64,000 nucleotides of DNA from a virus, in the IMG/VR virus record IMGVR_UViG_3300046168_000070, positions 64,001-128,000 of that record; one strand, written 5' to 3'. A program made the translations under genes and the position numbers. The stretch's first letter is position 1. Every line of letters begins with the position of its first letter. A model generated the notes under the pieces. It did no database searches. It was not told the origin of the DNA and was given only the letters and a program-made list of their open reading frames with translations. Positions 1-64,000 of the stretch are shown in pieces.

Positions 1-26
1 TACTTTATATTTTGACTAATTTTTTC

Positions 27-55
27 TTGACATTTCGCAAATAAACACTTATAAT
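27..55 (+). promoter_or_regulatory. consensus sigma70 early promoter (leaderless type)
   Basis: TTGACA 27-32, 17-nt spacer, TATAAT 50-55, 7 nt to ATG 63; no SD. Confidence 0.85.
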
Positions 56-62
56 TTATAAC

Positions 63-284
63 ATGAACAATAAATTCCTATCTATTCTTGAATATTCTTT
101 AAATAAGTTTATGCCATATGTTTTAATTAGTTTTTTAGTATTTTTTGAATTTGGATTTTATAAAGTTCAGCCATATATAATTATGGGGCTTTTGTGTTTT
201 TTAGACAAACATTCTTTTAGAGTAGGTTATGCCGTAGCTCTTTGCGAAGAAAGGGGAGTTGATCTTGAGAAATGGGACAAATAA
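63..284 (+). CDS. small membrane protein
   Basis: 73-aa ORF with hydrophobic core, directly after promoter. Confidence 0.7.
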   Translation: MNNKFLSILEYSLNKFMPYVLISFLVFFEFGFYKVQPYIIMGLLCFLDKHSFRVGYAVALCEERGVDLEKWDK

Positions 285-286
285 AA

Positions 287-292
287 GTGTAA
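287..292 (+). promoter_or_regulatory. GTGTAA late promoter motif
   Basis: 8 nt before in-frame GTG 301. Confidence 0.7.
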
Positions 293-300
293 TCTTATTT

Positions 301-513
301 GTGCAAGAGAGAATAATAAATTTGCTATTAACTATAATCGGGTGTTGTGTAGTTTTTTATATTTTTAAACAGAATCACGAAATAACATATTTAAAAGATA
401 CCATTAAAATACAGCATGAAGCAATAGAAAGACAAAATGTTTTAATTGATTTTCAAAAAAGAATCATGTATCCAAATAATCCGCAAAATGAATTTCAGCC
501 AACTTATAAATAA
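301..513 (+). CDS. late membrane protein, N-terminal TM plus coiled coil (spanin-like architecture, unproven)
   Basis: start moved to GTG 301 by the late motif; IINLLLTIIGCCVVFYIF TM then a heptad-like stretch. Confidence 0.6.
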   Translation: MQERIINLLLTIIGCCVVFYIFKQNHEITYLKDTIKIQHEAIERQNVLIDFQKRIMYPNNPQNEFQPTYK

Positions 514-889
514 GCAATCTTACAAAAAGATATTTAATAAACTATATTCCAGCCAACTTAAATACGAAGAACCTAAAAGTATTAGAGAAATCGATGTAGA
601 AGCTAGAAGTGCATGGGATTTCTTATTACAAGCTCAACCCCAAAGATCAAAGCACGAAATCCATGTTGGATTCTGTAAAGATTTCCAAAGCGAAGATTTT
701 CCTTGTGCAGAGCTTCGTGATACCAAAAGCAAGCTTTTTCATAATTTCAATGAAGCTCCTTGGCAAGAAGTCTTGGGATCAAATATAGTAAATTCGTCAA
801 GTTTGTCAGATGAAGAAGTTTGTGCTACAATTTTTTGGTTCTTGACTATGAACTCTTTTAAGCCAAATAAAGAACTTAATCATGCTTAG
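488..889 (+). CDS. hypothetical protein
   Basis: ORF 446-889, likely ATG 488. Confidence 0.65.
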   Translation: MNFSQLINKQSYKKIFNKLYSSQLKYEEPKSIREIDVEARSAWDFLLQAQPQRSKHEIHVGFCKDFQSEDFPCAELRDTKSKLFHNFNEAPWQEVLGSNIVNSSSLSDEEVCATIFWFLTMNSFKPNKELNHA

Positions 890-1076
890 AAAATTTTGGC
901 TTATATGGGCTAGAACTCTCGATCATAGAGTGGGAAGAACAGACAATGATGAACCTGATATACCTATATTATCATTAAGAGACGCTCAAATAAGTCTTTT
1001 ATTAAGAAGTTTAATTGTAATAGTTAATTTAATAACTTGTTTTTTCATAGTCGCAAATATAATAAAAAATTGGTAA
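882..1076 (+). CDS. small membrane protein of a type common in marine phages
   Basis: FWLIWARTL...GRTD...LIVIVNLITCFFIVANIIKNW pattern. Confidence 0.65.
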   Translation: MLRKFWLIWARTLDHRVGRTDNDEPDIPILSLRDAQISLLLRSLIVIVNLITCFFIVANIIKNW

Positions 1077-1529
1077 ATGAATAGTAGTGAAAAAAGGTTC
1101 TACGACATGTGTGTGTCCAGAAATTGGAGTGTCGAAAAAGCCTCAAAAAATCAGGACATGCACGAACATTGGGATTTTAAAGTTAGAGATTCTTTAATTG
1201 ATGTAAAAGGATTCAAGAAAACCTCTAGGTCTGATGCCTTTTTTAATCACGATGAAATTTGGATAGAGTTGCAAAATGTGCGAGGCAATAAAGGTTGGTT
1301 GCGTGGAAAAGCTGATTACATAGCTTTTGAGCATTCAAAACATTTTTTGATAGTAAGTCGCCAAGATTTACTAGATTGGTGCAAATCTAAAATTACAAAT
1401 CGATCTTTTGTTTCAAGTCCGAAAGAAGCTTTGTATAGACTTTATCAGCGTAAAAATAGAAAAGACATTATATCTATAATTAAAACAGAAGATTTTGTGA
1501 AGGATGTAAAAACTTGGGTTTTAAAATGA
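1077..1529 (+). CDS. PD-(D/E)XK family endonuclease
   Basis: WDFKV...IDVKG...IWIELQNVRGNKGWLRGKADYIAFE. Confidence 0.7.
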   Translation: MNSSEKRFYDMCVSRNWSVEKASKNQDMHEHWDFKVRDSLIDVKGFKKTSRSDAFFNHDEIWIELQNVRGNKGWLRGKADYIAFEHSKHFLIVSRQDLLDWCKSKITNRSFVSSPKEALYRLYQRKNRKDIISIIKTEDFVKDVKTWVLK

Positions 1530-1532
1530 ATC

Positions 1533-1790
1533 ATGTATGACAGCGGCTTAAATAATGAATTCGAAAAAGCTCATCAGAAAGGTTTGCATAGAGGATTTGA
1601 TTTAGGCTGGTCATATAAAGGAAAGTTTGACAGGCAAATAATACAAGACAAAATCATAGAGCTTGAAAAGAAATATGAGGCTAGAAAATCTAAAAAAACT
1701 TTGAATGAAATAAATATTCTACGAACTGTTTTAACGCAAATAAAAGACCATAAATGTAACAGAGAAAACATCACTTTAAACTTTTGGTAA
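1533..1790 (+). CDS. hypothetical protein
   Basis: 85-aa ORF; stop abuts the late motif. Confidence 0.65.
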   Translation: MYDSGLNNEFEKAHQKGLHRGFDLGWSYKGKFDRQIIQDKIIELEKKYEARKSKKTLNEINILRTVLTQIKDHKCNRENITLNFW

Positions 1791-1796
1791 GTGTAA
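1791..1796 (+). promoter_or_regulatory. GTGTAA late promoter motif heading the SpeD-like/ATE operon
   Basis: 8 nt before in-frame GTG 1805. Confidence 0.75.
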
Positions 1797-1804
1797 TATA
1801 TTTT

Positions 1805-2194
1805 GTGGAACATAAACATCTTTTAGTTAATGCTACTTTCGAGCAGACCCCATTTACGAATACAGATTTCACAAATAAATGGCTTTTAAAAATTGTTAAA
1901 TTAATTGACATGGAAGTTTTGCATGAACCTGTCTCGGTGAGATGTGATGAAAAAAATAACGAGGGCGTTAGTGGGTTCTGTTTAATAACAACAAGTCATT
2001 TATCTTTGCATTCTTGGGAGAAAAAAACTCCGAATTTATTACAACTTGATGTCTATAGTTGTAAAGATTTTGACCCTCATTTAATTGAGTATGAAATTAA
2101 AAAATTTCATCCAATATCTCTTGGGTTAAAATTCCTAGATAGAAGAGTACGAAATACTAAAGGATGGTCAATGTTTGATGAAAGCAAGGCATGA
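1805..2194 (+). CDS. pyruvoyl-dependent AdoMetDC (SpeD)-family decarboxylase, divergent paralog
   Basis: GVSGFCLITTSHLSLHSWE...LQLDVYSCKDFD; self-cleavage site reads T-SH instead of E-SH. Confidence 0.85.
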   Translation: MEHKHLLVNATFEQTPFTNTDFTNKWLLKIVKLIDMEVLHEPVSVRCDEKNNEGVSGFCLITTSHLSLHSWEKKTPNLLQLDVYSCKDFDPHLIEYEIKKFHPISLGLKFLDRRVRNTKGWSMFDESKA

Positions 2195-2955
2195 GAATAT
2201 ATTTTAGGCATTACTCAGGAGCAATCACTGAATACGATTATTTATTTTTTGATTGCATGGCAGAAGTTCCGTTAGACGAAGAAGAGCGAGCTTTGCAGGA
2301 AGGATGGTTACCTGATGACTATTTTGCTCCTAAAAATGCAGTAAAATCCCATTGGTATCAAGCTCGACAAACAAGAATTGATTTAAGCAAATTTATTGAT
2401 ACTCGCAGTAGTCGAAAGGCTAGAAAAAAATGCAAAGATATTGTGGTCAAATATACGAAAGCGAATAAAGCAAATATAGAAATTTTAAAAGATATATTTA
2501 ATAAATATTTTGAATACAGAAACTTTAAGCCTTGGAAGCTAGAGCCTCTACTAAGTTTAGAGATTGAGAGAAAACATTTTTTAATTTATTATTTAAATGA
2601 CGAACCTATTGCTTTTACATTTTTGAGAGATGTCGGAGAGAATAGTGTTTTCTCAACGCAGTTTGCGTGGAATTATGAAAATCCAAAATTATATTTAGGC
2701 AAATATGCAAACCTTGCAGAAATAGACTATTGTATTGCAAATAATAAAGATTATATGTATACAGGAGTAGGGTATGAAAAAGCTTGTATATATAAGTCTG
2801 ACTACCAAGGGTTTCAATTTTGGAACGGAGAAGCGTGGTCGAATAACACAGAAGATTATAAATGGTTATGCGAGAGAGATTCTAAAATTGAAAAAACAAA
2901 AGATTTAGATAAAATAAAAAGATACGATGATAAAAATTTTTTTATAAATGATTAA
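2191..2955 (+). CDS. ATE/Bpt-like aminoacyl-tRNA-protein transferase
   Basis: N-part ALQEGW...TRIDLSKF..TRSSRKARKK; C-part PIAFTFL...QFAWNYENPKLYLGKY...EIDYC...YMYTGVGYEKACIYKSDYQGFQFWNGEAW, matching ATE_N/ATE_C patterns; no Cys cluster. Confidence 0.75.
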   Translation: MRIYFRHYSGAITEYDYLFFDCMAEVPLDEEERALQEGWLPDDYFAPKNAVKSHWYQARQTRIDLSKFIDTRSSRKARKKCKDIVVKYTKANKANIEILKDIFNKYFEYRNFKPWKLEPLLSLEIERKHFLIYYLNDEPIAFTFLRDVGENSVFSTQFAWNYENPKLYLGKYANLAEIDYCIANNKDYMYTGVGYEKACIYKSDYQGFQFWNGEAWSNNTEDYKWLCERDSKIEKTKDLDKIKRYDDKNFFIND

Positions 2956-3400
2956 AGATTATATTGATTATATTTCCCTGCAAAGAAAAAAGATTGGCGG
3001 TCATGCGATATGCCCTTTTGCTAAAGCTTTTTTGGATAAAGTGCAAATAATAGAGTCCACAAACTTTTGGATTGACGCTACAGAATGTATGGAAAATGAA
3101 GAGCATCCAATGCTTTACCTTATATATGGAGACAAGGATAAATATAGCACAGAATGGCTTGAAAAATTTTGCCAAATAAATAAAAAGTATTCACGCAGTA
3201 AAGATCTTTGGTTAATATGGGATCATCCTGATCAAATAAATAAAATAAATGGAATTGAGACAAATAATAAAGAATATGCTATTCTGTTAATACAAAAATT
3301 ATCTGAATTAAATAAATATTCTGAAAAATTACATAAAACAAATTATTATGAATTTTGGGATAAGGAATATTATAATAAAATAGTAAAAAGTCGATCATGA
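2948..3400 (+). CDS. DUF1415-like protein
   Basis: ICPFAK motif, WDHP, ILLIQKLSEL...TNYYEFWDKEYY. Confidence 0.55.
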   Translation: MIKDYIDYISLQRKKIGGHAICPFAKAFLDKVQIIESTNFWIDATECMENEEHPMLYLIYGDKDKYSTEWLEKFCQINKKYSRSKDLWLIWDHPDQINKINGIETNNKEYAILLIQKLSELNKYSEKLHKTNYYEFWDKEYYNKIVKSRS

Positions 3401-3795
3401 GCAAGAAAGACTTGCCTGATAATTATGTACCAAATGCTTATGCGTTACCTTATGCAAGCAATCTGTCTGCTCCTGTCATAAAACCCAATCATAGCCTCGG
3501 AGGTTGGAAAGTTGGAGCGGTTCACTCTGCAAATAAGCATTATGAAGAGCGATTTGATAAATTAAAAAAAGAGCTTGAAGATTTGACGGAAGATGTCAAG
3601 TGGAACGAAATAATATTTAATGCAGAAATGAAGATGAAACCTGTCATTGGAAATATATATCATTTATACCAAAAAGATAATGGGAAATATTTTATGAGTT
3701 TATTTGCTCCAAATGAATGCACATGGGGAGATAAACATAAAGGTAGTTTTAAACTTAATTATGACAACAGATGGGATAAAGTAATTTTTTCTTGA
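3397..3795 (+). CDS. DUF2452 family protein
   Basis: LPYASNLSAPVI...KPVIGNIYHLY...SLFAPNE...GSFKLNYDNRW. Confidence 0.7.
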   Translation: MSKKDLPDNYVPNAYALPYASNLSAPVIKPNHSLGGWKVGAVHSANKHYEERFDKLKKELEDLTEDVKWNEIIFNAEMKMKPVIGNIYHLYQKDNGKYFMSLFAPNECTWGDKHKGSFKLNYDNRWDKVIFS

Positions 3796-3827
3796 CTTTT
3801 CTCAAATAATATGATATATTTATACCT

Positions 3828-4232
3828 ATGCACTTAGGCAGTCACGAATTAGTTGAATTTTATAATTGCGATGAAGATATTTTAAAAAATTCTAATTTGA
3901 TAAAAAAAATATTTATTAAATCTGCTAAACTAGGTAATGCAAATATAGTCAATAGTCTATTTCATTCTTTTAGTCCGTATGGAGTCACAGGAGTCTTAGT
4001 GATCGCAGAAAGTCATATGAGTATTCATACATGGCATGAGTTTAATTATTGTGCCGTTGATATATTTTCTTGTTGCGATAAATTAAATAATAAAATTGTT
4101 TTAGACAACTTGAAATACGAACTCTTTAGCGACAAATATACATCAAAATTAATTAACAGAGGGGACAAAAATTTTATCAAGCAAATTGCAAATAATAACT
4201 TGACAAATAAACAAAAATCTGTCAGAATATAA
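3828..4232 (+). CDS. speD: S-adenosylmethionine decarboxylase proenzyme
   Basis: LGSHELVEFYNC...FSPYGVTGVLVIAESHMSIHTWHEFNYCAVDIFSC with canonical ESH; own promoter TTGACT 3792-17-TATATT 3815-7-ATG. Confidence 0.92.
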   Translation: MHLGSHELVEFYNCDEDILKNSNLIKKIFIKSAKLGNANIVNSLFHSFSPYGVTGVLVIAESHMSIHTWHEFNYCAVDIFSCCDKLNNKIVLDNLKYELFSDKYTSKLINRGDKNFIKQIANNNLTNKQKSVRI

Positions 4233-4234
4233 AT

Positions 4235-5508
4235 ATGGAGATTAAAAAAGAATTAAAAAACGCAACTTTTATATATGATGACGAGAAAAAAGTATTCACC
4301 ATTATGGAAGCTGATGGCTTTAATGGTTATATTGAATTAAATAAAATTTATGCTTTTTCTTTTATGCGTTTTGTAATCAGAATGGCTCAAAGAAATTGGC
4401 TTAAAAGTGCAGATTCTTTTAATAAAACTGAAGAACTTTTAGAATCTATTGAAGAGGAAGAAGATGATCCAAATCAACTAGAGCTTTTTAATTAATAAAT
4501 AATAAATAATATGAATAATAAATCATTCGATATAGTTTGTGCGTCTGAAGTAGAAGAATTTTTCTATGAAGACTCTAATATGCCCGTACCCGAAGGCGAG
4601 CCTGTTGGTGTAGAATTCCATTCTCCAACCAATTCAAACCTAGTTTTATCTAAAGGAGTTTATTTTTCTCACGAAAATCTATTCTTAGATTAATTTTTGT
4701 TTGACAAGCTGATCGTTGTGTGCAATGCTTATTACATGATGAAAACAGAATATATCAAACTAACAGACTTGTGGAACGAAGGCGAATACGCTGAAGTAGG
4801 AAATATCATTAACGAAGAAAATTGGAGTGCGTCAAGGGTTGCTGAATTTTGTGCGTACTTTAATAAATACCTTGGAGTTAATCAATTAAATCTTTTATAT
4901 AAGTTTCTATAATATGGATGATTTAAGTAATGAAATAGCTTGGGATAGCTATGAATTCTATACCGAGCAATTATTTAATCTCGAACAGGATCATTTATCA
5001 AATATGGACAAAGTAACAAATGTTTTGCAAGGCGGGTCGTACTGCAACAAGCAAGATCACTTAGAAATATTTAATAAATCCCTTGAAGTAACTGCTCAAT
5101 TAATAGTATTATATAATAAACAACTATCATCTATTCAAGATATGCTAATAACTTTATCTGACGAAAAAGATGAGCAGTTGAAAAATCGAACAATTAATTC
5201 TTTAAATGTTTTGACTCAATGGACAAACGATCTCCGAGATGATACAAATAAGTATAGGCAAGATTTAAATAAACTAATAAAAGAATATGAAGAGAGGTAG
5301 ACCAAAAGGATATACTCCTTATGTAGAAATTTCCTATGAGGAATTAGCTGATTGGGTTGGCAGGAAAGCTAAAGTAGTTGTCTGTAAAAAATGGCTAGAA
5401 TCGTTAATGGGCAAAGAAATTCATATTGGATCAGCAGAAGAGTCTATCGCAGAAAAAGAAGATCAAGAAGAAACTCCAAAGATCGAATATGAAATAACTC
5501 ATTTTTAA
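4235..5508 (+). CDS. cluster of 5 small hypothetical ORFs (4235-4495, 4511-4693, 4736-4912, 4914-5300, 5287-5508)
   Basis: tightly packed ORFs; promoters at 4200 and 4701; last ORF begins with AT-hook-like KRGRPKG. Confidence 0.7.
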
Positions 5509-5545
5509 TCTTGACAATTACTAATTTTAACTTTAGATTTATATT

Positions 5546-6478
5546 ATGGACAACAATTATTTCGATGGCTTGATCGGGCAAGAGTGCGTTAAGAAGAAAC
5601 TATCTTTTTATTTAGATGCGTTTCACAAAACAAGCGTTTGCCCATTTCTTAATCTAGTTGGTGCAAAAGGTTTAGGTAAGACTGAATTTGCTAAAGCATT
5701 CGCCAAGAATCTGTATAATAGAAACGGAGGCAAGCGTTCGTTCTTAGAATTGAATTGCTCTACAATTAAAAACAATGAGCAATTTTTTGAGCAAATTTTT
5801 CTGCCTTTAGTAGCGGATAATGAGATCACAATTCTTTTTGACGAATGCCATGCTTTGCCGAAAGATTTAACAATGGCATTTTTAACTATTTTCAATACTG
5901 AAACAAATACAAGAAAGCGTTTTGAGTGGAATGAAATGACATTTGAGTTTGACTTCAGAAAGCAAACCTTTATTTTCGCAACAACAGAGAGTGACAAAAT
6001 ATTTCCGCCACTTAAAGATAGATTAACAACAATAGATTTCGATCCGTACTCCCAAGAGGAGATTGGCGAAATTATTAAAATTTGTTGCGGTAATATTTCT
6101 TTCTCTGATGAATGTATAAATGAAGTAGCCTCGACAATTAGAAGTAATGCTAGGAGTGCTGTAATGCGTTCAAGAGAAATCATGTTATATTGCGAATCTA
6201 AAGAGATCGAAAGATTTGAGTCTCATCACTTTAAAGACTTGCGTGACGCTATCGGTATTTTGCCTCTAGGTATTTCTCGGACAGAGAAACAAATTTTGCA
6301 AATATTAAAAGAGTGCGGATCAATTAGCCTCACAGGTCTTTCTGCTAAGTTAGGGTTGAGCAAAACATCTCTGCAAAGAGATCACGAACTTTATTTGCTA
6401 GGTAAAAATCTAATTGAAATTGATGGTAAGCGTAGAATCACTTCAAATGGAATCAAACTTTGTGAGGATTTAGTATGA
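5546..6478 (+). CDS. ruvB: RuvB-like Holliday-junction branch migration AAA+ ATPase
   Basis: FDGLIGQ, Walker A GAKGLGKT, Walker B LFDECH, FATTE, PLKDR, C-terminal winged helix (ISLTGLSAKLG...ELYLL). Confidence 0.85.
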   Translation: MDNNYFDGLIGQECVKKKLSFYLDAFHKTSVCPFLNLVGAKGLGKTEFAKAFAKNLYNRNGGKRSFLELNCSTIKNNEQFFEQIFLPLVADNEITILFDECHALPKDLTMAFLTIFNTETNTRKRFEWNEMTFEFDFRKQTFIFATTESDKIFPPLKDRLTTIDFDPYSQEEIGEIIKICCGNISFSDECINEVASTIRSNARSAVMRSREIMLYCESKEIERFESHHFKDLRDAIGILPLGISRTEKQILQILKECGSISLTGLSAKLGLSKTSLQRDHELYLLGKNLIEIDGKRRITSNGIKLCEDLV

Positions 6479-6722
6479 CAAGAGACGAACTTTCACATTT
6501 AAGGCAAGAAGTTTATTCTTTATGGTATAACGCAAAAAATCGCTCCGAAGATAAAAAAACTTATGCTCAGATATTAGAATTGATAGATTATACTTTAGAA
6601 TTAAAATCCGCAGTAAAGTCAATCAGAAATCTATACGAAGGATTAGTATGATAAAAATCATAATTGGGGGCTTGACATTATTGCTTCTTTTGATTATAAT
6701 ATATATTTTATGGGAGTAGAAA

Positions 6723-7821
6723 ATGTTCGAATATAAAATAACTTACAAAAGAAGAGGAGATATGCTATCAAATTCTCATTACTACATGGCTTCAGACGCT
6801 AACGAAGCACTAGGTTATCAAATGGAAATGATTGAGCATAAAAATTGGAACATAGATATATTAAAAATAGAAAAATTTTGTAAATATTCTGAAAAATGGA
6901 TAGACGAAAGTGAAATACTAAAAGAAGAAAACAAACAATGAAATACTCAAACCTAATCGTAATATTATCATTAATAATGACATTTGGATTTTATAGTCCG
7001 AGCGTTTCCATAAACCCCAAGAATAAATTTCTTGCTAAAGTCGATGTCAAGCCTCAACAGGTAGAAGTTGATCCCTTTTTTGATAAAGAAATTGATCTTA
7101 GTGAGCATCAAGGTCATATACAAATAAACCCTGTCCCTCACCCTTTTAGCATTTCGGGAGAATATGTAGTTTGGGTTAATGGTAAAAGAGTGAATTTAAA
7201 TAGGCAAGAAGTTAAAAATCTTGCCGAATCCTTGAACTTACCACTTACGAAACCTCAAGATACTGCGGAAATTCATTCGGGAATGGGTTGGCAAACTCCA
7301 TTTGCAATTAAATAATATGTGGAATTATAGAATAATACAATCAAGCGATCAATTATATGGTTTATATGAAACTATATATAACGATGATGGAGAAATATCT
7401 GCTCACGCAGAAGAGCCAGAAGCGATAGGTTCTAGCGTTAAAGACTTATTAGATACTTTAAGATTAATGCTTGACGATGCACAAAAATCATCTTACAATA
7501 TATTAGAAATGGATAAAATAAAATTTGCCTCTTTAATAGATGAAAATGAAAAAGAGGAAGCTATCGAGATAGAAGATTTTACTAAACTTATGGGCTTAGA
7601 CCCAAATAAATATAAAAATAATGATTCAGATAGAGGACTCAAATAATGAAAATTACCACATAAATCCAAATAATGTGGTTTATGTTAAAGCAAGAATCGA
7701 TCCTGTTAAGGGGGAAAAGTGGTGGAAAATTACTTTTGTTAATGGTGAGCAATTACATACTCGCAATGAAGCGGGAGTTAATTCCATAGTAAATGCAATT
7801 AAACTCAAAATCAGAGGTTGA
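6723..7821 (+). CDS. cluster of 4 hypothetical ORFs (6723-6941, 6938-7315, 7302-7646, 7621-7821)
   Basis: overlapping ORFs; 6938 has a signal-peptide-like N-terminus; 7302 has WNYRII phage motif. Confidence 0.65.
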
Positions 7822-7929
7822 TTAAAAAGCTAATTAGTAAAAATGTTACATCGACTATAATTTCTCTTTCTAAGAAAAATAAAGTTAGTCCAATAATTAC
7901 ATACAAATTTTTCTCTAACTCGTTGCTCA

Positions 7930-8163
7930 CTATTGGTTTATTTTCTCAAATATTTTAACTACATCTTGTCTTCTATCTTCTAAAAGTCTGCTAGTTTGAA
8001 CCCATCTTTCAGCATCCCTCGCCCCATTCTTTGCTAAATCGACCTCAATGTCTCTTAATTTGTTAGACATTTTTTCTAATTTCATGCTTTCCCTTTTCAA
8101 AAAGAAAGCGATCACAGATACCATAACTCCCATTGCGATCATCAATATTTCGTTTATTTCCAT
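7930..8163 (-). CDS. late single-TM coiled-coil protein (holin/XhlA-like architecture)
   Basis: ATG 8163 lies 8 nt after GTGTAT (8177-8172, minus); ILMIAMGVMVSVIAFFL TM. Confidence 0.65.
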   Translation of the reverse strand: MEINEILMIAMGVMVSVIAFFLKRESMKLEKMSNKLRDIEVDLAKNGARDAERWVQTSRLLEDRRQDVVKIFEKINQ

Positions 8164-8219
8164 ACTAAGGAATACACAAAAAACTTGACAGGTTAGATCA
8201 TGTCCCTTATAGTTATAAT

Positions 8220-9230
8220 ATGTCACAACAAATACTAGGCTTAACTTGCATTAGCGAGCAACTCAAAGAGAAAGACAAAGTTAAATATTCCTTTAGGACT
8301 ATGACTCGCAAAAGATTTAATGACTTGTGTAGTTCTCAAGGCAGGGATGAAGCTATCAATCAATTATCTGAAAGAATTTTGCACAATGTTGTTGTTACTC
8401 AATATATTGTCAATCATTGCCATGCCTCGGACATTAGGCATTATCGTCTTAGCTCTGCTCTTTTCCCTCTCCTTACCGATCAGACTTTGGAAATTTCTAT
8501 GGCAGAATTGCCTCACAAAGCAAGAATCGAAAAAGGGTTAGAGTTTATAGGTTTAATCGCCAAACGCTTTAATATATCAATAGGATCGCATCCCGATCAG
8601 TTTAATGTTCTTGCGTCTCCCGATAGGGATAAAGTTAATCGCACAATAAATGAACTGAATTTTCAAGCAAGAGTTCTCGATATGGTCGGATTACCTCAAG
8701 ACCATACTGCTCCAATGAATATACATATTAATTATTCGCCCAAAGCGGATGAGACGCTAGAAGTTGTTGCTACTAGATTCTTTCGCAATCTTTCTATGTG
8801 CGATAGAGGTGTTTACAATCGAATAACTATTGAGAACGAAGACAAAGGTTTCTTTAATGTAGATAACTGCATTAAATTTAGCGAGTATTTATTTGAAACA
8901 TTCAACGCAAATATTCCTGTTTGTTTTGACAATTTACATCATACTTGCAATCCATCAGAGGAATCATCTATTAAATGGCAAGCCGAGCGTTGTGCATATA
9001 CATGGGTTAATAATGGAGAAGGAGACAATCATTTTATTTCTCCTGTCTTTCATTGGTCAGAGGGTAAACCCGAAAAGCCTCGTTCTCATGCAGACTATGT
9101 CGCATTCGGTAATTTTCCACCACATATTGCTATTGACCCTCAATATCCTGCAATTTTCGAGGTAGAAACAAAGGCAAAGGATAAAGCTATTAAACTCTTA
9201 CAAAAACAAATGGCAGGGGGGTTAAGCTAA
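8220..9230 (+). CDS. uvsE: UV DNA damage endonuclease (UVDE)
   Basis: YRLSSALFP, HPDQFNVLASP, ITIENED, FDNLHH, HWSEG..RSHADY, EVETKAKDKAI. Confidence 0.92.
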   Translation: MSQQILGLTCISEQLKEKDKVKYSFRTMTRKRFNDLCSSQGRDEAINQLSERILHNVVVTQYIVNHCHASDIRHYRLSSALFPLLTDQTLEISMAELPHKARIEKGLEFIGLIAKRFNISIGSHPDQFNVLASPDRDKVNRTINELNFQARVLDMVGLPQDHTAPMNIHINYSPKADETLEVVATRFFRNLSMCDRGVYNRITIENEDKGFFNVDNCIKFSEYLFETFNANIPVCFDNLHHTCNPSEESSIKWQAERCAYTWVNNGEGDNHFISPVFHWSEGKPEKPRSHADYVAFGNFPPHIAIDPQYPAIFEVETKAKDKAIKLLQKQMAGGLS

Positions 9231-9239
9231 AATCTTGTC

Positions 9240-9947
9240 ATGCCTTGTGATTGTAAAAAATGTCTCGATTGTGGAGAATTAAAATCCTTAGATCAATTCA
9301 CTAAAGATTCTTCTAAAAAAGATGGCAAAAATATTTATTGCATTCCTTGTAGAAACAAAAGGACTGCAAAATGGAAAGCTGAAACTAACTACAATGAAGA
9401 ACGATTAATTAAAAGCATATCAAAGCAATATCGTAAAAAATACTTACGAATTATTAACGAAAACTTGACGCACTTTTTTTATTTAAAACAATACCTTGAT
9501 TTATTTTTTTTTATCTTGCTTTGTGTTTTAAAAAATCATAATGATGTAATTAATAAAAGACGCAGAACTCAAAGAGTCTACAATAAAGAAAAAAGAAGAC
9601 CAATCGATCCTGCTTTAAAAGCTCACCATGAGCAGTTAAGAAGGTGTAGGAAAAAATCCGCCATTTTACTATCTTCTGATAATTTAATAATCAAACAAAT
9701 AATCAATAATAGAATTGCCCTTGATAGTTATGGAGAAACTAAATGGTCTGTCGATCATTTAATACCGATCTCGAAGGGCGGCTCACATCATCAAGATAAT
9801 TTACAAATCATCAAACTTTCTGAAAACATAGCAAAAAATAATCATAGTTATGAGCGATACGCCTATATAAAAACTCGTTGGGCTATAAATAAAGAGTCTT
9901 TTAAAAATCCGTTGTCTCCTTATTTTAAAATAACCCTTGACAAATAA
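9240..9947 (+). CDS. HNH endonuclease with N-terminal Zn finger
   Basis: CxxC..CxxC (KCLDCGELK...YCIPC); VDHLIPISKGGSHHQDNLQII...ENIAKNN. Confidence 0.8.
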   Translation: MPCDCKKCLDCGELKSLDQFTKDSSKKDGKNIYCIPCRNKRTAKWKAETNYNEERLIKSISKQYRKKYLRIINENLTHFFYLKQYLDLFFFILLCVLKNHNDVINKRRRTQRVYNKEKRRPIDPALKAHHEQLRRCRKKSAILLSSDNLIIKQIINNRIALDSYGETKWSVDHLIPISKGGSHHQDNLQIIKLSENIAKNNHSYERYAYIKTRWAINKESFKNPLSPYFKITLDK

Positions 9948-9972
9948 TAAAAAACCTACATAATTAAATACT

Positions 9973-12457
9973 ATGAATAGATTTGAATTAGAAGATGCAA
10001 TGAGTGATGTTCACCAAGTAGGTGAAGATATAGAAACAATGATATATGCGATTGGAGATTCTCCAATCAAACATACCGAAGACCAATTATTAAATATGCT
10101 TATCGGCATAAAACAACTGCATGAGACTCGTTATCAAAAAATGTGGAATGTCTTTGAGCAGTTAATTAAAAAAGGAATTATATCAAATAAAGAAGGAGAC
10201 ATAGAATAATGATCGAAGTAGGAAAACTTTGGAGAGTTGACGAAAAAGTTGCGTTAGAAATAATTGATTTAGCGATAACTCATATTAAAAAAGTTGAGCT
10301 TAATCCCGAAGTCGAAACTGAAGGTGACAATTTTGACTATTGGAATAGTTACAAGCTAGAAGATGGCACTTTTGTAGATTACAATATCCATTGTGGTGAA
10401 GACATAGGGAGAATAAATGCTGAAACAGGTGAGTTTGAGTATTCTGATCCTAGTGAATGGTCATGGGATGTCGCTTGTTATGCAGTTGATCCGCCAAATA
10501 AAGATAATCCTTATCATCAAATTGATACAGATAGGGAACATTATTTATTTAATTATAATAAAGATGGAAATGGAGAAATTGTATATGAACATTGAGTCTC
10601 AAATATTGAAAGGCATTGAAAATTTTTTAAAAGAAAATGGTTATGAAACATCATTCTCTCCAAACTTGCAATCAAAACAAACTCAAATAGAGCTTGCTAG
10701 GGCAATCAAAAAAGAAATGAATTTTTATTTAAAAGGTAAAAGCTAATATGTATAATTGGATATTTTTATTTGAATTATTTTTTATAATAGGGTTGACAAT
10801 ATTAATAATTATAGCTAGTCTTTAAGTATGAGCGGAGAAGGTTTATCAGTTAGTTTTAGAAGAACATCCTTTACGGATAAGTCTAATGCAGAACTCCTTG
10901 AGGAGTTTCAAAAGATCATCTACAATAGTAGAGTTATGAGGCACATGAAATGGTATGGCAAACTTAATAGTGTTGACATACTAGAGCATGGTGACGACAA
11001 CCCGACCAAAATTTCAACAAGAATATGTTGCAATTAAAGACACTTTTCAATTTGAGATTAGTGTTTATGAGTCTTGGTACGAAGATGCTGATCTTTATGA
11101 GTCGTATGAAGTAGAAGATAGTTTTGTGTCTCTTGCTTTTAAGTTCGCCAAAGATAACAACTTGATGTATTTTTCCCAAGGTTTTCCTGCGGAATGGATA
11201 GAGACAGAAACTGCTGATGGAGAAAGATGTTGGAATCATTATAATGTAAAACCCGATGATAAAAACATTGACAAGATATGCAAGATATGGCATGATTATA
11301 GTATGAATATGGTTAAAGCAGGACAATGTGGTCAAACTGACGAAATGAAAAGTCATTATTGGAAATCAGCAAGAGATCAAATAAAAGAATTAATGGAATA
11401 TGAATATGCAAAATAGATCAGATAATTATTTAACAGAGCAATACAATCGAAATCGTCCACCATCAGAACATATCTCAAATGTGGATCAAATATCAAACGC
11501 TTACTCGCAAAGTTGGTTGACAATCAGACGAGAAGATAATACGGACGATTGGTCTGCTCCGATTATGTGGTTAGATGACGAATCGGAATATGATCTTTTT
11601 GCATTTAATGACCTAAATATAGATTGGGTGGAAGAAATGGATAAAGAGGGTGCTCCAATTATAGATGGCGATCATTTAGGCAGAGATATTTGCATTGAAG
11701 TAACCTGCCCATCCAAGGGTTGGAATAAAAGAAGGGCAATAGGATACAACATAGATTTTGATTGGAACTAATGAAGAAAAAATCAAGCGGAAATGGCAAA
11801 GGCGATTCGCCTAGAAACAATGCTTCAAAAAAATTTAGAGATAACTATTCTGAAATAAATTGGAGAAAAGTTCGCAAGGCTAAAAAACTTCTTGACAAAA
11901 ACAAGAATAAATAATATCATTATATACATGATAGAAGATAATACAAAAATTAGTAAACACATTCTCATTAATACTTTAGCAAAACCGCCTTATGCTTATT
12001 TAGGTCATGCTGATCTATCCAAATTTGAAGCGAACACAAAGAATCGTGCATTTAAGATGAATAGAGTTAATAAAAAATATATATTAGAGGAAGATTGGAA
12101 ATGAAAATACAAGTAACTAACTACGGGAAAACATATACCATTGAATCTGATGAAGACCATGATGTTGAGAGTGTCGCAGATATGTTCAAGAGCTTGCTTG
12201 TAAGTATGGGATACCATCCATGCAATGTAGACGCATTATTTAATACAGAGTATAAATGGTTTACTGAAGAAGAATTAGAGCAGAATCTGCAAGGTCATCA
12301 AAGTGGCTCAAATGCGATAGTGAACAAATGGCACAACGAATGTTTGCATGAATCTAAAGAGTCTTTTTCAGAAAGAAAAAAGAGGGTAGAGGAATGGCAA
12401 AATAATCTTTATCGTCCCGAAGATGATGATTTCGATGAATACGATATGTTTAAATAG
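9973..12457 (+). CDS. cluster of small early hypothetical ORFs (9973-10209, 10209-10595, 10828-11037, 10988-11416, 11400-11771, 11771-11914, 11928-12104, 12101-12457)
   Basis: dense ORFs; promoters at 9937, 10793, 11892; 11771-11914 is a basic GKGDSPRN peptide absent from the ORF track. Confidence 0.65.
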
Positions 12458-12459
12458 AT

Positions 12460-12750
12460 ATGACAGAATACGAGATAGAATTAAAAGAAACTCCCGAAGG
12501 TGAATTATTTTTTCGCATACCCGATGATGCTCTTGGTCGATTAGGTTGGGAAGAAGGTGATGAGTTAAAGTTTGAAGAAAGGGATGGTGCAGTTCTGATT
12601 CGCAAAATTAAATACGAAAGCGTTGAGCTAGAATTTGACGATGAAGAACTTCTTAAATATATGAAGTTTGCACATGAATCGGGGATTACATTTAATCAAC
12701 TTTGCGAAGACGCAATTAGATCAAAATTAGATGAAATTAATTCTGAGTAA
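12460..12750 (+). CDS. AbrB/MazE-like DNA-binding domain plus C-terminal ribbon-helix-helix-like segment
   Basis: GELFFRIPDDALGRLGWEEGDELKFE; AHESGITFNQLCEDAIR. Confidence 0.7.
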   Translation: MTEYEIELKETPEGELFFRIPDDALGRLGWEEGDELKFEERDGAVLIRKIKYESVELEFDDEELLKYMKFAHESGITFNQLCEDAIRSKLDEINSE

Positions 12751-12950
12751 ATTTTTATATTATTGTGGAGATTTGGTTAGTCGGCTTTTGTATTTTAATT
12801 GTCTTAGTTGGTTGTATCCATTTTATAACAAAATAATGTTGCTAAGTTCTAAGCTAGATAAAGAAGGCGAGGTATGGAAATATCATGCCCCAAAATTATC
12901 TGATGAACAATTAAAAGAATTAACTAAAGAAGTTAAAAAAAGAAAACTAC

Positions 12951-13579
12951 ATGAATAATGAAGTGGAATTATTAGGTCACTATGGTAGTGATGAAATTAT
13001 TGCCTGTTCAGCGTGGACAAGCACAAGCAGGAATTTAACTGAAGAAAAAAAACAACGCATTCCCAAGCTTATTAATATGCTTTGGAGTAATGGTCACGAA
13101 ACTCCCTTTGAAAAAGGTGTTGTTCATTTTTTAGTCGATACAGAAATTGCTAGTCATATACATTTACTGAAGCATAGAATTGCTTCGATTAATGCAGAGT
13201 CAGCAAGGTATAAAGAATTAAAAGAGGATAAAATATTTATCCCCGATGATTTCCCAAATAAATGGAAACAAAAATTAATTGATTATAGTGATGAAGGTAA
13301 TAACTTATATCATTCATGCTAGAAGAACTTGAGCCAATCTTAGGCAGGAAAAGAGCGAAAGAGTCTGCTAGATTCTTCAAGACTTACAATTCTCGGATAC
13401 AAGCAGATGTGATGTTCAATATGCGTAGCTTTGCAAATTTTTTAAATCTTAGAAATAGTGAACACGCACAAAAAGAAATTAGAGAAATAGCCTTGACAAT
13501 GTTAGAGTTAGTAACTAATATCGAAGGACAACCATTCAAATATACATTAGAAGCATTCAATGAATCAAGAAAAAAGTGA
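12951..13579 (+). CDS. thyX: flavin-dependent thymidylate synthase ThyX (split by 1-nt deletion near 13320)
   Basis: GHETPFE, LLKHRIASINAESARY, FNMRSFANFLNLRNSEHAQKEIR; the two ORFs join if one T is restored (TGC TTA GAA); span 629 nt. Confidence 0.88.
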
Positions 13580-13720
13580 ATACATTATTATTGATTGGAA
13601 TCGCCCACATGGTCACGAAAGATTGCCAACGAATAAAAAAATTCTCTTGACAAAAGATGAGGCTTATGATTTAAATAAGTTGCTTACATTAAATGGCGAA
13701 AATAAAAGATATGTTAAATT

Positions 13721-14374
13721 ATGAATGAATACATTTATATACTTAGAGAGAGCAACAAAAGATCAAAAAATTATTTCAAGATAGGAAAAGGTTGTGGTTC
13801 TAAAAGAAAATATGATGCAGGAAGGTATAGACATATACAAATAGGTAACCCAAGAAAATTATATTTAATTGAAAAAATATATGATGCAAATGCCGACAAG
13901 CTAGAACCCTTTTTTCATAAAAATCTTATGGAATTTCATTATAGAGGTGAATGGTTTTATCTTAACGAAGAATTATTTTTGAATAAAATAAAAGAAATTA
14001 AAAACTCATTTAAAAATTTAAATTCTACTGAAATCAAAAAAATTAAAAGTCCATTAAAATTTTTATCTAATAACGAGCAAGCTAAATTACTTGGGCAAAA
14101 AAGTGCTACGAAGAGAAGGCAATATGCAATAAATTGGGCTAAAGAAGTAAATCTATTTGGTTTAATACAAGAAGCTATTGACACTTTAGAAAACCCAAAT
14201 CTTAAAAATGTCGCCAAATTTCTTAATAATAAAGGAGTAAAAACAAGAAGTGGTCATTGCTTTAGTGGATCAAACTTACATAAACAACTTACTCGCTTCA
14301 ATGAGGTTAATCTAAGGCAACAAATTAATCGCTTGGGTGTTAATTGGAAAGAATTAAAAAATCAACATAAATGA
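13721..14374 (+). CDS. T5orf172/GIY-YIG-like nuclease fused to a recombinase-type DNA-binding domain
   Basis: YIYIL...FKIG...IQIGNPRKL...YRGEWF; C-terminal VAKFLNNKGVKTRSG..FSGSNL. Confidence 0.7.
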   Translation: MNEYIYILRESNKRSKNYFKIGKGCGSKRKYDAGRYRHIQIGNPRKLYLIEKIYDANADKLEPFFHKNLMEFHYRGEWFYLNEELFLNKIKEIKNSFKNLNSTEIKKIKSPLKFLSNNEQAKLLGQKSATKRRQYAINWAKEVNLFGLIQEAIDTLENPNLKNVAKFLNNKGVKTRSGHCFSGSNLHKQLTRFNEVNLRQQINRLGVNWKELKNQHK

Positions 14375-17300
14375 AAACAATACATAATACTAAAAACTGC
14401 AATTACAGAAGGTTCTTGCACAAAAAACTAAAGAATGGAAAAATTAGTGGTCGCTTTTATAAGTTTCTTTGCAGAAGTCATCCGTATCGCATTACAACTC
14501 GTAACATCGAGTTAATTGTAAGAGAGATTCTTGATGGTAAGATGACAGAAGACAAAGGTATTCGCCTACTAAAACAAGATACTAGCGAGCTAAAGATGCA
14601 GAAAGAGATGTATAAATCAAATATAGAGTATGCTAAAAAAGTTAAAACATAAATTAAAACAAATATACGAACTCTTCGCTTGTATTGGAATTTTCATGAT
14701 CATTATGTATTTATTAGTAGTGTATATATTAACAGGAAAAGATTAAATAATGAAAGAAATAATAATTAAAGTTTTAAAAAATTTTGCTGACTTACAAGTA
14801 AACCTAGAATCAGATTCGGCAAGAGAAATAATTGCGTCAGAGATAGAACTTAATTTAATAAAAAATAATGTTAATTTAAGTATTGATTCGTTGGAGCAAA
14901 TTTGCGAGGATAAAGGTACTGATGATTGTTGTGGGGGCAACTGCCATCAATGATCTGCTTAAACTATAAAGGCTTGAAGATTATAGAAGACCTTCACAAG
15001 TTGCGAGCAGAAACAAAAATCCATAAGCAGAAAAAAAAGTCTTGACATATCACTTTTGTTGGTTCATACTTAAATCATGAACGAAAACAGAAGAAAAGAG
15101 TTGCTTGAAGAAATTAAAGAAATGAATCCCGAAGCAATGTTTGCCGATGGGTTTGATGATTCTATTCTTGGTCATGATACTAAAGGTAGAGTTGTATACT
15201 CTGTTGATTCTATTCTTGAGACTCTCACAGAAAGAGACAATATGAGCGTGGAAGAAGCTCAAGAATATTTTTATTTTAATATTGATGGAGCGTATGTCGG
15301 TGAATACACTCCAATTTATATCTATTAATACTTGACAATAACAAAAAACTAAATTAGGATTATAACATGAAAACATACGAAGTAGAAATGGCAAGTACGA
15401 CATATCGTACTTTTGAGGTTGAAGCAGATTCGCCCGAAGATGCTCAAAATAAAGCGTTCCTTGAACTAGATGCTGATTCGGAGATTAGTAAAGCGTGGAG
15501 ACAAAATGCAGAAGTTGTTTTCTGCGAACCTCAAGGTGGAACATCGCACATGGATGACGATGAGTTTGGTGCTTATATTAGAGGCGAGAGCGTAGACGCT
15601 GACACAATGGATTATGATGGCATGGGAAATCACAAAAGATAATAAAATGAAAGAGATCATAGGAGACGATTATCCAACTTACGAAGAATCTGCAAATCTT
15701 ACTCTTGCAGAGAAACAAAAGGCTGAGGCTTTGACTTATCTCACAGAAGTAGAGAGCGAAATCAATAAGCAAAACATTGAAAGATTAATGAAAGAAAATC
15801 TTGAGCTTAGACATCGCTTGTCTTGTATTGCTGATGACATTGAAATTATTGATAGGCACATTAAAAATAATTGCAACAAAAGATTTAAAAGACCAAGCTT
15901 GAATAAAGATGGCAGTATCTATGCAGATGAAGCATGGCACAATGTTACAAATATAGAAATTGCTTGTGATTTAAATGATGACGAGCCATTATATTGGGGA
16001 AGTAAAATCAAAGGAGAACTCACCCAAGACCAAATCATGGAAATGGAACAACAAATGCGATGAACATCGACTATTCTTTATTAGAAAAACAAAGAGATCA
16101 TTTGCTCGCAATCTTGTGGCATGACTCCAAACCTTCACAAGAAAGAGAAGATGAGCCTGTCCCACTAGATAGAGAATTAGGTTGGGGCATTGTACATTTA
16201 CTAGACGATTTACTAGATCAAGACTATTACAAAAATAAAAAAGCATGAGTAAGAAAAGAGAATATTGCGTTGGGGTTAAAATAATTAATTGCTTTTATGT
16301 TGAAGCAGAAAGTCGAGATGAAGCAGAGCAAATAGTAAGAGAGTATGATCCGTACAAGACTCTTGATGATTGTGATTTTAATATTGAGTATGCTGATCCT
16401 ACGAATGGAGAAATTGCTTGGAAAATAAAAGCGGATGAAGTTGATTGGAAAAAACTCGATGAACAATAAAGCATTAAGTGGATTAAAATTAGAAGCAGAA
16501 TCAATTCAAGAATTAAAAGATACTCATAATTTTATTGACGAATTAGAAGAAGAGCTTGAATGGTATTGTCGCAATGCTTCAGATGAAGAAGAACATATTA
16601 TACATTTAGAAAACTCGTTAGATAAATTATATAGAAAATTAGAATTATTAGAAAAATTATGAAATTAACTAAATATCAAAAAGCTAGATTACTTGAACAT
16701 GAATGGGATGTAATTTCTAACGATCATGGAAATTGTGCTTGGATCAGTATCGCTCCCGAAGATGGTGCTATTTTTGGACAAGTTGCTAAAGAATTAGGCT
16801 TGACAGGAGATGGTGAAGATATTAAGCTATTGATAGTAGGAACACAGGAAGGAGAATAAATATGAGAACAACTGAAAGACAATCTAGGGAAGGAGAACCA
16901 TCTATTGATGATATGCGTTATGATCTTGCCGAAGCAGATGCAATGAACATGAATGTTGGTCAAATCATAGAGATGCTATTGGATGGTGTTCAAGGTTTAA
17001 ATGAAATTCCCGACATTGAAATAAAAGATGAATGGAATCAAATTTTTGGGGTTGACAAATAATCCAATTGCCACTATTGTTTTATCATGGACTATACAAG
17101 AGAAATAATATATGGATTTAAACTAATAGATCGTCTAATATCTAATTCAATAGATGATTTATCGAAAGAATGTGCGAGTGAAATTGACGATAGATACAAT
17201 TTGCTCTTAGAATACGAAGAATTTTTTAAATATGACGAGAAAAGATTTAATTATGAAATCAGAAACTTTCTTATATGGATGTGCGATGTAATTTTACTTG

Positions 17301-17489
17301 ATACTTTATAATATGAAATTAAAAGAAGCAATCGAATTAGTCTTAAATGAAGCAGAATCTTCAGCTTTAGGAGAAAATAACCAAGAGGTGCTTGACGCAG
17401 TAGAGATGGTTAATAAATTCTATCGAGTTTTCGGGCATCATTTTCAAAATTTTACTTTGCCCGAAGAATTAAATCTTGACAAAGATTAA
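14371..17489 (+). CDS. cluster of about 12 small early hypothetical ORFs
   Basis: ORFs 14371, 14750, 15077, 15367, 15614, 16060, 16245, 16435, 16659, 16862, 17087, 17298; promoters at 15042, 15332, 17052. Confidence 0.65.
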
Positions 17490-17535
17490 AAAACCTGTCA
17501 GTATTAAATAATTAACAATTAACAAAGGAAGAAAA

Positions 17536-18152
17536 ATGAATTATTTTACAAATACAAATGTCCGTTGGAAAACATGGTCACCCGAAAATGTTATTTTAAA
17601 AGCAATCAATTGGTAAAGAAGGTTTTACCCTCTGAACATATTTTGTCATGGAAGAGTAAAGGTGATCGTGACCGAAAAATGTGCGAGATGACAGGTTGCG
17701 AGGCAACTCAAGCGAATCAATTTGGTGGACAACCATATACATATTATACCAAAGAAAACTATAAAGGAATCATGGTTCAATTAAAAGATGTAAAAGATGA
17801 TTTTCCATCTGCTAATATTGACTTTATTGATTGGACAGAGAGAAAAGATAGTGTCGGCAACATGAAAGGTCATCTTGATATATTAGTTTATCTAAATGCT
17901 TTTCATCAACCTTGGCAATATGTTAAATGTCCTCAAACAGGAAATTGGGTCAGAAAAAGCACAGGTAATACTGCTCCATTACGAGAAGGTTATCGTATGT
18001 GTTATGGTGGACAAGGTGATGCCAATGCTTTAGACTTTGACGAATTCCATGAGATGATTCAAATAACAGAAATGATCAGAGATTTTCTTGTTGATGTTAT
18101 TATCCCCACAAAGAATGGCGAATTAGTTGAAGAAGATTTATTAGTAGCATGA
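17536..18152 (+). CDS. hypothetical protein with apparent 1-nt deletion near 17612
   Basis: promoter 17476 and SD AAAGGAAG point to ATG 17536; MNYF...KAINW joins VKKVLPSEH if TGG becomes TGGG; span 617 nt. Confidence 0.6.
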
Positions 18153-18274
18153 CTAATTTACCCGAAATTTTTTATGTTTTAAATATAGTAACAGGATGCG
18201 TTTTCGTTTTACTTTTTCTCTTTTTTGTGATGAGTGGAGAATAATTATATAAAATTATATGTGTAATTATATAT

Positions 18275-18505
18275 ATGGAAGAGCGAGAAAAGGAGCTTAA
18301 AAATAAATTACATTTAGCGTGTAGACAGATTCAAGACCAACTGATTGGCTTTGAGGCACTAAAAGAATATTGTGATATAGATGAATTTCACATCAATAAG
18401 CTTAATGAAATTTTACTTGAATTAAATTTTGCTTATGATAGCTTACTTGAAAATAAAAATATTGATAAATTTCACTTATTTCAAAATAAATTTAAGAAAC
18501 TTTAG
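18275..18505 (+). CDS. hypothetical late protein
   Basis: GTGTAA 18261-18266, 8 nt before ATG. Confidence 0.65.
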   Translation: MEEREKELKNKLHLACRQIQDQLIGFEALKEYCDIDEFHINKLNEILLELNFAYDSLLENKNIDKFHLFQNKFKKL

Positions 18506-18517
18506 TAAGACATTATT

Positions 18518-21250
18518 ATGTCTGCATTAGTTTATTTTTTACTCACTTTATATTTAATCAATTTAATATTTGCATTTATATCCGCCCTTATAGTTGTCAA
18601 GCAGGACGATAACCCAAACAAGAATAAAATGTCATCAAACAATAAAATAATAATGGACGATTACGATGCAGGTTTTGCAGATGCAACAAAACTAATGCAA
18701 GAAAAATTAGATGCAATGCTCTTTAAATACGAACTAATTCTCAAGGAATATGATTACATCGAAGAAGCAAGAGATGTTGCGTTGCTTGAAGAGGTTAAAC
18801 AAAAACTTTTCGAAAAATAGTGTTGACAAGTTGGTAGAACTTCATCATAATTATAGTCATGAAGTATCAAGCCGAAGCAAATGCAGTTTATGAAATGTTA
18901 TTTGATCTTGAGGATTTGGTTGATTTGCATCAAAGCAGGTTTTCGACCAATCAATTACGAGATATAATTTCATTTAAAAATAAAGTCAATCATTATCTTG
19001 GTCGGAGATTGCCATTGAAAGCCAAGAAGCAAGTAAAAGACTTAGACAAGTACATTCAACAATGTTTATATTATGCAAACTGAAATTATAGTTAAAGAAA
19101 AAAAATACAAGAACAGAAAGATAGTTTATGGGTTGTCGTCTCTGACCATGCCGAAAATCTTAATTTATTAACCCGCAGAAAAAGCCTTGATAGGGTTGAT
19201 CTCTTATGCTTGACTGATCTTGGTTTTAAAATAAAATACTTATGATAACAGAAACAGAAATACAAAATTTTCTTTATGAAATAGACGATCAACTAAGTGA
19301 CGATCAAATAAATTCGTTGGCACAAAAAATATTTAATAATCAAAAAATATTATTTAGTTTATTTGACAAAGTTTCGGATAAACCTTGCGTTTGTGGATTT
19401 TGGGGGGATAAATAATGAAAATACAACTAGGAATAAGAGGCAGTTCAGATAGCATAAATCATATCTTAATTAAAATAGATGATCTTATTTTAATGAATAA
19501 AGATAATTTATTTCTAGTAGGAAACGAAGGCAGAGATAATACAGGAAAAAATTTAGTTCAGTTATTAAATACTCTATCAAAAGATCACGAAATATCTGTA
19601 AGCGAGAATGTTGCAGAACAGATAGAGAGCGAATTGGACATAAAAAATAATCAAATTAAAAAATATATAAATTAAATAAATATGAAAAGAGGACAATCAG
19701 TTAATAAAGAAAAGATTTTATTGCAAATAATAGATCATTGCAAGGAACTTTTAAAAGACGAAAAATTTCTCATAAATAACGATTGGGAGACTGATGTTTT
19801 ATTACTTCACTCAGAGAAGTTTCTCAAACAAGAGAAAAAAACTTGACATAAATTCTTGTCTCGTTTAGTATTATACCATGAACACAACAGAAGCATTTCT
19901 AGCAAGTATTGAACAATCAATCTCTCATGCAGAGAAGATAGCGAACTCAATCCCCAAGAAGGGTCTTAATGTTTATCTTGACAAATCTACTATGGTCATG
20001 CAGACATTCAGCGATCCTAGTGCGTTTGAGTATGCCAAGAAGGTTACTGCAAGAGCAGGGCAATCAAGTTGTCTTCGCAATGTATTAGATGCAGGGGGCA
20101 GATTACAATAAAAGCATGATAAAAGACGCAGAATAATAGTTTTGACACTCAAATACTAACTTTTTATCAATAACACAATAAAATGCTTGACATATCATGC
20201 AAAATGAACTTGAATAACGACATGGAAAAATTACCAACATACGAAGAATGGACAAAGGACATGGACTTAGAATCTCAAATAAAATTCTATTATGATGTTG
20301 ACATTGATAATTATTTAGGTGATCCTTGGCAAATAGTAGCAGAGATTGCAGAGGAATGTCCTAATTGGTTATCAGAGTTTAAAGCTAATTTTAAAGAATA
20401 TTTACAAGAGAGAGAATACATACAATGAAAGAATTGAAAGAAAAATTAAATAAAGTTATCTCCAAACAAGTTGAGATGGTAAATAAATATGGGTCAAATA
20501 CATTTCTCTACTTGCGACCATTATAGTTGGGATAAGGATATTTGGAATCATAGACATTCTATTGTTGACAAACTAATTGATCTAGGCTTTAATGTCGATA
20601 CTCAAATGAATTGGGGAGTATTAGATGTAACAATCACAAAGGAATTAAAACTATGAAAGTAACAAGTATTAGATATTTTGAAACAAACAAGGGAGTTGGT
20701 TATCAATGCAAAACTAATATTAAAGATGTGGAAATATGCAATGATGGCACAGGTGGAGCAACTTATGTAGATGGAGATTTAAAAAAATTAATTAAAGAAT
20801 ATACTGAATGGGATTTAGAAGATTTAATTGATCAATACGAAAATAACTCTTGACATCGCAACAAAAACACTTTAGATTTATAGCATGAACATTAATTATA
20901 TATACGAAGATAATACTATTGAAGAAAAATTTTGGTACGATTCCTACACAGGAACTTATTGCTTGCATGATGAGAGTGGGAAGAGCCAATGGAGTTTACA
21001 GAAGATGAATTAATTACAGAAGGAATTTATTTAAATGAATATTGCTAAAGAATATAATGTAGAAATAGGTTTGACTCCAAGTGATATTCAAGCTATTCTC
21101 GATGGAGAAATGTCAACGCTTCACTTTTTACCAACTGATGATACCGATTACGAAGATAAGATTAGCGTTCATCTAAAGCCAATTAGTGAAGATGCAACTT
21201 TATCAGAGCAAATGAATTTAGTTGTTGACACATGGAATAAACCTGTTTAG
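18518..21250 (+). CDS. cluster of small early hypothetical ORFs (18518, 18859, 19415, 19878, 20222, 20885-21013, 21035 and others)
   Basis: promoters at 18823, 19843, 20187, 20850 each 6-7 nt before an ATG. Confidence 0.6.
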
Positions 21251-21325
21251 AGCATCAACATATTAACAACTATATGTTTATAAAAAAGAAAAATATCGAC
21301 ATAACTTATTAGTGTAATTAAATAT

Positions 21326-22135
21326 GTGAGTAGTGATCCAAATTTTCCATCTTCTTTACCTATTGCTCCTGCGAGAAATAGTTCTCTAGGATTTAATTAT
21401 GTATGGGATACTTTAAATTTACATTGGACTCCTAAACCCGAAAGTCAATATGACTTAGCTATTGGTCAAGCAAAAGAAAGTGTGAACAAGTTCGGTGCTT
21501 TACCTCAAATCACAGATAAGTCAGCAATTCAAACTATATGGGATGGAGTAACAGAATATGTATTTCCTAGTAATAGTGGCGAATCATTAATAATCACCTC
21601 TTCCAACGGAACGGATAATCAGTCTGTAATAGTTATGGGGTTGGATGAAAATTTTGAACAGCAATCTCAAGAAGTTAATCTTTCGGGCACAAGCGATGTA
21701 AATATACCAAGTACATGGACTAGAGTTTTTAGAGCTTATAATAATGGTTCTAGCGATTTCACAGGAGATGTCTCAATTAAAAGTAGTAATGGGGTTAATA
21801 CTTACGCAAAAATTTTATCAAATAATAATCAAACCTTAATGTGTGTTTATACGATACCTGCCAATTACACAGGAAAATTAGTGAAGTTTAATATATCTGC
21901 ACACAATGTTTCTTCATCAAATTCATTAAGTGCAGTCGTGCATTTAAAAACTAGAGAGTATGGAAAAGTGTTTAGGACTCGTAATGTTACAAGTTTTAGC
22001 GATATTTCTCCGACATCCAACCAATTGACTTTCCCTCTTGTTTTACAACCTAAAACTGATATTATTTTTAATAAAGTAAGTGCGAGTGCAACTTCGGGTA
22101 AAATAAATTGCGATTTTGACATCGCATTGAGTTAA
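21326..22135 (+). CDS. putative virion protein (late island in the early region)
   Basis: GTGTAA 21312, 8 nt before GTG; Ser/Thr/Asn-rich; KFG..TIWDG...VIVMGLDENFEQ..WTRVFRAY pattern seen in phage structural proteins. Confidence 0.55.
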   Translation: MSSDPNFPSSLPIAPARNSSLGFNYVWDTLNLHWTPKPESQYDLAIGQAKESVNKFGALPQITDKSAIQTIWDGVTEYVFPSNSGESLIITSSNGTDNQSVIVMGLDENFEQQSQEVNLSGTSDVNIPSTWTRVFRAYNNGSSDFTGDVSIKSSNGVNTYAKILSNNNQTLMCVYTIPANYTGKLVKFNISAHNVSSSNSLSAVVHLKTREYGKVFRTRNVTSFSDISPTSNQLTFPLVLQPKTDIIFNKVSASATSGKINCDFDIALS

Positions 22136-22177
22136 TTTTTCTTGACATAAAGAGCAATATGCTCTATGTTTATTAAC

Positions 22178-22733
22178 ATGAATTATATCACAGAGAAAAT
22201 TAGTTTTAATGTTCCGCAAAATGGTGGAGATCAATATCGCTTGTATGAGTGCGTAGATCAAATCGCAGATTTAATTGATATGTATTTTCATACCGCAATA
22301 GAAGACACGACCAAAATTCACAATTTAATTGAAGAAGAAATTAAAGCAAGTAAACTTAGAGAAGTGGAATATAATAAACTAGAAAATATAAATGGGGGTT
22401 CAATATAATTTAACAAAAAAAATAATCAAATAATATTATGAGTAAAAAAGCAATAGATAAAGCACAAAATTCGCCAATGGGCAAGAAAACCTCTCATACA
22501 GGAAATCAACCTCTTGTGGAGTCTCTAACAAACAAGGGTTGTATGGTTCGACCAAAAGTCAGAAAAGCTCAAGAAAGGAGATTAGCCAAGTGAACGAGGT
22601 TATAGAGCTTATTGAACAAAAAATTTTAGACATTAAGAATTATCCTATTAGCACACAAGAGGAAGAGCAAATGCACATACTAGAAATTGGTTGCTTAAAT
22701 CAGTTGCTTAGAGTAGCGAATGAACTTTCTTAA
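22178..22733 (+). CDS. small hypothetical ORFs (22178-22408, 22539-22733)
   Basis: promoter TTGACA 22142-17-TATGTT-7-ATG. Confidence 0.55.
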
Positions 22734-22803
22734 AAAAAGTGTTGACATCTCGATCAGCATACTCTAGTATTTTATCATAGTTTAATTTAACACAAGGAAA
22801 AAA

Positions 22804-25092
22804 ATGATTATCACACAAAACAAATCTAAAGAAGTAGTTAGTTCTCACGATTTCGAGCAAGTAAATTGCACGATTGATGCCGAAGATATGCGTTATGTTG
22901 CATCTCTTCTTCGCAACAATTATTCCAATACTCGTCTTGCAGTCGTTCGTGAGATTAGTGCTAACGCACTCGATGCCAATGCTGAAGCAGGAGTAAATCG
23001 CCCAATCGAAATTAAGTTGCCGACCGCCATGAATCCAACATTTGCAGTTCGTGATTTCGGGGGTGGACTTAGTCAAGAAGATGTTTTCGGTCTTTACTCC
23101 AAGTATGGTAAATCAACCAAGCGTACATCTAACAATTATATCGGTGCTTTCGGTATCGGTAAATTTGCTCCACTTTCTTATGGTGACAACTTTACTTGCG
23201 TTTCTTTTCATAATGGAACAAAAACTTCTTACAATGTATTTGTCGATGAAAATGATGATACCAAAATCACAAAGTTGTTTGAAGAACCAAGTAATGAACC
23301 AACAGGTTTAAGTATCGAAGTTGCAGTATCTGAAGAAGATCGTAACGAATTTAGAAATGTTGTGCAAAATTTCTTTCGTTTCTTTTCTGATTCTGATATG
23401 CCAAAATTTCTCGGAGTTGAAGAAGACTTTATACAAACTCCTAAAAAAGTTTTATCAAGTAAAACTGACGAATGGTTCTTTGCGGAAGACGAGAATCGTG
23501 GATATGGTTATCATTATTACTCTCATGTTCTTATGGGTAGAGTTGCTTATCCTATTGACCCAAATGCAATAAATGTAGAAAATTTTGTGTCCAATGAAAG
23601 TTCTCGCAGAATAGTTCAACAACTTTTACAACAAGGTAATTTCTACTTTCGTGTGCCTCTTGGTTCAGTAAGATTGCATCATAGTCGTGAGTCGCTAGAA
23701 TACAACAAAGCAACTCAAAAAGAAATTTGTGCGATTCTTTACAAAGTTAGTCAAGATATTCAAACTATTGCAAAAGAAAAACTTGCCGATAGTGAAGATT
23801 TGTGGGATGCAAAGAGAAACTATGCTCAAGTTATTAATGCTTTACCTTATCAAGTAAGAGGAGTATTCGAGAATAGTTTTGAGTGGAATGGCATCAAAAT
23901 TACAGACTCTACATTTCAAAGAGATTATCAATTGCAAGATGATCTTATTATTACTGATTACGAGAAAATTGAAGATAAAGATTCTCGCAATGGTTTCAAG
24001 GTAAGAGCTACTAAAACAAATCGCATTTATTGTCAAGACAATTATCTTGTAATGATGCAAGACATTGATTCATCTCATGGTAACAATCTTAGAGTTCGCA
24101 CATTGATGAATGATTTACCCGACCTCAAAGGTGTTTATGTTGTCCATGCAACATCCGAATGTGGTAAGTCAGAAGTTTACGATAATTGGCAATTCGATCT
24201 TGTTGACGCAAAACACAAGAGATATTCCTCTCAAGTAGATAAAGAAAAAATTGTTCGCAATAAAGTTTCGGGCACAAGTCGTGCTTCTATTCCATTGTTC
24301 AAGATGAGGGCTGATAAAGGGTATGGTAGTCGTAATGCAGATTATTGGCAAAATGTCAATGAACCAATCAATTCGCTTGAGCTAAACGAAGTTGAAGGTT
24401 CTGTCAATGGTAAAATCATTTATGTTCCAATCAAGAACTACAAAGTTGATAGTGAATCTTATGATCTTGACAGAGTTTACAAAATCACTAGAGGTATTCG
24501 CCAAAAAGCTGAAGATAATTCAGACGAAAAAAATCTTCAATTATTCGGTGTTCGTGCAGGTGATGTAAAGAAATTGGATAAAAGTACATGGGTATCATTC
24601 TTTGATTTTTATCTTGACTATTGCAAAAACATCATTCGTGACAATAAGAAAGAATGTCAATCAGCATACAAGATAATTCAATTCCAAAAATCTTCTGATA
24701 ATAACTTTAGTGAATATCGTTGGAATTATGGTCAATTGTTTATTAATAATACATTTGATATTTCTACGCTCGATGATAATCATTTATTTGCTCGTTGTGC
24801 AGAGAATTGGAATCTTTTTATGCAAGAGTCTACAACTGATCGTAAATTTAATGTTGCAATCAATGTAGTTAGTCTAGGTGATCAAGCGTGGTTAGATGAT
24901 GTATTGGATACAAAAGTTGATGCTGAATCAGTTATGCGAGACTTCAAATTACTCGATAAAAATTATCCTTTACTTAAAGTTGTAGCGAATCAAGCTACTT
25001 CTTGGATAAATCTAAAGCAAGATAACGACAAGAATGTGACTAACCAAATTATTTTAGAATACATTTCCTTGTGTGATGGGGTTGGGGCTTAA
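22804..25092 (+). CDS. rIIA: RIIA-like protein (GHKL ATPase N-terminus)
   Basis: YSN..AVVREISANALDA, VRDFGGGLS, YGKSTKR.SN..IGAFGIG; own promoter and SD; followed by rIIB. Confidence 0.88.
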   Translation: MIITQNKSKEVVSSHDFEQVNCTIDAEDMRYVASLLRNNYSNTRLAVVREISANALDANAEAGVNRPIEIKLPTAMNPTFAVRDFGGGLSQEDVFGLYSKYGKSTKRTSNNYIGAFGIGKFAPLSYGDNFTCVSFHNGTKTSYNVFVDENDDTKITKLFEEPSNEPTGLSIEVAVSEEDRNEFRNVVQNFFRFFSDSDMPKFLGVEEDFIQTPKKVLSSKTDEWFFAEDENRGYGYHYYSHVLMGRVAYPIDPNAINVENFVSNESSRRIVQQLLQQGNFYFRVPLGSVRLHHSRESLEYNKATQKEICAILYKVSQDIQTIAKEKLADSEDLWDAKRNYAQVINALPYQVRGVFENSFEWNGIKITDSTFQRDYQLQDDLIITDYEKIEDKDSRNGFKVRATKTNRIYCQDNYLVMMQDIDSSHGNNLRVRTLMNDLPDLKGVYVVHATSECGKSEVYDNWQFDLVDAKHKRYSSQVDKEKIVRNKVSGTSRASIPLFKMRADKGYGSRNADYWQNVNEPINSLELNEVEGSVNGKIIYVPIKNYKVDSESYDLDRVYKITRGIRQKAEDNSDEKNLQLFGVRAGDVKKLDKSTWVSFFDFYLDYCKNIIRDNKKECQSAYKIIQFQKSSDNNFSEYRWNYGQLFINNTFDISTLDDNHLFARCAENWNLFMQESTTDRKFNVAINVVSLGDQAWLDDVLDTKVDAESVMRDFKLLDKNYPLLKVVANQATSWINLKQDNDKNVTNQIILEYISLCDGVGA

Positions 25093-25186
25093 ATGCCTCT
25101 TCCCCATTTATTTTAAGAAAAAACTTGACAATATCTGTAAATTTAATTAGTATTATATATATTAACAATTCAAAAAGGAAAAAATT

Positions 25187-26308
25187 ATGAATCAAGTACC
25201 ATATCAACTCACAGAAAATTCACTCACTATCTTTTGGGAAGGCAAACCATATACCTTGCGTAAAGATCATGTAAACTTTAAACTTGCCAAGCAAGCAATC
25301 TTGGAAGCAAGATATGATGATCTCGGAGATTTGATTGATATTACCAAGGCAGTTGAGAATTTTGTCGAGGGTGATATTGAAGTCAGAGATGAAGTTGTTT
25401 TCTACAAAGGACATCGCTTGCATGGTGTTGTTGTTGAAAAACTACTCGAAATGCTTCGTGCAGGAATGAGGGATTCTGCTCCTCTTACAAACTTTATTAC
25501 TCGCTTGCAGTCAAATCCAAGTGCAAATTCAGTTAATGAGTTGTATTCTTTTATGAGCTACAAGTCATTGCCAAACACTCCCGAAGGTAAGGTCTTGGGT
25601 TACAAAGGTGTTCAGAAAGACTTTTGGAGTTCAACAGGCAATGCCGATACAATCGTATTGCAAGGCAAAACCAATGATCGTCACCAAATTCTCAATGAGG
25701 TTGGTGCAACTATCGAGGTCGCTCGTAGATGTGTAGATGATAATAAGGACAACCATTGTTCTTTCGGTCTTCATGTCGGCTCGTATGATTATGCTGATGG
25801 TTGGGCAGGAGCAGATGGTAGGTTGCTCGTTGTTGAATTTGATCCTGCTGATGCAGTATCAGTGCCAACTGATTGCGATTTTCAGAAATTGCGTGTTTCT
25901 AAGTACAAGGTTATATCTGATATTACCGACACTCGTAAAGAGTTAAATAAACCTATCTACGAGGCTAATAAGCCTATTTATGGGTCAAATGACGATTGTT
26001 ATGATAATGAAGATTATGATGATGATGATGAATCTGATTTTGTCGATCAAGGTGTATGGGAAGACGATGAAATGGATAATGAAGATGATCTTGTATTTAA
26101 AGTCAGTTCATATATCAGTAATAAACTATTGAATGGAGAAAAAGTTTTAATTAAAAATATTGCTGATTTAAGGTTCTGTAAAGATCAAAGACTGACCTGT
26201 GCAGATATTGCAGACATCATTGATGTAATGGATGATTATGAAATTCATGAATCAGATGTCGGGCGAAATGTTCCTGTTAGCCTCAAGAGAGTCGTGAGGA
26301 ACTCTTAA
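25187..26308 (+). CDS. rIIB: RIIB-like protein
   Basis: RLQSNPS..SVNELYSF, GKVLGYKGV, RCVDDN..NHCSFGLHVG, VEFDPADAVSVPTD..KLRVSKY. Confidence 0.88.
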   Translation: MNQVPYQLTENSLTIFWEGKPYTLRKDHVNFKLAKQAILEARYDDLGDLIDITKAVENFVEGDIEVRDEVVFYKGHRLHGVVVEKLLEMLRAGMRDSAPLTNFITRLQSNPSANSVNELYSFMSYKSLPNTPEGKVLGYKGVQKDFWSSTGNADTIVLQGKTNDRHQILNEVGATIEVARRCVDDNKDNHCSFGLHVGSYDYADGWAGADGRLLVVEFDPADAVSVPTDCDFQKLRVSKYKVISDITDTRKELNKPIYEANKPIYGSNDDCYDNEDYDDDDESDFVDQGVWEDDEMDNEDDLVFKVSSYISNKLLNGEKVLIKNIADLRFCKDQRLTCADIADIIDVMDDYEIHESDVGRNVPVSLKRVVRNS

Positions 26309-26677
26309 TTGAAAAAAAAATTTAAAGAATTTTCCTTCCTATCGTTATTGTTAATGCTATCGGGTTGCTTGACTCCCTCTATGGTTTCCGTAGGGGGAGT
26401 CTTCGATGGGGATGATATACTTTATTCTCACATATCAGAATTAACAACCAATCCAACTCAACCTTGGTTAATCAATACTCCAACAGGAGTCTTAGTTTAC
26501 AAACAGGCTTTTATTATAGATATATCGCATGATAGACAAGATTTTTTATTGCGAAGAAAAGGAGACATGGCAGAGTTTTGGGTTGAGTACGATATGTTCA
26601 ATAAAAGAGATAAAAATTTTATTACAAAATTACTAAAACAAATAGACAAGGAAAATGTATATGTCGGAAGCAAATAA
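26309..26677 (+). CDS. putative lipoprotein
   Basis: basic N-terminus, hydrophobic core, lipobox LSGC. Confidence 0.55.
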   Translation: MKKKFKEFSFLSLLLMLSGCLTPSMVSVGGVFDGDDILYSHISELTTNPTQPWLINTPTGVLVYKQAFIIDISHDRQDFLLRRKGDMAEFWVEYDMFNKRDKNFITKLLKQIDKENVYVGSK

Positions 26678-26840
26678 GAGTAAAAACAAGATCGAAGTTT
26701 TGGGGCATACTGAAGGTTATTCCATCATTGAGGGTTGCATCAAGCAATCGTTAAGCGAGTCAAAACAGGAAGCTGAAGAGATCACAATGGAAGAGTTCTT
26801 AAATAGCATAAAGCAAGATATTTCTGATAATTCCAAATAA

Positions 26841-27380
26841 TTTCAAATACAATTAACAATATAATCCCTTTACCCATACATATTAATAAACTATATACTT
26901 ATATACTAGATCATAATAGCAAATATATACAATAAAAAGATAAACGAATTTTATCTAAATAATTGATTAATAAAGGTTTAAATAAAAAATACAGAGAAGT
27001 GGGTTGAAGTGGGGGAAAGTGGGTAAGCGTGGTACGCGACTTAAATATATAAAAATATAAGTTAAATTAAAATATTGTAAATTGCGTCAAAAATAATAGA
27101 AACAAATAAACTAAATTTTTTTTGATATAGCCAAATAACTTAATAAGAAAAATAATAAAGTATAATGAACAAACTACAAATAAATTTTAATCAAATAATT
27201 GCAAATAACAATATGAAAGATAGCCGACTTAATTTAATAAATTTTTTTATACATTTTTGCGTTTTAGTTAAATAAAAGTTTGAATGAAATAAAGCGAAAT
27301 AAGATGAAAAAAAATAGAATAAAATATAATAATTAATTATACTAAATTTTTTGTTGAATTCGGGCGAAATAAAAATGCAC
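26841..27380. other. very AT-rich non-coding region with phased AAGTGGG repeats (origin or terminus candidate)
   Basis: about 540 nt with no convincing ORF; AAGTGGG at 26997, 27007, 27017. Confidence 0.45.
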
Positions 27381-27419
27381 TTGACACAAATAAGGCTTTA
27401 AATTATAATTATGGTATTG

Positions 27420-28672
27420 ATGAGCGAGAAAGATAATAGTGTTAGTTACCTTCAGCACCATATAGACTTCACATTCCCCGAAATAATGATGCAGGAGCAA
27501 ATAAATGATGTCGGATGGATAGATCAGCCCCAAATAACAGGCGAGCCGCAAATAAGAGCGTTTGCGAGCTTTGAGGGGTCGAATCTGATTACCCTATTCC
27601 CCTTCTTTAATCCAACAGGGAATTACCCTGTGCAGGAAGATTGAATAAAAAATTTTATAAAATAAAGAAAAATATAATTAATACTTGACTTGTTTTATAT
27701 TCTATACTATACTTATATACATCATGACAATAGCAAAAGAGATAAATAATAAACTTGATACAATATTAAATATTAGATCAGAAATAAAAAAGATGCGGGC
27801 GGAACTGAGTGCCGACTCCGAGTTAGTCAACCCGAATACGGGCGACAAGATGCTTCGGGATGACGCAATAAATATAGCCGAGGAAGTAATAAATAAAGTA
27901 CAAAATGATATAAATCAAATAACAAATAATGGGCAGAATGTACGAAATATTTTTAATAATCAATACTATATAAATGATATGCTACAAGATAAACAAATTG
28001 CAAACGAAAATTTATCAAATATAAAAGCATTTATACAAGAAAGTGAGGATAAGATTAAATAAAAAATTTTATTAATTTATTTGGAGGCATAGAGTCCGTC
28101 GATGAGGCGGGACGAGGTAAGTCATCACCTGCATTGAACACTCCTTAATCTTTTTTCTTGACAAAACGAAGACAACCAACTAGACTTATAGCATAACAAT
28201 CAAACAAGGAGGAAAAAATTATGGGTAATATAGCTAAATGTGCAAGAGCAACTTCAATTATGAATAATGTAAAAAGAGGGGCATATGTGGGCATGAGTAA
28301 ATTTGCCAACTATGGTTCTATTGTCGAGGATAGCATCTTCGCCCAACAAAGAGAGGCAGACAGGCGACTCAAAGAGATTCAAGCCAAGCGTCTCAAGCAA
28401 GCAAAGGGGGTAGCATAATGGATGCAACAATCAAACCTCTTAGTGATAAAGTTAGTATGTTCGCAACTGATGAAGAATTATATGAACAATTAACTGCAAA
28501 AGAATTAATGTTAATTAAATTAGTTAAGGTAGAAGAATATGTAGATGATCTATATAGAGCACATGATTCTGATACAAATAAAAAATTATTTCCGCCTGAG
28601 AAGAGTTGGTTTAAAATAAAAGACTTATTAAGAGAGTGCAGAAAAATTAATAAAAATAAAATTAATACTTGA
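27420..28672 (+). CDS. 4 small early ORFs (27420-27644, 27724-28062, 28221-28418, 28418-28672)
   Basis: promoters at 27381, 27685 and about 28159; SD AAGGAGG before 28221. Confidence 0.6.
28083..28144 (+). ncRNA. candidate small structured RNA (unidentified)
   Basis: GC-rich intergenic island: GGAG/CUCC closing, GUCC-GUC/GGC-GGAC hairpin with GAUGA loop, AGGU/ACCU hairpin. Confidence 0.35.
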
Positions 28673-28697
28673 CAAATAAGACTAAATATACTATAAT
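28669..28697 (+). promoter_or_regulatory. sigma70 promoter for the ncRNA unit
   Basis: TTGACA-17-TATAAT; no ORF before the terminator at 28998. Confidence 0.75.
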
Positions 28698-28787
28698 TAT
28701 ATACATAAATTGAGAAACAAACTCAAATAAATAAAATAAATCGATCTTTAAAATTTTTAACACTTTGGAAGGGCTTATAATCCTTCC

Positions 28788-28973
28788 TGTGGGTGACTGA
28801 ACAAGCTTGTCGTGAGCGAGCTAAAGTATGCAGATCCCTGTGGTGGGGATGACAGAGTCCAATCGGATGAGTCAAATGGCAAATACCACGCCTAGTCTGT
28901 AGTTCAAAGTAGGAAACTCGAAACTGAAAGTTTACGCCGAAACGATGGAGGTATCTCAGAACCCTCCCCCACA
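28788..28973 (+). ncRNA. manA-like structured RNA
   Basis: UGUGGG/CCCACA closing stem, 3' GGAGG/CCUCC hairpin; segments UGACUGAAcAA, UGUGGUG, CCAAUCGG, CUGUAGU match my recollection of marine-phage manA RNAs; own promoter and terminator. Confidence 0.6.
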
Positions 28974-28980
28974 CATATTT

Positions 28981-29002
28981 CCCCATCCCCCGCCCCTGCC
29001 CC
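28981..29002 (-). other. G-quadruplex-capable tract
   Basis: minus strand GGGG-CA-GGGG-C-GGGGG-AT-GGGG. Confidence 0.55.
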
Positions 29003-29031
29003 TTCTAGAGAAATTCTAGGAGGGGCTTTTT
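28998..29031 (+). terminator. intrinsic terminator
   Basis: 11-bp stem GCCCCTTCTAG/CTAGGAGGGGC plus T5. Confidence 0.85.
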
Positions 29032-29069
29032 GTTTTGACATTCCCAAAAAACCTGCCATACTTATTATT

Positions 29070-31747
29070 ATGAAAACATTAAAAGACATATTATCAAACT
29101 ACGGATACATCACGAAACCTCAGCTTGCCGAGATCGTAGATTATTTCCCGCACATGAAGGTCGTCATTAAATGGGGCGGACTGCCCCGTGAACGGGTTCA
29201 TGCCTGGGAGGCAATCCAACGCATCGATAAAGTAGAGAGCGAGGATATTGACTACTGCCGAGAAGTTTTTCTCTGTGGCAAAGATTGCGAGAATCTTAGA
29301 ATAGCACTACATATAGCAAATTAAGTGGAAATTATTCTAGGAGCACTAGTCATCACAATTTGTCTCGTTTTTAAACAAGATTAAATTCTTTATTCAATTC
29401 AATCATATCATATAATGACATAGCAAATATACATACAACAAATATATAAGTAGCAAATATACAACAAATATATAAAGCTATAATTTAAACAAAAATTTAT
29501 AAAATTAAAATTCAATTCGTAAAGGGTTGAGCATCAGTATTTTGCGGGATCGCCCTGCCAACTTTTGCAATTATATGATATTCAACAACTTACAGCAAGA
29601 AAAGAGTTTTTGGCGATTTTCGCAATTATATGATAACCAACGAGTTACAACTATTTCAAAAAAAGCTTGACTTGCGGTAGTTTTCTGTCATAATTGTATA
29701 CATGATCAGAACAAAAAGCGACAAAAGATACGACATCGACTTCAGCAAGAAGGTGTTCGTATATAAGAATCTTCACAAGGACTGTTGGTCAGTCAAGCAG
29801 GGCGGGCTTGTTAAAGCACACGCAGATAGCTTAGAGATGTGGGATTGCAGTTTCCAAGTAAACCAAAAGGGGCGGGCGAAAGTTATCCAAGAAAAGCGTA
29901 AGAATGTTCATGCGGGCATTTTAGGCAGGATAGACGACCTTGGCGGGACAGTTGCAATTGGTACAGAAATTACATACAACCCGTACAAGTATAGCTCTTT
30001 TGTAGAAAAAGACACAGAAAATCCTGTATATTATTCAGGATTTGCATCGTTAACCCATAACAGAGTATTAGCAGCATGAAAGAAGAATTAAAAGGAATTA
30101 AACATGCCATTGACGGATTGTCAGATGAAATGTTAGAGCATCGTCGTCATGGAAACATGGCGGATCTACTCAGAGTTATGCGTGACATTAATGAAAATCT
30201 ATGCACCATCAGCTATGAGCTCAAAGAATTAGTTAATCAGAGAAAAAACCTTGACATTGAACAAAAAATTTCATAGTATTATATCATGCAAGAAACAATA
30301 GACATCACACCAACATGGTCAGCACTCGTTCCTATTATGATCGAGGTGTTGAAAAACCCAAAAGCAAACAACACAGCAAAAGCAGAAGTAACCCAAGAAT
30401 TACTTCGCCTCGCAAAGATTGCAGACGACCAAAATGAAAGGGCAAAACAATGACATTATCAGAATCAATTATGGATATAGTAAGAGGCAACCTTGCATGG
30501 TCAGATCCCATGTCAACAGTTTGTCTTGACCAACATGAGCGTCACCCCGAAAAGTTTCCAAAGGGGAGTGCGTTTCAAAGTGAAGATGAAACTTTAGACG
30601 ACATCATTCGGGACTTGACATTATTACGAGATGAGCGTAGAATAGAATCATCTTTTCAATCAGCAGAACTATAACACAAGGAAAAATTATGACAGCAGTA
30701 TTAGACAAACCCGAACAAATCGAAATGTTTCGCTACAAAACACTCCTTAAAGGATTAAGGCTTGAGACGCTAGGAATGCAAATGAGTAGGGGCAGGTCTT
30801 GCTATTCTATCATCAAGCAAGAGTTTGGTCTTAAAGGTAGCAAGCAAAAAGTTTTTGATCAATTTAAATTAATGTTAGAACAAGTAAATGAAAGGGCAGT
30901 ATAATGACATCATCACAAGTAGAAGCACAAGTAGAATCCTGGAATTGGAATCTCAACATATTTGAAATTTATGATGAGATTAGAGATTATGCCGAACGAG
31001 ACAAAAAGCAATTACTCGCATTTGCTTATGACTTTTTCGGTAAAGATAAAGCGATGAAAGAGCTTGCATCTCACTTCGGAATCGACATTGCCTAATGAAC
31101 GACTTAGCCATTACCTATATTAAAAAAATCCAAGACCTTTTGGATGCCGACGAAGAAATCTTAATTGATAAAAATTCTTTTGAACTTAAAGAAAAAGACG
31201 GAGAAATTGATTTTGATGTTGACATGATCAAAGAAATGTACGATAATTAAACCATGACAAACACAACTATGAACACCTATATCGATGCAGTATGCGAAGG
31301 CAAACCTCTTGACCTTCCTAATTTTAATGAAGACACTGAGCAGTGGGAGCTAGCCTTTGAGGAATCAGAGACGCCATGGCACCCATACGATAGTGCAAAA
31401 GACATCTTATTTGTAAGTTTTGAGTCAGCTGAAGAAGTCACTGACGCTTACAATTATTACAACCAAAACCCTGCGATGGGTTTACAAGAAGTAGAAGGAG
31501 AACAATCCTAATGTTAAGGAAACTCAAAAACAAGTTAGCTGCTTTGTTCAGCTCAACCTATAATGTCGTGTATACTACCGAAGATGGTAGAACACAAATG
31601 TATACAATCTCTAAACCTACGCATAAGCGTGAGTTTGGTAACGCTCGCGAGGGCAAGAGAGTCGTAGGCTTTCGTGCTCATTGCTTTAACCGCAACGGAA
31701 TTCGTTCTTTCCGTTATGATCGCATCATCTCTTTAGTAAGGGGGTAG
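29070..31747 (+). CDS. early cassette ORFs (29070-29324, 29702-30079, 30076-30276, 30286-30453, 30450-30674, 30689-30904, 30904-31095, 31254-31511, 31511-31747)
   Basis: promoters at 29035, 29667, 30251, 31219; 29702 carries the YKNLHKDCWSV...EKRKNVHA phage motif. Confidence 0.7.
29421..29477 (+). repeat. tandem AT-rich repeat TAGCAAATATACA(TACA)ACAAATATATAA, 2 copies
   Basis: copies 29421-29450 and 29451-29477; related motif near 26917. Confidence 0.6.
29519..29648. repeat. three copies of the 27-bp IHF-box-like repeat
   Basis: 29519-29546 (reverse, degenerate), 29567-29593 GCAATTATATGATATTCAACAACTTAC, 29621-29648 CGCAATTATATGATAACCAACGAGTTAC. Confidence 0.85.
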
Positions 31748-31940
31748 AATATGAAGAAACGCATTGAACATTTACGAGCACAAGTTCGCGAGCTAGCCCA
31801 TATGTTAGCCTGCGAAGAATCAGAAGGTATTTATTTATCAGAGCACAATGAGCGTCGGTCTCAGCATAATGCATTACTCGAGGAGCTCTATCATCTAGAG
31901 AAGCGTGTGTTCTGACCTTTCATGGTCATCGGTTAATCCA

Positions 31941-31970
31941 AGCCCCTCTCCAATCGGAGAGGGGTTTTTT
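31941..31970 (+). terminator. intrinsic terminator
   Basis: CCCCTCTCC-AATC-GGAGAGGGG plus T6. Confidence 0.85.
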
Positions 31971-31972
31971 GT

Positions 31973-32037
31973 TGATAATCAACGTTTTATGGAATTTCCC
32001 TAGCTGATTCCGCAATTATATGGTATTCAACAACTTA
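31973..32037 (+). repeat. IHF-box-like repeat, one partial and one full copy
   Basis: TGATAATCAACGTTTTA 31973; CGCAATTATATGGTATTCAACAACTTA 32011-32037. Confidence 0.8.
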
Positions 32038-32102
32038 AGATAACTGCAAAAAAAAATTATTTTTTGCTTGCAATTAAATCACAATCTGTCATAATTATAT
32101 AT

Positions 32103-32222
32103 ATGAAAGCGAGAGATATAAAGATAAGAAAACCAATCCTTTTCACCAAAGCTCGCCCTCACAAACTTAAAAACAAAATCATACATAGAAAGCTGAAGCA
32201 TAAAAAAACTTTAATTTACTAA
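32103..32222 (+). CDS. 39-aa very basic peptide
   Basis: MKARDIKIRKPILFTKARPHKLKNKIIHRKLKHKKTLIY; promoter TTGCAA 32068-16-CATAAT-7-ATG. Confidence 0.6.
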   Translation: MKARDIKIRKPILFTKARPHKLKNKIIHRKLKHKKTLIY

Positions 32223-32267
32223 AATTAATTCTTGACAAAACATTAACAATCAACTATTATTATACTT

Positions 32268-33116
32268 ATGAATAACGAACAAAAAACCAACAATCTCCGC
32301 ATCTGTGGCGGTGAGCACAAAGTAGTAGAAATCGACCAAGTCAAGGCAGTTCAAACTCCGCCCATCGAGTTTCGTAAGGAACTCAACAAAAATGGCGAGC
32401 GTTCTGTCTCGTACCAACCGATCTCTCATTCTCTCCTTATTGATAAAACTCGCAACCATCTTGATCAAGCGGGCTTTACTATCGAGGCAGAGTGCCATAA
32501 CCTCGCTAGGAATAACCAAAGATACTTTGGCTTGTTTCAAGTTTCTCATCCTAAAAGAGAGGCTTCAGAGCGAGGCACTATCGTAGGACTTCGGAATGCC
32601 CACGACAAGTGCTTCCCCGCAGGACTTTGTGCAGGTGACGCTCCTTTTGTCTGCGACAATCTTATTTTTACTAACGAGGTCAAACTAGCTCGTAGGCATA
32701 CTAAGAATATCCTCAATGAGCTTGACCATGTCATTGCTCGCACTCTTGGCAAGCTTTTCAACTTTTGGGTTGCTCAAGATAGTAGGATTGATGCCTACAA
32801 AGAGCATGATCTTAAAAACGCTCAAGTCAACGATCTTGTGATCCGTGCTTGCAAGGCAGGTGCTTTGCCTAAGTCAAAGATCATTGATGTTGTTGACCAA
32901 TGGGAAAAGTCCGATCATCCCGAATTTTGGGACAGGAATGTAAACTCATTGTACAACGCTTTCACAGAGGTTTACAAGGGTAACCTTACCGCATTACCTC
33001 AACGCTCCGAAGCATTGCATTCCGTGCTTGACTCCGAAGTGGGCTTTGATTCATCAAGCTTTAAGCAGGATGAGATAATCGAAGCCGAGGTAGTCGGTGC
33101 AGGTGACCCCTTCTAA
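32268..33116 (+). CDS. DUF932 family protein
   Basis: YQPISH..LI, RYFGLF, GLRNAHDK...AGD..FVCDNLIF..RRHT, SLYNAFTE. Confidence 0.8.
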   Translation: MNNEQKTNNLRICGGEHKVVEIDQVKAVQTPPIEFRKELNKNGERSVSYQPISHSLLIDKTRNHLDQAGFTIEAECHNLARNNQRYFGLFQVSHPKREASERGTIVGLRNAHDKCFPAGLCAGDAPFVCDNLIFTNEVKLARRHTKNILNELDHVIARTLGKLFNFWVAQDSRIDAYKEHDLKNAQVNDLVIRACKAGALPKSKIIDVVDQWEKSDHPEFWDRNVNSLYNAFTEVYKGNLTALPQRSEALHSVLDSEVGFDSSSFKQDEIIEAEVVGAGDPF

Positions 33117-33143
33117 GGTTGCTGGTCATATCGTGTCGTTCAG

Positions 33144-33170
33144 CCCCCTTCCAATCGGAAGGGGGTTTTT
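33144..33170 (+). terminator. intrinsic terminator (near-copy of 31941)
   Basis: CCCCCTTCC-AATC-GGAAGGGGG plus T5. Confidence 0.85.
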
Positions 33171-33175
33171 CTTTT

Positions 33176-33250
33176 GCAAGTGACTGAGTATTAGTTAATT
33201 GCGAAAATCGCCTAAGAAAAATTTTAATTATATGATATTCAACGACTTAT
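33176..33250. repeat. IHF-box-like repeat pair
   Basis: reverse copy 33176-33203; forward AATTATATGATATTCAACGACTTAT 33226-33250. Confidence 0.8.
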
Positions 33251-33316
33251 GACAAAGTGAAAAAAAATGAAAAAAAGGGGTTGACAGATGCCCCCAACTT
33301 CTCTAGTATTGTATAC

Positions 33317-34060
33317 ATGATTAAAACGACACTACTCACTTCAGGTAACCAAAAAATCGTTAAAGGCGAAAAACTTGGTTACATCACAAAAGGAATTCAC
33401 TTAGCTCCAGCCAATCTTGCGGGTTACGAAGTTTGCCAATGGCGTTCCAAAGGTTGCACAATGGCTTGTTTAAACACAGCAGGTCGTGGTCAAATGAATT
33501 CCGTTCAAGCTTCACGCATTGCCAAGACAAAGTTATTCTTTGAGCAACAATTGGACTTCCTTGCAAAGCTTTCTAAAGAGGTTGCTTCAACTATCAAAAG
33601 TTCACTCAAGAAAGAAATGCAAGCGGTGTTTCGCTTAAACCTTACAAGCGACATTTCATGGGAGTCTGTTTTCTTCAGCGAATCAGAGCCAAAGACGATC
33701 TTTGACAAGTTTCCTGAAACTCAATTCTACGACTATACAAAGTCATTCAAGAGGATGTGTGCTTTTCTTAACAAGCCATTCACTAAAGATGCACAAAAAT
33801 TTCCATCCAATTATCACTTGACTTTTTCTCGATCAGAGCATAATGACAAGAAGTGCGAAATGGTTCTTGCTATGGGCGGGAATGTTGCCGTTGTGTTTCG
33901 CAACCAACTTCCTAAGACTTGGAAGGGTTACGAAGTTGTCAATGGTGATGATACCGACTTGCGTTTCTTAGACAAGAAAGGGGTAGTCGTTGGGCTTATC
34001 GAAAAAGGTATGGCAAAGAAAGATGAGACGGGCTTCGTACAGGAAGGAGTAAACTCATGA
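33317..34060 (+). CDS. Gp88-like (radical-SAM-like, 3-Cys) phage protein
   Basis: CQWRSKGCTMACLNTAGRG, RLNLTSDI, QFYDYTK, NYHLTFS, NGDDTDLRFLD; leaderless start ATG 33317. Confidence 0.75.
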   Translation: MIKTTLLTSGNQKIVKGEKLGYITKGIHLAPANLAGYEVCQWRSKGCTMACLNTAGRGQMNSVQASRIAKTKLFFEQQLDFLAKLSKEVASTIKSSLKKEMQAVFRLNLTSDISWESVFFSESEPKTIFDKFPETQFYDYTKSFKRMCAFLNKPFTKDAQKFPSNYHLTFSRSEHNDKKCEMVLAMGGNVAVVFRNQLPKTWKGYEVVNGDDTDLRFLDKKGVVVGLIEKGMAKKDETGFVQEGVNS

Positions 34061-34223
34061 GCGATACTTATTACGACTCAGCCGAATCCGTCATGATATC
34101 ACAAGAGCGGGCATTTCAGGAGCTCAAAACCACGGTTGCCAAGAATTCGAAGAGTTCCTGGTAGACATGGGCGACAAGGAAGAATACTCGGCTCAGGCAG
34201 TGCTTGAATGGTTAGGATATTAA
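34057..34223 (+). CDS. small phage protein with 1-nt deletion in the A-run at 34126-34129
   Basis: restoring one A gives MSDTYYDSAE...AQAVLEWLGY; span 167 nt. Confidence 0.55.
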
Positions 34224-34594
34224 ACACTTTAAAACAATTAAAAATTTTATACAATCATATGTGGACTACGAAGAATATATTTTTTGCCTTTACCTTTTTA
34301 ATGAATGCGCGCAGGACCTGGACGGGTTCCTGGAAGCTTTCGACGTTATCGACTTGGCCTTTCCAGACACATGTAGAGTTTTAGCGGACCAAGGATTCTT
34401 TCATAAAGACTTGTGTATTAATTAATTACAACAAAACCCTATCCATTAATGTAAGTCATTGACCCAGGGGTATTTATGAAATCGAAACTATATAGACAAA
34501 AATTAAAATCGAATTTGCCAAAAAAAAAGGTTGACTTTACTTAAAAAAATGTCATACTTATAGGTATAGATTAACTTAACAAAGGAATATTATT

Positions 34595-35711
34595 ATGGGA
34601 TTAGATCAATCAGCATATGCAACTAAAGGCGAGCAACACGAAGATATAGCTACATGGAGAAAGCATAACAGACTTCAAGGTTGGATGGAAGATTTATGGG
34701 AGGATAAAGGTAGACCAAACTTTGATTCATCAGAAGCTAACCCTATGGGCGACTTTAACTGCATACCTTTAGAGCTAACACTAGAAGACATTGATTCACT
34801 AGAGTATGCAATCAACAACTTTGAGCTACCTGAAACAGGCGGATTCTTTTTTGGGAATGATTCTTATTTTTGGACAGATGAAGAGGGGAATCCTTATCCC
34901 GACAATCATTACTACTACAAAGATAATGATCTTTATTTTATCAGAAAGGCTCGCGACCTACTCGATAAAGGTTGGAAAGTATTCTTCGACTCTTGGTGGT
35001 AAAAAACCCTTGACATAACTACTTTAATTTTATAGAATTTATATTATGACTAAAACACTAAAAACATTCGATGACCTAAAATTCGGTCCTCATCCTCACG
35101 CAAAAGACTTGGGAGTTGTAGCAAGCCTGACTCTTGACAATGGCTACGCTTTTAGCGTTGTCGCCAATGCTGAGGGCGGTAATCTGTTTTACGGCAATCA
35201 TCCAGATAACTATGAGGTTGCAGTATTTAATCCTCGCGGAGACTTTGTCCCCCTCTCTGTTTCGGACGATGTCCTCGGTTGGCAACCTCCACTTCAAGTC
35301 TCTAAATTGATGCAACAATTTCAACTTGACGGACTCGCTGAAGAAAAATTACTTATTAATTTGAGGGCAGACTTTAACGAAAAAGTACTAGCGGAGCAGG
35401 AAGAAAGATTTAACGCTTGACTTTTAATCAATCTTATACTATACTTATATCATAACAATCAGATAAACTAAACTATGACAAAAAAACAAAAACAAGCACT
35501 AAGTAAGGTTAAAACCTATACTCCTCACAATGTCAACAATCGTGATGAAAAGATTTGGTTCACATATGTCAACAAGAACAGAGTACCCGTCTCTGCTTAC
35601 TACGACACTGCTAACGGATCATTCGTGTCAGTTGTCAAGGGTTCTCAATACAATGGTGTTGCATTCCGTAAGGGCGTCGCCAAGAGAGTAATCTCAAAAA
35701 TTCTTGGATGA
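34595..35711 (+). CDS. three early phage proteins (34595-35002, 35046-35420, 35475-35711)
   Basis: MGLDQ..WRKHNRLQGWM..PETGGFFFG family; DNGY..SVV..YG..YEVAV..DDVLGW family; each has its own TTGAC promoter. Confidence 0.7.
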
Positions 35712-35806
35712 TGGAACTATTATTTTTCACTCCGTGGATATTTGTATTCTATATAATGTTCTCGGATTTGTTAAGTGAGGATTCATAGTCTTAGGTCAAC
35801 TACAAG

Positions 35807-35837
35807 CCCGCTAGCCTAAAAACTAGCGGGTTTTTTT
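35807..35837 (+). terminator. intrinsic terminator where the + and - early arrays converge
   Basis: CCCGCTAG/CTAGCGGG stem plus T7. Confidence 0.8.
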
Positions 35838-35963
35838 GTAAATAGGAGCAAATTTTTTTCCAAATAGCCCAAATCGTTCGGATACAGCTATTGCCCGCCG
35901 AGAAAGAGAAATTAACCAATCAAACTAAAAAGTTATAAAATTCTTTTTTTGCCTATCCAGTTT

Positions 35964-35991
35964 CGCAATTATATGATAATCAACGATTTAC
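35964..35991 (+). repeat. IHF-box-like repeat
   Basis: CGCAATTATATGATAATCAACGATTTAC, perfect WATCAANNNNTTR; its TTA is the stop codon of the minus ORF 35988-36152. Confidence 0.85.
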
Positions 35992-38982
35992 GACTTGGTT
36001 TTAGTCGCGATAATCGGGGATTTAGTTTGCTCGCTGAGTTTGCGGGCTATACGCATGGCGTTAGCGTGGCTTGTGGCGTTGTCTACTAGCTTGCCAAAAA
36101 GTCTGATGTCAAACCAATTAGTAAAGTTTGGGTTTTTGTCTACATTTATCATAGTATTATGCAAAGAAAGGGTGAAGCTTCACATCCTCGAAACGGATGC
36201 CGACCTTGCGGTCAGTGCGGTATGGACGAACCATGGCGATAGTTCCAAGCTCTTCATGCTCGGTGGCTTGGATGAATTGAAAGACTTTATTATCTCGAGA
36301 GATGAGCACATCGCCTTTTTTGAATTTGTTTTTATTTGACATATTATTTTAGTGTTGAGTTACTACATTGAAACGAGGAGAGTTGAGATCCTCTTCTCTT
36401 TCGATTGTTCTAAGGTGTGAAAGACTTGACGCAGTCCGAACCCGTGGGTAATCGGTTCCTGTGTCGAAGATCTTAACAGACCAATGCGTTGACCATTTTT
36501 TAATTCTAACTTGTATTTTATCGTTTAACATATTATTACTATCGCACATTTGAGTTGAAATTGCAAGAAAAAAATGAATTATTTTTGTATTTCTTTTATC
36601 ATAGACCGAAGCTCTGCGACTTTTTCGAGAAGACCTTCAGTAGTCATTTCTTCCGTCAAGGTTCTTGGTGAATCTTTTTTTTCGGTGTTCATGTAGTGAA
36701 GAAATTCAATTGATCCTTGAATCTTTGCAAGGTGAATTCCAAGATCAAGCTGCTTTACTATTTTTTCTTTCATATCTTTTGTATTAATCATATACCTATA
36801 AGGTAGCATGCAAACAAAGAAATTGCAAGCAAAAAGTGAATTATTTTTCCCAAATTTGTTGAATGTAGTATTGAGCATTATCTCCATCTTTGCGTTGAAT
36901 GCTTGTTTGAAATTGCAACTTAGGCTGAAGTGTGCGAATCATGCGAGCAACTTTGCGTCTTACTTCGTGCTTGTCTTCAGCTTTTATAGTGATTGTATGA
37001 TGTGTTTTGTCAATGTCGATATATGACTTAGTATTACTATTCCATAAGGAAATTGCTTCACCATCAAGGGAAGAGACATGAACACTTGCTACGAATGTTT
37101 TATTCTTTATCATATATATAATCTAACACATTAAGCCGAAAACGCAAGCAAAAAGTGAAAAAAGATTCAATTATTTTATTATACAATTCTACTTTTGCCT
37201 AGCCAGATTTGCAATTATCTGACTTTCAACGACTTAGAACACAAGAGGATCGGGCAATGAATTAGGAGTTGCGAACCAATCGTTTTCGTCAATTACTTCG
37301 CCGTTTAGTACAGGCTCGAATTTGAACTGCGAAACATTAGCATTGGCTATGCCGTTGACGCGTTCGCGTGTGGTCGGAGTATTCCAGCCCGCAAGTGACC
37401 AACGCACAAGCCCGTCGGCGTCACGCTTTACAATTGCGTTACCATGCAACCAAACGGTTTGCCCGTCTGTCTCGGTGTTTCCGACTTTTAAGGATGTGCC
37501 AGCATTGAAGGCGTTTCTGATTTGTTCTGTAACTTTTCTCATATCTTTATTATTAAGGATTTTGTGTGATTATGCAAGCGGAAAAAAGGAAAAAAAGAGT
37601 TTTTGTGCAAGTAGATTTTGCGCCCGCTCTTCAGCTTCTTTTTCTTGTTGCTCTAGTTCTTCAATCTCTAGTTCTGCCTGAAGCACTGCTATTTGAGATT
37701 GAATATGCCCAGCGTCTGCATCAAACGCATGATCTTTTATGAATTGCTCTAATTTACTGATTTCTTTTTTTATGTTCATGATATAACTATATAAAATTTT
37801 TTATTTAATTGCAAGCTAAAAGTGAAATTATTTTACTCCCATTCAGAATGAAAGCCCCAGTCAATGTCGGGCTGCTCGTCGAACTCTCGCAAGGCAAGCT
37901 CGTCTTGTAGTTGCCCAAGTTCGTTGCGTATTGCAACGCGTTGAGAGTCGCTAAGTATGCACTCAGCGAGGGCGGTTTGTAGTGTGAGTATTTCCCTTTG
38001 TATTTCTTTTGTAGTCATACCTATAACCTAACAAGTAAACCTTGAAAAGTCAAGAAAAACTTTCAACTATTTTATTGTACAATTCTATCGCGCCCCACCC
38101 AGTCTCGCAATTATCTGACTAACAGTGACTTAGGTAATCGTCTATGTCGTCAAAGTTTGCATATGAAAAAGGTGTGCTTCGCTGCCTTGTGCCACTATCG
38201 TAGGCGGATTGTGCATCTTCTAGTATTCCGAGCTTCTTGAGATAGGATATTGCACCTTTGTCGTAGAATGGTACACCATGATACCCTAGTGTCCAGGCGT
38301 AGTCAATTGCCTTTTCAGGGTCATCATCTAAGTAGGCATTCTTAGCGATCTTGCCTGATTCTCTCATTTTAGATTCTAATCTTGTATAACTCATTACTTA
38401 GCCTTTCTTGCTTTGTAGATTACCGCTTGGTATGCCTTGCGAGCTTCTTGCACTGCATGGAGAGCGTCGAGGATTGCCATGCCTTGAGTGATGGTCAAGG
38501 TTTGGTCGCCTTCGGTGTTGGTTGACTCGGCAAGGAAGTTGAGGTTGCCTTCAGCTTTAGACAGGGCAAGCCCTAGGTCAAGCTCCGTTCTTACTTCTTT
38601 CCTTATTTCTTCTTTAGTTTGTGTCATTGTCATATGTGTATATACTAGGTTAGTTGATGTTAAAAGTCAAGCGTTTCTTTCGACTGATTTCCATCCGAAA
38701 GCTTTTACTTTGTCTTGATGGCGGGCTTGTGGCAACATTGCCTCGAGTTCAGCAATGCGGGCGAACTTCCAATCTATCTCGCTTTGATCCATTTTACCTT
38801 TCCACATTTGCATTTGTAGTTTGTCTAATCTTATTTCTCTTTGTATTTGTTCTTCTGTCATATCTATAACCTATCAATCCTTTCTTGTTTTGTCAAACTT
38901 TATTTTACTTTTTTTTAGCTATTACAAATGCTAGTAAAATCTTTTCTCTTTCAGTTAGTTGTGTTGTATCAATCTTTATCAT
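35988..38982 (-). CDS. minus-strand early array of about 12 small ORFs (35988-36152, 36157-36342, 36349-36531, 36579-36791, 36841-37113, 37234-37542, 37570-37779, 37833-38018, 38119-38394, 38394-38633, 38667-38861, 38905-38982)
   Basis: most have TTGCAA/TTGACT/TTGACA-17-TAnnnT 6-8 nt before ATG. Confidence 0.7.
37171..37237 (+). repeat. extended 67-bp repeat, copy 1 (TTTTATT.ACAATTCTA block plus IHF-like box)
   Basis: homologous to 38067-38133 and 39031-39097. Confidence 0.8.
38067..38133 (+). repeat. extended 67-bp repeat, copy 2
   Basis: CTATTTTATTGTACAATTCTA...CGCAATTATCTGACTAACAGTGACTTAG. Confidence 0.8.
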
Positions 38983-39030
38983 ATAAACAACATAGCAACA
39001 AAATGACTAAAAGTCAAGAAAAACTTTAAA

Positions 39031-39097
39031 CTATTTTATTGCACAATTCTACTTTTGCTAGGGCAATTGCACAATTATATGACTATAAGCAACTTAC
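39031..39097 (+). repeat. extended 67-bp repeat, copy 3
   Basis: CTATTTTATTGCACAATTCTA...CAATTATATGACTATAAGCAACTTAC. Confidence 0.8.
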
Positions 39098-39171
39098 AAC
39101 AACATGAAAAAAACTTTAATTTTTTTTTAAAAACACTTGACTTTTACAGAAAATTTTCTTATATTTAGAGC

Positions 39172-39899
39172 ATGATTAAGATTGAGAAAAACGAAAACAT
39201 TTCACGCTTTTGGAACATCTTCGCCTTCGGCAAGTTCGTCAAGGAGATCGAAGGACGAACCAAAGCATTCAACTATGCCAAGACTCTTGCACAAGAGAAT
39301 GACCAAAAGTTTTTGGTTGATCACAAAAAAAGAATCATTGAGGCTTGACATTACAACCCAACTATACTAGATTATATAACTATGGATAACATCGAAAGAA
39401 TTCGTTTAGCAGTAGAAAACGCCAAGCAAGGTTACCGCCTCGCTCCTAGATTTGCATCATTGCAAGAAGAACTACAAGAAGAGATTCAAGCGGAAGAGCT
39501 TGTAGTCAATCATGGTTTGCTTCAAGCAAGTGATAATGACATCAAGGAAGAACACGCTTCTCTTGAGTCAGTCGAGCATGACAAGGATGATGTCGATTAT
39601 GACATGGATGAGAACGAGGTTGACATGGCTTCTCTCAGTCCTGCAATGCGTGAGATCTTCGGAGAATGAAGCAGTTACCTAAACGCAACAAAGCCGAAAC
39701 ATCATTCCGTTGGGTTATGTTCGGGCAAGCAGGGCAAGTCCTGTTTGCCTTGATCGACCCTAAGAATTGGATGCTTAAACCAAACTCGTACTTCGTTAGC
39801 GAGTCATTCATTCAAGCTAACTTGACAAGACTCAAGAACATATCGAGACAAGTCGAAGGCAAGACAAAGGTTCTCTTGTTGGAGGAGGGTGTGGCATAG
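39172..39899 (+). CDS. three early ORFs (39172-39348, 39382-39669, 39666-39899)
   Basis: promoters at 39137 and 39345; 39172 is a paralog of 35988-36152. Confidence 0.65.
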
Positions 39900-39901
39900 C
39901 A

Positions 39902-39992
39902 CCCCTCCCCCCTCCCCGCCTTGCTCGCATACTAACCCACCCCATTTTCCAAAAAAAACCACTAGCCACTTTCTGACAAAGTGGTGGGGGGT
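39902..39992. other. C-tract/hairpin/G-tract junction between early and late regions
   Basis: CCCCTCCCCCCTCCCCGCC, CCACTTT-CTGAC-AAAGTGG hairpin, TGGGGGG. Confidence 0.5.
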
Positions 39993-40069
39993 ACTATTTT
40001 TCAATATTTGCATTGTTTAAAATATTTTAAATTATTTGCTTGAATAAAAAAATAACCGACCCCTATTTG

Positions 40070-40075
40070 GTGTAA
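40070..40075 (+). promoter_or_regulatory. GTGTAA late promoter motif
   Basis: 8 nt before ATG 40084. Confidence 0.75.
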
Positions 40076-40083
40076 AGCAAAGT

Positions 40084-40278
40084 ATGAAAAAAGTTGAGTT
40101 TTATAATGTAAAAAAGAAGACTAAAGTTCAGATAGCCGCCGAACTAGTCAAAAAGAAAACTTATCAAATGGTTACTAAGGGAGGGAAGACATCTAAGCGT
40201 TATGCGCTTAAAGCCGTGGATGAAGATGGAACTAAATTAACAAAATTTTGCAGCAAAGCAGATTACGACAAACTTTAA
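40084..40278 (+). CDS. small basic DNA-binding-like protein (CC1/Cren7-like by recollection)
   Basis: 64 aa, Lys-rich; VEFYNVKKK...TKGG...YALKAVDEDGTKLTKF. Confidence 0.5.
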   Translation: MKKVEFYNVKKKTKVQIAAELVKKKTYQMVTKGGKTSKRYALKAVDEDGTKLTKFCSKADYDKL

Positions 40279-40865
40279 TGTCTTTTTACGAACTTAGTGA
40301 TTTCCCTCAATTAACTGAGTTAGTCGAAAATTGGAAAACTATTAAAGAGGAATCTTCGCACCTCGACAATTATAACTTAAATATAAATAGAGTTAATAAA
40401 GATCATGAAGTTGTAGCTGAAGAAATATTAAAAAAAATTAAATTAAATAAAAAAAATGGATGGGTTGATGGGTGGAATAACAAAGGCGAGGTAAATAAAA
40501 GCTGGATTCAATATGGATTAATTATTCATGATAAAGAAGTACCGCACAGTAATATGCCAAAAACTATAAAGTTATTAAAAAAAATAAAAGGAATAAAAGT
40601 TGCGGCACTAAACATACTAAAAGGTGAATCAATATTAGGAACTCACACTCATCCAGAAATGGTTACAGAAAAATTGGCGCAAATGCACATCTCTCTTGAC
40701 GCGCCAGAGCCGATGCAATCATATCTTTGCGTTAATGGAGATTTTTTTGAACATAAAACTGGCAATTATGTAATATTTAACGGAGCCTATCCTCATTTTG
40801 CTATAAACGCAGGAAAAAAAGATAGAATAATTTTATATTTAGAGTTTAAAAAAAATAAATTATAA
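40278..40865 (+). CDS. aspartyl/asparaginyl beta-hydroxylase family 2OG-Fe(II) oxygenase
   Basis: AALNILKGESILGTHTH, HISLDAP, VIFNGAYPHFAINAGKKDRIILYLEF; ATG overlaps the upstream TAA. Confidence 0.8.
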   Translation: MSFYELSDFPQLTELVENWKTIKEESSHLDNYNLNINRVNKDHEVVAEEILKKIKLNKKNGWVDGWNNKGEVNKSWIQYGLIIHDKEVPHSNMPKTIKLLKKIKGIKVAALNILKGESILGTHTHPEMVTEKLAQMHISLDAPEPMQSYLCVNGDFFEHKTGNYVIFNGAYPHFAINAGKKDRIILYLEFKKNKL

Positions 40866-40867
40866 TA

Positions 40868-41464
40868 TTATACAGAACCTGTGGGGAATGCTGCAGAAGA
40901 AACTCCAGCAACATCTGCACAACTTGTGACTTTAACAGTAAAGTCGTGAACATTTAATCCTGAGTCAGGTAAGTCAACATTTACTTGGAATACAAAATCA
41001 CCAGAACCAGTATTCAAGTCTAAAGCATGAGTTAAGTGAATTGATTTGTTTTTATAATAGTCTTCGGGTTCGCCGCTATGATAGATATGAAAATTTTGCA
41101 CTTTTTCCCAAGTTGGACTCACTCCAGCTCCTGTAAATGCTATATTTGCATCCCCAGAGAATACTCCGCTTCCAGTTGCCGACTGGTTTAAGTTGATATC
41201 CCAATCTAAAATATAATCACCAGAATACAAAGTTAAAGCGTCAACTGTATTCAGATCTCCTGTAGTCCCTTCGCCAGATCCACCTATGACAGAATCATCA
41301 TCGAAAATAGCCTGTCTAACTCCTAATAATTGACCTCCAAGATATTTTGGCTCAATTGACTTTGTTGCCATTGTGGTTCCGTCTCCAACAATTACAGGAA
41401 CTCTGGAGTAAGAATTAATGTCTGATCCTGACGCTGTTAAAAGTTCTGATATTTTAGTACCCAT
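40868..41464 (-). CDS. putative virion protein (TKISEL N-terminus)
   Basis: GTGTAA (41478-41473) 8 nt before ATG. Confidence 0.55.
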   Translation of the reverse strand: MGTKISELLTASGSDINSYSRVPVIVGDGTTMATKSIEPKYLGGQLLGVRQAIFDDDSVIGGSGEGTTGDLNTVDALTLYSGDYILDWDINLNQSATGSGVFSGDANIAFTGAGVSPTWEKVQNFHIYHSGEPEDYYKNKSIHLTHALDLNTGSGDFVFQVNVDLPDSGLNVHDFTVKVTSCADVAGVSSAAFPTGSV

Positions 41465-41483
41465 AATATGGTTTACACTACTT

Positions 41484-42728
41484 TCAGCATATTTCTACCT
41501 CTAAAGTTTCTCCGCCCTCTGTGTTTATTTGAGTCCCATTTTCTCTAAGTAAGCTGCATAAGTCTATTTCAATTGATTCGCCGCAAGTTTCTATATCTAA
41601 ATATACTCCATCTTCAGTATAAATTGGAAATTCATCTTCTTGTAGTAAGCTACAGAAATCAGGACACAATTCAACATCTATCGTTTGATTATCTTCTGCA
41701 TTAAGGCTATCACCATTTTCTTGGGCTATAGAACATATATTAAAAACATTAACAGATCTAGATACTGTACTAAAACCTCCATCAAAATCAGTCACGCTAT
41801 AAACAACTGAATAATTATTTAATATAGATGTATCTACTGTATTTTCTATAGTTATTCTGTTTGTAATATCACCATCGTCTTTATCAAACGCAACTGCACC
41901 TGCATCAATATAAGTCGATCCTTGAGGTGCATTGACTATAGGGCTACCAAGCAAACTAATAACAGGAGGGTTATTAATAACAACTACAGTTCTACTTACA
42001 GATGATGTCAACCCACCAGAATCAGTTACCTGATAAGATACTTCATATACTCCGTTAACATTAGTATTCACGTTACTTGTTGTAATTATTGAGCTGGTTA
42101 AATCTCCGTCTTCAGGATCGTTTGCCGTTGCGCCTGCATCATTATAGGGCACTCCATTAAAATTTTGCACAAAACTGCTTCCAATAACCGTTATGGTCGG
42201 CGGCTCATTCCATTCCACATTGACCGTTACTTCCATACTTTCCCTTCCAGCGTAATTATCAGCAAAAACAGTAAACGCTATTTCAATATCATCTCCAGCA
42301 CTATAACCTAAATCACCTAAATTAATAGTACCTTGCAATAATCCTGTATTAGAATTAAATGTAAGACCAGCAGGATAATTAATAGCAATATATAAAAATG
42401 GATAATTAATATCACCAATCATATTATCAGCTACAATTTGATAAGAAAAATTAAATTCTCTACTATTAGTTTCAATATTAATAATTGAATCAGATGTTAT
42501 GTTAGGAGGTGTTGCTTTAACTATTCCTCTAAATTCAGAAAACCGATAGGTTTTGAAGGTACTTCCCTCAGGAGCCAGTAACCCAATAGATGTACCTTGA
42601 TCGTTAAGTTCATTCGGCATCTTATATGGCGCGCTCCATCCAGCAATACTGGATGTACTAACTTTTTTAGAATTATTTTCTAAAAAACCACTAATTTCAG
42701 AAAACTTTATTTCCCCTTGGTCAAACAT
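41484..42728 (-). CDS. Ig-like domain virion protein (He_PIG-like plus two DUF5011-like repeats)
   Basis: PAGLTFNSNTGLLQGT; two repeats PPTITVIG..DAGATA.D.EDGDLT..Y.V.Y.VTD; C-terminal LxxExG repeats. Confidence 0.75.
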   Translation of the reverse strand: MFDQGEIKFSEISGFLENNSKKVSTSSIAGWSAPYKMPNELNDQGTSIGLLAPEGSTFKTYRFSEFRGIVKATPPNITSDSIINIETNSREFNFSYQIVADNMIGDINYPFLYIAINYPAGLTFNSNTGLLQGTINLGDLGYSAGDDIEIAFTVFADNYAGRESMEVTVNVEWNEPPTITVIGSSFVQNFNGVPYNDAGATANDPEDGDLTSSIITTSNVNTNVNGVYEVSYQVTDSGGLTSSVSRTVVVINNPPVISLLGSPIVNAPQGSTYIDAGAVAFDKDDGDITNRITIENTVDTSILNNYSVVYSVTDFDGGFSTVSRSVNVFNICSIAQENGDSLNAEDNQTIDVELCPDFCSLLQEDEFPIYTEDGVYLDIETCGESIEIDLCSLLRENGTQINTEGGETLEVEIC

Positions 42729-42895
42729 GGGAATTCTTTTTCTATTATTTTAATTAATGGCTTAAGGTTCCCAGATTTTATGTAGTCTGCAGGATAAGCT
42801 CCTTTTAACTTCTTATTTGGTTCTCCTAACCACATAGCCGCATCACGCGGACCTAAGTGCTCGCATAATCTTTGGAAAATTTGAAATTTATTCAT
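42707..42895 (-). CDS. orphan Xre/MbcA/ParS antitoxin C-terminal-like domain (DUF2384-like)
   Basis: AAMWLGEPNKKLKGAYPADYI fits the W-L-x-x-P-N-x-x-L-x-G-x-x-P signature. Confidence 0.6.
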   Translation of the reverse strand: MNKFQIFQRLCEHLGPRDAAMWLGEPNKKLKGAYPADYIKSGNLKPLIKIIEKEFPCLTKGK

Positions 42896-42904
42896 TATAA
42901 TTAA

Positions 42905-42918
42905 TTACACTAGTGTAA
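42905..42918. promoter_or_regulatory. back-to-back late promoters forming palindrome TTACACTAGTGTAA
   Basis: perfect 14-bp palindrome; drives 42895(-) at 9 nt and 42935(+) at 16 nt. Confidence 0.75.
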
Positions 42919-42934
42919 AATATATTTAAATAAC

Positions 42935-43663
42935 ATGCCACGTAAAAAAACTACGAAAAAAGAAGAGGCGTTTAAAATACCTCAATTAGCTAGCCCAGGT
43001 TTTAAGGTTGAGAATAAAAAATTAACTGAAAGACAAAAGGAGTTTCTATCTCTTTCTTTAGATCAAGATACGCGCATAATGTTTATATGCGGACCAGCAG
43101 GCAGCTCAAAAACTTATATGGCTGTCTATTCCGCATTAAGGCATTTAAGCAATAATAATGATTATGATTTAATGTATATTAGAACTGTAATTGAAAGTGC
43201 TGATAAAGGGCTTGGCGCTTTGCCAGGCGATATTGCAGATAAATTTAATCCATATATAGCTCCCTTAAAAGACAAATTAGATGAAATGTTACCAGCTAAA
43301 AATACAGCTCCCTCGGTGATGAAAGAACTAATGGATGAAAGGGTAGATGCGTTGCCCATTAATTTCCTTAGAGGCGCTAATTGGATAGACAAAATAGTTG
43401 TGGCTGATGAAGCGCAGAACTTTACATTTAAAGAGCTGACTACTCTAGTAACTAGACTCGGTAAAAATAGTAAATTATTTATATGTGGAGATTTTATGCA
43501 GAGCGACATTAATGGAAAAAGCGGATTCGGACCGATGTACGATTTATTTAATGACGAAGACAGTAAATTGAAAGGCATTCACTGCTTTCGATTTACAAAA
43601 GATGACATCATGCGAGATGAATTGCTTAAATTTATAATTGGAAAACTTGAAAATAAAAAATAA
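42935..43663 (+). CDS. phoH: PhoH family ATPase
   Basis: GPAGSSKT, LGALPGDIADK, FLRG, VVADEAQN, GDFMQSD. Confidence 0.92.
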   Translation: MPRKKTTKKEEAFKIPQLASPGFKVENKKLTERQKEFLSLSLDQDTRIMFICGPAGSSKTYMAVYSALRHLSNNNDYDLMYIRTVIESADKGLGALPGDIADKFNPYIAPLKDKLDEMLPAKNTAPSVMKELMDERVDALPINFLRGANWIDKIVVADEAQNFTFKELTTLVTRLGKNSKLFICGDFMQSDINGKSGFGPMYDLFNDEDSKLKGIHCFRFTKDDIMRDELLKFIIGKLENKK

Positions 43664-43684
43664 TTGTGTATATCTTTGTATACG

Positions 43685-44251
43685 ATGGAACTTATCTCAG
43701 CAATTATAGGAGCGGTAACTACCCTGGCGGGTATTTATCTCACGCATAGATTAAAATCAAAAAAAGATCCCCTGCCTAAGGATATAAATCGCAACGATAA
43801 TATTTATACTGCTCTTTCATACCTTATTGCCGAGACAGATTCTGATAGATGCTACGTCTATGAATTTCATAATGGAGACTATTATTATAGTGGCAATTCG
43901 CAACAAAAATTTAGTAACACATATGAGATCGTTGAAGAAGGAATAAGTTGCGAAGCGTCTGCAGAGCAGAATTTAAGAGTTTCGAATTATAACTTTTTTA
44001 TTAAAGAATTAATTGAAGAGGGTGGTATATGTTACTCTAACACAGAAAAAATACCAGACCCTTTATTCAAGGAAAAAATGCATAATAAGGGTATTAAAAG
44101 TATATCTTGCGTTCCAATTAAGTTATTGAATGGTAAGATTATAGGAATTTTGGGAATTGATTATGTAAAACATACTGTAGATTGCGATCAAGACATGTTC
44201 GAATTACTTAAGAATCAGGCTCGAATTATCAGCGGCTATCTTGGAGATTAG
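43685..44251 (+). CDS. N-terminal TM plus GAF-like domain protein (possible holin-T-like)
   Basis: TM residues 3-19; SDRCYVYEFHNG...SISCVPIKLLNGKIIGILGIDY; GTGTAT 43666. Confidence 0.6.
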   Translation: MELISAIIGAVTTLAGIYLTHRLKSKKDPLPKDINRNDNIYTALSYLIAETDSDRCYVYEFHNGDYYYSGNSQQKFSNTYEIVEEGISCEASAEQNLRVSNYNFFIKELIEEGGICYSNTEKIPDPLFKEKMHNKGIKSISCVPIKLLNGKIIGILGIDYVKHTVDCDQDMFELLKNQARIISGYLGD

Positions 44252-44284
44252 TTGAATTTTATTTAATTAATTATATAATTAACT

Positions 44285-44629
44285 ATGAATATAGTTTATT
44301 GCACTAACTGTGGTCACAAAATAGAATACACATCTCCTTCTCCTAAATTTTGCCCTTCATGCGGTAGCAGCATGGATGGATCAAAAGCTTCTGTAGACAA
44401 CTCTCAAGTTGATGATATTGTTGTAGAAAAAATTCCATCTATATCTAAATTAGAGTACGAAATAGATGCGAGCAATGGTAATAGAGTTATTTCTGGAGGT
44501 GATTTAAAAAATATCTCCGAATCCCCTAAAAGAAAGGTTTCTAAGTCAAGTAATGATAGCGAAGATCTTATCAAAGAAGGTATGCAGTTATGCAGGAAAA
44601 GCAAAAAGCAGACCGATATTGATGACTAG
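44285..44629 (+). CDS. zinc-ribbon protein
   Basis: YCTNCG...KFCPSCG; sigma70-type promoter TTGAAT 44252-16-TATAAT. Confidence 0.75.
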   Translation: MNIVYCTNCGHKIEYTSPSPKFCPSCGSSMDGSKASVDNSQVDDIVVEKIPSISKLEYEIDASNGNRVISGGDLKNISESPKRKVSKSSNDSEDLIKEGMQLCRKSKKQTDIDD

Positions 44630-45338
44630 GAAGGAAAAATTAAGCTACGAAGACTGTGTTGATGTAATTGATAATGAATTGCGTAAACGAAAGCACAAAT
44701 GGCGCCTCCACGCTCTCGCATGGATGGATTACGATGATGTCCAACAAATAATTCGTGCTCATATTTACAAAAAATGGGATCAATGGGACCAGAAAAGAAG
44801 TTTAGCTCCTTGGATAAATAAAATAATATCCAATCAAATTAAGAATATATTCAGGAATTATTATACTAACTTTGCTAGACCTTGTTTAAACTGCCCATTC
44901 GCTCAATCTTCGGCTAGTGAACATGAAGAGGGCCACACTGGCTTATGTGGATTCACTCCAAGCGGGGTTCAATGTTCAGAGTGTCCATTATATTCTAAAT
45001 GGGAGAAAACGAAAAAAAGTGCTCATGATATAAAAATGCCATTAGCTTTAGAGCATCATCCTCAGGAAGTATATAATATATCAGAGGAATTAACTGATAT
45101 TTCCGAAGCAGAAAGAAAATTGCACACATTAATGGAGTTTAAGTTATCTGATAAACATTATGCAATTTATAAAATGATATATGTTGAACATCTACCAGAA
45201 GAAGAGGTTGCTAAAAAGATGGGTTATAAAAGTAATGAAAAGGGCAGAAAGGCTGGATACAAGCAATTAAAAAACCTAAAGAAAATATTCATTGAGAAAG
45301 CAAAAGAAGTTATTGATAGAAAGGATATTATTTTATGA
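44622..45338 (+). CDS. phage ECF-like RNA polymerase sigma factor with Cys-rich insertion
   Basis: region 2 DYDDVQQIIRAHIYKKWDQWD..SLAPWINKIISNQIKN; insert CLNC...LCG...QCSECP; region 4 LSDKHYAIYKMIYVEHLPEEEVAKKMG. Confidence 0.8.
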   Translation: MTRKEKLSYEDCVDVIDNELRKRKHKWRLHALAWMDYDDVQQIIRAHIYKKWDQWDQKRSLAPWINKIISNQIKNIFRNYYTNFARPCLNCPFAQSSASEHEEGHTGLCGFTPSGVQCSECPLYSKWEKTKKSAHDIKMPLALEHHPQEVYNISEELTDISEAERKLHTLMEFKLSDKHYAIYKMIYVEHLPEEEVAKKMGYKSNEKGRKAGYKQLKNLKKIFIEKAKEVIDRKDIIL

Positions 45339-46396
45339 GCAAAATAGAATTAACGGAAACTCAAAAAACCTACCTAAGGGAAAATCACAAAAAAATTCCA
45401 GATTTAATAAAACTCACTCAAAATACTTTTTTAGACGATACTCTAGATGGAAGATCAAAAGAAGGTAGAGCTGTTAAAGACTTCTTGGTTGAAGAGAGTT
45501 TAGATTACAATACAACAAAAAAAGAGAAAAAAGGGCCAATAGAACTCGCTGATGAACAAAAAGATGAGATTCTAGACTTAGCAGAAGACGGCTTAAACTC
45601 TTTCCAAATTGCTCAAATCATATTCCCCGATGAAGAGGTAAAAAAGCTATCTACGGAGCAGCGAACGGTTATGGCTTATATTAAAGATGTAGCGCCAGAC
45701 TTGCTGCAAAAAGATGAAAAACCAAGAGTGCGCGAGAAGTATCAGCCACCAGACAGTTTTAACGATGTAATTAACTTAATATCAAATTATACTGGTGACG
45801 AATTGAATCCTGACGAAATAGGCTTAGTAGAGAAAAAATCAGCAGAAAAAATGTTACTATTTCTATCTGCGCCAAGATTTTTAAATACAATAAATAATTA
45901 TAGAGATAAAGATGATAGAGACTTATTCGAAGCTGAATTTGTAAGAGCTACCTGGGGAAAACCTGATTTAACTAGCGATGAAATTAATTTATATATTAAT
46001 GTTTGCATCGATTACATTAACCTGAGAAATGTAAGTAGAAATATTGAGAAATTAAATAGAATGTTTAATGATGCTGATTCACAACAAGAGATGACTGTAA
46101 GGCTAGCCGAGCTACTTAAGACAAAAAGTGAAGAGTACGATAAGTGTGAGAAAAGAATGGAATCTCTAATCAAAAAATTAAATGGTGATCGAGCTAAAAG
46201 GCTAGAGAATCGCCAATCTCAAAATGCATCAATATTATCATTAGTTGAAACTTTCCAAAATGAAAAAGAGCGAGCTGTGATGGTAAGAATGGCTGAAATG
46301 CAAAAAAAGTTAGTGAAAGAGGAAGCAGATCGCATGGAATCTATGGACTCCTGGAAAGCAAGAATATTAGGATTATCTAAAGACGATGCAGTATAA
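45335..46396 (+). CDS. conserved protein with HTH-like and coiled-coil segments (possible terminase small subunit)
   Basis: GLNSFQIAQIIF HTH-like segment; C-terminal heptads; position upstream of TerL. Confidence 0.45.
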   Translation: MSKIELTETQKTYLRENHKKIPDLIKLTQNTFLDDTLDGRSKEGRAVKDFLVEESLDYNTTKKEKKGPIELADEQKDEILDLAEDGLNSFQIAQIIFPDEEVKKLSTEQRTVMAYIKDVAPDLLQKDEKPRVREKYQPPDSFNDVINLISNYTGDELNPDEIGLVEKKSAEKMLLFLSAPRFLNTINNYRDKDDRDLFEAEFVRATWGKPDLTSDEINLYINVCIDYINLRNVSRNIEKLNRMFNDADSQQEMTVRLAELLKTKSEEYDKCEKRMESLIKKLNGDRAKRLENRQSQNASILSLVETFQNEKERAVMVRMAEMQKKLVKEEADRMESMDSWKARILGLSKDDAV

Positions 46397-46961
46397 GTAT
46401 ATCCAGCCCCAAAGGCTCCTGAATATCTATGATGAGATATTCACAGCTGAGTCAGTCCTCACAAAAGAAGCATGTAATTTATTAATTAATTCATTTTCTG
46501 AGCAATGTAAATCTGCAACTGTCGCTGGAGTTAACGATGGTCAAAGAAATAATCTAAATACTGTCGCAATATCATCGCACCCTGTAGTTTCAGAAATTAA
46601 AAAATATTGTAGTCAAATTACAAAAACTAACATTTTATTTCAAGAAGAAGCGCAATTCATTAAATATGAGCCATCAATGTACTATGAAGAACATTATGAT
46701 TTTTTTGAAAACCCATATGCTATGTTACCAAGTCAGTTTGGAAAGCAAAGATGGTATAGTATACTATTTTACCTCAACAGTGGAAAAAAAGGTGGAGAAA
46801 CTAGATTTCCTAAATTCAAGATGTCTTTTAAGCCTGAGGCGGGCAAAATGTTGATGTGGAAAAATTTAAAAAATAATCAGCCCAATTATGACATGCTACA
46901 TGAGTCTAAACCTACAGATAGCTGGACAAAATATGCGTTAATATTATGGATCAGAATGTAG
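46386..46961 (+). CDS. prolyl-4-hydroxylase-like 2OG-Fe(II) oxygenase
   Basis: QFIKY...HYDFF...SILFYLN...GGETRFP...PEAGK...LHES. Confidence 0.85.
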   Translation: MQYKYIQPQRLLNIYDEIFTAESVLTKEACNLLINSFSEQCKSATVAGVNDGQRNNLNTVAISSHPVVSEIKKYCSQITKTNILFQEEAQFIKYEPSMYYEEHYDFFENPYAMLPSQFGKQRWYSILFYLNSGKKGGETRFPKFKMSFKPEAGKMLMWKNLKNNQPNYDMLHESKPTDSWTKYALILWIRM

Positions 46962-47875
46962 AACATATATGCAAGGTTTGTAAAAAATCCTTTAAGTCTG
47001 AAAGAGCACTTCATATACATATTAAGTCTCATAACATTTTATTGAGCGAATACTATACGACTTATTATCCAATGAAGAATTGGTATAATGGTGAGCCGTT
47101 ACCTTTTAAAAACAAAAAAGATTATTTTCGCAAAAGATTTTCAACCAGATGGCAAATGGTGCAATGGCTTATAAAAAACAAAGATAATAAACTCGCTAAA
47201 CATTATGCAGTTAGCGAGCTCAAAAATAGAATAGATGAGAAAAACCTCTTAAAGGCCCCTAGCCATATAGAATTGCAGATATATGACTTACCACCTATAG
47301 ATAGCTATAAAATGCTTTTTGGGTCATATACAGAGGCTTCTAAGCTTACAGGGGTTGAGCCAATATTTACCAAAAGAATATGTAAAGAGTTTTACGCTGA
47401 TAAATACAAAGATACGCCAATATTTATAGATACTCGAGAACAACAGCCATTATCATTTCCCAACTCTAAAACAATGAAATTAGATTTTGGAGATTATACT
47501 TCATCTGGCGATTATTACTCATATACTTATGTTGACCGAAAAGGAGAGCAAGATTTTAAATCAACAATGTCTACAGGTTTTGAGCGATTTAAAAAAGAAT
47601 TAGATAGGTGTAGAAACATGGGGTGCTATTTATATGTGGTTACCGAAAGCGATATAGAAAAAATAAAAAAGAGAAACAATTTTTCCAAACACCGATCTAA
47701 CTTAAATTACATATGGCACAATATGAGAGTATTATCTCATGAATACGCGGGATGCTGCCAATTTATCTTCACGGGAAATCGAGAAAAATCTGTAGAAATT
47801 ATTCCAAAATTATTAGTTCTTGGAGATGCTTTATGGAGCACGGACATTCAATATTATCTAGACAAACAAAAATGA
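46946..47875 (+). CDS. C2H2 zinc finger plus ERCC4 (XPF/Mus81-type) nuclease
   Basis: CKVC...HIHIKSH; IDTREQ...GDY...VDRK..QDF...RFKKEL. Confidence 0.8.
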   Translation: MDQNVEHICKVCKKSFKSERALHIHIKSHNILLSEYYTTYYPMKNWYNGEPLPFKNKKDYFRKRFSTRWQMVQWLIKNKDNKLAKHYAVSELKNRIDEKNLLKAPSHIELQIYDLPPIDSYKMLFGSYTEASKLTGVEPIFTKRICKEFYADKYKDTPIFIDTREQQPLSFPNSKTMKLDFGDYTSSGDYYSYTYVDRKGEQDFKSTMSTGFERFKKELDRCRNMGCYLYVVTESDIEKIKKRNNFSKHRSNLNYIWHNMRVLSHEYAGCCQFIFTGNREKSVEIIPKLLVLGDALWSTDIQYYLDKQK

Positions 47876-49740
47876 GCTGGGAACCAGGAAATCAACCAAA
47901 CAATCCTTTTAAGGAGGATATAAATAAATTACTTTTAGATAAAGGTTTTCTAGAAGAAGAAGAAGCTAAAATATTGTTATATCAATTTTTAAGAGAAAAT
48001 ATAACTTTCACAACTAGTTTATTGTCAGGAGTAGATTTATTTCCATTTCAACACATGGCGATTAAGGGTATGTTTGAAACTGACTACTTCCTAGGTATTT
48101 GGAGTCGGGGTATGTCAAAATCTTTTACTACAGGAATTTACGCCTTCCTGGACGCTATACTTAATCAGGGCGTAGAGATAGGGATATTAGCTGCTTCATT
48201 TAGGCAGTCAAAGCAAATATTTAAAAAAATTGAAGATATTGCAAATAAACCTCAGGCAAAAATGCTTGCAGGCTGCATTACTAAAAAAAGCAAGAGTAAT
48301 GATGAGTGGTTGATGGAAATAGGTAGAAGCAGAATCAGAGCTCTGCCATTAGGCGATGGTTCCAAGCTTCGTGGTTTTAGATTTCATAGAATCATTATTG
48401 ATGAGATGTTGTTAATGCCTGAAAGAGTATACAATGAAGTTATCGTGCCATTCTTGTCTGTTGTTGAAAATCCTACCCAAAGAGAGGAGTTATTTAACCT
48501 TGAAACAAACTTGATAAAAAAAGGCGAAATGACTGAAGATCAAAGATATAGATGGCCTAACAATAAATTAATAATGTTATCATCCGCTAGTTATAAATTT
48601 GAATATTTGTATAAATTATATTCTAATTTCGAAGATTTGATATTAAATCATGTTGACCATAAAGATGGCTCTAATGCTAGGAGATCTATTATGCACTTTA
48701 GTTATGATTGCGCTCCTAAGCAATTGTATGATGTTAATTTGATTAATCAATCTAAAGCTACAATGAGTCAATCTCAGTTTGATAGAGAGTTTAATGCTAT
48801 ATTTACAGATGATAGCAGTGGATATTTTAAGACTTCTAGAATGGCGGAATGCACAATAAAGGATGGAGAAGGGCAGTGTGTGGAAATAGCGGGCGAACCT
48901 GATGCAAAATATATTTTAGCTATTGACCCTAGCTGGGCAGAAAGTGAAAGCTCTGATGATTTTGCTATGCATATATTAAAATTAAATGATGAAAAGCGAA
49001 ATGCGACCGTAGTCCATAGTTATGCAATGTCTGGAACTCGTTTACAAGATCATATGTTCTATTTTAAATATCTTATAGAAAAATTTAATATTGTTAGTAT
49101 TGTAGCTGACTATATGGGAGGCGTTCAATTTATTAATGCTGTTAATGAAAGCTCTATGTTTAAAAAAGATAATATTAACTTTAAACAAATAGATGTTAAT
49201 TTTGATGACTTAAATGATTATCAGAATGTCCTTAAGGGAGTTAGGCAACAATATAACCAACAGGACAGAAGAATTTGTTTCCTAAGAAAACCTAGTTCTG
49301 ACTGGATAAGAAGAGCGAACGAATCTCTTCAGGCGAATTTCGATCATAAAAGATTGTGGTTTGCGTCAAGAGCTATTGACGAAGATTATGCTATGCAACG
49401 CAGAAAGAAAATACCAATCACGAAATTAAAATTTTTAAAAAATGAAGAAAAGAATCAGTCTCCCCAATCTAAAATGATTGACCTCATTGAGCATCAATAC
49501 GATCTAATGAACTTAACCAAGTCTGAGTGTGCTCTGATTCAAATAAAAACTTCTCCCCAAGGAACTCAGACATTTGACTTGCCTGACAATTTAAAAAGAC
49601 AAACGGGCCCCGAAAAAACTAGAAAAGACTCTTACTCTGCATTAGTTCTAGGCAACTGGATGACTTCATTGTACTATGAATTTATGAATGTCGATTTGAC
49701 TCCAAAGTACGTAGACTTTACGCCAATGTTTATAAAATAA
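47872..49740 (+). CDS. terL: terminase large subunit
   Basis: LFPFQ, Walker A SRGMSKS, AASFRQSK, RGFR..IIIDE, C-terminal nuclease LAIDPS...DD...RKDSYSAL. Confidence 0.9.
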   Translation: MSWEPGNQPNNPFKEDINKLLLDKGFLEEEEAKILLYQFLRENITFTTSLLSGVDLFPFQHMAIKGMFETDYFLGIWSRGMSKSFTTGIYAFLDAILNQGVEIGILAASFRQSKQIFKKIEDIANKPQAKMLAGCITKKSKSNDEWLMEIGRSRIRALPLGDGSKLRGFRFHRIIIDEMLLMPERVYNEVIVPFLSVVENPTQREELFNLETNLIKKGEMTEDQRYRWPNNKLIMLSSASYKFEYLYKLYSNFEDLILNHVDHKDGSNARRSIMHFSYDCAPKQLYDVNLINQSKATMSQSQFDREFNAIFTDDSSGYFKTSRMAECTIKDGEGQCVEIAGEPDAKYILAIDPSWAESESSDDFAMHILKLNDEKRNATVVHSYAMSGTRLQDHMFYFKYLIEKFNIVSIVADYMGGVQFINAVNESSMFKKDNINFKQIDVNFDDLNDYQNVLKGVRQQYNQQDRRICFLRKPSSDWIRRANESLQANFDHKRLWFASRAIDEDYAMQRRKKIPITKLKFLKNEEKNQSPQSKMIDLIEHQYDLMNLTKSECALIQIKTSPQGTQTFDLPDNLKRQTGPEKTRKDSYSALVLGNWMTSLYYEFMNVDLTPKYVDFTPMFIK

Positions 49741-49807
49741 AAGTTAAAAGTAACTTTAAAAGTAACTTTTTTTACTTATTATAATATATAGGTGTAATTC
49801 TCGACAA

Positions 49808-51772
49808 ATGGCTAAAAGAAAATATACTAAGAAATCTGAATACTGGAAAAAGTTTGACCAAAGTCAACCTTTGGACAATATAATGATATCAAATTCTGCT
49901 CAATGGTCTCCAGAGTTATCTGGAGAAGGATTTTACCAATCGATAGCGAGTGAATACAGTAGAGGTGGTAAAGTCGATACCCAAACAAGAAAGAATCGAG
50001 CGGCTTTAGGCACAAAGGCTTCTAAATACGAAAACATTCATAAGGGGCTGCTTCCATACCATTTCAGCGCAGAAGGGATACATATCAGAGAAGCTATTGA
50101 ATTGTGCCAAAAAGCTTACTGTAATATTTCTATATTTAGAAACGCAATTGATATTATGTCTGAATTTGCTAATGCAGAAATTATGCTAGAGGGCGGTAGT
50201 GAAGTTGCTAGAAATTTTATACAAAAATGGTTTGACAAAATTAACTTATGGTTTTTAAAAGATCAATTTTTTAGAGAGTATTATCGATCAGGAAATGTTT
50301 TCCTATATACCTTAGAAGGTAAAATTGATTTAAATGATTTGAGAAGATCTTACAGAACAGAGATTCTTGGACTCAAAGGTAAAATTCCATTAAGGTATAT
50401 CATCCTAAATCCATATGACATCGTAAGAAGGCATAGCTCTTCATTTTCTGACTCTTTGTATGAAAAGATATTAAGCGAGTATGAGATAGAAAGGCTAAAA
50501 AGCCCAAAGAACGATTTAGATAAGCAAATATTTGAATCCTTGTCTCCTGAGGCTAAGAAGAAAGTTAAGGACAATGCTTACTTGAGGGATGGTGTGAAAG
50601 TCCCTCTTGATCCTAAATATCTTAGATACTGCTTTTATAAAAAACAAGATTATGAGCCATTTGCTATTCCATTTGGATTTTCTGTTTTAGACGACATTAA
50701 CTTTAAGCTAGAGCTTAAAAAAATTGATCAAGCTATTACTAGAACAATCGAAAATGTGATACTCTTAATCACAATGGGGGCTGAGCCAGACAAAGGAGGA
50801 GTCAATCCAACTAACATGGTGGCTATGCAAAAGCTTTTTCAAAATGAAAGTGTTGGCAGGGTTTTAGTCAGTGACTATACAACTAAAGCACAATTTGTTA
50901 TACCAGAAATTAATAAGGTTTTAGGTGCTGAAAAATATGAGATTGTCAATCAAGATATCAAGGAAGGCTTGCAGAATATAATTGTTGGCCAAGAAAAATT
51001 CTCAAATACTGCAGTTAAGGCTGAAATATTCCTAGAAAGGTTAAAAGAGTCGAGGAATGCATTTTTAAAGCAATTTCTTCAGCCAGAAATTAATCAGATT
51101 TGCAAAAACTTAGGAATGAAATCTATACCCCAAGCAAAATTTGAAGAAGTGAATGTTAAGGATGAAACACAACTTCAAAGAGTAACTACAAGATTAATGG
51201 AGATAGGAATACTGACTCCGCAGCAAGGTGTAGACGTTATGAAAACTGGAGTATTCCCAGAATCAAAAGAGATTTCGCCTGCTCAAGAAAAATTTGTAGA
51301 AGAGAGAGAAATGGGGTACTACAATCCTTTAGTAGGTGGAGTACCTATGATTGAAGGAGAAACTTCAACTCAGACACCTAAGTCTGCTGGTAGACCAACT
51401 GGCACGTCAGGAATTCCGAAAGAAGCTGCCGCTAAAGAAACGTATGGCAGAACAGATATACAAAATGTAGTATATGCAACTGAGCAATTCACAGAAGAAG
51501 CTAAGAAAATATTAAAAACTCATAAAAAAATAAAAAGATTAAATAAAGGGCATCAAAAACTTATAAGTGAATTATGTTCTAAAATAGTAGTATCTTCTGA
51601 GCAAGAAAATTGGAATAAAAACTTTGAAAGCGTTGTCAAAGATTCTGAAAAGATTATGGATTTAAATACTTTAGAAGGCGTAGATAAAATATGCTTAGAG
51701 CATCAAATAGAAGAATACCCAGCTGCACTACTATATCATAGTAAAAAAAATAAAAGCAAAAAATCTGTGTAA
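49808..51772 (+). CDS. portal protein
   Basis: after TerL; LCQKAY..IFRNAIDIMSEF, FFREYYRSGNVF; GTGTAA 49792. Confidence 0.7.
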   Translation: MAKRKYTKKSEYWKKFDQSQPLDNIMISNSAQWSPELSGEGFYQSIASEYSRGGKVDTQTRKNRAALGTKASKYENIHKGLLPYHFSAEGIHIREAIELCQKAYCNISIFRNAIDIMSEFANAEIMLEGGSEVARNFIQKWFDKINLWFLKDQFFREYYRSGNVFLYTLEGKIDLNDLRRSYRTEILGLKGKIPLRYIILNPYDIVRRHSSSFSDSLYEKILSEYEIERLKSPKNDLDKQIFESLSPEAKKKVKDNAYLRDGVKVPLDPKYLRYCFYKKQDYEPFAIPFGFSVLDDINFKLELKKIDQAITRTIENVILLITMGAEPDKGGVNPTNMVAMQKLFQNESVGRVLVSDYTTKAQFVIPEINKVLGAEKYEIVNQDIKEGLQNIIVGQEKFSNTAVKAEIFLERLKESRNAFLKQFLQPEINQICKNLGMKSIPQAKFEEVNVKDETQLQRVTTRLMEIGILTPQQGVDVMKTGVFPESKEISPAQEKFVEEREMGYYNPLVGGVPMIEGETSTQTPKSAGRPTGTSGIPKEAAAKETYGRTDIQNVVYATEQFTEEAKKILKTHKKIKRLNKGHQKLISELCSKIVVSSEQENWNKNFESVVKDSEKIMDLNTLEGVDKICLEHQIEEYPAALLYHSKKNKSKKSV

Positions 51773-51780
51773 TGCTTTGT

Positions 51781-53388
51781 ATGAAAGCTCCTTTTAAATA
51801 TAAAACAACTTTTTCGCAGAGCTCGCTAGCTTCGCTTGAAATTGAGTCTGAAGAAGGTATCTCAACTGCTTCGCTAAAACCTCTTTTACCCCTCATCCCT
51901 GAAAATGTAAATCTTGAAAGAAATCTAGACTTGCTGGGTGTTGCTTTTAATGCTGCGGTTGCAAACAAATTTAATAATAATGGTGATGGAATTGAAACAG
52001 CGACAGCTGTAGCCATTAAAGATTATTTTATACACAAACCTGCGAACCTCGAGCACAATAGAGAGAATATAGTAGGCCATATTGTAAATGCTGGATTATC
52101 TGAATACAATTCTCAGTCTGGTAACTTGCTTGATGAGAAGGAAGTCGCTGGAACAAACGAGGCATTTAATATAGCTTTAGCGGCAGTAGTGTATAAAATA
52201 GCTAATCCTTCATTCGCTCAGTTGGTAGAAGATAGCGGAGACGAAGACTCGGATAACTATCAAGTAGTTTCTGCTAGCTGGGAGCTTGGTTTTAATAAGT
52301 ATTATATTGCATTAGGCAGTGATGACCTTAAGGAAGCTGAACTTATTACGGATGAAAACCAAATTAAAGAATTTTCACAATACTTGATTACTCAAGGAGG
52401 AGTAGGTAAAACTGAAGACGGAGTAAAAGTAAGCAGGTTGGTAATCGGAGATGTTTATCCTTTAGGAATTGGTTTTACCGCTAAACCAGCCGCCGATGTT
52501 AAAGGCGTCATTCATTATAACGATGATGACAAGGAAGAACAAAATAGCTTGGCATCGTATCCAAAAACGGAAAAAATAGAAATTAATAAGACCTTTTTAA
52601 ACCCTTTTTTACAAAAAGAATATAAAAAAATTTCCCAGAATAATAAAAAAGGGGTAATCTTACAAGATAACACAAAATTTAACATTATGGAATCACAAGA
52701 ATTAATTCAAGAATTCAAATCTGCATTAGCCGAGCACAAGTTCGACAAGGAAGCAGTCGCTTCTATGACAGAAACATTCACTCAAGCTATCAAGCAAAAA
52801 GATGAAGAGTATTTGTCAAACGTCGAAGCAGCAAAAAATGCGGAGGCAGAATTATTGAAGCAGCAAGAAGAGCTCAAGGCTTCTGTAGAAAAACTTCAAA
52901 CCGAGCTTAAAGAAGCTCAGTCTGCAGTTGAATCTTTAGAAGCTGAGAAGACTCAAGAGCTTATCAAAGCTACCTTCAATGAAAGAATGGGTGCCCTTGA
53001 TTCTGAGTACGATCTAGAAGACGAAGACAAAAAGATTGTTGCTTCAGAGTTGAACGAACTTGACGTATCTGCTGAATCATTTGCTGATTATAAGGCTAAG
53101 TTCGAAAAAGTGTGGCAGCACAAAAATAAAGCTTTCATTGAAGAGCAAGCGAAAGCTTTTCAAGAAAAATTAAACGAAGCTGTTGAAGCTAAATTAAAAG
53201 AAGTTCAAACTAGTGAAGCGTCAGAAGTTGAATCAACTGAAGAAGTAACACCTGAAGAAGTTCTTGATAACGCCGAAGCTTCTAATGTAGAAATTTCAAA
53301 TTCAAGCGAAACATTGTCTGAAGAGCCAGAAACTCTTACTGAGAGATTCCAAAAAGCTTTCAAAGACAACGTTGTTGTAAAATACTAA
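51781..53388 (+). CDS. prohead protease with C-terminal scaffold coiled coil
   Basis: NNNGDG...KPANLEH...IVGHI...SASWE...GIGFTAKPAA; acidic heptad tail; GTGTAA 51767 (its TAA is the portal stop). Confidence 0.75.
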   Translation: MKAPFKYKTTFSQSSLASLEIESEEGISTASLKPLLPLIPENVNLERNLDLLGVAFNAAVANKFNNNGDGIETATAVAIKDYFIHKPANLEHNRENIVGHIVNAGLSEYNSQSGNLLDEKEVAGTNEAFNIALAAVVYKIANPSFAQLVEDSGDEDSDNYQVVSASWELGFNKYYIALGSDDLKEAELITDENQIKEFSQYLITQGGVGKTEDGVKVSRLVIGDVYPLGIGFTAKPAADVKGVIHYNDDDKEEQNSLASYPKTEKIEINKTFLNPFLQKEYKKISQNNKKGVILQDNTKFNIMESQELIQEFKSALAEHKFDKEAVASMTETFTQAIKQKDEEYLSNVEAAKNAEAELLKQQEELKASVEKLQTELKEAQSAVESLEAEKTQELIKATFNERMGALDSEYDLEDEDKKIVASELNELDVSAESFADYKAKFEKVWQHKNKAFIEEQAKAFQEKLNEAVEAKLKEVQTSEASEVESTEEVTPEEVLDNAEASNVEISNSSETLSEEPETLTERFQKAFKDNVVVKY

Positions 53389-53413
53389 AATTTATTAATT
53401 AAAGGAAATCAAA

Positions 53414-54040
53414 ATGGGACTAAGAATATTACCATTCAGACAGTACGACGAAAACGATGTTATTAATCTTTTTGCTGCCAAAAGCGGTCAAGAAGTTGAT
53501 AATCTCGATGATGCCCTAGGCACTGCAAAAGTGCATGGCGGAGTTTTCGTTCAAGTTGAAGTCGGAGACCTTAATAACGATCCAATTGAATATGGAGCTG
53601 ATTCCTACTTGGGCAAGACTGATTACCCCCATATAGGTGCCAACCAATATCCAACTGTTCCGCATAAGGTCGAACTCGCAGACGGATCCTCTAAAGCATT
53701 AGGGATCACTCTTAACCAAGTCGCTAAAGCTGACGAGAATGGAGAGAAGCTTCTCTATTATCCTCAAAAAGCTTTAGAAAATCACGCAGTGCTTCCTGGT
53801 CAAGCAGTACCTGTAGCTCGTAAGGGTATCTTTACTCTTCACGAATCTGCATTTGATGTTGCTGACTGGGGTACAGATGCCGCTATCGGAAATACGCTTG
53901 TCGTTACTAGTGACGGACAAGTTTCTGGACAGGCTGCTGCAGACGTTAGTGGTGTAGGAACCGTTCTCGCTACTGGATCTCGCTCAGAACCTCTTGGTTC
54001 TCTTAGCGGAAATTACGCAATTTGTGCAATTGATTGCTAA
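53414..54040 (+). CDS. putative head decoration protein
   Basis: between scaffold and capsid genes; SD AAAGGA; ALGITL..VPVARKG pattern. Confidence 0.5.
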   Translation: MGLRILPFRQYDENDVINLFAAKSGQEVDNLDDALGTAKVHGGVFVQVEVGDLNNDPIEYGADSYLGKTDYPHIGANQYPTVPHKVELADGSSKALGITLNQVAKADENGEKLLYYPQKALENHAVLPGQAVPVARKGIFTLHESAFDVADWGTDAAIGNTLVVTSDGQVSGQAAADVSGVGTVLATGSRSEPLGSLSGNYAICAIDC

Positions 54041-54061
54041 ACTAAAGGAGAAATTACGAAA

Positions 54062-55174
54062 ATGAATATTACATTAAAAAGAACAGAAGAGCAAGTTGAA
54101 CTCGTAAAAGCAATGGCTTCGAAAAATCGCGAAACCGCATATGAGGCTCAAGCAGCTCTAGCAGCTTTCTTGGCTCCAGTGTTGGCAGAAGTAATTAACA
54201 ATGCTCCTACTTTGAGTAACTTGTTTCAAACTTTATCTTTCGATGCAGATGATAATCCAAGTATTCCATTGGATCTTTACTATGACGTAGAGGATGAAGA
54301 TTACATCCAGGTTTACAGCCAGTCTGTACCAGGTGGTCTTCCAACCAGTCAAGTACAACCTAGCTTCAGCGAAATGAAGGTAACTACTTACAATCTTGAT
54401 AGCGCAGTATCTTTCGACAAGAAATATGCAGCAAAATCTCGTCTTGATGTAGTTGGTAAAACCTTTACTCGCGTTGCTCAAGAGCTTTTGCTTAAGCAAG
54501 AGCGTACTTCGGCTAACTTGATCATGGGAGCTTTGAAAAAAGCCGAAACCAATGGTCAAAAACACGTTATTGACTGCTCTGTAGACAAAAGAGTTATGCT
54601 TGACGATTTTAATCGCCTTATGACTCTTGCTAAAAGAATCAACACTTCTTACAGTGGCGGAACCCCAACTGATCGCAGAAGTGGAGTTACAGACCTTATT
54701 TGTTCACCAGAAGTAGTACAAGAGCTTCGCTCCTTGGCCTACAACCCAGTGAACACAAAAAATGCAGCTGGAACTGATGCTGTTGCAGGTAATCCTCCGA
54801 TTGCTGCTACTGACGATATGCGTGAAAGCATTTATAACAATGCTGGAATTCCTGAGTTCTATGGCGTTTCCATTATGGAAATCAATGAGCTTGGTGATGG
54901 TCAAAAGTACAACAAGATCTATAGCACAATTTCTGGTTCAGCTTTAAGCAGTGGCGAAGAAATTATTCTTGGTCTTGATCGTAGCCGTGACTCTCTCATG
55001 AGAGTTCTTTCTCGCGACTCTGAGAGTGGCGCTGAAATGAGCCTTGTCGCAGATGATCAGTACAGTGTTCGTCAGCAAAAAATCGGATACTATGGATCCC
55101 TTGAAGAAGGACGCGTCATCCTTGATGATCGTGCTCTTTACGGATTGGTCGCTTCAGGCCTTACTGGAATTTAA
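54062..55174 (+). CDS. major capsid protein
   Basis: 370 aa, strong SD AAAGGAG, position, followed by terminator. Confidence 0.75.
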   Translation: MNITLKRTEEQVELVKAMASKNRETAYEAQAALAAFLAPVLAEVINNAPTLSNLFQTLSFDADDNPSIPLDLYYDVEDEDYIQVYSQSVPGGLPTSQVQPSFSEMKVTTYNLDSAVSFDKKYAAKSRLDVVGKTFTRVAQELLLKQERTSANLIMGALKKAETNGQKHVIDCSVDKRVMLDDFNRLMTLAKRINTSYSGGTPTDRRSGVTDLICSPEVVQELRSLAYNPVNTKNAAGTDAVAGNPPIAATDDMRESIYNNAGIPEFYGVSIMEINELGDGQKYNKIYSTISGSALSSGEEIILGLDRSRDSLMRVLSRDSESGAEMSLVADDQYSVRQQKIGYYGSLEEGRVILDDRALYGLVASGLTGI

Positions 55175-55202
55175 TTCCCCAAAACTTAACCCTTAACCAA
55201 AG

Positions 55203-55226
55203 AAGCTCGCTACGGCGAGCTTTTTT
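55203..55226 (+). terminator. intrinsic terminator after capsid gene
   Basis: AAGCTCGC-TACG-GCGAGCTT plus T-run. Confidence 0.9.
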
Positions 55227-55289
55227 GTTTTCTATTAAACTTGAAAAAAGTGTATATTCATTGTATAATAAAAAGGAAAGGTAAAAGGT

Positions 55290-56187
55290 ATGAAAAAAAC
55301 AAACACAAAGAAGAGTTCGCCAAAAGCTCAGTCAAAAGCTTCTAAGAAGCCTAAGAAAAATTTGATCGAAGAATTACAATCTATGGAACAAACTACAGGT
55401 AAAGAATACATTCAGAAAACTAAAGAGCTTGAAGACATTCTTGGAGTAAAAGAAGTTAATCCATTCAAAACAGCAAATGCAAGCGTATTCCAAGAAAACT
55501 TGTCAGAAATGACTCTTGTAGATATGCAGTCATTAGCAGTAAGAGTCGGCGTAATGCCTTCAGCTAATCGCACTAATTTAAAAAAGAGATTAATGAAGGA
55601 GTTTGAGCACAGAAATAAATCTAGAACAATTATCGGAGGAGCTGATTCTAGGCAGGTTGGGCTTAACACAAACAGCCCTGACTTTAAGGAAGTATCTAAA
55701 ATATTAAGAGAGGGAATGTAAATTGAGTAATATAGGAGATTTAGCTCAGGAAATATTTGATCATGAATTTGATTCAGACACAGAAGTTGCTACAGTATCT
55801 TCTATTTCTGGATGGTTAGACTCTCATATAGGCAATCTTAATACTATGATACATACATCCTTTGATGTTGTCAATGGTGTTATTGAGCCTGAAGCTGACT
55901 TCAAAAATGAAGAAAAAGCTATATATCGAGCGATGTACCTAAAAAACTTCAACTCATCAATGTCTCGAAAAACTCTGCAGGGAGCCACTAAATCAAGCGA
56001 CTTTATACAAATACGTGACTCCGATGGCTCGATGATCGTAAGACCCAATAAGAACACTGCAGCGGGCGCATACAGATCTTTAGCTAGCGGTTATGATCAA
56101 GAACTAAAAGAATTGGTTTCTGCATACCTTTCTTTTGAAAGCAAGCCAATACAAGTTGCAGGAAACGACGCTCCATCAAGCCAATAA
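55290..56187 (+). CDS. two hypothetical proteins (55290-55721; 55723-56187 possible head-tail adaptor)
   Basis: position after capsid gene; TTGAAA-17-TATAAT and a GTGTAT upstream. Confidence 0.55.
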
Positions 56188-56201
56188 GTGTAATTTAGAA
56201 T

Positions 56202-57668
56202 GTGGACAGAACATACAACACTAGCTTACAAGGCCTTACAACTACTTGGCCACAAAGAAACGGTCAATACTTAGCTCCTGATTACGGTTATTCTGCTTCG
56301 TATGAAGGAGCTATCCGAATGTTTAGTTACGGAGATGGTTTTTATGCAATTTCGCCTAAAGGTGTAAATAATATAACGTTTTCTCTATCTTTAAATTATA
56401 GTAATTTGCACGATAGTGAAGCTAGGCAAATTATAGATTTTTTAGAGACTTCTAAGGGCCTTGATTTTCCCTTTGTTCCTCCTGACCCATTTTGCAAAAA
56501 AAATATATTTAGATGCGTAGGATTTTCTCATACTTTTAATAAAGAGAATTTAAATAATATATCTATCAATTTAAAAACAAACAAGCAGAGCTCTTTAAAT
56601 ATAGAGTCCGCTGTCCCTAGTTCGTCAGAAACGTTATTGGACGCTCCTCGAGCTACAGAATCACATACTATGTATTTATCAATTAATTCTGATAGTGTGT
56701 CGAACTTTTTACCATCAAATAGTGCAGAACATTATAAAAATTATTCTGATTATTGTAAAATAGGCTATAAAGAATACTTGAGAAGTATATTCACTAGAGA
56801 AGAGATGTTAAAGGTTTTGAATAATGATTTTACTGATGGTATTTTAAGTCTTCCCTGGTATACAATGGGGCTTATAGAAAGAGCTGCTTTAGACACTTAT
56901 GGGATGCCTGATAGTACCAACGATGTCAGATCAATACATCCTGGTTATTATGATCCTCCTAGCTCAACTGATAATAACTCTAAGCCTTTTGAAATCAGAG
57001 TTGTTCCTTGGACGCAACCTTTTGGGTATCATACGCCTGATGACACTCTTTACGCTACCTCGATATACGTAATCAATGGGCTAAACTATCTTTCGCAGTG
57101 GGCCTACCCTAAGGATATAGTAGTATTTAAGCCTGATTATGAAGCGCAGACTTTTGATAAATATTATTATTGCAAGAAAAGTCATTTTGCAAGGCCGCTA
57201 CAGAGCGCTTTCAATTCTTGGCTAGACGGATCAAGTTTAGATACTGGCAGTGGTACATGGGTAGATGATCACAGAATTCCAGGTAGTACCGATGAAAGAC
57301 ATTGGACTAAAAACTTTTTTTGGGAACCTAGTTACGCCTCTACAATTTCTCAACAATCAAGAATACTAAGTAAGGTTTATGATGGAGAAAAAGTCGAGGT
57401 TCTATCTGACGGAAGAAATACAAACCCGCTAGTATTCGATGTTCAGTTTAATAACAGAGACGATAGAGAAGCTTATGCAATTTTACATTTTCTCGAAAAT
57501 AGAAAAGGTTATGTCCGCTTTAAATGGGATTCTGTACCAGAAATTTATGATGTCGCAGATAGATACTTTCTATGCAATGCTTGGAGTTTTTCTAAAAGAT
57601 ATATAGACAATAACTCTATCAAGGCTACTTTTATTGAAGACGCGCTTGGGGCTGATTTAGGTTATTAA
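56202..57668 (+). CDS. minor tail protein with two lambda gpM/Dit-like domains
   Basis: repeats PDYGY..FSYGDG..KGVNN..IIDFLE..G..FPFVPP and PSY..DG..DGRN..ILHFLE..KG..FKW; GTGTAA 56188. Confidence 0.7.
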   Translation: MDRTYNTSLQGLTTTWPQRNGQYLAPDYGYSASYEGAIRMFSYGDGFYAISPKGVNNITFSLSLNYSNLHDSEARQIIDFLETSKGLDFPFVPPDPFCKKNIFRCVGFSHTFNKENLNNISINLKTNKQSSLNIESAVPSSSETLLDAPRATESHTMYLSINSDSVSNFLPSNSAEHYKNYSDYCKIGYKEYLRSIFTREEMLKVLNNDFTDGILSLPWYTMGLIERAALDTYGMPDSTNDVRSIHPGYYDPPSSTDNNSKPFEIRVVPWTQPFGYHTPDDTLYATSIYVINGLNYLSQWAYPKDIVVFKPDYEAQTFDKYYYCKKSHFARPLQSAFNSWLDGSSLDTGSGTWVDDHRIPGSTDERHWTKNFFWEPSYASTISQQSRILSKVYDGEKVEVLSDGRNTNPLVFDVQFNNRDDREAYAILHFLENRKGYVRFKWDSVPEIYDVADRYFLCNAWSFSKRYIDNNSIKATFIEDALGADLGY

Positions 57669-58636
57669 CGAACAGATTCTTTGATTGTCACAGTACCTTC
57701 CATAAAGCCATTCTGGCTAATGGATATTTCTTGGGTATCTATTTGACCAGCAATTGTTAATACTCGATTAATTTCTTGCCCAGGTTGATTCTCTGCACCA
57801 ATTGCTTTTAATAAAATGCTAATTGTGGCATTTCTTTTATCATGACCCTTAAAGTCAATAACCTTCCCAATATCTTCGCCTTGAACAGTAACCTCTCTAT
57901 TTATGTTACCGAGATTAACTTCTACGGGATGTTTTTTGCCTACTACATAAATAGGTATTCTCTCATACGATTCTGTCCAGCTAATAGACACTGGGTGCTC
58001 AATTCCAATGGTTGCTCGATTATAACCATTTAATTCAGTCGTAACGTGATTCTGAGTGTTTAGTGGAGTTATGCTTATATCTGGTTCAGCAGGAGGAACT
58101 GCAGGGGTAAATGTACCCCCCTCTAACTCATCTGGATTAGTTGTGCCTATATTTCTGTAATCATCATTCACGCTAGCTGTTGAGCTGCCATCTCTGTCTG
58201 ATGTCATTTTATAAATAGAGAAATCAGCGCTTATACTTGCTGGTTTATAAGGCTCTAATGTTAAATTAAAAGAATTAAGATATGTTTGCCCAAAATTAAA
58301 ACCCGCCAACCTTCCGTACAACTCATCCGCTTCCCCAGTTTTACTTATAATTTGATCGCTATTACCGTTTAAATAAAAATCTGTATTTAAGCTCGCAGTG
58401 AGTGGAGCGTCAGGGAAATATCTATGCAGTTGAGATTGTCCTAAAGTCCTCATTGGAGGAACTGAGGCTGATACTTGTAGGCCAGCGCTTGTTGAATAAA
58501 TATAATCGTTTGCGCTTGCATTAACTGGATAGTCTGGATAGTCTGCAGCGTTAGCTCTAGAGTGATAGCTCGTGCCAACCGCTCCTATATAAAGCGGTGT
58601 TTCTGTATATCTATAGAAACTTCTTTGGTTACTCAT
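57665..58636 (-). CDS. tail tube/hub-like protein
   Basis: beta-rich duplicated pattern (YLNSFNLTLEPYKPASISADF; SISWTESYERIPIYVVG); GTGTAA 8 nt upstream. Confidence 0.5.
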   Translation of the reverse strand: MSNQRSFYRYTETPLYIGAVGTSYHSRANAADYPDYPVNASANDYIYSTSAGLQVSASVPPMRTLGQSQLHRYFPDAPLTASLNTDFYLNGNSDQIISKTGEADELYGRLAGFNFGQTYLNSFNLTLEPYKPASISADFSIYKMTSDRDGSSTASVNDDYRNIGTTNPDELEGGTFTPAVPPAEPDISITPLNTQNHVTTELNGYNRATIGIEHPVSISWTESYERIPIYVVGKKHPVEVNLGNINREVTVQGEDIGKVIDFKGHDKRNATISILLKAIGAENQPGQEINRVLTIAGQIDTQEISISQNGFMEGTVTIKESVR

Positions 58637-58649
58637 ATTCTATATTACA

Positions 58650-59156
58650 CTAAATTACCTTGGCTACCACCTTTATTTGTTGAGTATTCCAATTTTTCCA
58701 ACCCCAATTCCCGTTAGCCTCAAGTTTTATAACACCATACGAAGGAAGTTGAACCGTAACTGTATTCGCTTCTATGCCTTGTATTTGTGCGCCCCAAAAT
58801 TGCGCCCCCAAGGAAGTGGGGGGATTAGTCGGTTGTAAATCTACTCTTACAGAGTTTCCACCGCCATCTGTATCTCTGGCGAACAACGAAAATATAAGAT
58901 CGTCAGTGCCTAAGTTATGGGTAAAAGATAGGGTGGCGTTATTAGCTACAAAAGTAAGACCAGCATAGTTAACCCATCCGCTGCTCCAGCCTGCTGAGTT
59001 TGATGAGTTTGATGAGTTCGATGATACATATGTGAGCAAGTCTGAAATTTTTACATTCTGAGTAGTCCCGTCTGCCTTAGCTACTAACAACAAATCATTT
59101 TCACCTATTGAAGATGTTGTATTTAAATCCCTTACTTTTATACTTTCGATTGACAT
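58650..59156 (-). CDS. tail fibre-associated protein
   Basis: KVRDL..NDLLLV..TQNVKISDL N-terminal module; FTHNLG. Confidence 0.55.
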   Translation of the reverse strand: MSIESIKVRDLNTTSSIGENDLLLVAKADGTTQNVKISDLLTYVSSNSSNSSNSAGWSSGWVNYAGLTFVANNATLSFTHNLGTDDLIFSLFARDTDGGGNSVRVDLQPTNPPTSLGAQFWGAQIQGIEANTVTVQLPSYGVIKLEANGNWGWKNWNTQQIKVVAKVI

Positions 59157-60523
59157 ATCTTTTCTAATTCTTTAATTCTTTTTTCTTGATCTTTTATACA
59201 CTCTATTAGTAATGGTATTATACTATTATATTTTACACTTTTAAAGCCATTTTCTTTATCTTTTACAGCTTCTGGCAAAACAAGCTCTACTTCTTGAGCA
59301 AGCACACCGTAATCTTTACCAGAATATTTTGGCTGCATTTCTTCTTTCCAGTCAAAAGATATTCCATTTATTTGTTTTATTTTATTTATCGGACTATCTA
59401 TTGTTTGGATGTTTTCCTTAAGTCTTTGGTCAGAGGCGCTATAGTATGCAACAACATCATTATAACAGAGCAGGTCTCCACTGGCGTCAATTTCTACACT
59501 CTTACTTCCTGATGTATAAAAACATATACTATCTAAATCTGAACTTTCTTCTGTTGTTATATAAGTATCATTGTCTGCATCGGATATTCCTGTTAATAAG
59601 TCTGTGGTTGCGAAATCTCCCGTTTGACCCGTAGTGACAAACACACCAGTTTCTCCAGTAGTTACAAAATCTCCCGTTTGACCTGTAGTGACGAAAACGC
59701 CAGTTTCTCCAGTACTTACAAAATCTCCTATTTCTATTCCAGTTAATACGGGAACACCGCTAATCGTGAGTTCTTGGCTGAAGCCTCCTATTTGTCCTGT
59801 TGTGGTGCCAAAAATTCCACTAGTTCCTTTAAGATTATACCCACTAATATCGCCTGTGGTGGAGATATCAGTCACAGATTCTACAAACATTTCTCCTGTA
59901 ACATAAAGATTTCCTCCAATAGCTAAATCTCCAGTAACTCTAAAATCATGAAAAAATCCACTGGCACCACTCAATTGTTCTTCTGAATATATTAAATTAG
60001 AGCTTCCTGTGAATGATGAGCCGCTTTTGTATTGAATTGAGAAGTCGGGCCCACTAACGGTTGTCGTGGAGTTAGAAAATGGAGACCATGCGTTATTGAC
60101 GTAACCTTCAAATTGACCAAGTTCTGTATTGTATCTCATTAAGCCATTTGTTGGAGTTGGTCTTTGGGCGGATGATCCTGCGGGGAATTTAATCCCATCA
60201 GATGTAAAGATTCCTAATCCGTAATTTATCGGAGCAGAAAGATTTAATGGATTTATATTAATCCCTGATTTATTTACAATTGCAGGAGTAAGTCCGTCGC
60301 AAGTTATCGAAGCAGTATTATCTCCAGTGTGAACGCTAAATTTGGTGTCGCCATCTAGATCTTCTATCTCTATATATTTTTTTAATTTATTTATAGATAT
60401 TTTTGAAGTCCGTGCGGCGTTAGAGGTTTCAGCGCCTGATTCAGTTATGACTAAAAAATCAGTTGATTCATTTGTGAAATCATCTGAAAATGTAGGTAAA
60501 CCTCTTATTTTAACATTAGCCAT
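59138..60523 (-). CDS. tail fibre with C-terminal intramolecular chaperone (Peptidase S74)
   Basis: SDQRLKENI..GISFDWK..GVLAQEVE..YNSIIPLLIECIK; RP..GLMRYNT; VTTG(E/Q)TG repeats. Confidence 0.85.
   Translation of the reverse strand: MANVKIRGLPTFSDDFTNESTDFLVITESGAETSNAARTSKISINKLKKYIEIEDLDGDTKFSVHTGDNTASITCDGLTPAIVNKSGININPLNLSAPINYGLGIFTSDGIKFPAGSSAQRPTPTNGLMRYNTELGQFEGYVNNAWSPFSNSTTTVSGPDFSIQYKSGSSFTGSSNLIYSEEQLSGASGFFHDFRVTGDLAIGGNLYVTGEMFVESVTDISTTGDISGYNLKGTSGIFGTTTGQIGGFSQELTISGVPVLTGIEIGDFVSTGETGVFVTTGQTGDFVTTGETGVFVTTGQTGDFATTDLLTGISDADNDTYITTEESSDLDSICFYTSGSKSVEIDASGDLLCYNDVVAYYSASDQRLKENIQTIDSPINKIKQINGISFDWKEEMQPKYSGKDYGVLAQEVELVLPEAVKDKENGFKSVKYNSIIPLLIECIKDQEKRIKELEKICQSKV
59610..59730 (-). 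repeat. 27-bp-period coding tandem repeat
   Basis: encodes GDFVSTGETGVFVTTGQTGDFVTTGETGVFVTTGQTGDF. Confidence 0.8.
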
Positions 60524-60535
60524 ATATAGTATATA

Positions 60536-62345
60536 TTACACTTTTACAATTGATCCATTTTTATAATAAAGTTTTTCTTTATCATCGCTTTTATTTCGTA
60601 TAATATTTTCTACATTAATATATTCAGAATCATCTACCACTATAACTTTTATTTCATCTTTATTGTGTGATTTATCTATATATTGTATGGCATCTAATCT
60701 TGGCTTTTTTGATTCAGCTGGAAATGCAAAAATAATTTGATCATTTTTGTTTATGAATAAATGTATCATCCTATTGTGCCTTTTAAGGTAGTGGAAGTAA
60801 AGTTTCCATTATTCAAAGTATTTGAGTTTATTGAAAAGCCATTCTTGCGTAATAAGTGCCCCGCAGCTCCTCCACTTCCCGCATTCCCAAACCCTGCTTT
60901 AGCTAAATCTCCACCAGGCATAGGGGCAAATGTATCATCAGAAAAAAGCGTTCCAGGAGCCCCGCCATTTATAGCGGTCCCATCATTTCCATTAGCGTTC
61001 CCAAAGCCGCCTTTTCCTGCAAATATGCCAGCGCCTCCACCACCCCCGCTGTAAAGAGAGCCAGACCCACCTCCTCCGCCACCAAAAATACTTCCGCCAT
61101 TATTTTCAATTTCAACATTATATTGCAAGCTAATTGCATCTCCACCATCTTTGCCATTTATGTCTGTGTTATAATTTAATGCATTTCCACCATCTCCTCC
61201 CGCTCCATAAATCAAGCCTTCATTAATAATTTTAATGTAAGAGTTATTTTCCCACCCAGAGCCTGTTTGTAAGGCGGGCAAAGAACTATCTTTGGAATAT
61301 ACTACTCCTCTATTTATAAATATAATGGCTTCAGCTTCTGTAGTGTATCCTCTAGTTTGGAATAAAATTGACCTTAGATTAACGTTAATTAATGTAGTCG
61401 CATTAATAATATGTATTGCTACAACAGACGTATTTCCATTTTCATTATCGCTAACTAAATTATCACCGTCATCTGTCTCTAACCAGCCATCATCAGAGCG
61501 CTCAAGTAATGTAGGGTAATCATCTTCTCCGTCTGCAATCAGATAATATCCAGGATTAGCATCCATAAATTCAAATTCAGAAAACTTAAAATCAGCGCCT
61601 AGCGAAAACCCGCTTAATGTTTGCCCATCATCACCTATCCTTGGGAACGATGAATTAAATGCAAAATTAGATATATCTCTGGTAGATAGAGAAGATGTGA
61701 GGTTTAATCCTCCAGCCTCACCCCTTATTCTCCCTAAGGAAATTGGTGAAGATTTGGAATTTATTTTGGTCATAATAGTTGAGTATAGAGCCCATAATTC
61801 GAAGGGTTTGCTACCGTTCCGTTATTAATTAAAATAATTTCTGAGTTTGCGGGCCAACTTGATTCCTGCAAATATAAATTTTCAATGTCACCATTATTTG
61901 TGAACTCGTAAAAAACCCTTGCATACGGGAATCCAAAATTTCTACAAAATTCAGCAAATAAATACACTTCACCGTCGCTAGAACTTTCTGATTTATGTTT
62001 TATGATAGTTTCATTTCCTACTTTATCATCAGTTCTTAAAATTCTACCATTGTCATCTGTAATCAAAAAAGCTCCCGTATCTTTTATCCTGCTGGAGTGG
62101 GGCTGCGAGCCGTCTTCAAACTCAGAGATTAAGAAGTTATTGTCATCATATCCGTCAAAGTTATAGAATTCGGAAAATTTAATCTTTTCATCTGCAAAAT
62201 TAGGAGCATTGACATCTCCCGTTCTATATTCATCTGCCAATTTTTCTTGTATAAATTTGTCTTGCTCAGATAGCCGCCCAAAACCATAAGAACTTTCACC
62301 TATAATTTCGCTGAAAGAAATCGGCCCTGAAGACGGAAGTGTCAT
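60536..62345 (-). CDS. three fibre-associated genes (60536-60769, 60766-61773 Gly-rich, 61770-62345)
   Basis: LPSSGPISFSEI/SPISL N-termini; GGGGGG/GAGG stretches. Confidence 0.6.
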
Positions 62346-63127
62346 TTTATTTGCTTGCTTAAATTTTCAATTTGTTTTTGTTGATCTTTTACAGCCTCAA
62401 TTAATAGTCCGATAATATTTTGGTATGCTACCGCTTTTTTACCTTCAGGCAAGTCTTTCACGACCTCTGGAATCACTTGTTCTACTTCTTGAGCAATTAA
62501 CCCCATATGGATTTTTTCTTGATCTTCAGAGTCTGTTCTTGTATATAGGCGACCATTAAGCCTTTTAACTTTCTGAATAGCATGAGGGATTGGCCTGATG
62601 TTATCCTTAACGGAAATGTCAGAAAATGCGACAATGTCATTAGATGCATAAATAGATGTAGTCCCTACTACATTATGAACCTCAAGAGCTGCTAGACTGT
62701 TGTTTCCGATAGATGCAGATTCCAGATCTGCGCCTCCGTTTTGACCTATAGAAATATGGTTATTAAAACCAACATTTTCATCAAAAACTTTTACCGCAGC
62801 AATATCTTGAGCATCGTTTATAGTGACAAAACTATTACCTAAATTAGTAAGAGCGTTTGTGTTGGATTCTACGCTTGAGTTTAATGTAGAGAAAATATCG
62901 CCTGTTCCGTTAGCGCTTATGTCATTAGTGATAGTTAAGTCAACTGCAGAGACGTCATTAAAGCTTGGGTTTCTATCTCCGCCTTGGTATAAGCCAACCT
63001 CTAGTTCAGCTATTTTCATGCTCTTGGTTTGATCTGCGCTTATATCAACTATAGGGAAAACATCATTAGTCGCATCTAATTCGTTAGCACTTAAAAGAGT
63101 TAAGTCTGATATTTTAGTTTCTGCCAT
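62342..63127 (-). CDS. second short tail fibre with S74 chaperone
   Basis: AETKISDL; SDISVKDNI..GLIAQEVEQVIPEVV..YQNIIGLLIEAVK; GTGTAA 8 nt upstream. Confidence 0.85.
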   Translation of the reverse strand: MAETKISDLTLLSANELDATNDVFPIVDISADQTKSMKIAELEVGLYQGGDRNPSFNDVSAVDLTITNDISANGTGDIFSTLNSSVESNTNALTNLGNSFVTINDAQDIAAVKVFDENVGFNNHISIGQNGGADLESASIGNNSLAALEVHNVVGTTSIYASNDIVAFSDISVKDNIRPIPHAIQKVKRLNGRLYTRTDSEDQEKIHMGLIAQEVEQVIPEVVKDLPEGKKAVAYQNIIGLLIEAVKDQQKQIENLSKQIK

Positions 63128-63144
63128 ATAAGATATTACACTTT

Positions 63145-64000
63145 TTAATTATTGATTTCAAGTAAAATAAAGTCACCATTTTGCTGCACAATCGGGAATT
63201 CGTCTTGCTTTAATAAGGCTTTTGACGTAGAAAACTCAAATACTGCGGACTCACAAGAATCTCCTGATTCATTAGTAGCTATGCCCACTGCATAATATAC
63301 TCCGCCTGCTGCCAAATTACTTAGAGAGACCTGATTCGAAGTAAATTGATCGGTGAGAAATAAATTACTTAAAGCCGCATCACTATAAATGTTTAATGAA
63401 TATTCTTGGGCAGTCGTGCTAGAATTAGCTGTGTTTTGAGAAAAGGTTGGAATAAAATTCAGGGTTAATCCTGAGCCTGAAGCTGCATTACTAGTTGTAA
63501 ACGCTGGTCGAAAAGGCTTTGTTAAAACTGTTATTACGTTAGAATCTAATGATGAGCCTTCATCATTAAAAGATCTAATTCTGTAGTAATATAATGTTCC
63601 AGAAGAAAGATTTTGAACTGACAAAGAATTTGATCCTGCTCCTAGAACTTCATAAGACTCAAGATATATTTCAACTCCTGAAGAGTTTTCTGCGGTTACA
63701 AAAGATGTGAAATCGGAAGTTTCACTTACATCTACATAATAACCTGTAGCTGATCCTTGAGCGTTCCAGTTGATGGTAAAAGAAGCTGCTGTACTAGAAA
63801 ACGTATGGCCTGTTTCAGTACAATCAATATTATTATTGGTTGCAGCCGTAGCCGTCGGAGCGCTGACTACGAGCGTAGTAGTACGCACATCAGATTCACC
63901 GCATGTTTGATTTTGTGAATTGTAAGCTTTTACTTTATAATAGTAAACATTCGCAGTCAATCCATCGACTGCTATTCTGTTCGTAAAAGTTTGAACTCCG
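63145..64000 (-). CDS. fibronectin type III repeat virion protein (5' end outside the window)
   Basis: YYYKVKAYN, FTINW..ATGYYVDVS, LYYYRIRSFN, YYAVGIATN; frame open to the window edge. Confidence 0.75.
   Translation of the reverse strand, partial: GVQTFTNRIAVDGLTANVYYYKVKAYNSQNQTCGESDVRTTTLVVSAPTATAATNNNIDCTETGHTFSSTAASFTINWNAQGSATGYYVDVSETSDFTSFVTAENSSGVEIYLESYEVLGAGSNSLSVQNLSSGTLYYYRIRSFNDEGSSLDSNVITVLTKPFRPAFTTSNAASGSGLTLNFIPTFSQNTANSSTTAQEYSLNIYSDAALSNLFLTDQFTSNQVSLSNLAAGGVYYAVGIATNESGDSCESAVFEFSTSKALLKQDEFPIVQQNGDFILLEINN

Follow-up and report, generated by a model that had tools for sequence, protein, structure and literature searches.

A marine phage operon pairing an ATE1-like aminoacyl-tRNA transferase with a probable relative of haem-thiolate oxygenases

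To our knowledge, every ATE/Bpt enzyme characterised so far acts on protein N-termini, and such enzymes are known only from cells. What, then, would a bacteriophage do with such an enzyme? The question is raised by a locus from a large marine phage, in which genes for a divergent SpeD-like protein, an ATE-like transferase, a 150-residue Cys-Pro protein (here p150), and a DUF2452 protein form four overlapping plus-strand open reading frames (ORFs) behind a GTGTAA element, within the 64,000-nucleotide stretch of DNA analysed here (the window). A preliminary description made from the letters alone proposed a modification pathway that either marks host proteins for degradation by ClpS/ClpAP, or adds an amino acid and then decarboxylates it on protein, envelope, or DNA. 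Here, we describe the folds and conserved residues of the encoded proteins and their linkage in other phages, and we conclude that the cassette more likely builds a modified arginine- or polyamine-type compound than tags proteins for destruction.

Results

Organization of the operon

The four overlapping ORFs and the single GTGTAA motif of the preliminary description are all present. The SpeD-like gene ends at 2194 and overlaps the start of the ATE-like gene at 2191 (ATGA), which itself ends at 2955, beyond the p150 start at 2948, and p150 ends at 3400, overlapping the DUF2452 start at 3397 (ATGA); as judged from these overlapping stop and start codons, genes 1 to 4 are translationally coupled. 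The real start of the SpeD-like gene is almost certainly the GTG at 1805, and not 1784 or 1791, because its homologues begin M-[ED]-H-K-H, and this places the GTGTAA element (1791..1796, plus strand) 14 nt 5′ of the start codon. Exactly 14 nt is also the commonest GTGTAA-to-start distance genome-wide. Overall, GTGTAA shows no enrichment (29 per strand, versus roughly 66 expected from base composition), and its placement is strongly position-specific, with well over half of the 58 copies lying 8–24 nt 5′ of a long ORF; genes with a start-proximal copy include two tail-fibre genes and one minor tail gene. We regard GTGTAA as a probable late-class promoter or initiation signal, recurrent near gene starts in this phage genome. 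A sigma-70-like site (TTGACT-17-TATATT, with TG; 3792..3820, plus strand) lies ahead of a second SpeD gene, described below, although it counts for little because, in DNA this rich in AT, such sites are no commoner than in shuffled sequence. Searches of 50,697 deposited phage genomes with the region (BLASTN) and with the ATE-like protein (TBLASTN) gave no match.

The last of the four genes (3397..3795, plus strand; 132 aa) matches Pfam DUF2452 (6e-13, 49 bits; cut-off 25), and its ESM Atlas neighbours fall in clusters that are 92–99% DUF2452. It is cleanly deleted, leaving a short remnant, in the 99–100%-identical loci L005 and L006, and it is found at other positions in L010, L011, and L013. 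On this genomic comparison, DUF2452 is an accessory, dispensable operon passenger, and we place it outside the cassette to which it had been assigned.

An ATE1-like aminoacyl-tRNA transferase

The second gene (2191..2955, plus strand; 254 aa) codes for a predicted ATE/Bpt-like aminoacyl-tRNA-dependent transferase. The protein matches Pfam ATE_C (1e-6, 29.8 bits; cut-off 25), the top five entries in a PDB profile search are all ATE1, and Foldseek matches its model to ATE1 at E 7e-9. With VIA, the model aligns with human ATE1 over residues 1–254 (Z 17.1, 228 residues aligned). After ATE1, the structural matches are only to aminoacyl-tRNA-dependent GNATs, namely MprF, FemX, L/F-transferase, and Sba18/Sbb17, the last of which are small-molecule peptide synthases. 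An ATE/Bpt-type fold had been suggested from the sequence, and this is borne out, as the best structural match by both Foldseek and VIA is ATE1 and not an acetyl-CoA GNAT.

The C-terminal IYKSDY segment noted previously is present, and in an HMMER alignment W160, E177, and Y201-K202 correspond to yeast ATE1 W260, E/D277, and Y303-K304. E177, Y201, and K202 are invariant in both the long and short forms of the ATE-like family and W160 is nearly so; the remaining three donor-pocket positions show a mixed pattern, with Ser, Ala, and Met/Leu. The Arg moiety is bound by Glu277 in klAte1, where Tyr303 contacts the tRNA and Lys304 serves as the active-site lysine; the Leu-transferring Bpt has a Gln in place of Glu277 (PMC9351520). 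The donor-pocket residue of the phage protein is acidic, as in ATE1 and unlike in Bpt.

The phage protein thus resembles ATE1 and Bpt in its whole-length fold, its ATE_C signature, its Trp/Glu/Tyr/Lys equivalents, and its Bpt-like size of 254 aa, but it lacks both the Cys4 zinc/Fe-S motif and a detectable ATE_N signature. The missing Cys cluster had also been reported correctly: the N-terminal half contains no CxxC or CC and no conserved Cys, Pfam gives no ATE_N match at E up to 1, and a profile of the N-terminal 100 residues did not find ATE1 in the PDB; nonetheless, the N-terminal fold of the model superposes on ATE1 in VIA. In ATE1, the N-terminal domain recognises the N-terminal residue of the acceptor, and a basic pocket that includes klAte1 Arg80 accommodates acidic N-termini of acceptor proteins (PMC9351520). 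Many members of the phage family are 145-aa forms that consist of the C-terminal GNAT half only, and have no N-terminal domain. A further difference is that the ATE-like gene is paired with p150, an association not known for any ATE or Bpt.

A small Cys-Pro protein related to haem-thiolate enzymes

The third gene (2948..3400, plus strand; 150 aa), which matches phrog_10325 (6e-24), contains the CPFAK motif described earlier, in the context AICPFAK. Among 147 p150 representatives (at 50% identity or less), Cys22 of this motif is the sole invariant column, Pro23 is kept in at least 90%, and D92-H93 is nearly invariant. The p150 of the window has no match in Pfam. However, 60 of the 147 representatives have weak matches to DUF6875 (best 3e-5), which cover the haem-binding region, and 26 have weak matches to DUF1415 (best 3.8e-4), with no other family matched more than twice. 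One neighbouring ESM Atlas cluster is named DUF1415 (TM 0.84). The label 'DUF1415-like' in the preliminary description therefore holds at a remote level, through the 26 weak matches and the Atlas cluster, although none of the matches lies above the Pfam cut-off.

DUF6875 proteins ('cytochrome P422') are hydroxylases whose b-haem is ligated by Cys, and they carry an RxGxVCP motif (bioRxiv 10.64898/2025.12.11.692455). Four strands and several helices make up the p150 model (pLDDT 91), in which the Cys-Pro lies in an N-terminal loop; like P422 and YqcI/YcgG, p150 combines an N-terminal Cys-Pro before a helix with a four-stranded sheet flanked by helices. Foldseek of the model against the PDB gave nothing at E 0.001 or better, and a p150 profile gave chance-level matches only to PDB sequences. 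By VIA, however, p150 aligns with AglA (9ub3_A) with a Z of 7.2, which is in the 'middling' range for VIA (rmsd 3.6, 137 of 150 residues aligned), the next match having a Z of 4.5; we grade this match as moderate because Foldseek alone found nothing. AglA is a guanidine N-hydroxylase of the haem-thiolate type, with a Cys thiolate ligand (PMC12866846). At 150 aa, p150 is shorter than the P422 enzymes (180–300 aa) and AglA (243 aa), and unlike in P422, the described substrate-binding motifs are not recognisable and the scores fall below the Pfam cut-off. The p150 family, with at least 446 IMG/VR loci and 927 representative clusters, is also largely viral, unlike P422 and YqcI/YcgG.

We read p150 as a probable small relative of haem-thiolate oxygenases, an assignment absent from the preliminary description. 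Alternatively, Cys22 may act as a nucleophile or bind a metal, given that D92-H93 is nearly invariant as well. Neither Foldseek nor VIA gave a fold match of the kind that a thioredoxin-like or Cys-His hydrolase reading calls for. No 2Fe-2S (Fer2) ferredoxin was found in the phage genome, so the electrons for p150 would come from the host. Prediction of a complex between the ATE-like protein and p150 scored 0.29, against a mark of 0.32, and we count this neither for nor against their association.

Two SpeD-type decarboxylases

The first gene (1805..2194, plus strand; 129 aa), SpeD-like 1, codes for a divergent SpeD-fold pyruvoyl proenzyme with a TTSH processing site (AdoMet_dc 1.4e-12; phrog_3125). 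A second SpeD gene, absent from the preliminary description, lies 32 nt downstream of the four-gene set (3828..4232, plus strand; 134 aa); it codes for a canonical class 1b AdoMetDC/SpeD with an AESH processing site and matches AdoMet_dc over the full profile length (9.2e-33, 113 bits). This canonical gene is conserved 3′ of p150 in L005–L007, and genes of canonical type are also found 3′ of p150 in the distant loci L029, L062, and L063. The processing Ser and the catalytic His and Cys of class 1b SpeD are S63, H68, and C83 in Thermotoga maritima (PMC10407285). The corresponding S71, H76, and C93 of SpeD-like 1 (in the numbering of a 136-aa listing) are invariant in an alignment with pelagiphage and canonical SpeD proteins, and the triad is kept in both SpeD genes of the locus.

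SpeD-like 1 shares only 22% identity with the canonical protein, and its nearest cultured relatives are pelagiphage SpeD homologues, with 34–40% identity. One of these, HTVC201P AXH71538 (34%), has been shown experimentally to be a pyruvoyl-dependent arginine decarboxylase (PMC9992855). SpeD-like 1 shares with it the class 1b SpeD fold, the triad, and a Thr before the processing Ser, but has Thr, not Glu, two positions before that Ser (TTSH versus ETSH). The gene context also differs, as the pelagiphage homologues sit among replication genes and have no ATE-like or p150 neighbours. By these comparisons, SpeD-like 1 is probably a neofunctionalised amino-acid decarboxylase of the Arg/Orn type.

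Conservation of the ATE-like/p150 pair

In a survey of synteny, the decarboxylase, the transferase, and the CPFA protein were found together in other phage genomes. What is conserved as a core is the ATE-like/p150 pair, and the four genes proposed earlier as a unit do not together make up that core. Of 80 viral loci retrieved with p150 only, 41 have an ATE-like gene directly next to p150 and 47 have one no more than four genes away; conversely, p150 is adjacent in 21 of the 29 loci retrieved with the ATE-like protein only. Across 2013 ORFs, 81 are ATE-like and 110 are p150, and the ATE-like genes occur almost only beside p150. This adjacency survives at 22–38% identity and in three arrangements, with ATE then p150, p150 then ATE, or the two convergent. 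p150 is alone in 28 of 109 loci, including those of cultured cyanomyophages such as Syn1 and S-PM2, and is thus not strictly dependent on the transferase.

The recurrent neighbours of the pair are arginine amidinotransferases, DUF6614, and SpeD homologues. The amidinotransferase family, found in ~27 loci, is homologous to L-arginine amidinotransferase (AGAT, 4e-33, together with HsvA, SxtG, and StrB1), and the SpeD homologues are found beside the pair in two arrangements unrelated to each other. Neither an amidinotransferase, DUF6614, Mom, nor phrog_3704 was found in the present genome by TBLASTN and HMM searches; for phrog_3704, we rejected the PHROG label 'ferredoxin', as the sequence has few cysteines. 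Aragorn identified no tRNA gene in the phage genome, only a tmRNA, so the cassette does not bring a donor tRNA of the phage's own.

Discussion

We propose, with a probability of roughly 0.4, that the locus specifies a phage pathway in which tRNA-dependent aminoacylation and haem oxidation act on a guanidino- or polyamine-type amine, either a small molecule or a short peptide. The ATE-like enzyme would draw an aminoacyl group from a charged tRNA of the host, with Arg-tRNA(Arg) or some other basic aminoacyl-tRNA as the likeliest donor, and form an amide with a primary amine. p150 would then bind haem through Cys22 and oxidise the product using host redox partners, the most likely reaction being N-hydroxylation of a guanidino or amino group. 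SpeD-like 1, as a pyruvoyl decarboxylase of the Arg/Orn type, would supply or trim an amine partner of the agmatine or putrescine type, and the downstream canonical SpeD would provide decarboxylated AdoMet for making polyamines. Elsewhere among the phage lineages, the decarboxylase is replaced by an arginine amidinotransferase and DUF6614. The analysis shows the folds, the conserved residues, and the linkage of the genes, from which the donor amino acid, haem binding, the acceptor, and the sequence of steps are inferred. The suggestion that an amino acid is added and then modified or decarboxylated thus survives in a changed form, with an arginine- or polyamine-type metabolite as the product.

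A precedent for this logic is found in argolaphos biosynthesis in Streptomyces monomycini, where AglC attaches Arg to an amine and AglA, a small haem enzyme of four-stranded sandwich fold with Cys as the haem ligand, N-hydroxylates the guanidine; the AglA substrate AMPn-Arg was prepared with AglC, ArgRS, and tRNA (PMC12866846). The parallel is one of logic, with tRNA-dependent arginylation followed by haem N-hydroxylation. p150 is ~90 residues shorter than AglA and shares 4% identity with it over the aligned residues, and unlike the argolaphos system, the cassette has no phosphonate genes and is in a viral context. We found no described phage system of the same composition in the literature, in agreement with the novelty claimed in the preliminary description. 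That viruses make an N-hydroxyguanidine or an arginyl-polyamine from host Arg-tRNA with a stripped-down ATE-type transferase and a miniature Cys-ligated haem enzyme, and that this is widespread in ocean phages, we view as somewhat unlikely.

The whole-length fold match to ATE1, whose known acceptors are only protein N-termini, and the conservation of the catalytic Tyr-Lys and the tRNA-contacting Trp are also consistent with hijacking of an N-degron pathway, in which the ATE-like protein adds a destabilising residue to host or phage N-termini late in infection and Clp proteases degrade the products. The genome does carry an 817-aa Hsp100/Clp ATPase and the tmRNA, and an initial oxidation of the N-terminal residue might fall to p150, by analogy with the thiol dioxygenases that precede ATE1 in the oxidise-then-arginylate logic of the eukaryotic Arg/N-degron pathway. 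However, ClpS was not found in the phage genome, >40 kb separates the Clp ATPase gene from the cassette, the transferase lacks the ATE_N Cys4 motif, and the many 145-aa relatives have no acceptor-recognising domain. Moreover, the partners that recur in other phages are amidinotransferases and SpeD-type enzymes, which act on free metabolites. The ClpS/ClpAP idea thus gains no support from context, and we consider tagging for degradation improbable.

Slightly less probable again is hypermodification of nucleic acid, in which a tRNA-derived amino acid is placed on a base of phage DNA or RNA, and is then oxidised and/or decarboxylated. Such append-then-sculpt logic is known for thymidine hypermodifications and for Mu Mom, and an amino-acid appendage followed by decarboxylation is reportedly an established route to hypermodified thymidines. 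The transferase by its nature binds nucleic acid, and in one lineage p150 runs in the same direction as a Mom-family gene (Pfam Mom 1.2e-52; L022–L026, L084, and L091) and overlaps its end, with a short ATE_C gene convergent to p150. This link is confined to seven of the 109 loci, all in one group of similar contigs, and the present genome has neither a Mom homologue nor a ThyA-type hydroxymethylase, only ThyX. The substrates of the known p150 relatives are free amino acids or an arginine amide, and no activity on DNA is known for amidinotransferases or SpeD enzymes. A fusion of p150 to a radical-SAM/SPASM protein (P0317), followed by a second SPASM radical-SAM gene, fits base modification and also points to peptide maturation.

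Chemistry on a scaffold peptide would have a residue appended to a short phage peptide or protein, its side chain modified by p150, and the product then released. tRNA-dependent pathways of this type exist in natural products, ATE-type enzymes prefer peptide N-termini, and in several lineages the pair comes with small conserved ORFs. Nevertheless, no candidate scaffold conserved between lineages was found among these loci, the P0317 fusion is a single instance from a 3.4-kb contig, and the decarboxylase would have no role on an N-terminally appended residue because there is no free carboxylate there; we think the chance of such a pathway slim. Slimmer still is that there is no joint pathway and that each gene is an auxiliary metabolic gene in its own right (a pair of polyamine decarboxylases and unrelated passengers sharing a variable region by chance), since although p150 stands alone in many phages, DUF2452 comes and goes, and the cassettes often lie in hyperplastic regions near baseplate genes, the ATE-like/p150 adjacency is kept through deep divergence and rearrangement, the ATE-like genes keep almost exclusively to p150, and the stop and start codons overlap.

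It was not until 2025 that Cys-ligated 'sandwich' haem enzymes were recognised, and here what appears to be a pared-down form is locked to a pared-down ATE, in a pair that is present in many marine phage contigs and travels with arginine- and polyamine-handling enzymes. If p150 does N-oxidise an arginylated amine as a haem enzyme, it may represent a new minimal class of haem-thiolate oxygenase. Should proteins or nucleic acids be tagged instead, the cassette would constitute a new mechanism of viral takeover or anti-restriction. If a metabolite is made, phages would be using the charged-tRNA pool of their hosts for chemistry outside translation, the large 'hypothetical' cluster GC 824 of T4-like cyanophages would gain a function, and this may be the first natural-product-like aminoacyl-tRNA-dependent pathway in viruses.

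Genome setting, operon layout, and the GTGTAA element

The window spans bases 64001-128000 of a virus record (193,844 bp, 34% G+C, with a terminal repeat of 844 bp and a CheckV-estimated completeness of 100%) to which none of the deposited phage genomes is closely related, and no tRNA genes were found in this record using aragorn. A ThyX (Thy1) match at 12969-13519 (G000:C1:76969-77519 in whole-record coordinates) falls in two adjacent pieces in different frames, covering profile positions 2-123 and then 119-187; the split may reflect a frameshift or a sequencing error, or there may be two genes.

The four overlapping plus-strand ORFs of the preliminary description are present, with stop/start overlaps at 2191-2194, 2948-2955, and 3397-3400. 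As its homologues have M-[ED]-H-K-H at their N-termini, gene 1 should start at the GTG at 1805, and with this start the GTGTAA motif at 1791 stands 14 nt ahead of the GTG. There is no excess of GTGTAA (29 per strand, against ~66 predicted from base composition), and its placement is far from random: across the whole genome, most copies lie 8-24 nt ahead of a long ORF, and the commonest spacing is exactly 14 nt. Examples within the window from a genome-wide motif scan, in which GTGTAA is followed by 8 nt and a start codon, are at 287, 1791, 18261, 21312, 40070, 51767, and 56188 on the plus strand, and at 41478, 58650, and 63141 on the minus strand. With 14-nt spacing there is hardly any room for a leader, and these 8-nt spacers show no Shine-Dalgarno sequence; the motif may act as a promoter yielding near-leaderless mRNAs, or as a signal for translation initiation. 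Genes bearing it include those for two tail-fibre proteins, one minor tail protein, and one PhoH-like protein, which makes expression as a late or structural class plausible. A second, canonical SpeD gene (3828-4232, plus strand) begins 32 nt after the four-gene set; a TTGACT-17-TATATT site lies within this gap, but with no enrichment of such sites in this DNA it is weak evidence.

Gene 2 codes for a predicted ATE1-like transferase

Gene 2 (2191-2955, plus strand) codes for a protein scoring above the Pfam ATE_C cut-off, and a profile built from 25 relatives has five ATE1 entries as its top PDB matches. The ATE1 structures from human, yeast, and K. lactis are the best matches to its AlphaFold model (pLDDT 83), and ATE1 is the only whole-chain match (Foldseek E 7e-9; VIA Z 17.1, with 228 residues aligned); the next structural matches are aminoacyl-tRNA-dependent GNATs, namely MprF/aa-PG synthases, FemX, L/F-transferase, and the small-molecule peptide synthases Sba18/Sbb17. 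The proposed ATE/Bpt likeness thus holds, the best match being ATE1 and not an acetyl-CoA GNAT. W160, E177, Y201, and K202 align by HMMER with yeast ATE1 W260, position 277, Y303, and K304, and the last three are invariant even in very divergent gene 2 relatives. Lys304 is the conserved residue of the ATE1 active site, Tyr303 and Trp260 make contact with the tRNA, and the arginine carried by Arg-tRNA is bound by Glu277, whereas the leucine-transferring Bpt has Gln at this position (PMC9351520). Because E177 occupies the arginine-binding position where Bpt has Gln, we infer that the alignment favours a basic aminoacyl-tRNA, such as that for arginine, as the donor.

Tagging of proteins for ClpS/ClpAP degradation in an N-degron pathway, as initially proposed, is a less likely reading. 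In its favour, all ATE/Bpt enzymes characterised to date have proteins as substrates, and the phage genome carries, outside the window, both a tmRNA (G000:C1:29003-29400; tag ANNYMATKTVLKLLA) and, near it, a gene for an 817-aa Hsp100/AAA_2 ATPase (G000:C1:20871-23340) with GTGTAA upstream. However, the genome lacks ClpS, the partner genes are those of metabolite enzymes, and the N-domain that would recognise the acceptor is either degenerate or absent. The zinc/Fe-S cysteines of ATE_N are absent, as the preliminary description had noted of the Cys cluster, no ATE_N sequence signal is detectable with Pfam or with an N-terminal profile against the PDB, and many relatives are ~145 aa and consist of the C-terminal GNAT half alone.

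p150 is a candidate haem-thiolate oxygenase

Gene 3 (2948-3400, plus strand) codes for p150, a member of a large, mostly viral family with 927 representative clusters in an exhaustive profile search and at least 446 loci in IMG/VR by pattern scan; p150 itself has no Pfam match. Among 147 representatives sharing no more than 50% identity, Cys22 is the sole invariant column, and at least 90% of them share Pro23, Ala25, Asp92, His93, Gln116, and a YY..W motif. Weak matches to DUF6875 (60 of the 147) and DUF1415 (26 of the 147) are found among them, with any other family matching two at most, and the ESM Atlas neighbours of p150 are viral clusters labelled in part DUF1415/DUF6875. DUF6875 is 'cytochrome P422', in which a b-haem is ligated by the Cys of RxGxVCP and a four-stranded sheet is sandwiched by helices; these enzymes hydroxylate tryptophan, with ferredoxin and a reductase as partners (bioRxiv 10.64898/2025.12.11.692455).

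The p150 model (pLDDT 91) has four strands with flanking helices. A Foldseek search of the PDB gave no match, and an exhaustive structural scan gave a single outlier, AglA (9ub3_A; Z 7.2, with 137 of 150 residues aligned; next Z 4.5). AglA is a YqcI/YcgG haem enzyme with Cys44 as ligand, which N-hydroxylates the guanidine of AMPn-Arg, itself made with AglC, ArgRS, tRNA, and arginine (PMC12866846). From the invariant Cys22, the weak DUF6875/DUF1415 matches, and the AglA structural match, we predict at somewhat better than even odds that p150 is a miniature haem-thiolate oxygenase, a reading tempered by its small size, sub-threshold sequence signal, and moderate Z.

Genes 1 and 4

Gene 1 (1805-2194, plus strand) codes for a SpeD-fold pyruvoyl proenzyme (AdoMet_dc, 1.4e-12) with a TTSH cleavage context, and retains the Ser, His, and Cys required for self-processing and catalysis (PMC10407285). 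It has 22% identity to the canonical downstream SpeD (AESH context; 113 bits), and 34-40% to pelagiphage SpeD homologues, one of which, HTVC201P AXH71538, is by experiment an arginine decarboxylase without AdoMetDC activity (PMC9992855). Being divergent from canonical SpeD and nearer to these homologues, gene 1 probably codes for a neofunctionalised amino-acid decarboxylase; neofunctionalisation of phage SpeD has been described previously (PMC9992855, PMC10407285).

Gene 4 (3397-3795) codes for a bona fide DUF2452 protein which, judging from related loci, is dispensable to the cassette. Two viral loci, L005 and L006, are 99-100% identical over the neighbouring genes, yet DUF2452 is reduced to a short remnant of both ends (L005:4163-4236 and L006:9204-9277), and in three others (L010, L011, and L013) it is placed elsewhere. 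The deletion is clean and internal, retaining the first codons and last ~30 nt, which suggests that L005 and L006 lost the gene recently, not that the window's phage gained it by insertion.

The ATE-like and p150 genes recur together

The co-occurrence of all four genes holds only in part: in close relatives (ATE-like identity of at least 61%) the order SpeD-like 1, ATE-like, p150 is kept in all, but DUF2452 is deleted or moved in the loci named above. More broadly, a survey seeded with the ATE-like protein gave 29 loci, in 21 of which p150 adjoins the ATE-like gene, and among 80 loci fetched with p150 alone, the ATE-like gene adjoins it in 41 and lies within four genes in 47. The pair is arranged as ATE then p150, p150 then ATE, or convergently. 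p150 also occurs without an ATE-like partner, for instance in cultured cyanomyophages, where it precedes gp25: Syn1 and S-PM2 (annotated T4-like GC 824), and S-SCSM2R. In a related 195-kb phage (L001:7466-8275; L003:3455-4294), genes for an APS-kinase-like P-loop protein and a deoxynucleotide monophosphate kinase come after the cassette, and one for a dCMP deaminase lies upstream.

Recurrent neighbours of the pair are SpeD homologues, in two unrelated arrangements, DUF6614 (~110 aa), phrog_3704, and a 360-446-aa L-arginine amidinotransferase homologue (AGAT 4e-33 in a PDB profile search; also HsvA, SxtG, and StrB1). Beside baseplate genes of T4-like marine phages there is a cassette of p150, short ATE_C (~145 aa), DUF6614, and the amidinotransferase homologue, found in L053 (with two amidinotransferase paralogues in tandem), L030, L110, L066, L022, and ~20 other viral loci. 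The 211-218-aa phrog_3704 family, labelled 'ferredoxin' but cysteine-poor, abuts the ATE-like gene in L016-L021 (e.g., L016:3063-3698), L029:1990-2646, and L031:8248-8892; it could be an alternative partner, since p150 is undetected in L016-L021.

In one lineage (L022-L026, L084, and L091) a Mom-family DNA-modification gene (L022:6512-7297, minus strand; Pfam 1.2e-52) lies directly ahead of p150 and overlaps it, and the short ATE_C gene is convergent. On a 3.4-kb contig (L034:266-1984) the protein P0317 joins a radical-SAM/SPASM region (~1-390) to a p150 domain (400-557), and another radical-SAM/SPASM gene comes next. The Mom-linked lineage and the radical-SAM fusion suggest a role in nucleic-acid modification, but such a role is not supported in the present genome, which has ThyX and neither a ThyA-type enzyme nor Mom; DUF6614, the amidinotransferase, and phrog_3704 are likewise missing from it by tblastn and HMM searches.

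A predicted arginine and polyamine chemistry

Neither ATE-like proteins in phages nor their pairing with p150 came up in literature searches, in agreement with the earlier statement that no characterised phage system of this composition is known; amidinotransferases have been annotated in passing in a cyanophage (PMC12801897). Four features point independently towards arginine/guanidino and polyamine chemistry: the transferase has an acidic residue in its donor pocket, gene 1 is akin to an arginine decarboxylase, an arginine amidinotransferase recurs as neighbour, and p150 has an AglA-like fold, AglA acting directly after an Arg-tRNA-dependent ligase. Because of this convergence, we favour a predicted function in which the ATE-like enzyme would carry out tRNA-dependent aminoacylation of an amine, with haem-dependent oxidation before or after it, and the amine partner would be provided by the decarboxylase or amidinotransferase. 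We speculate that the product may, for instance, be a polycationic compound or an N-hydroxyguanidine, formed as a metabolite in late infection.
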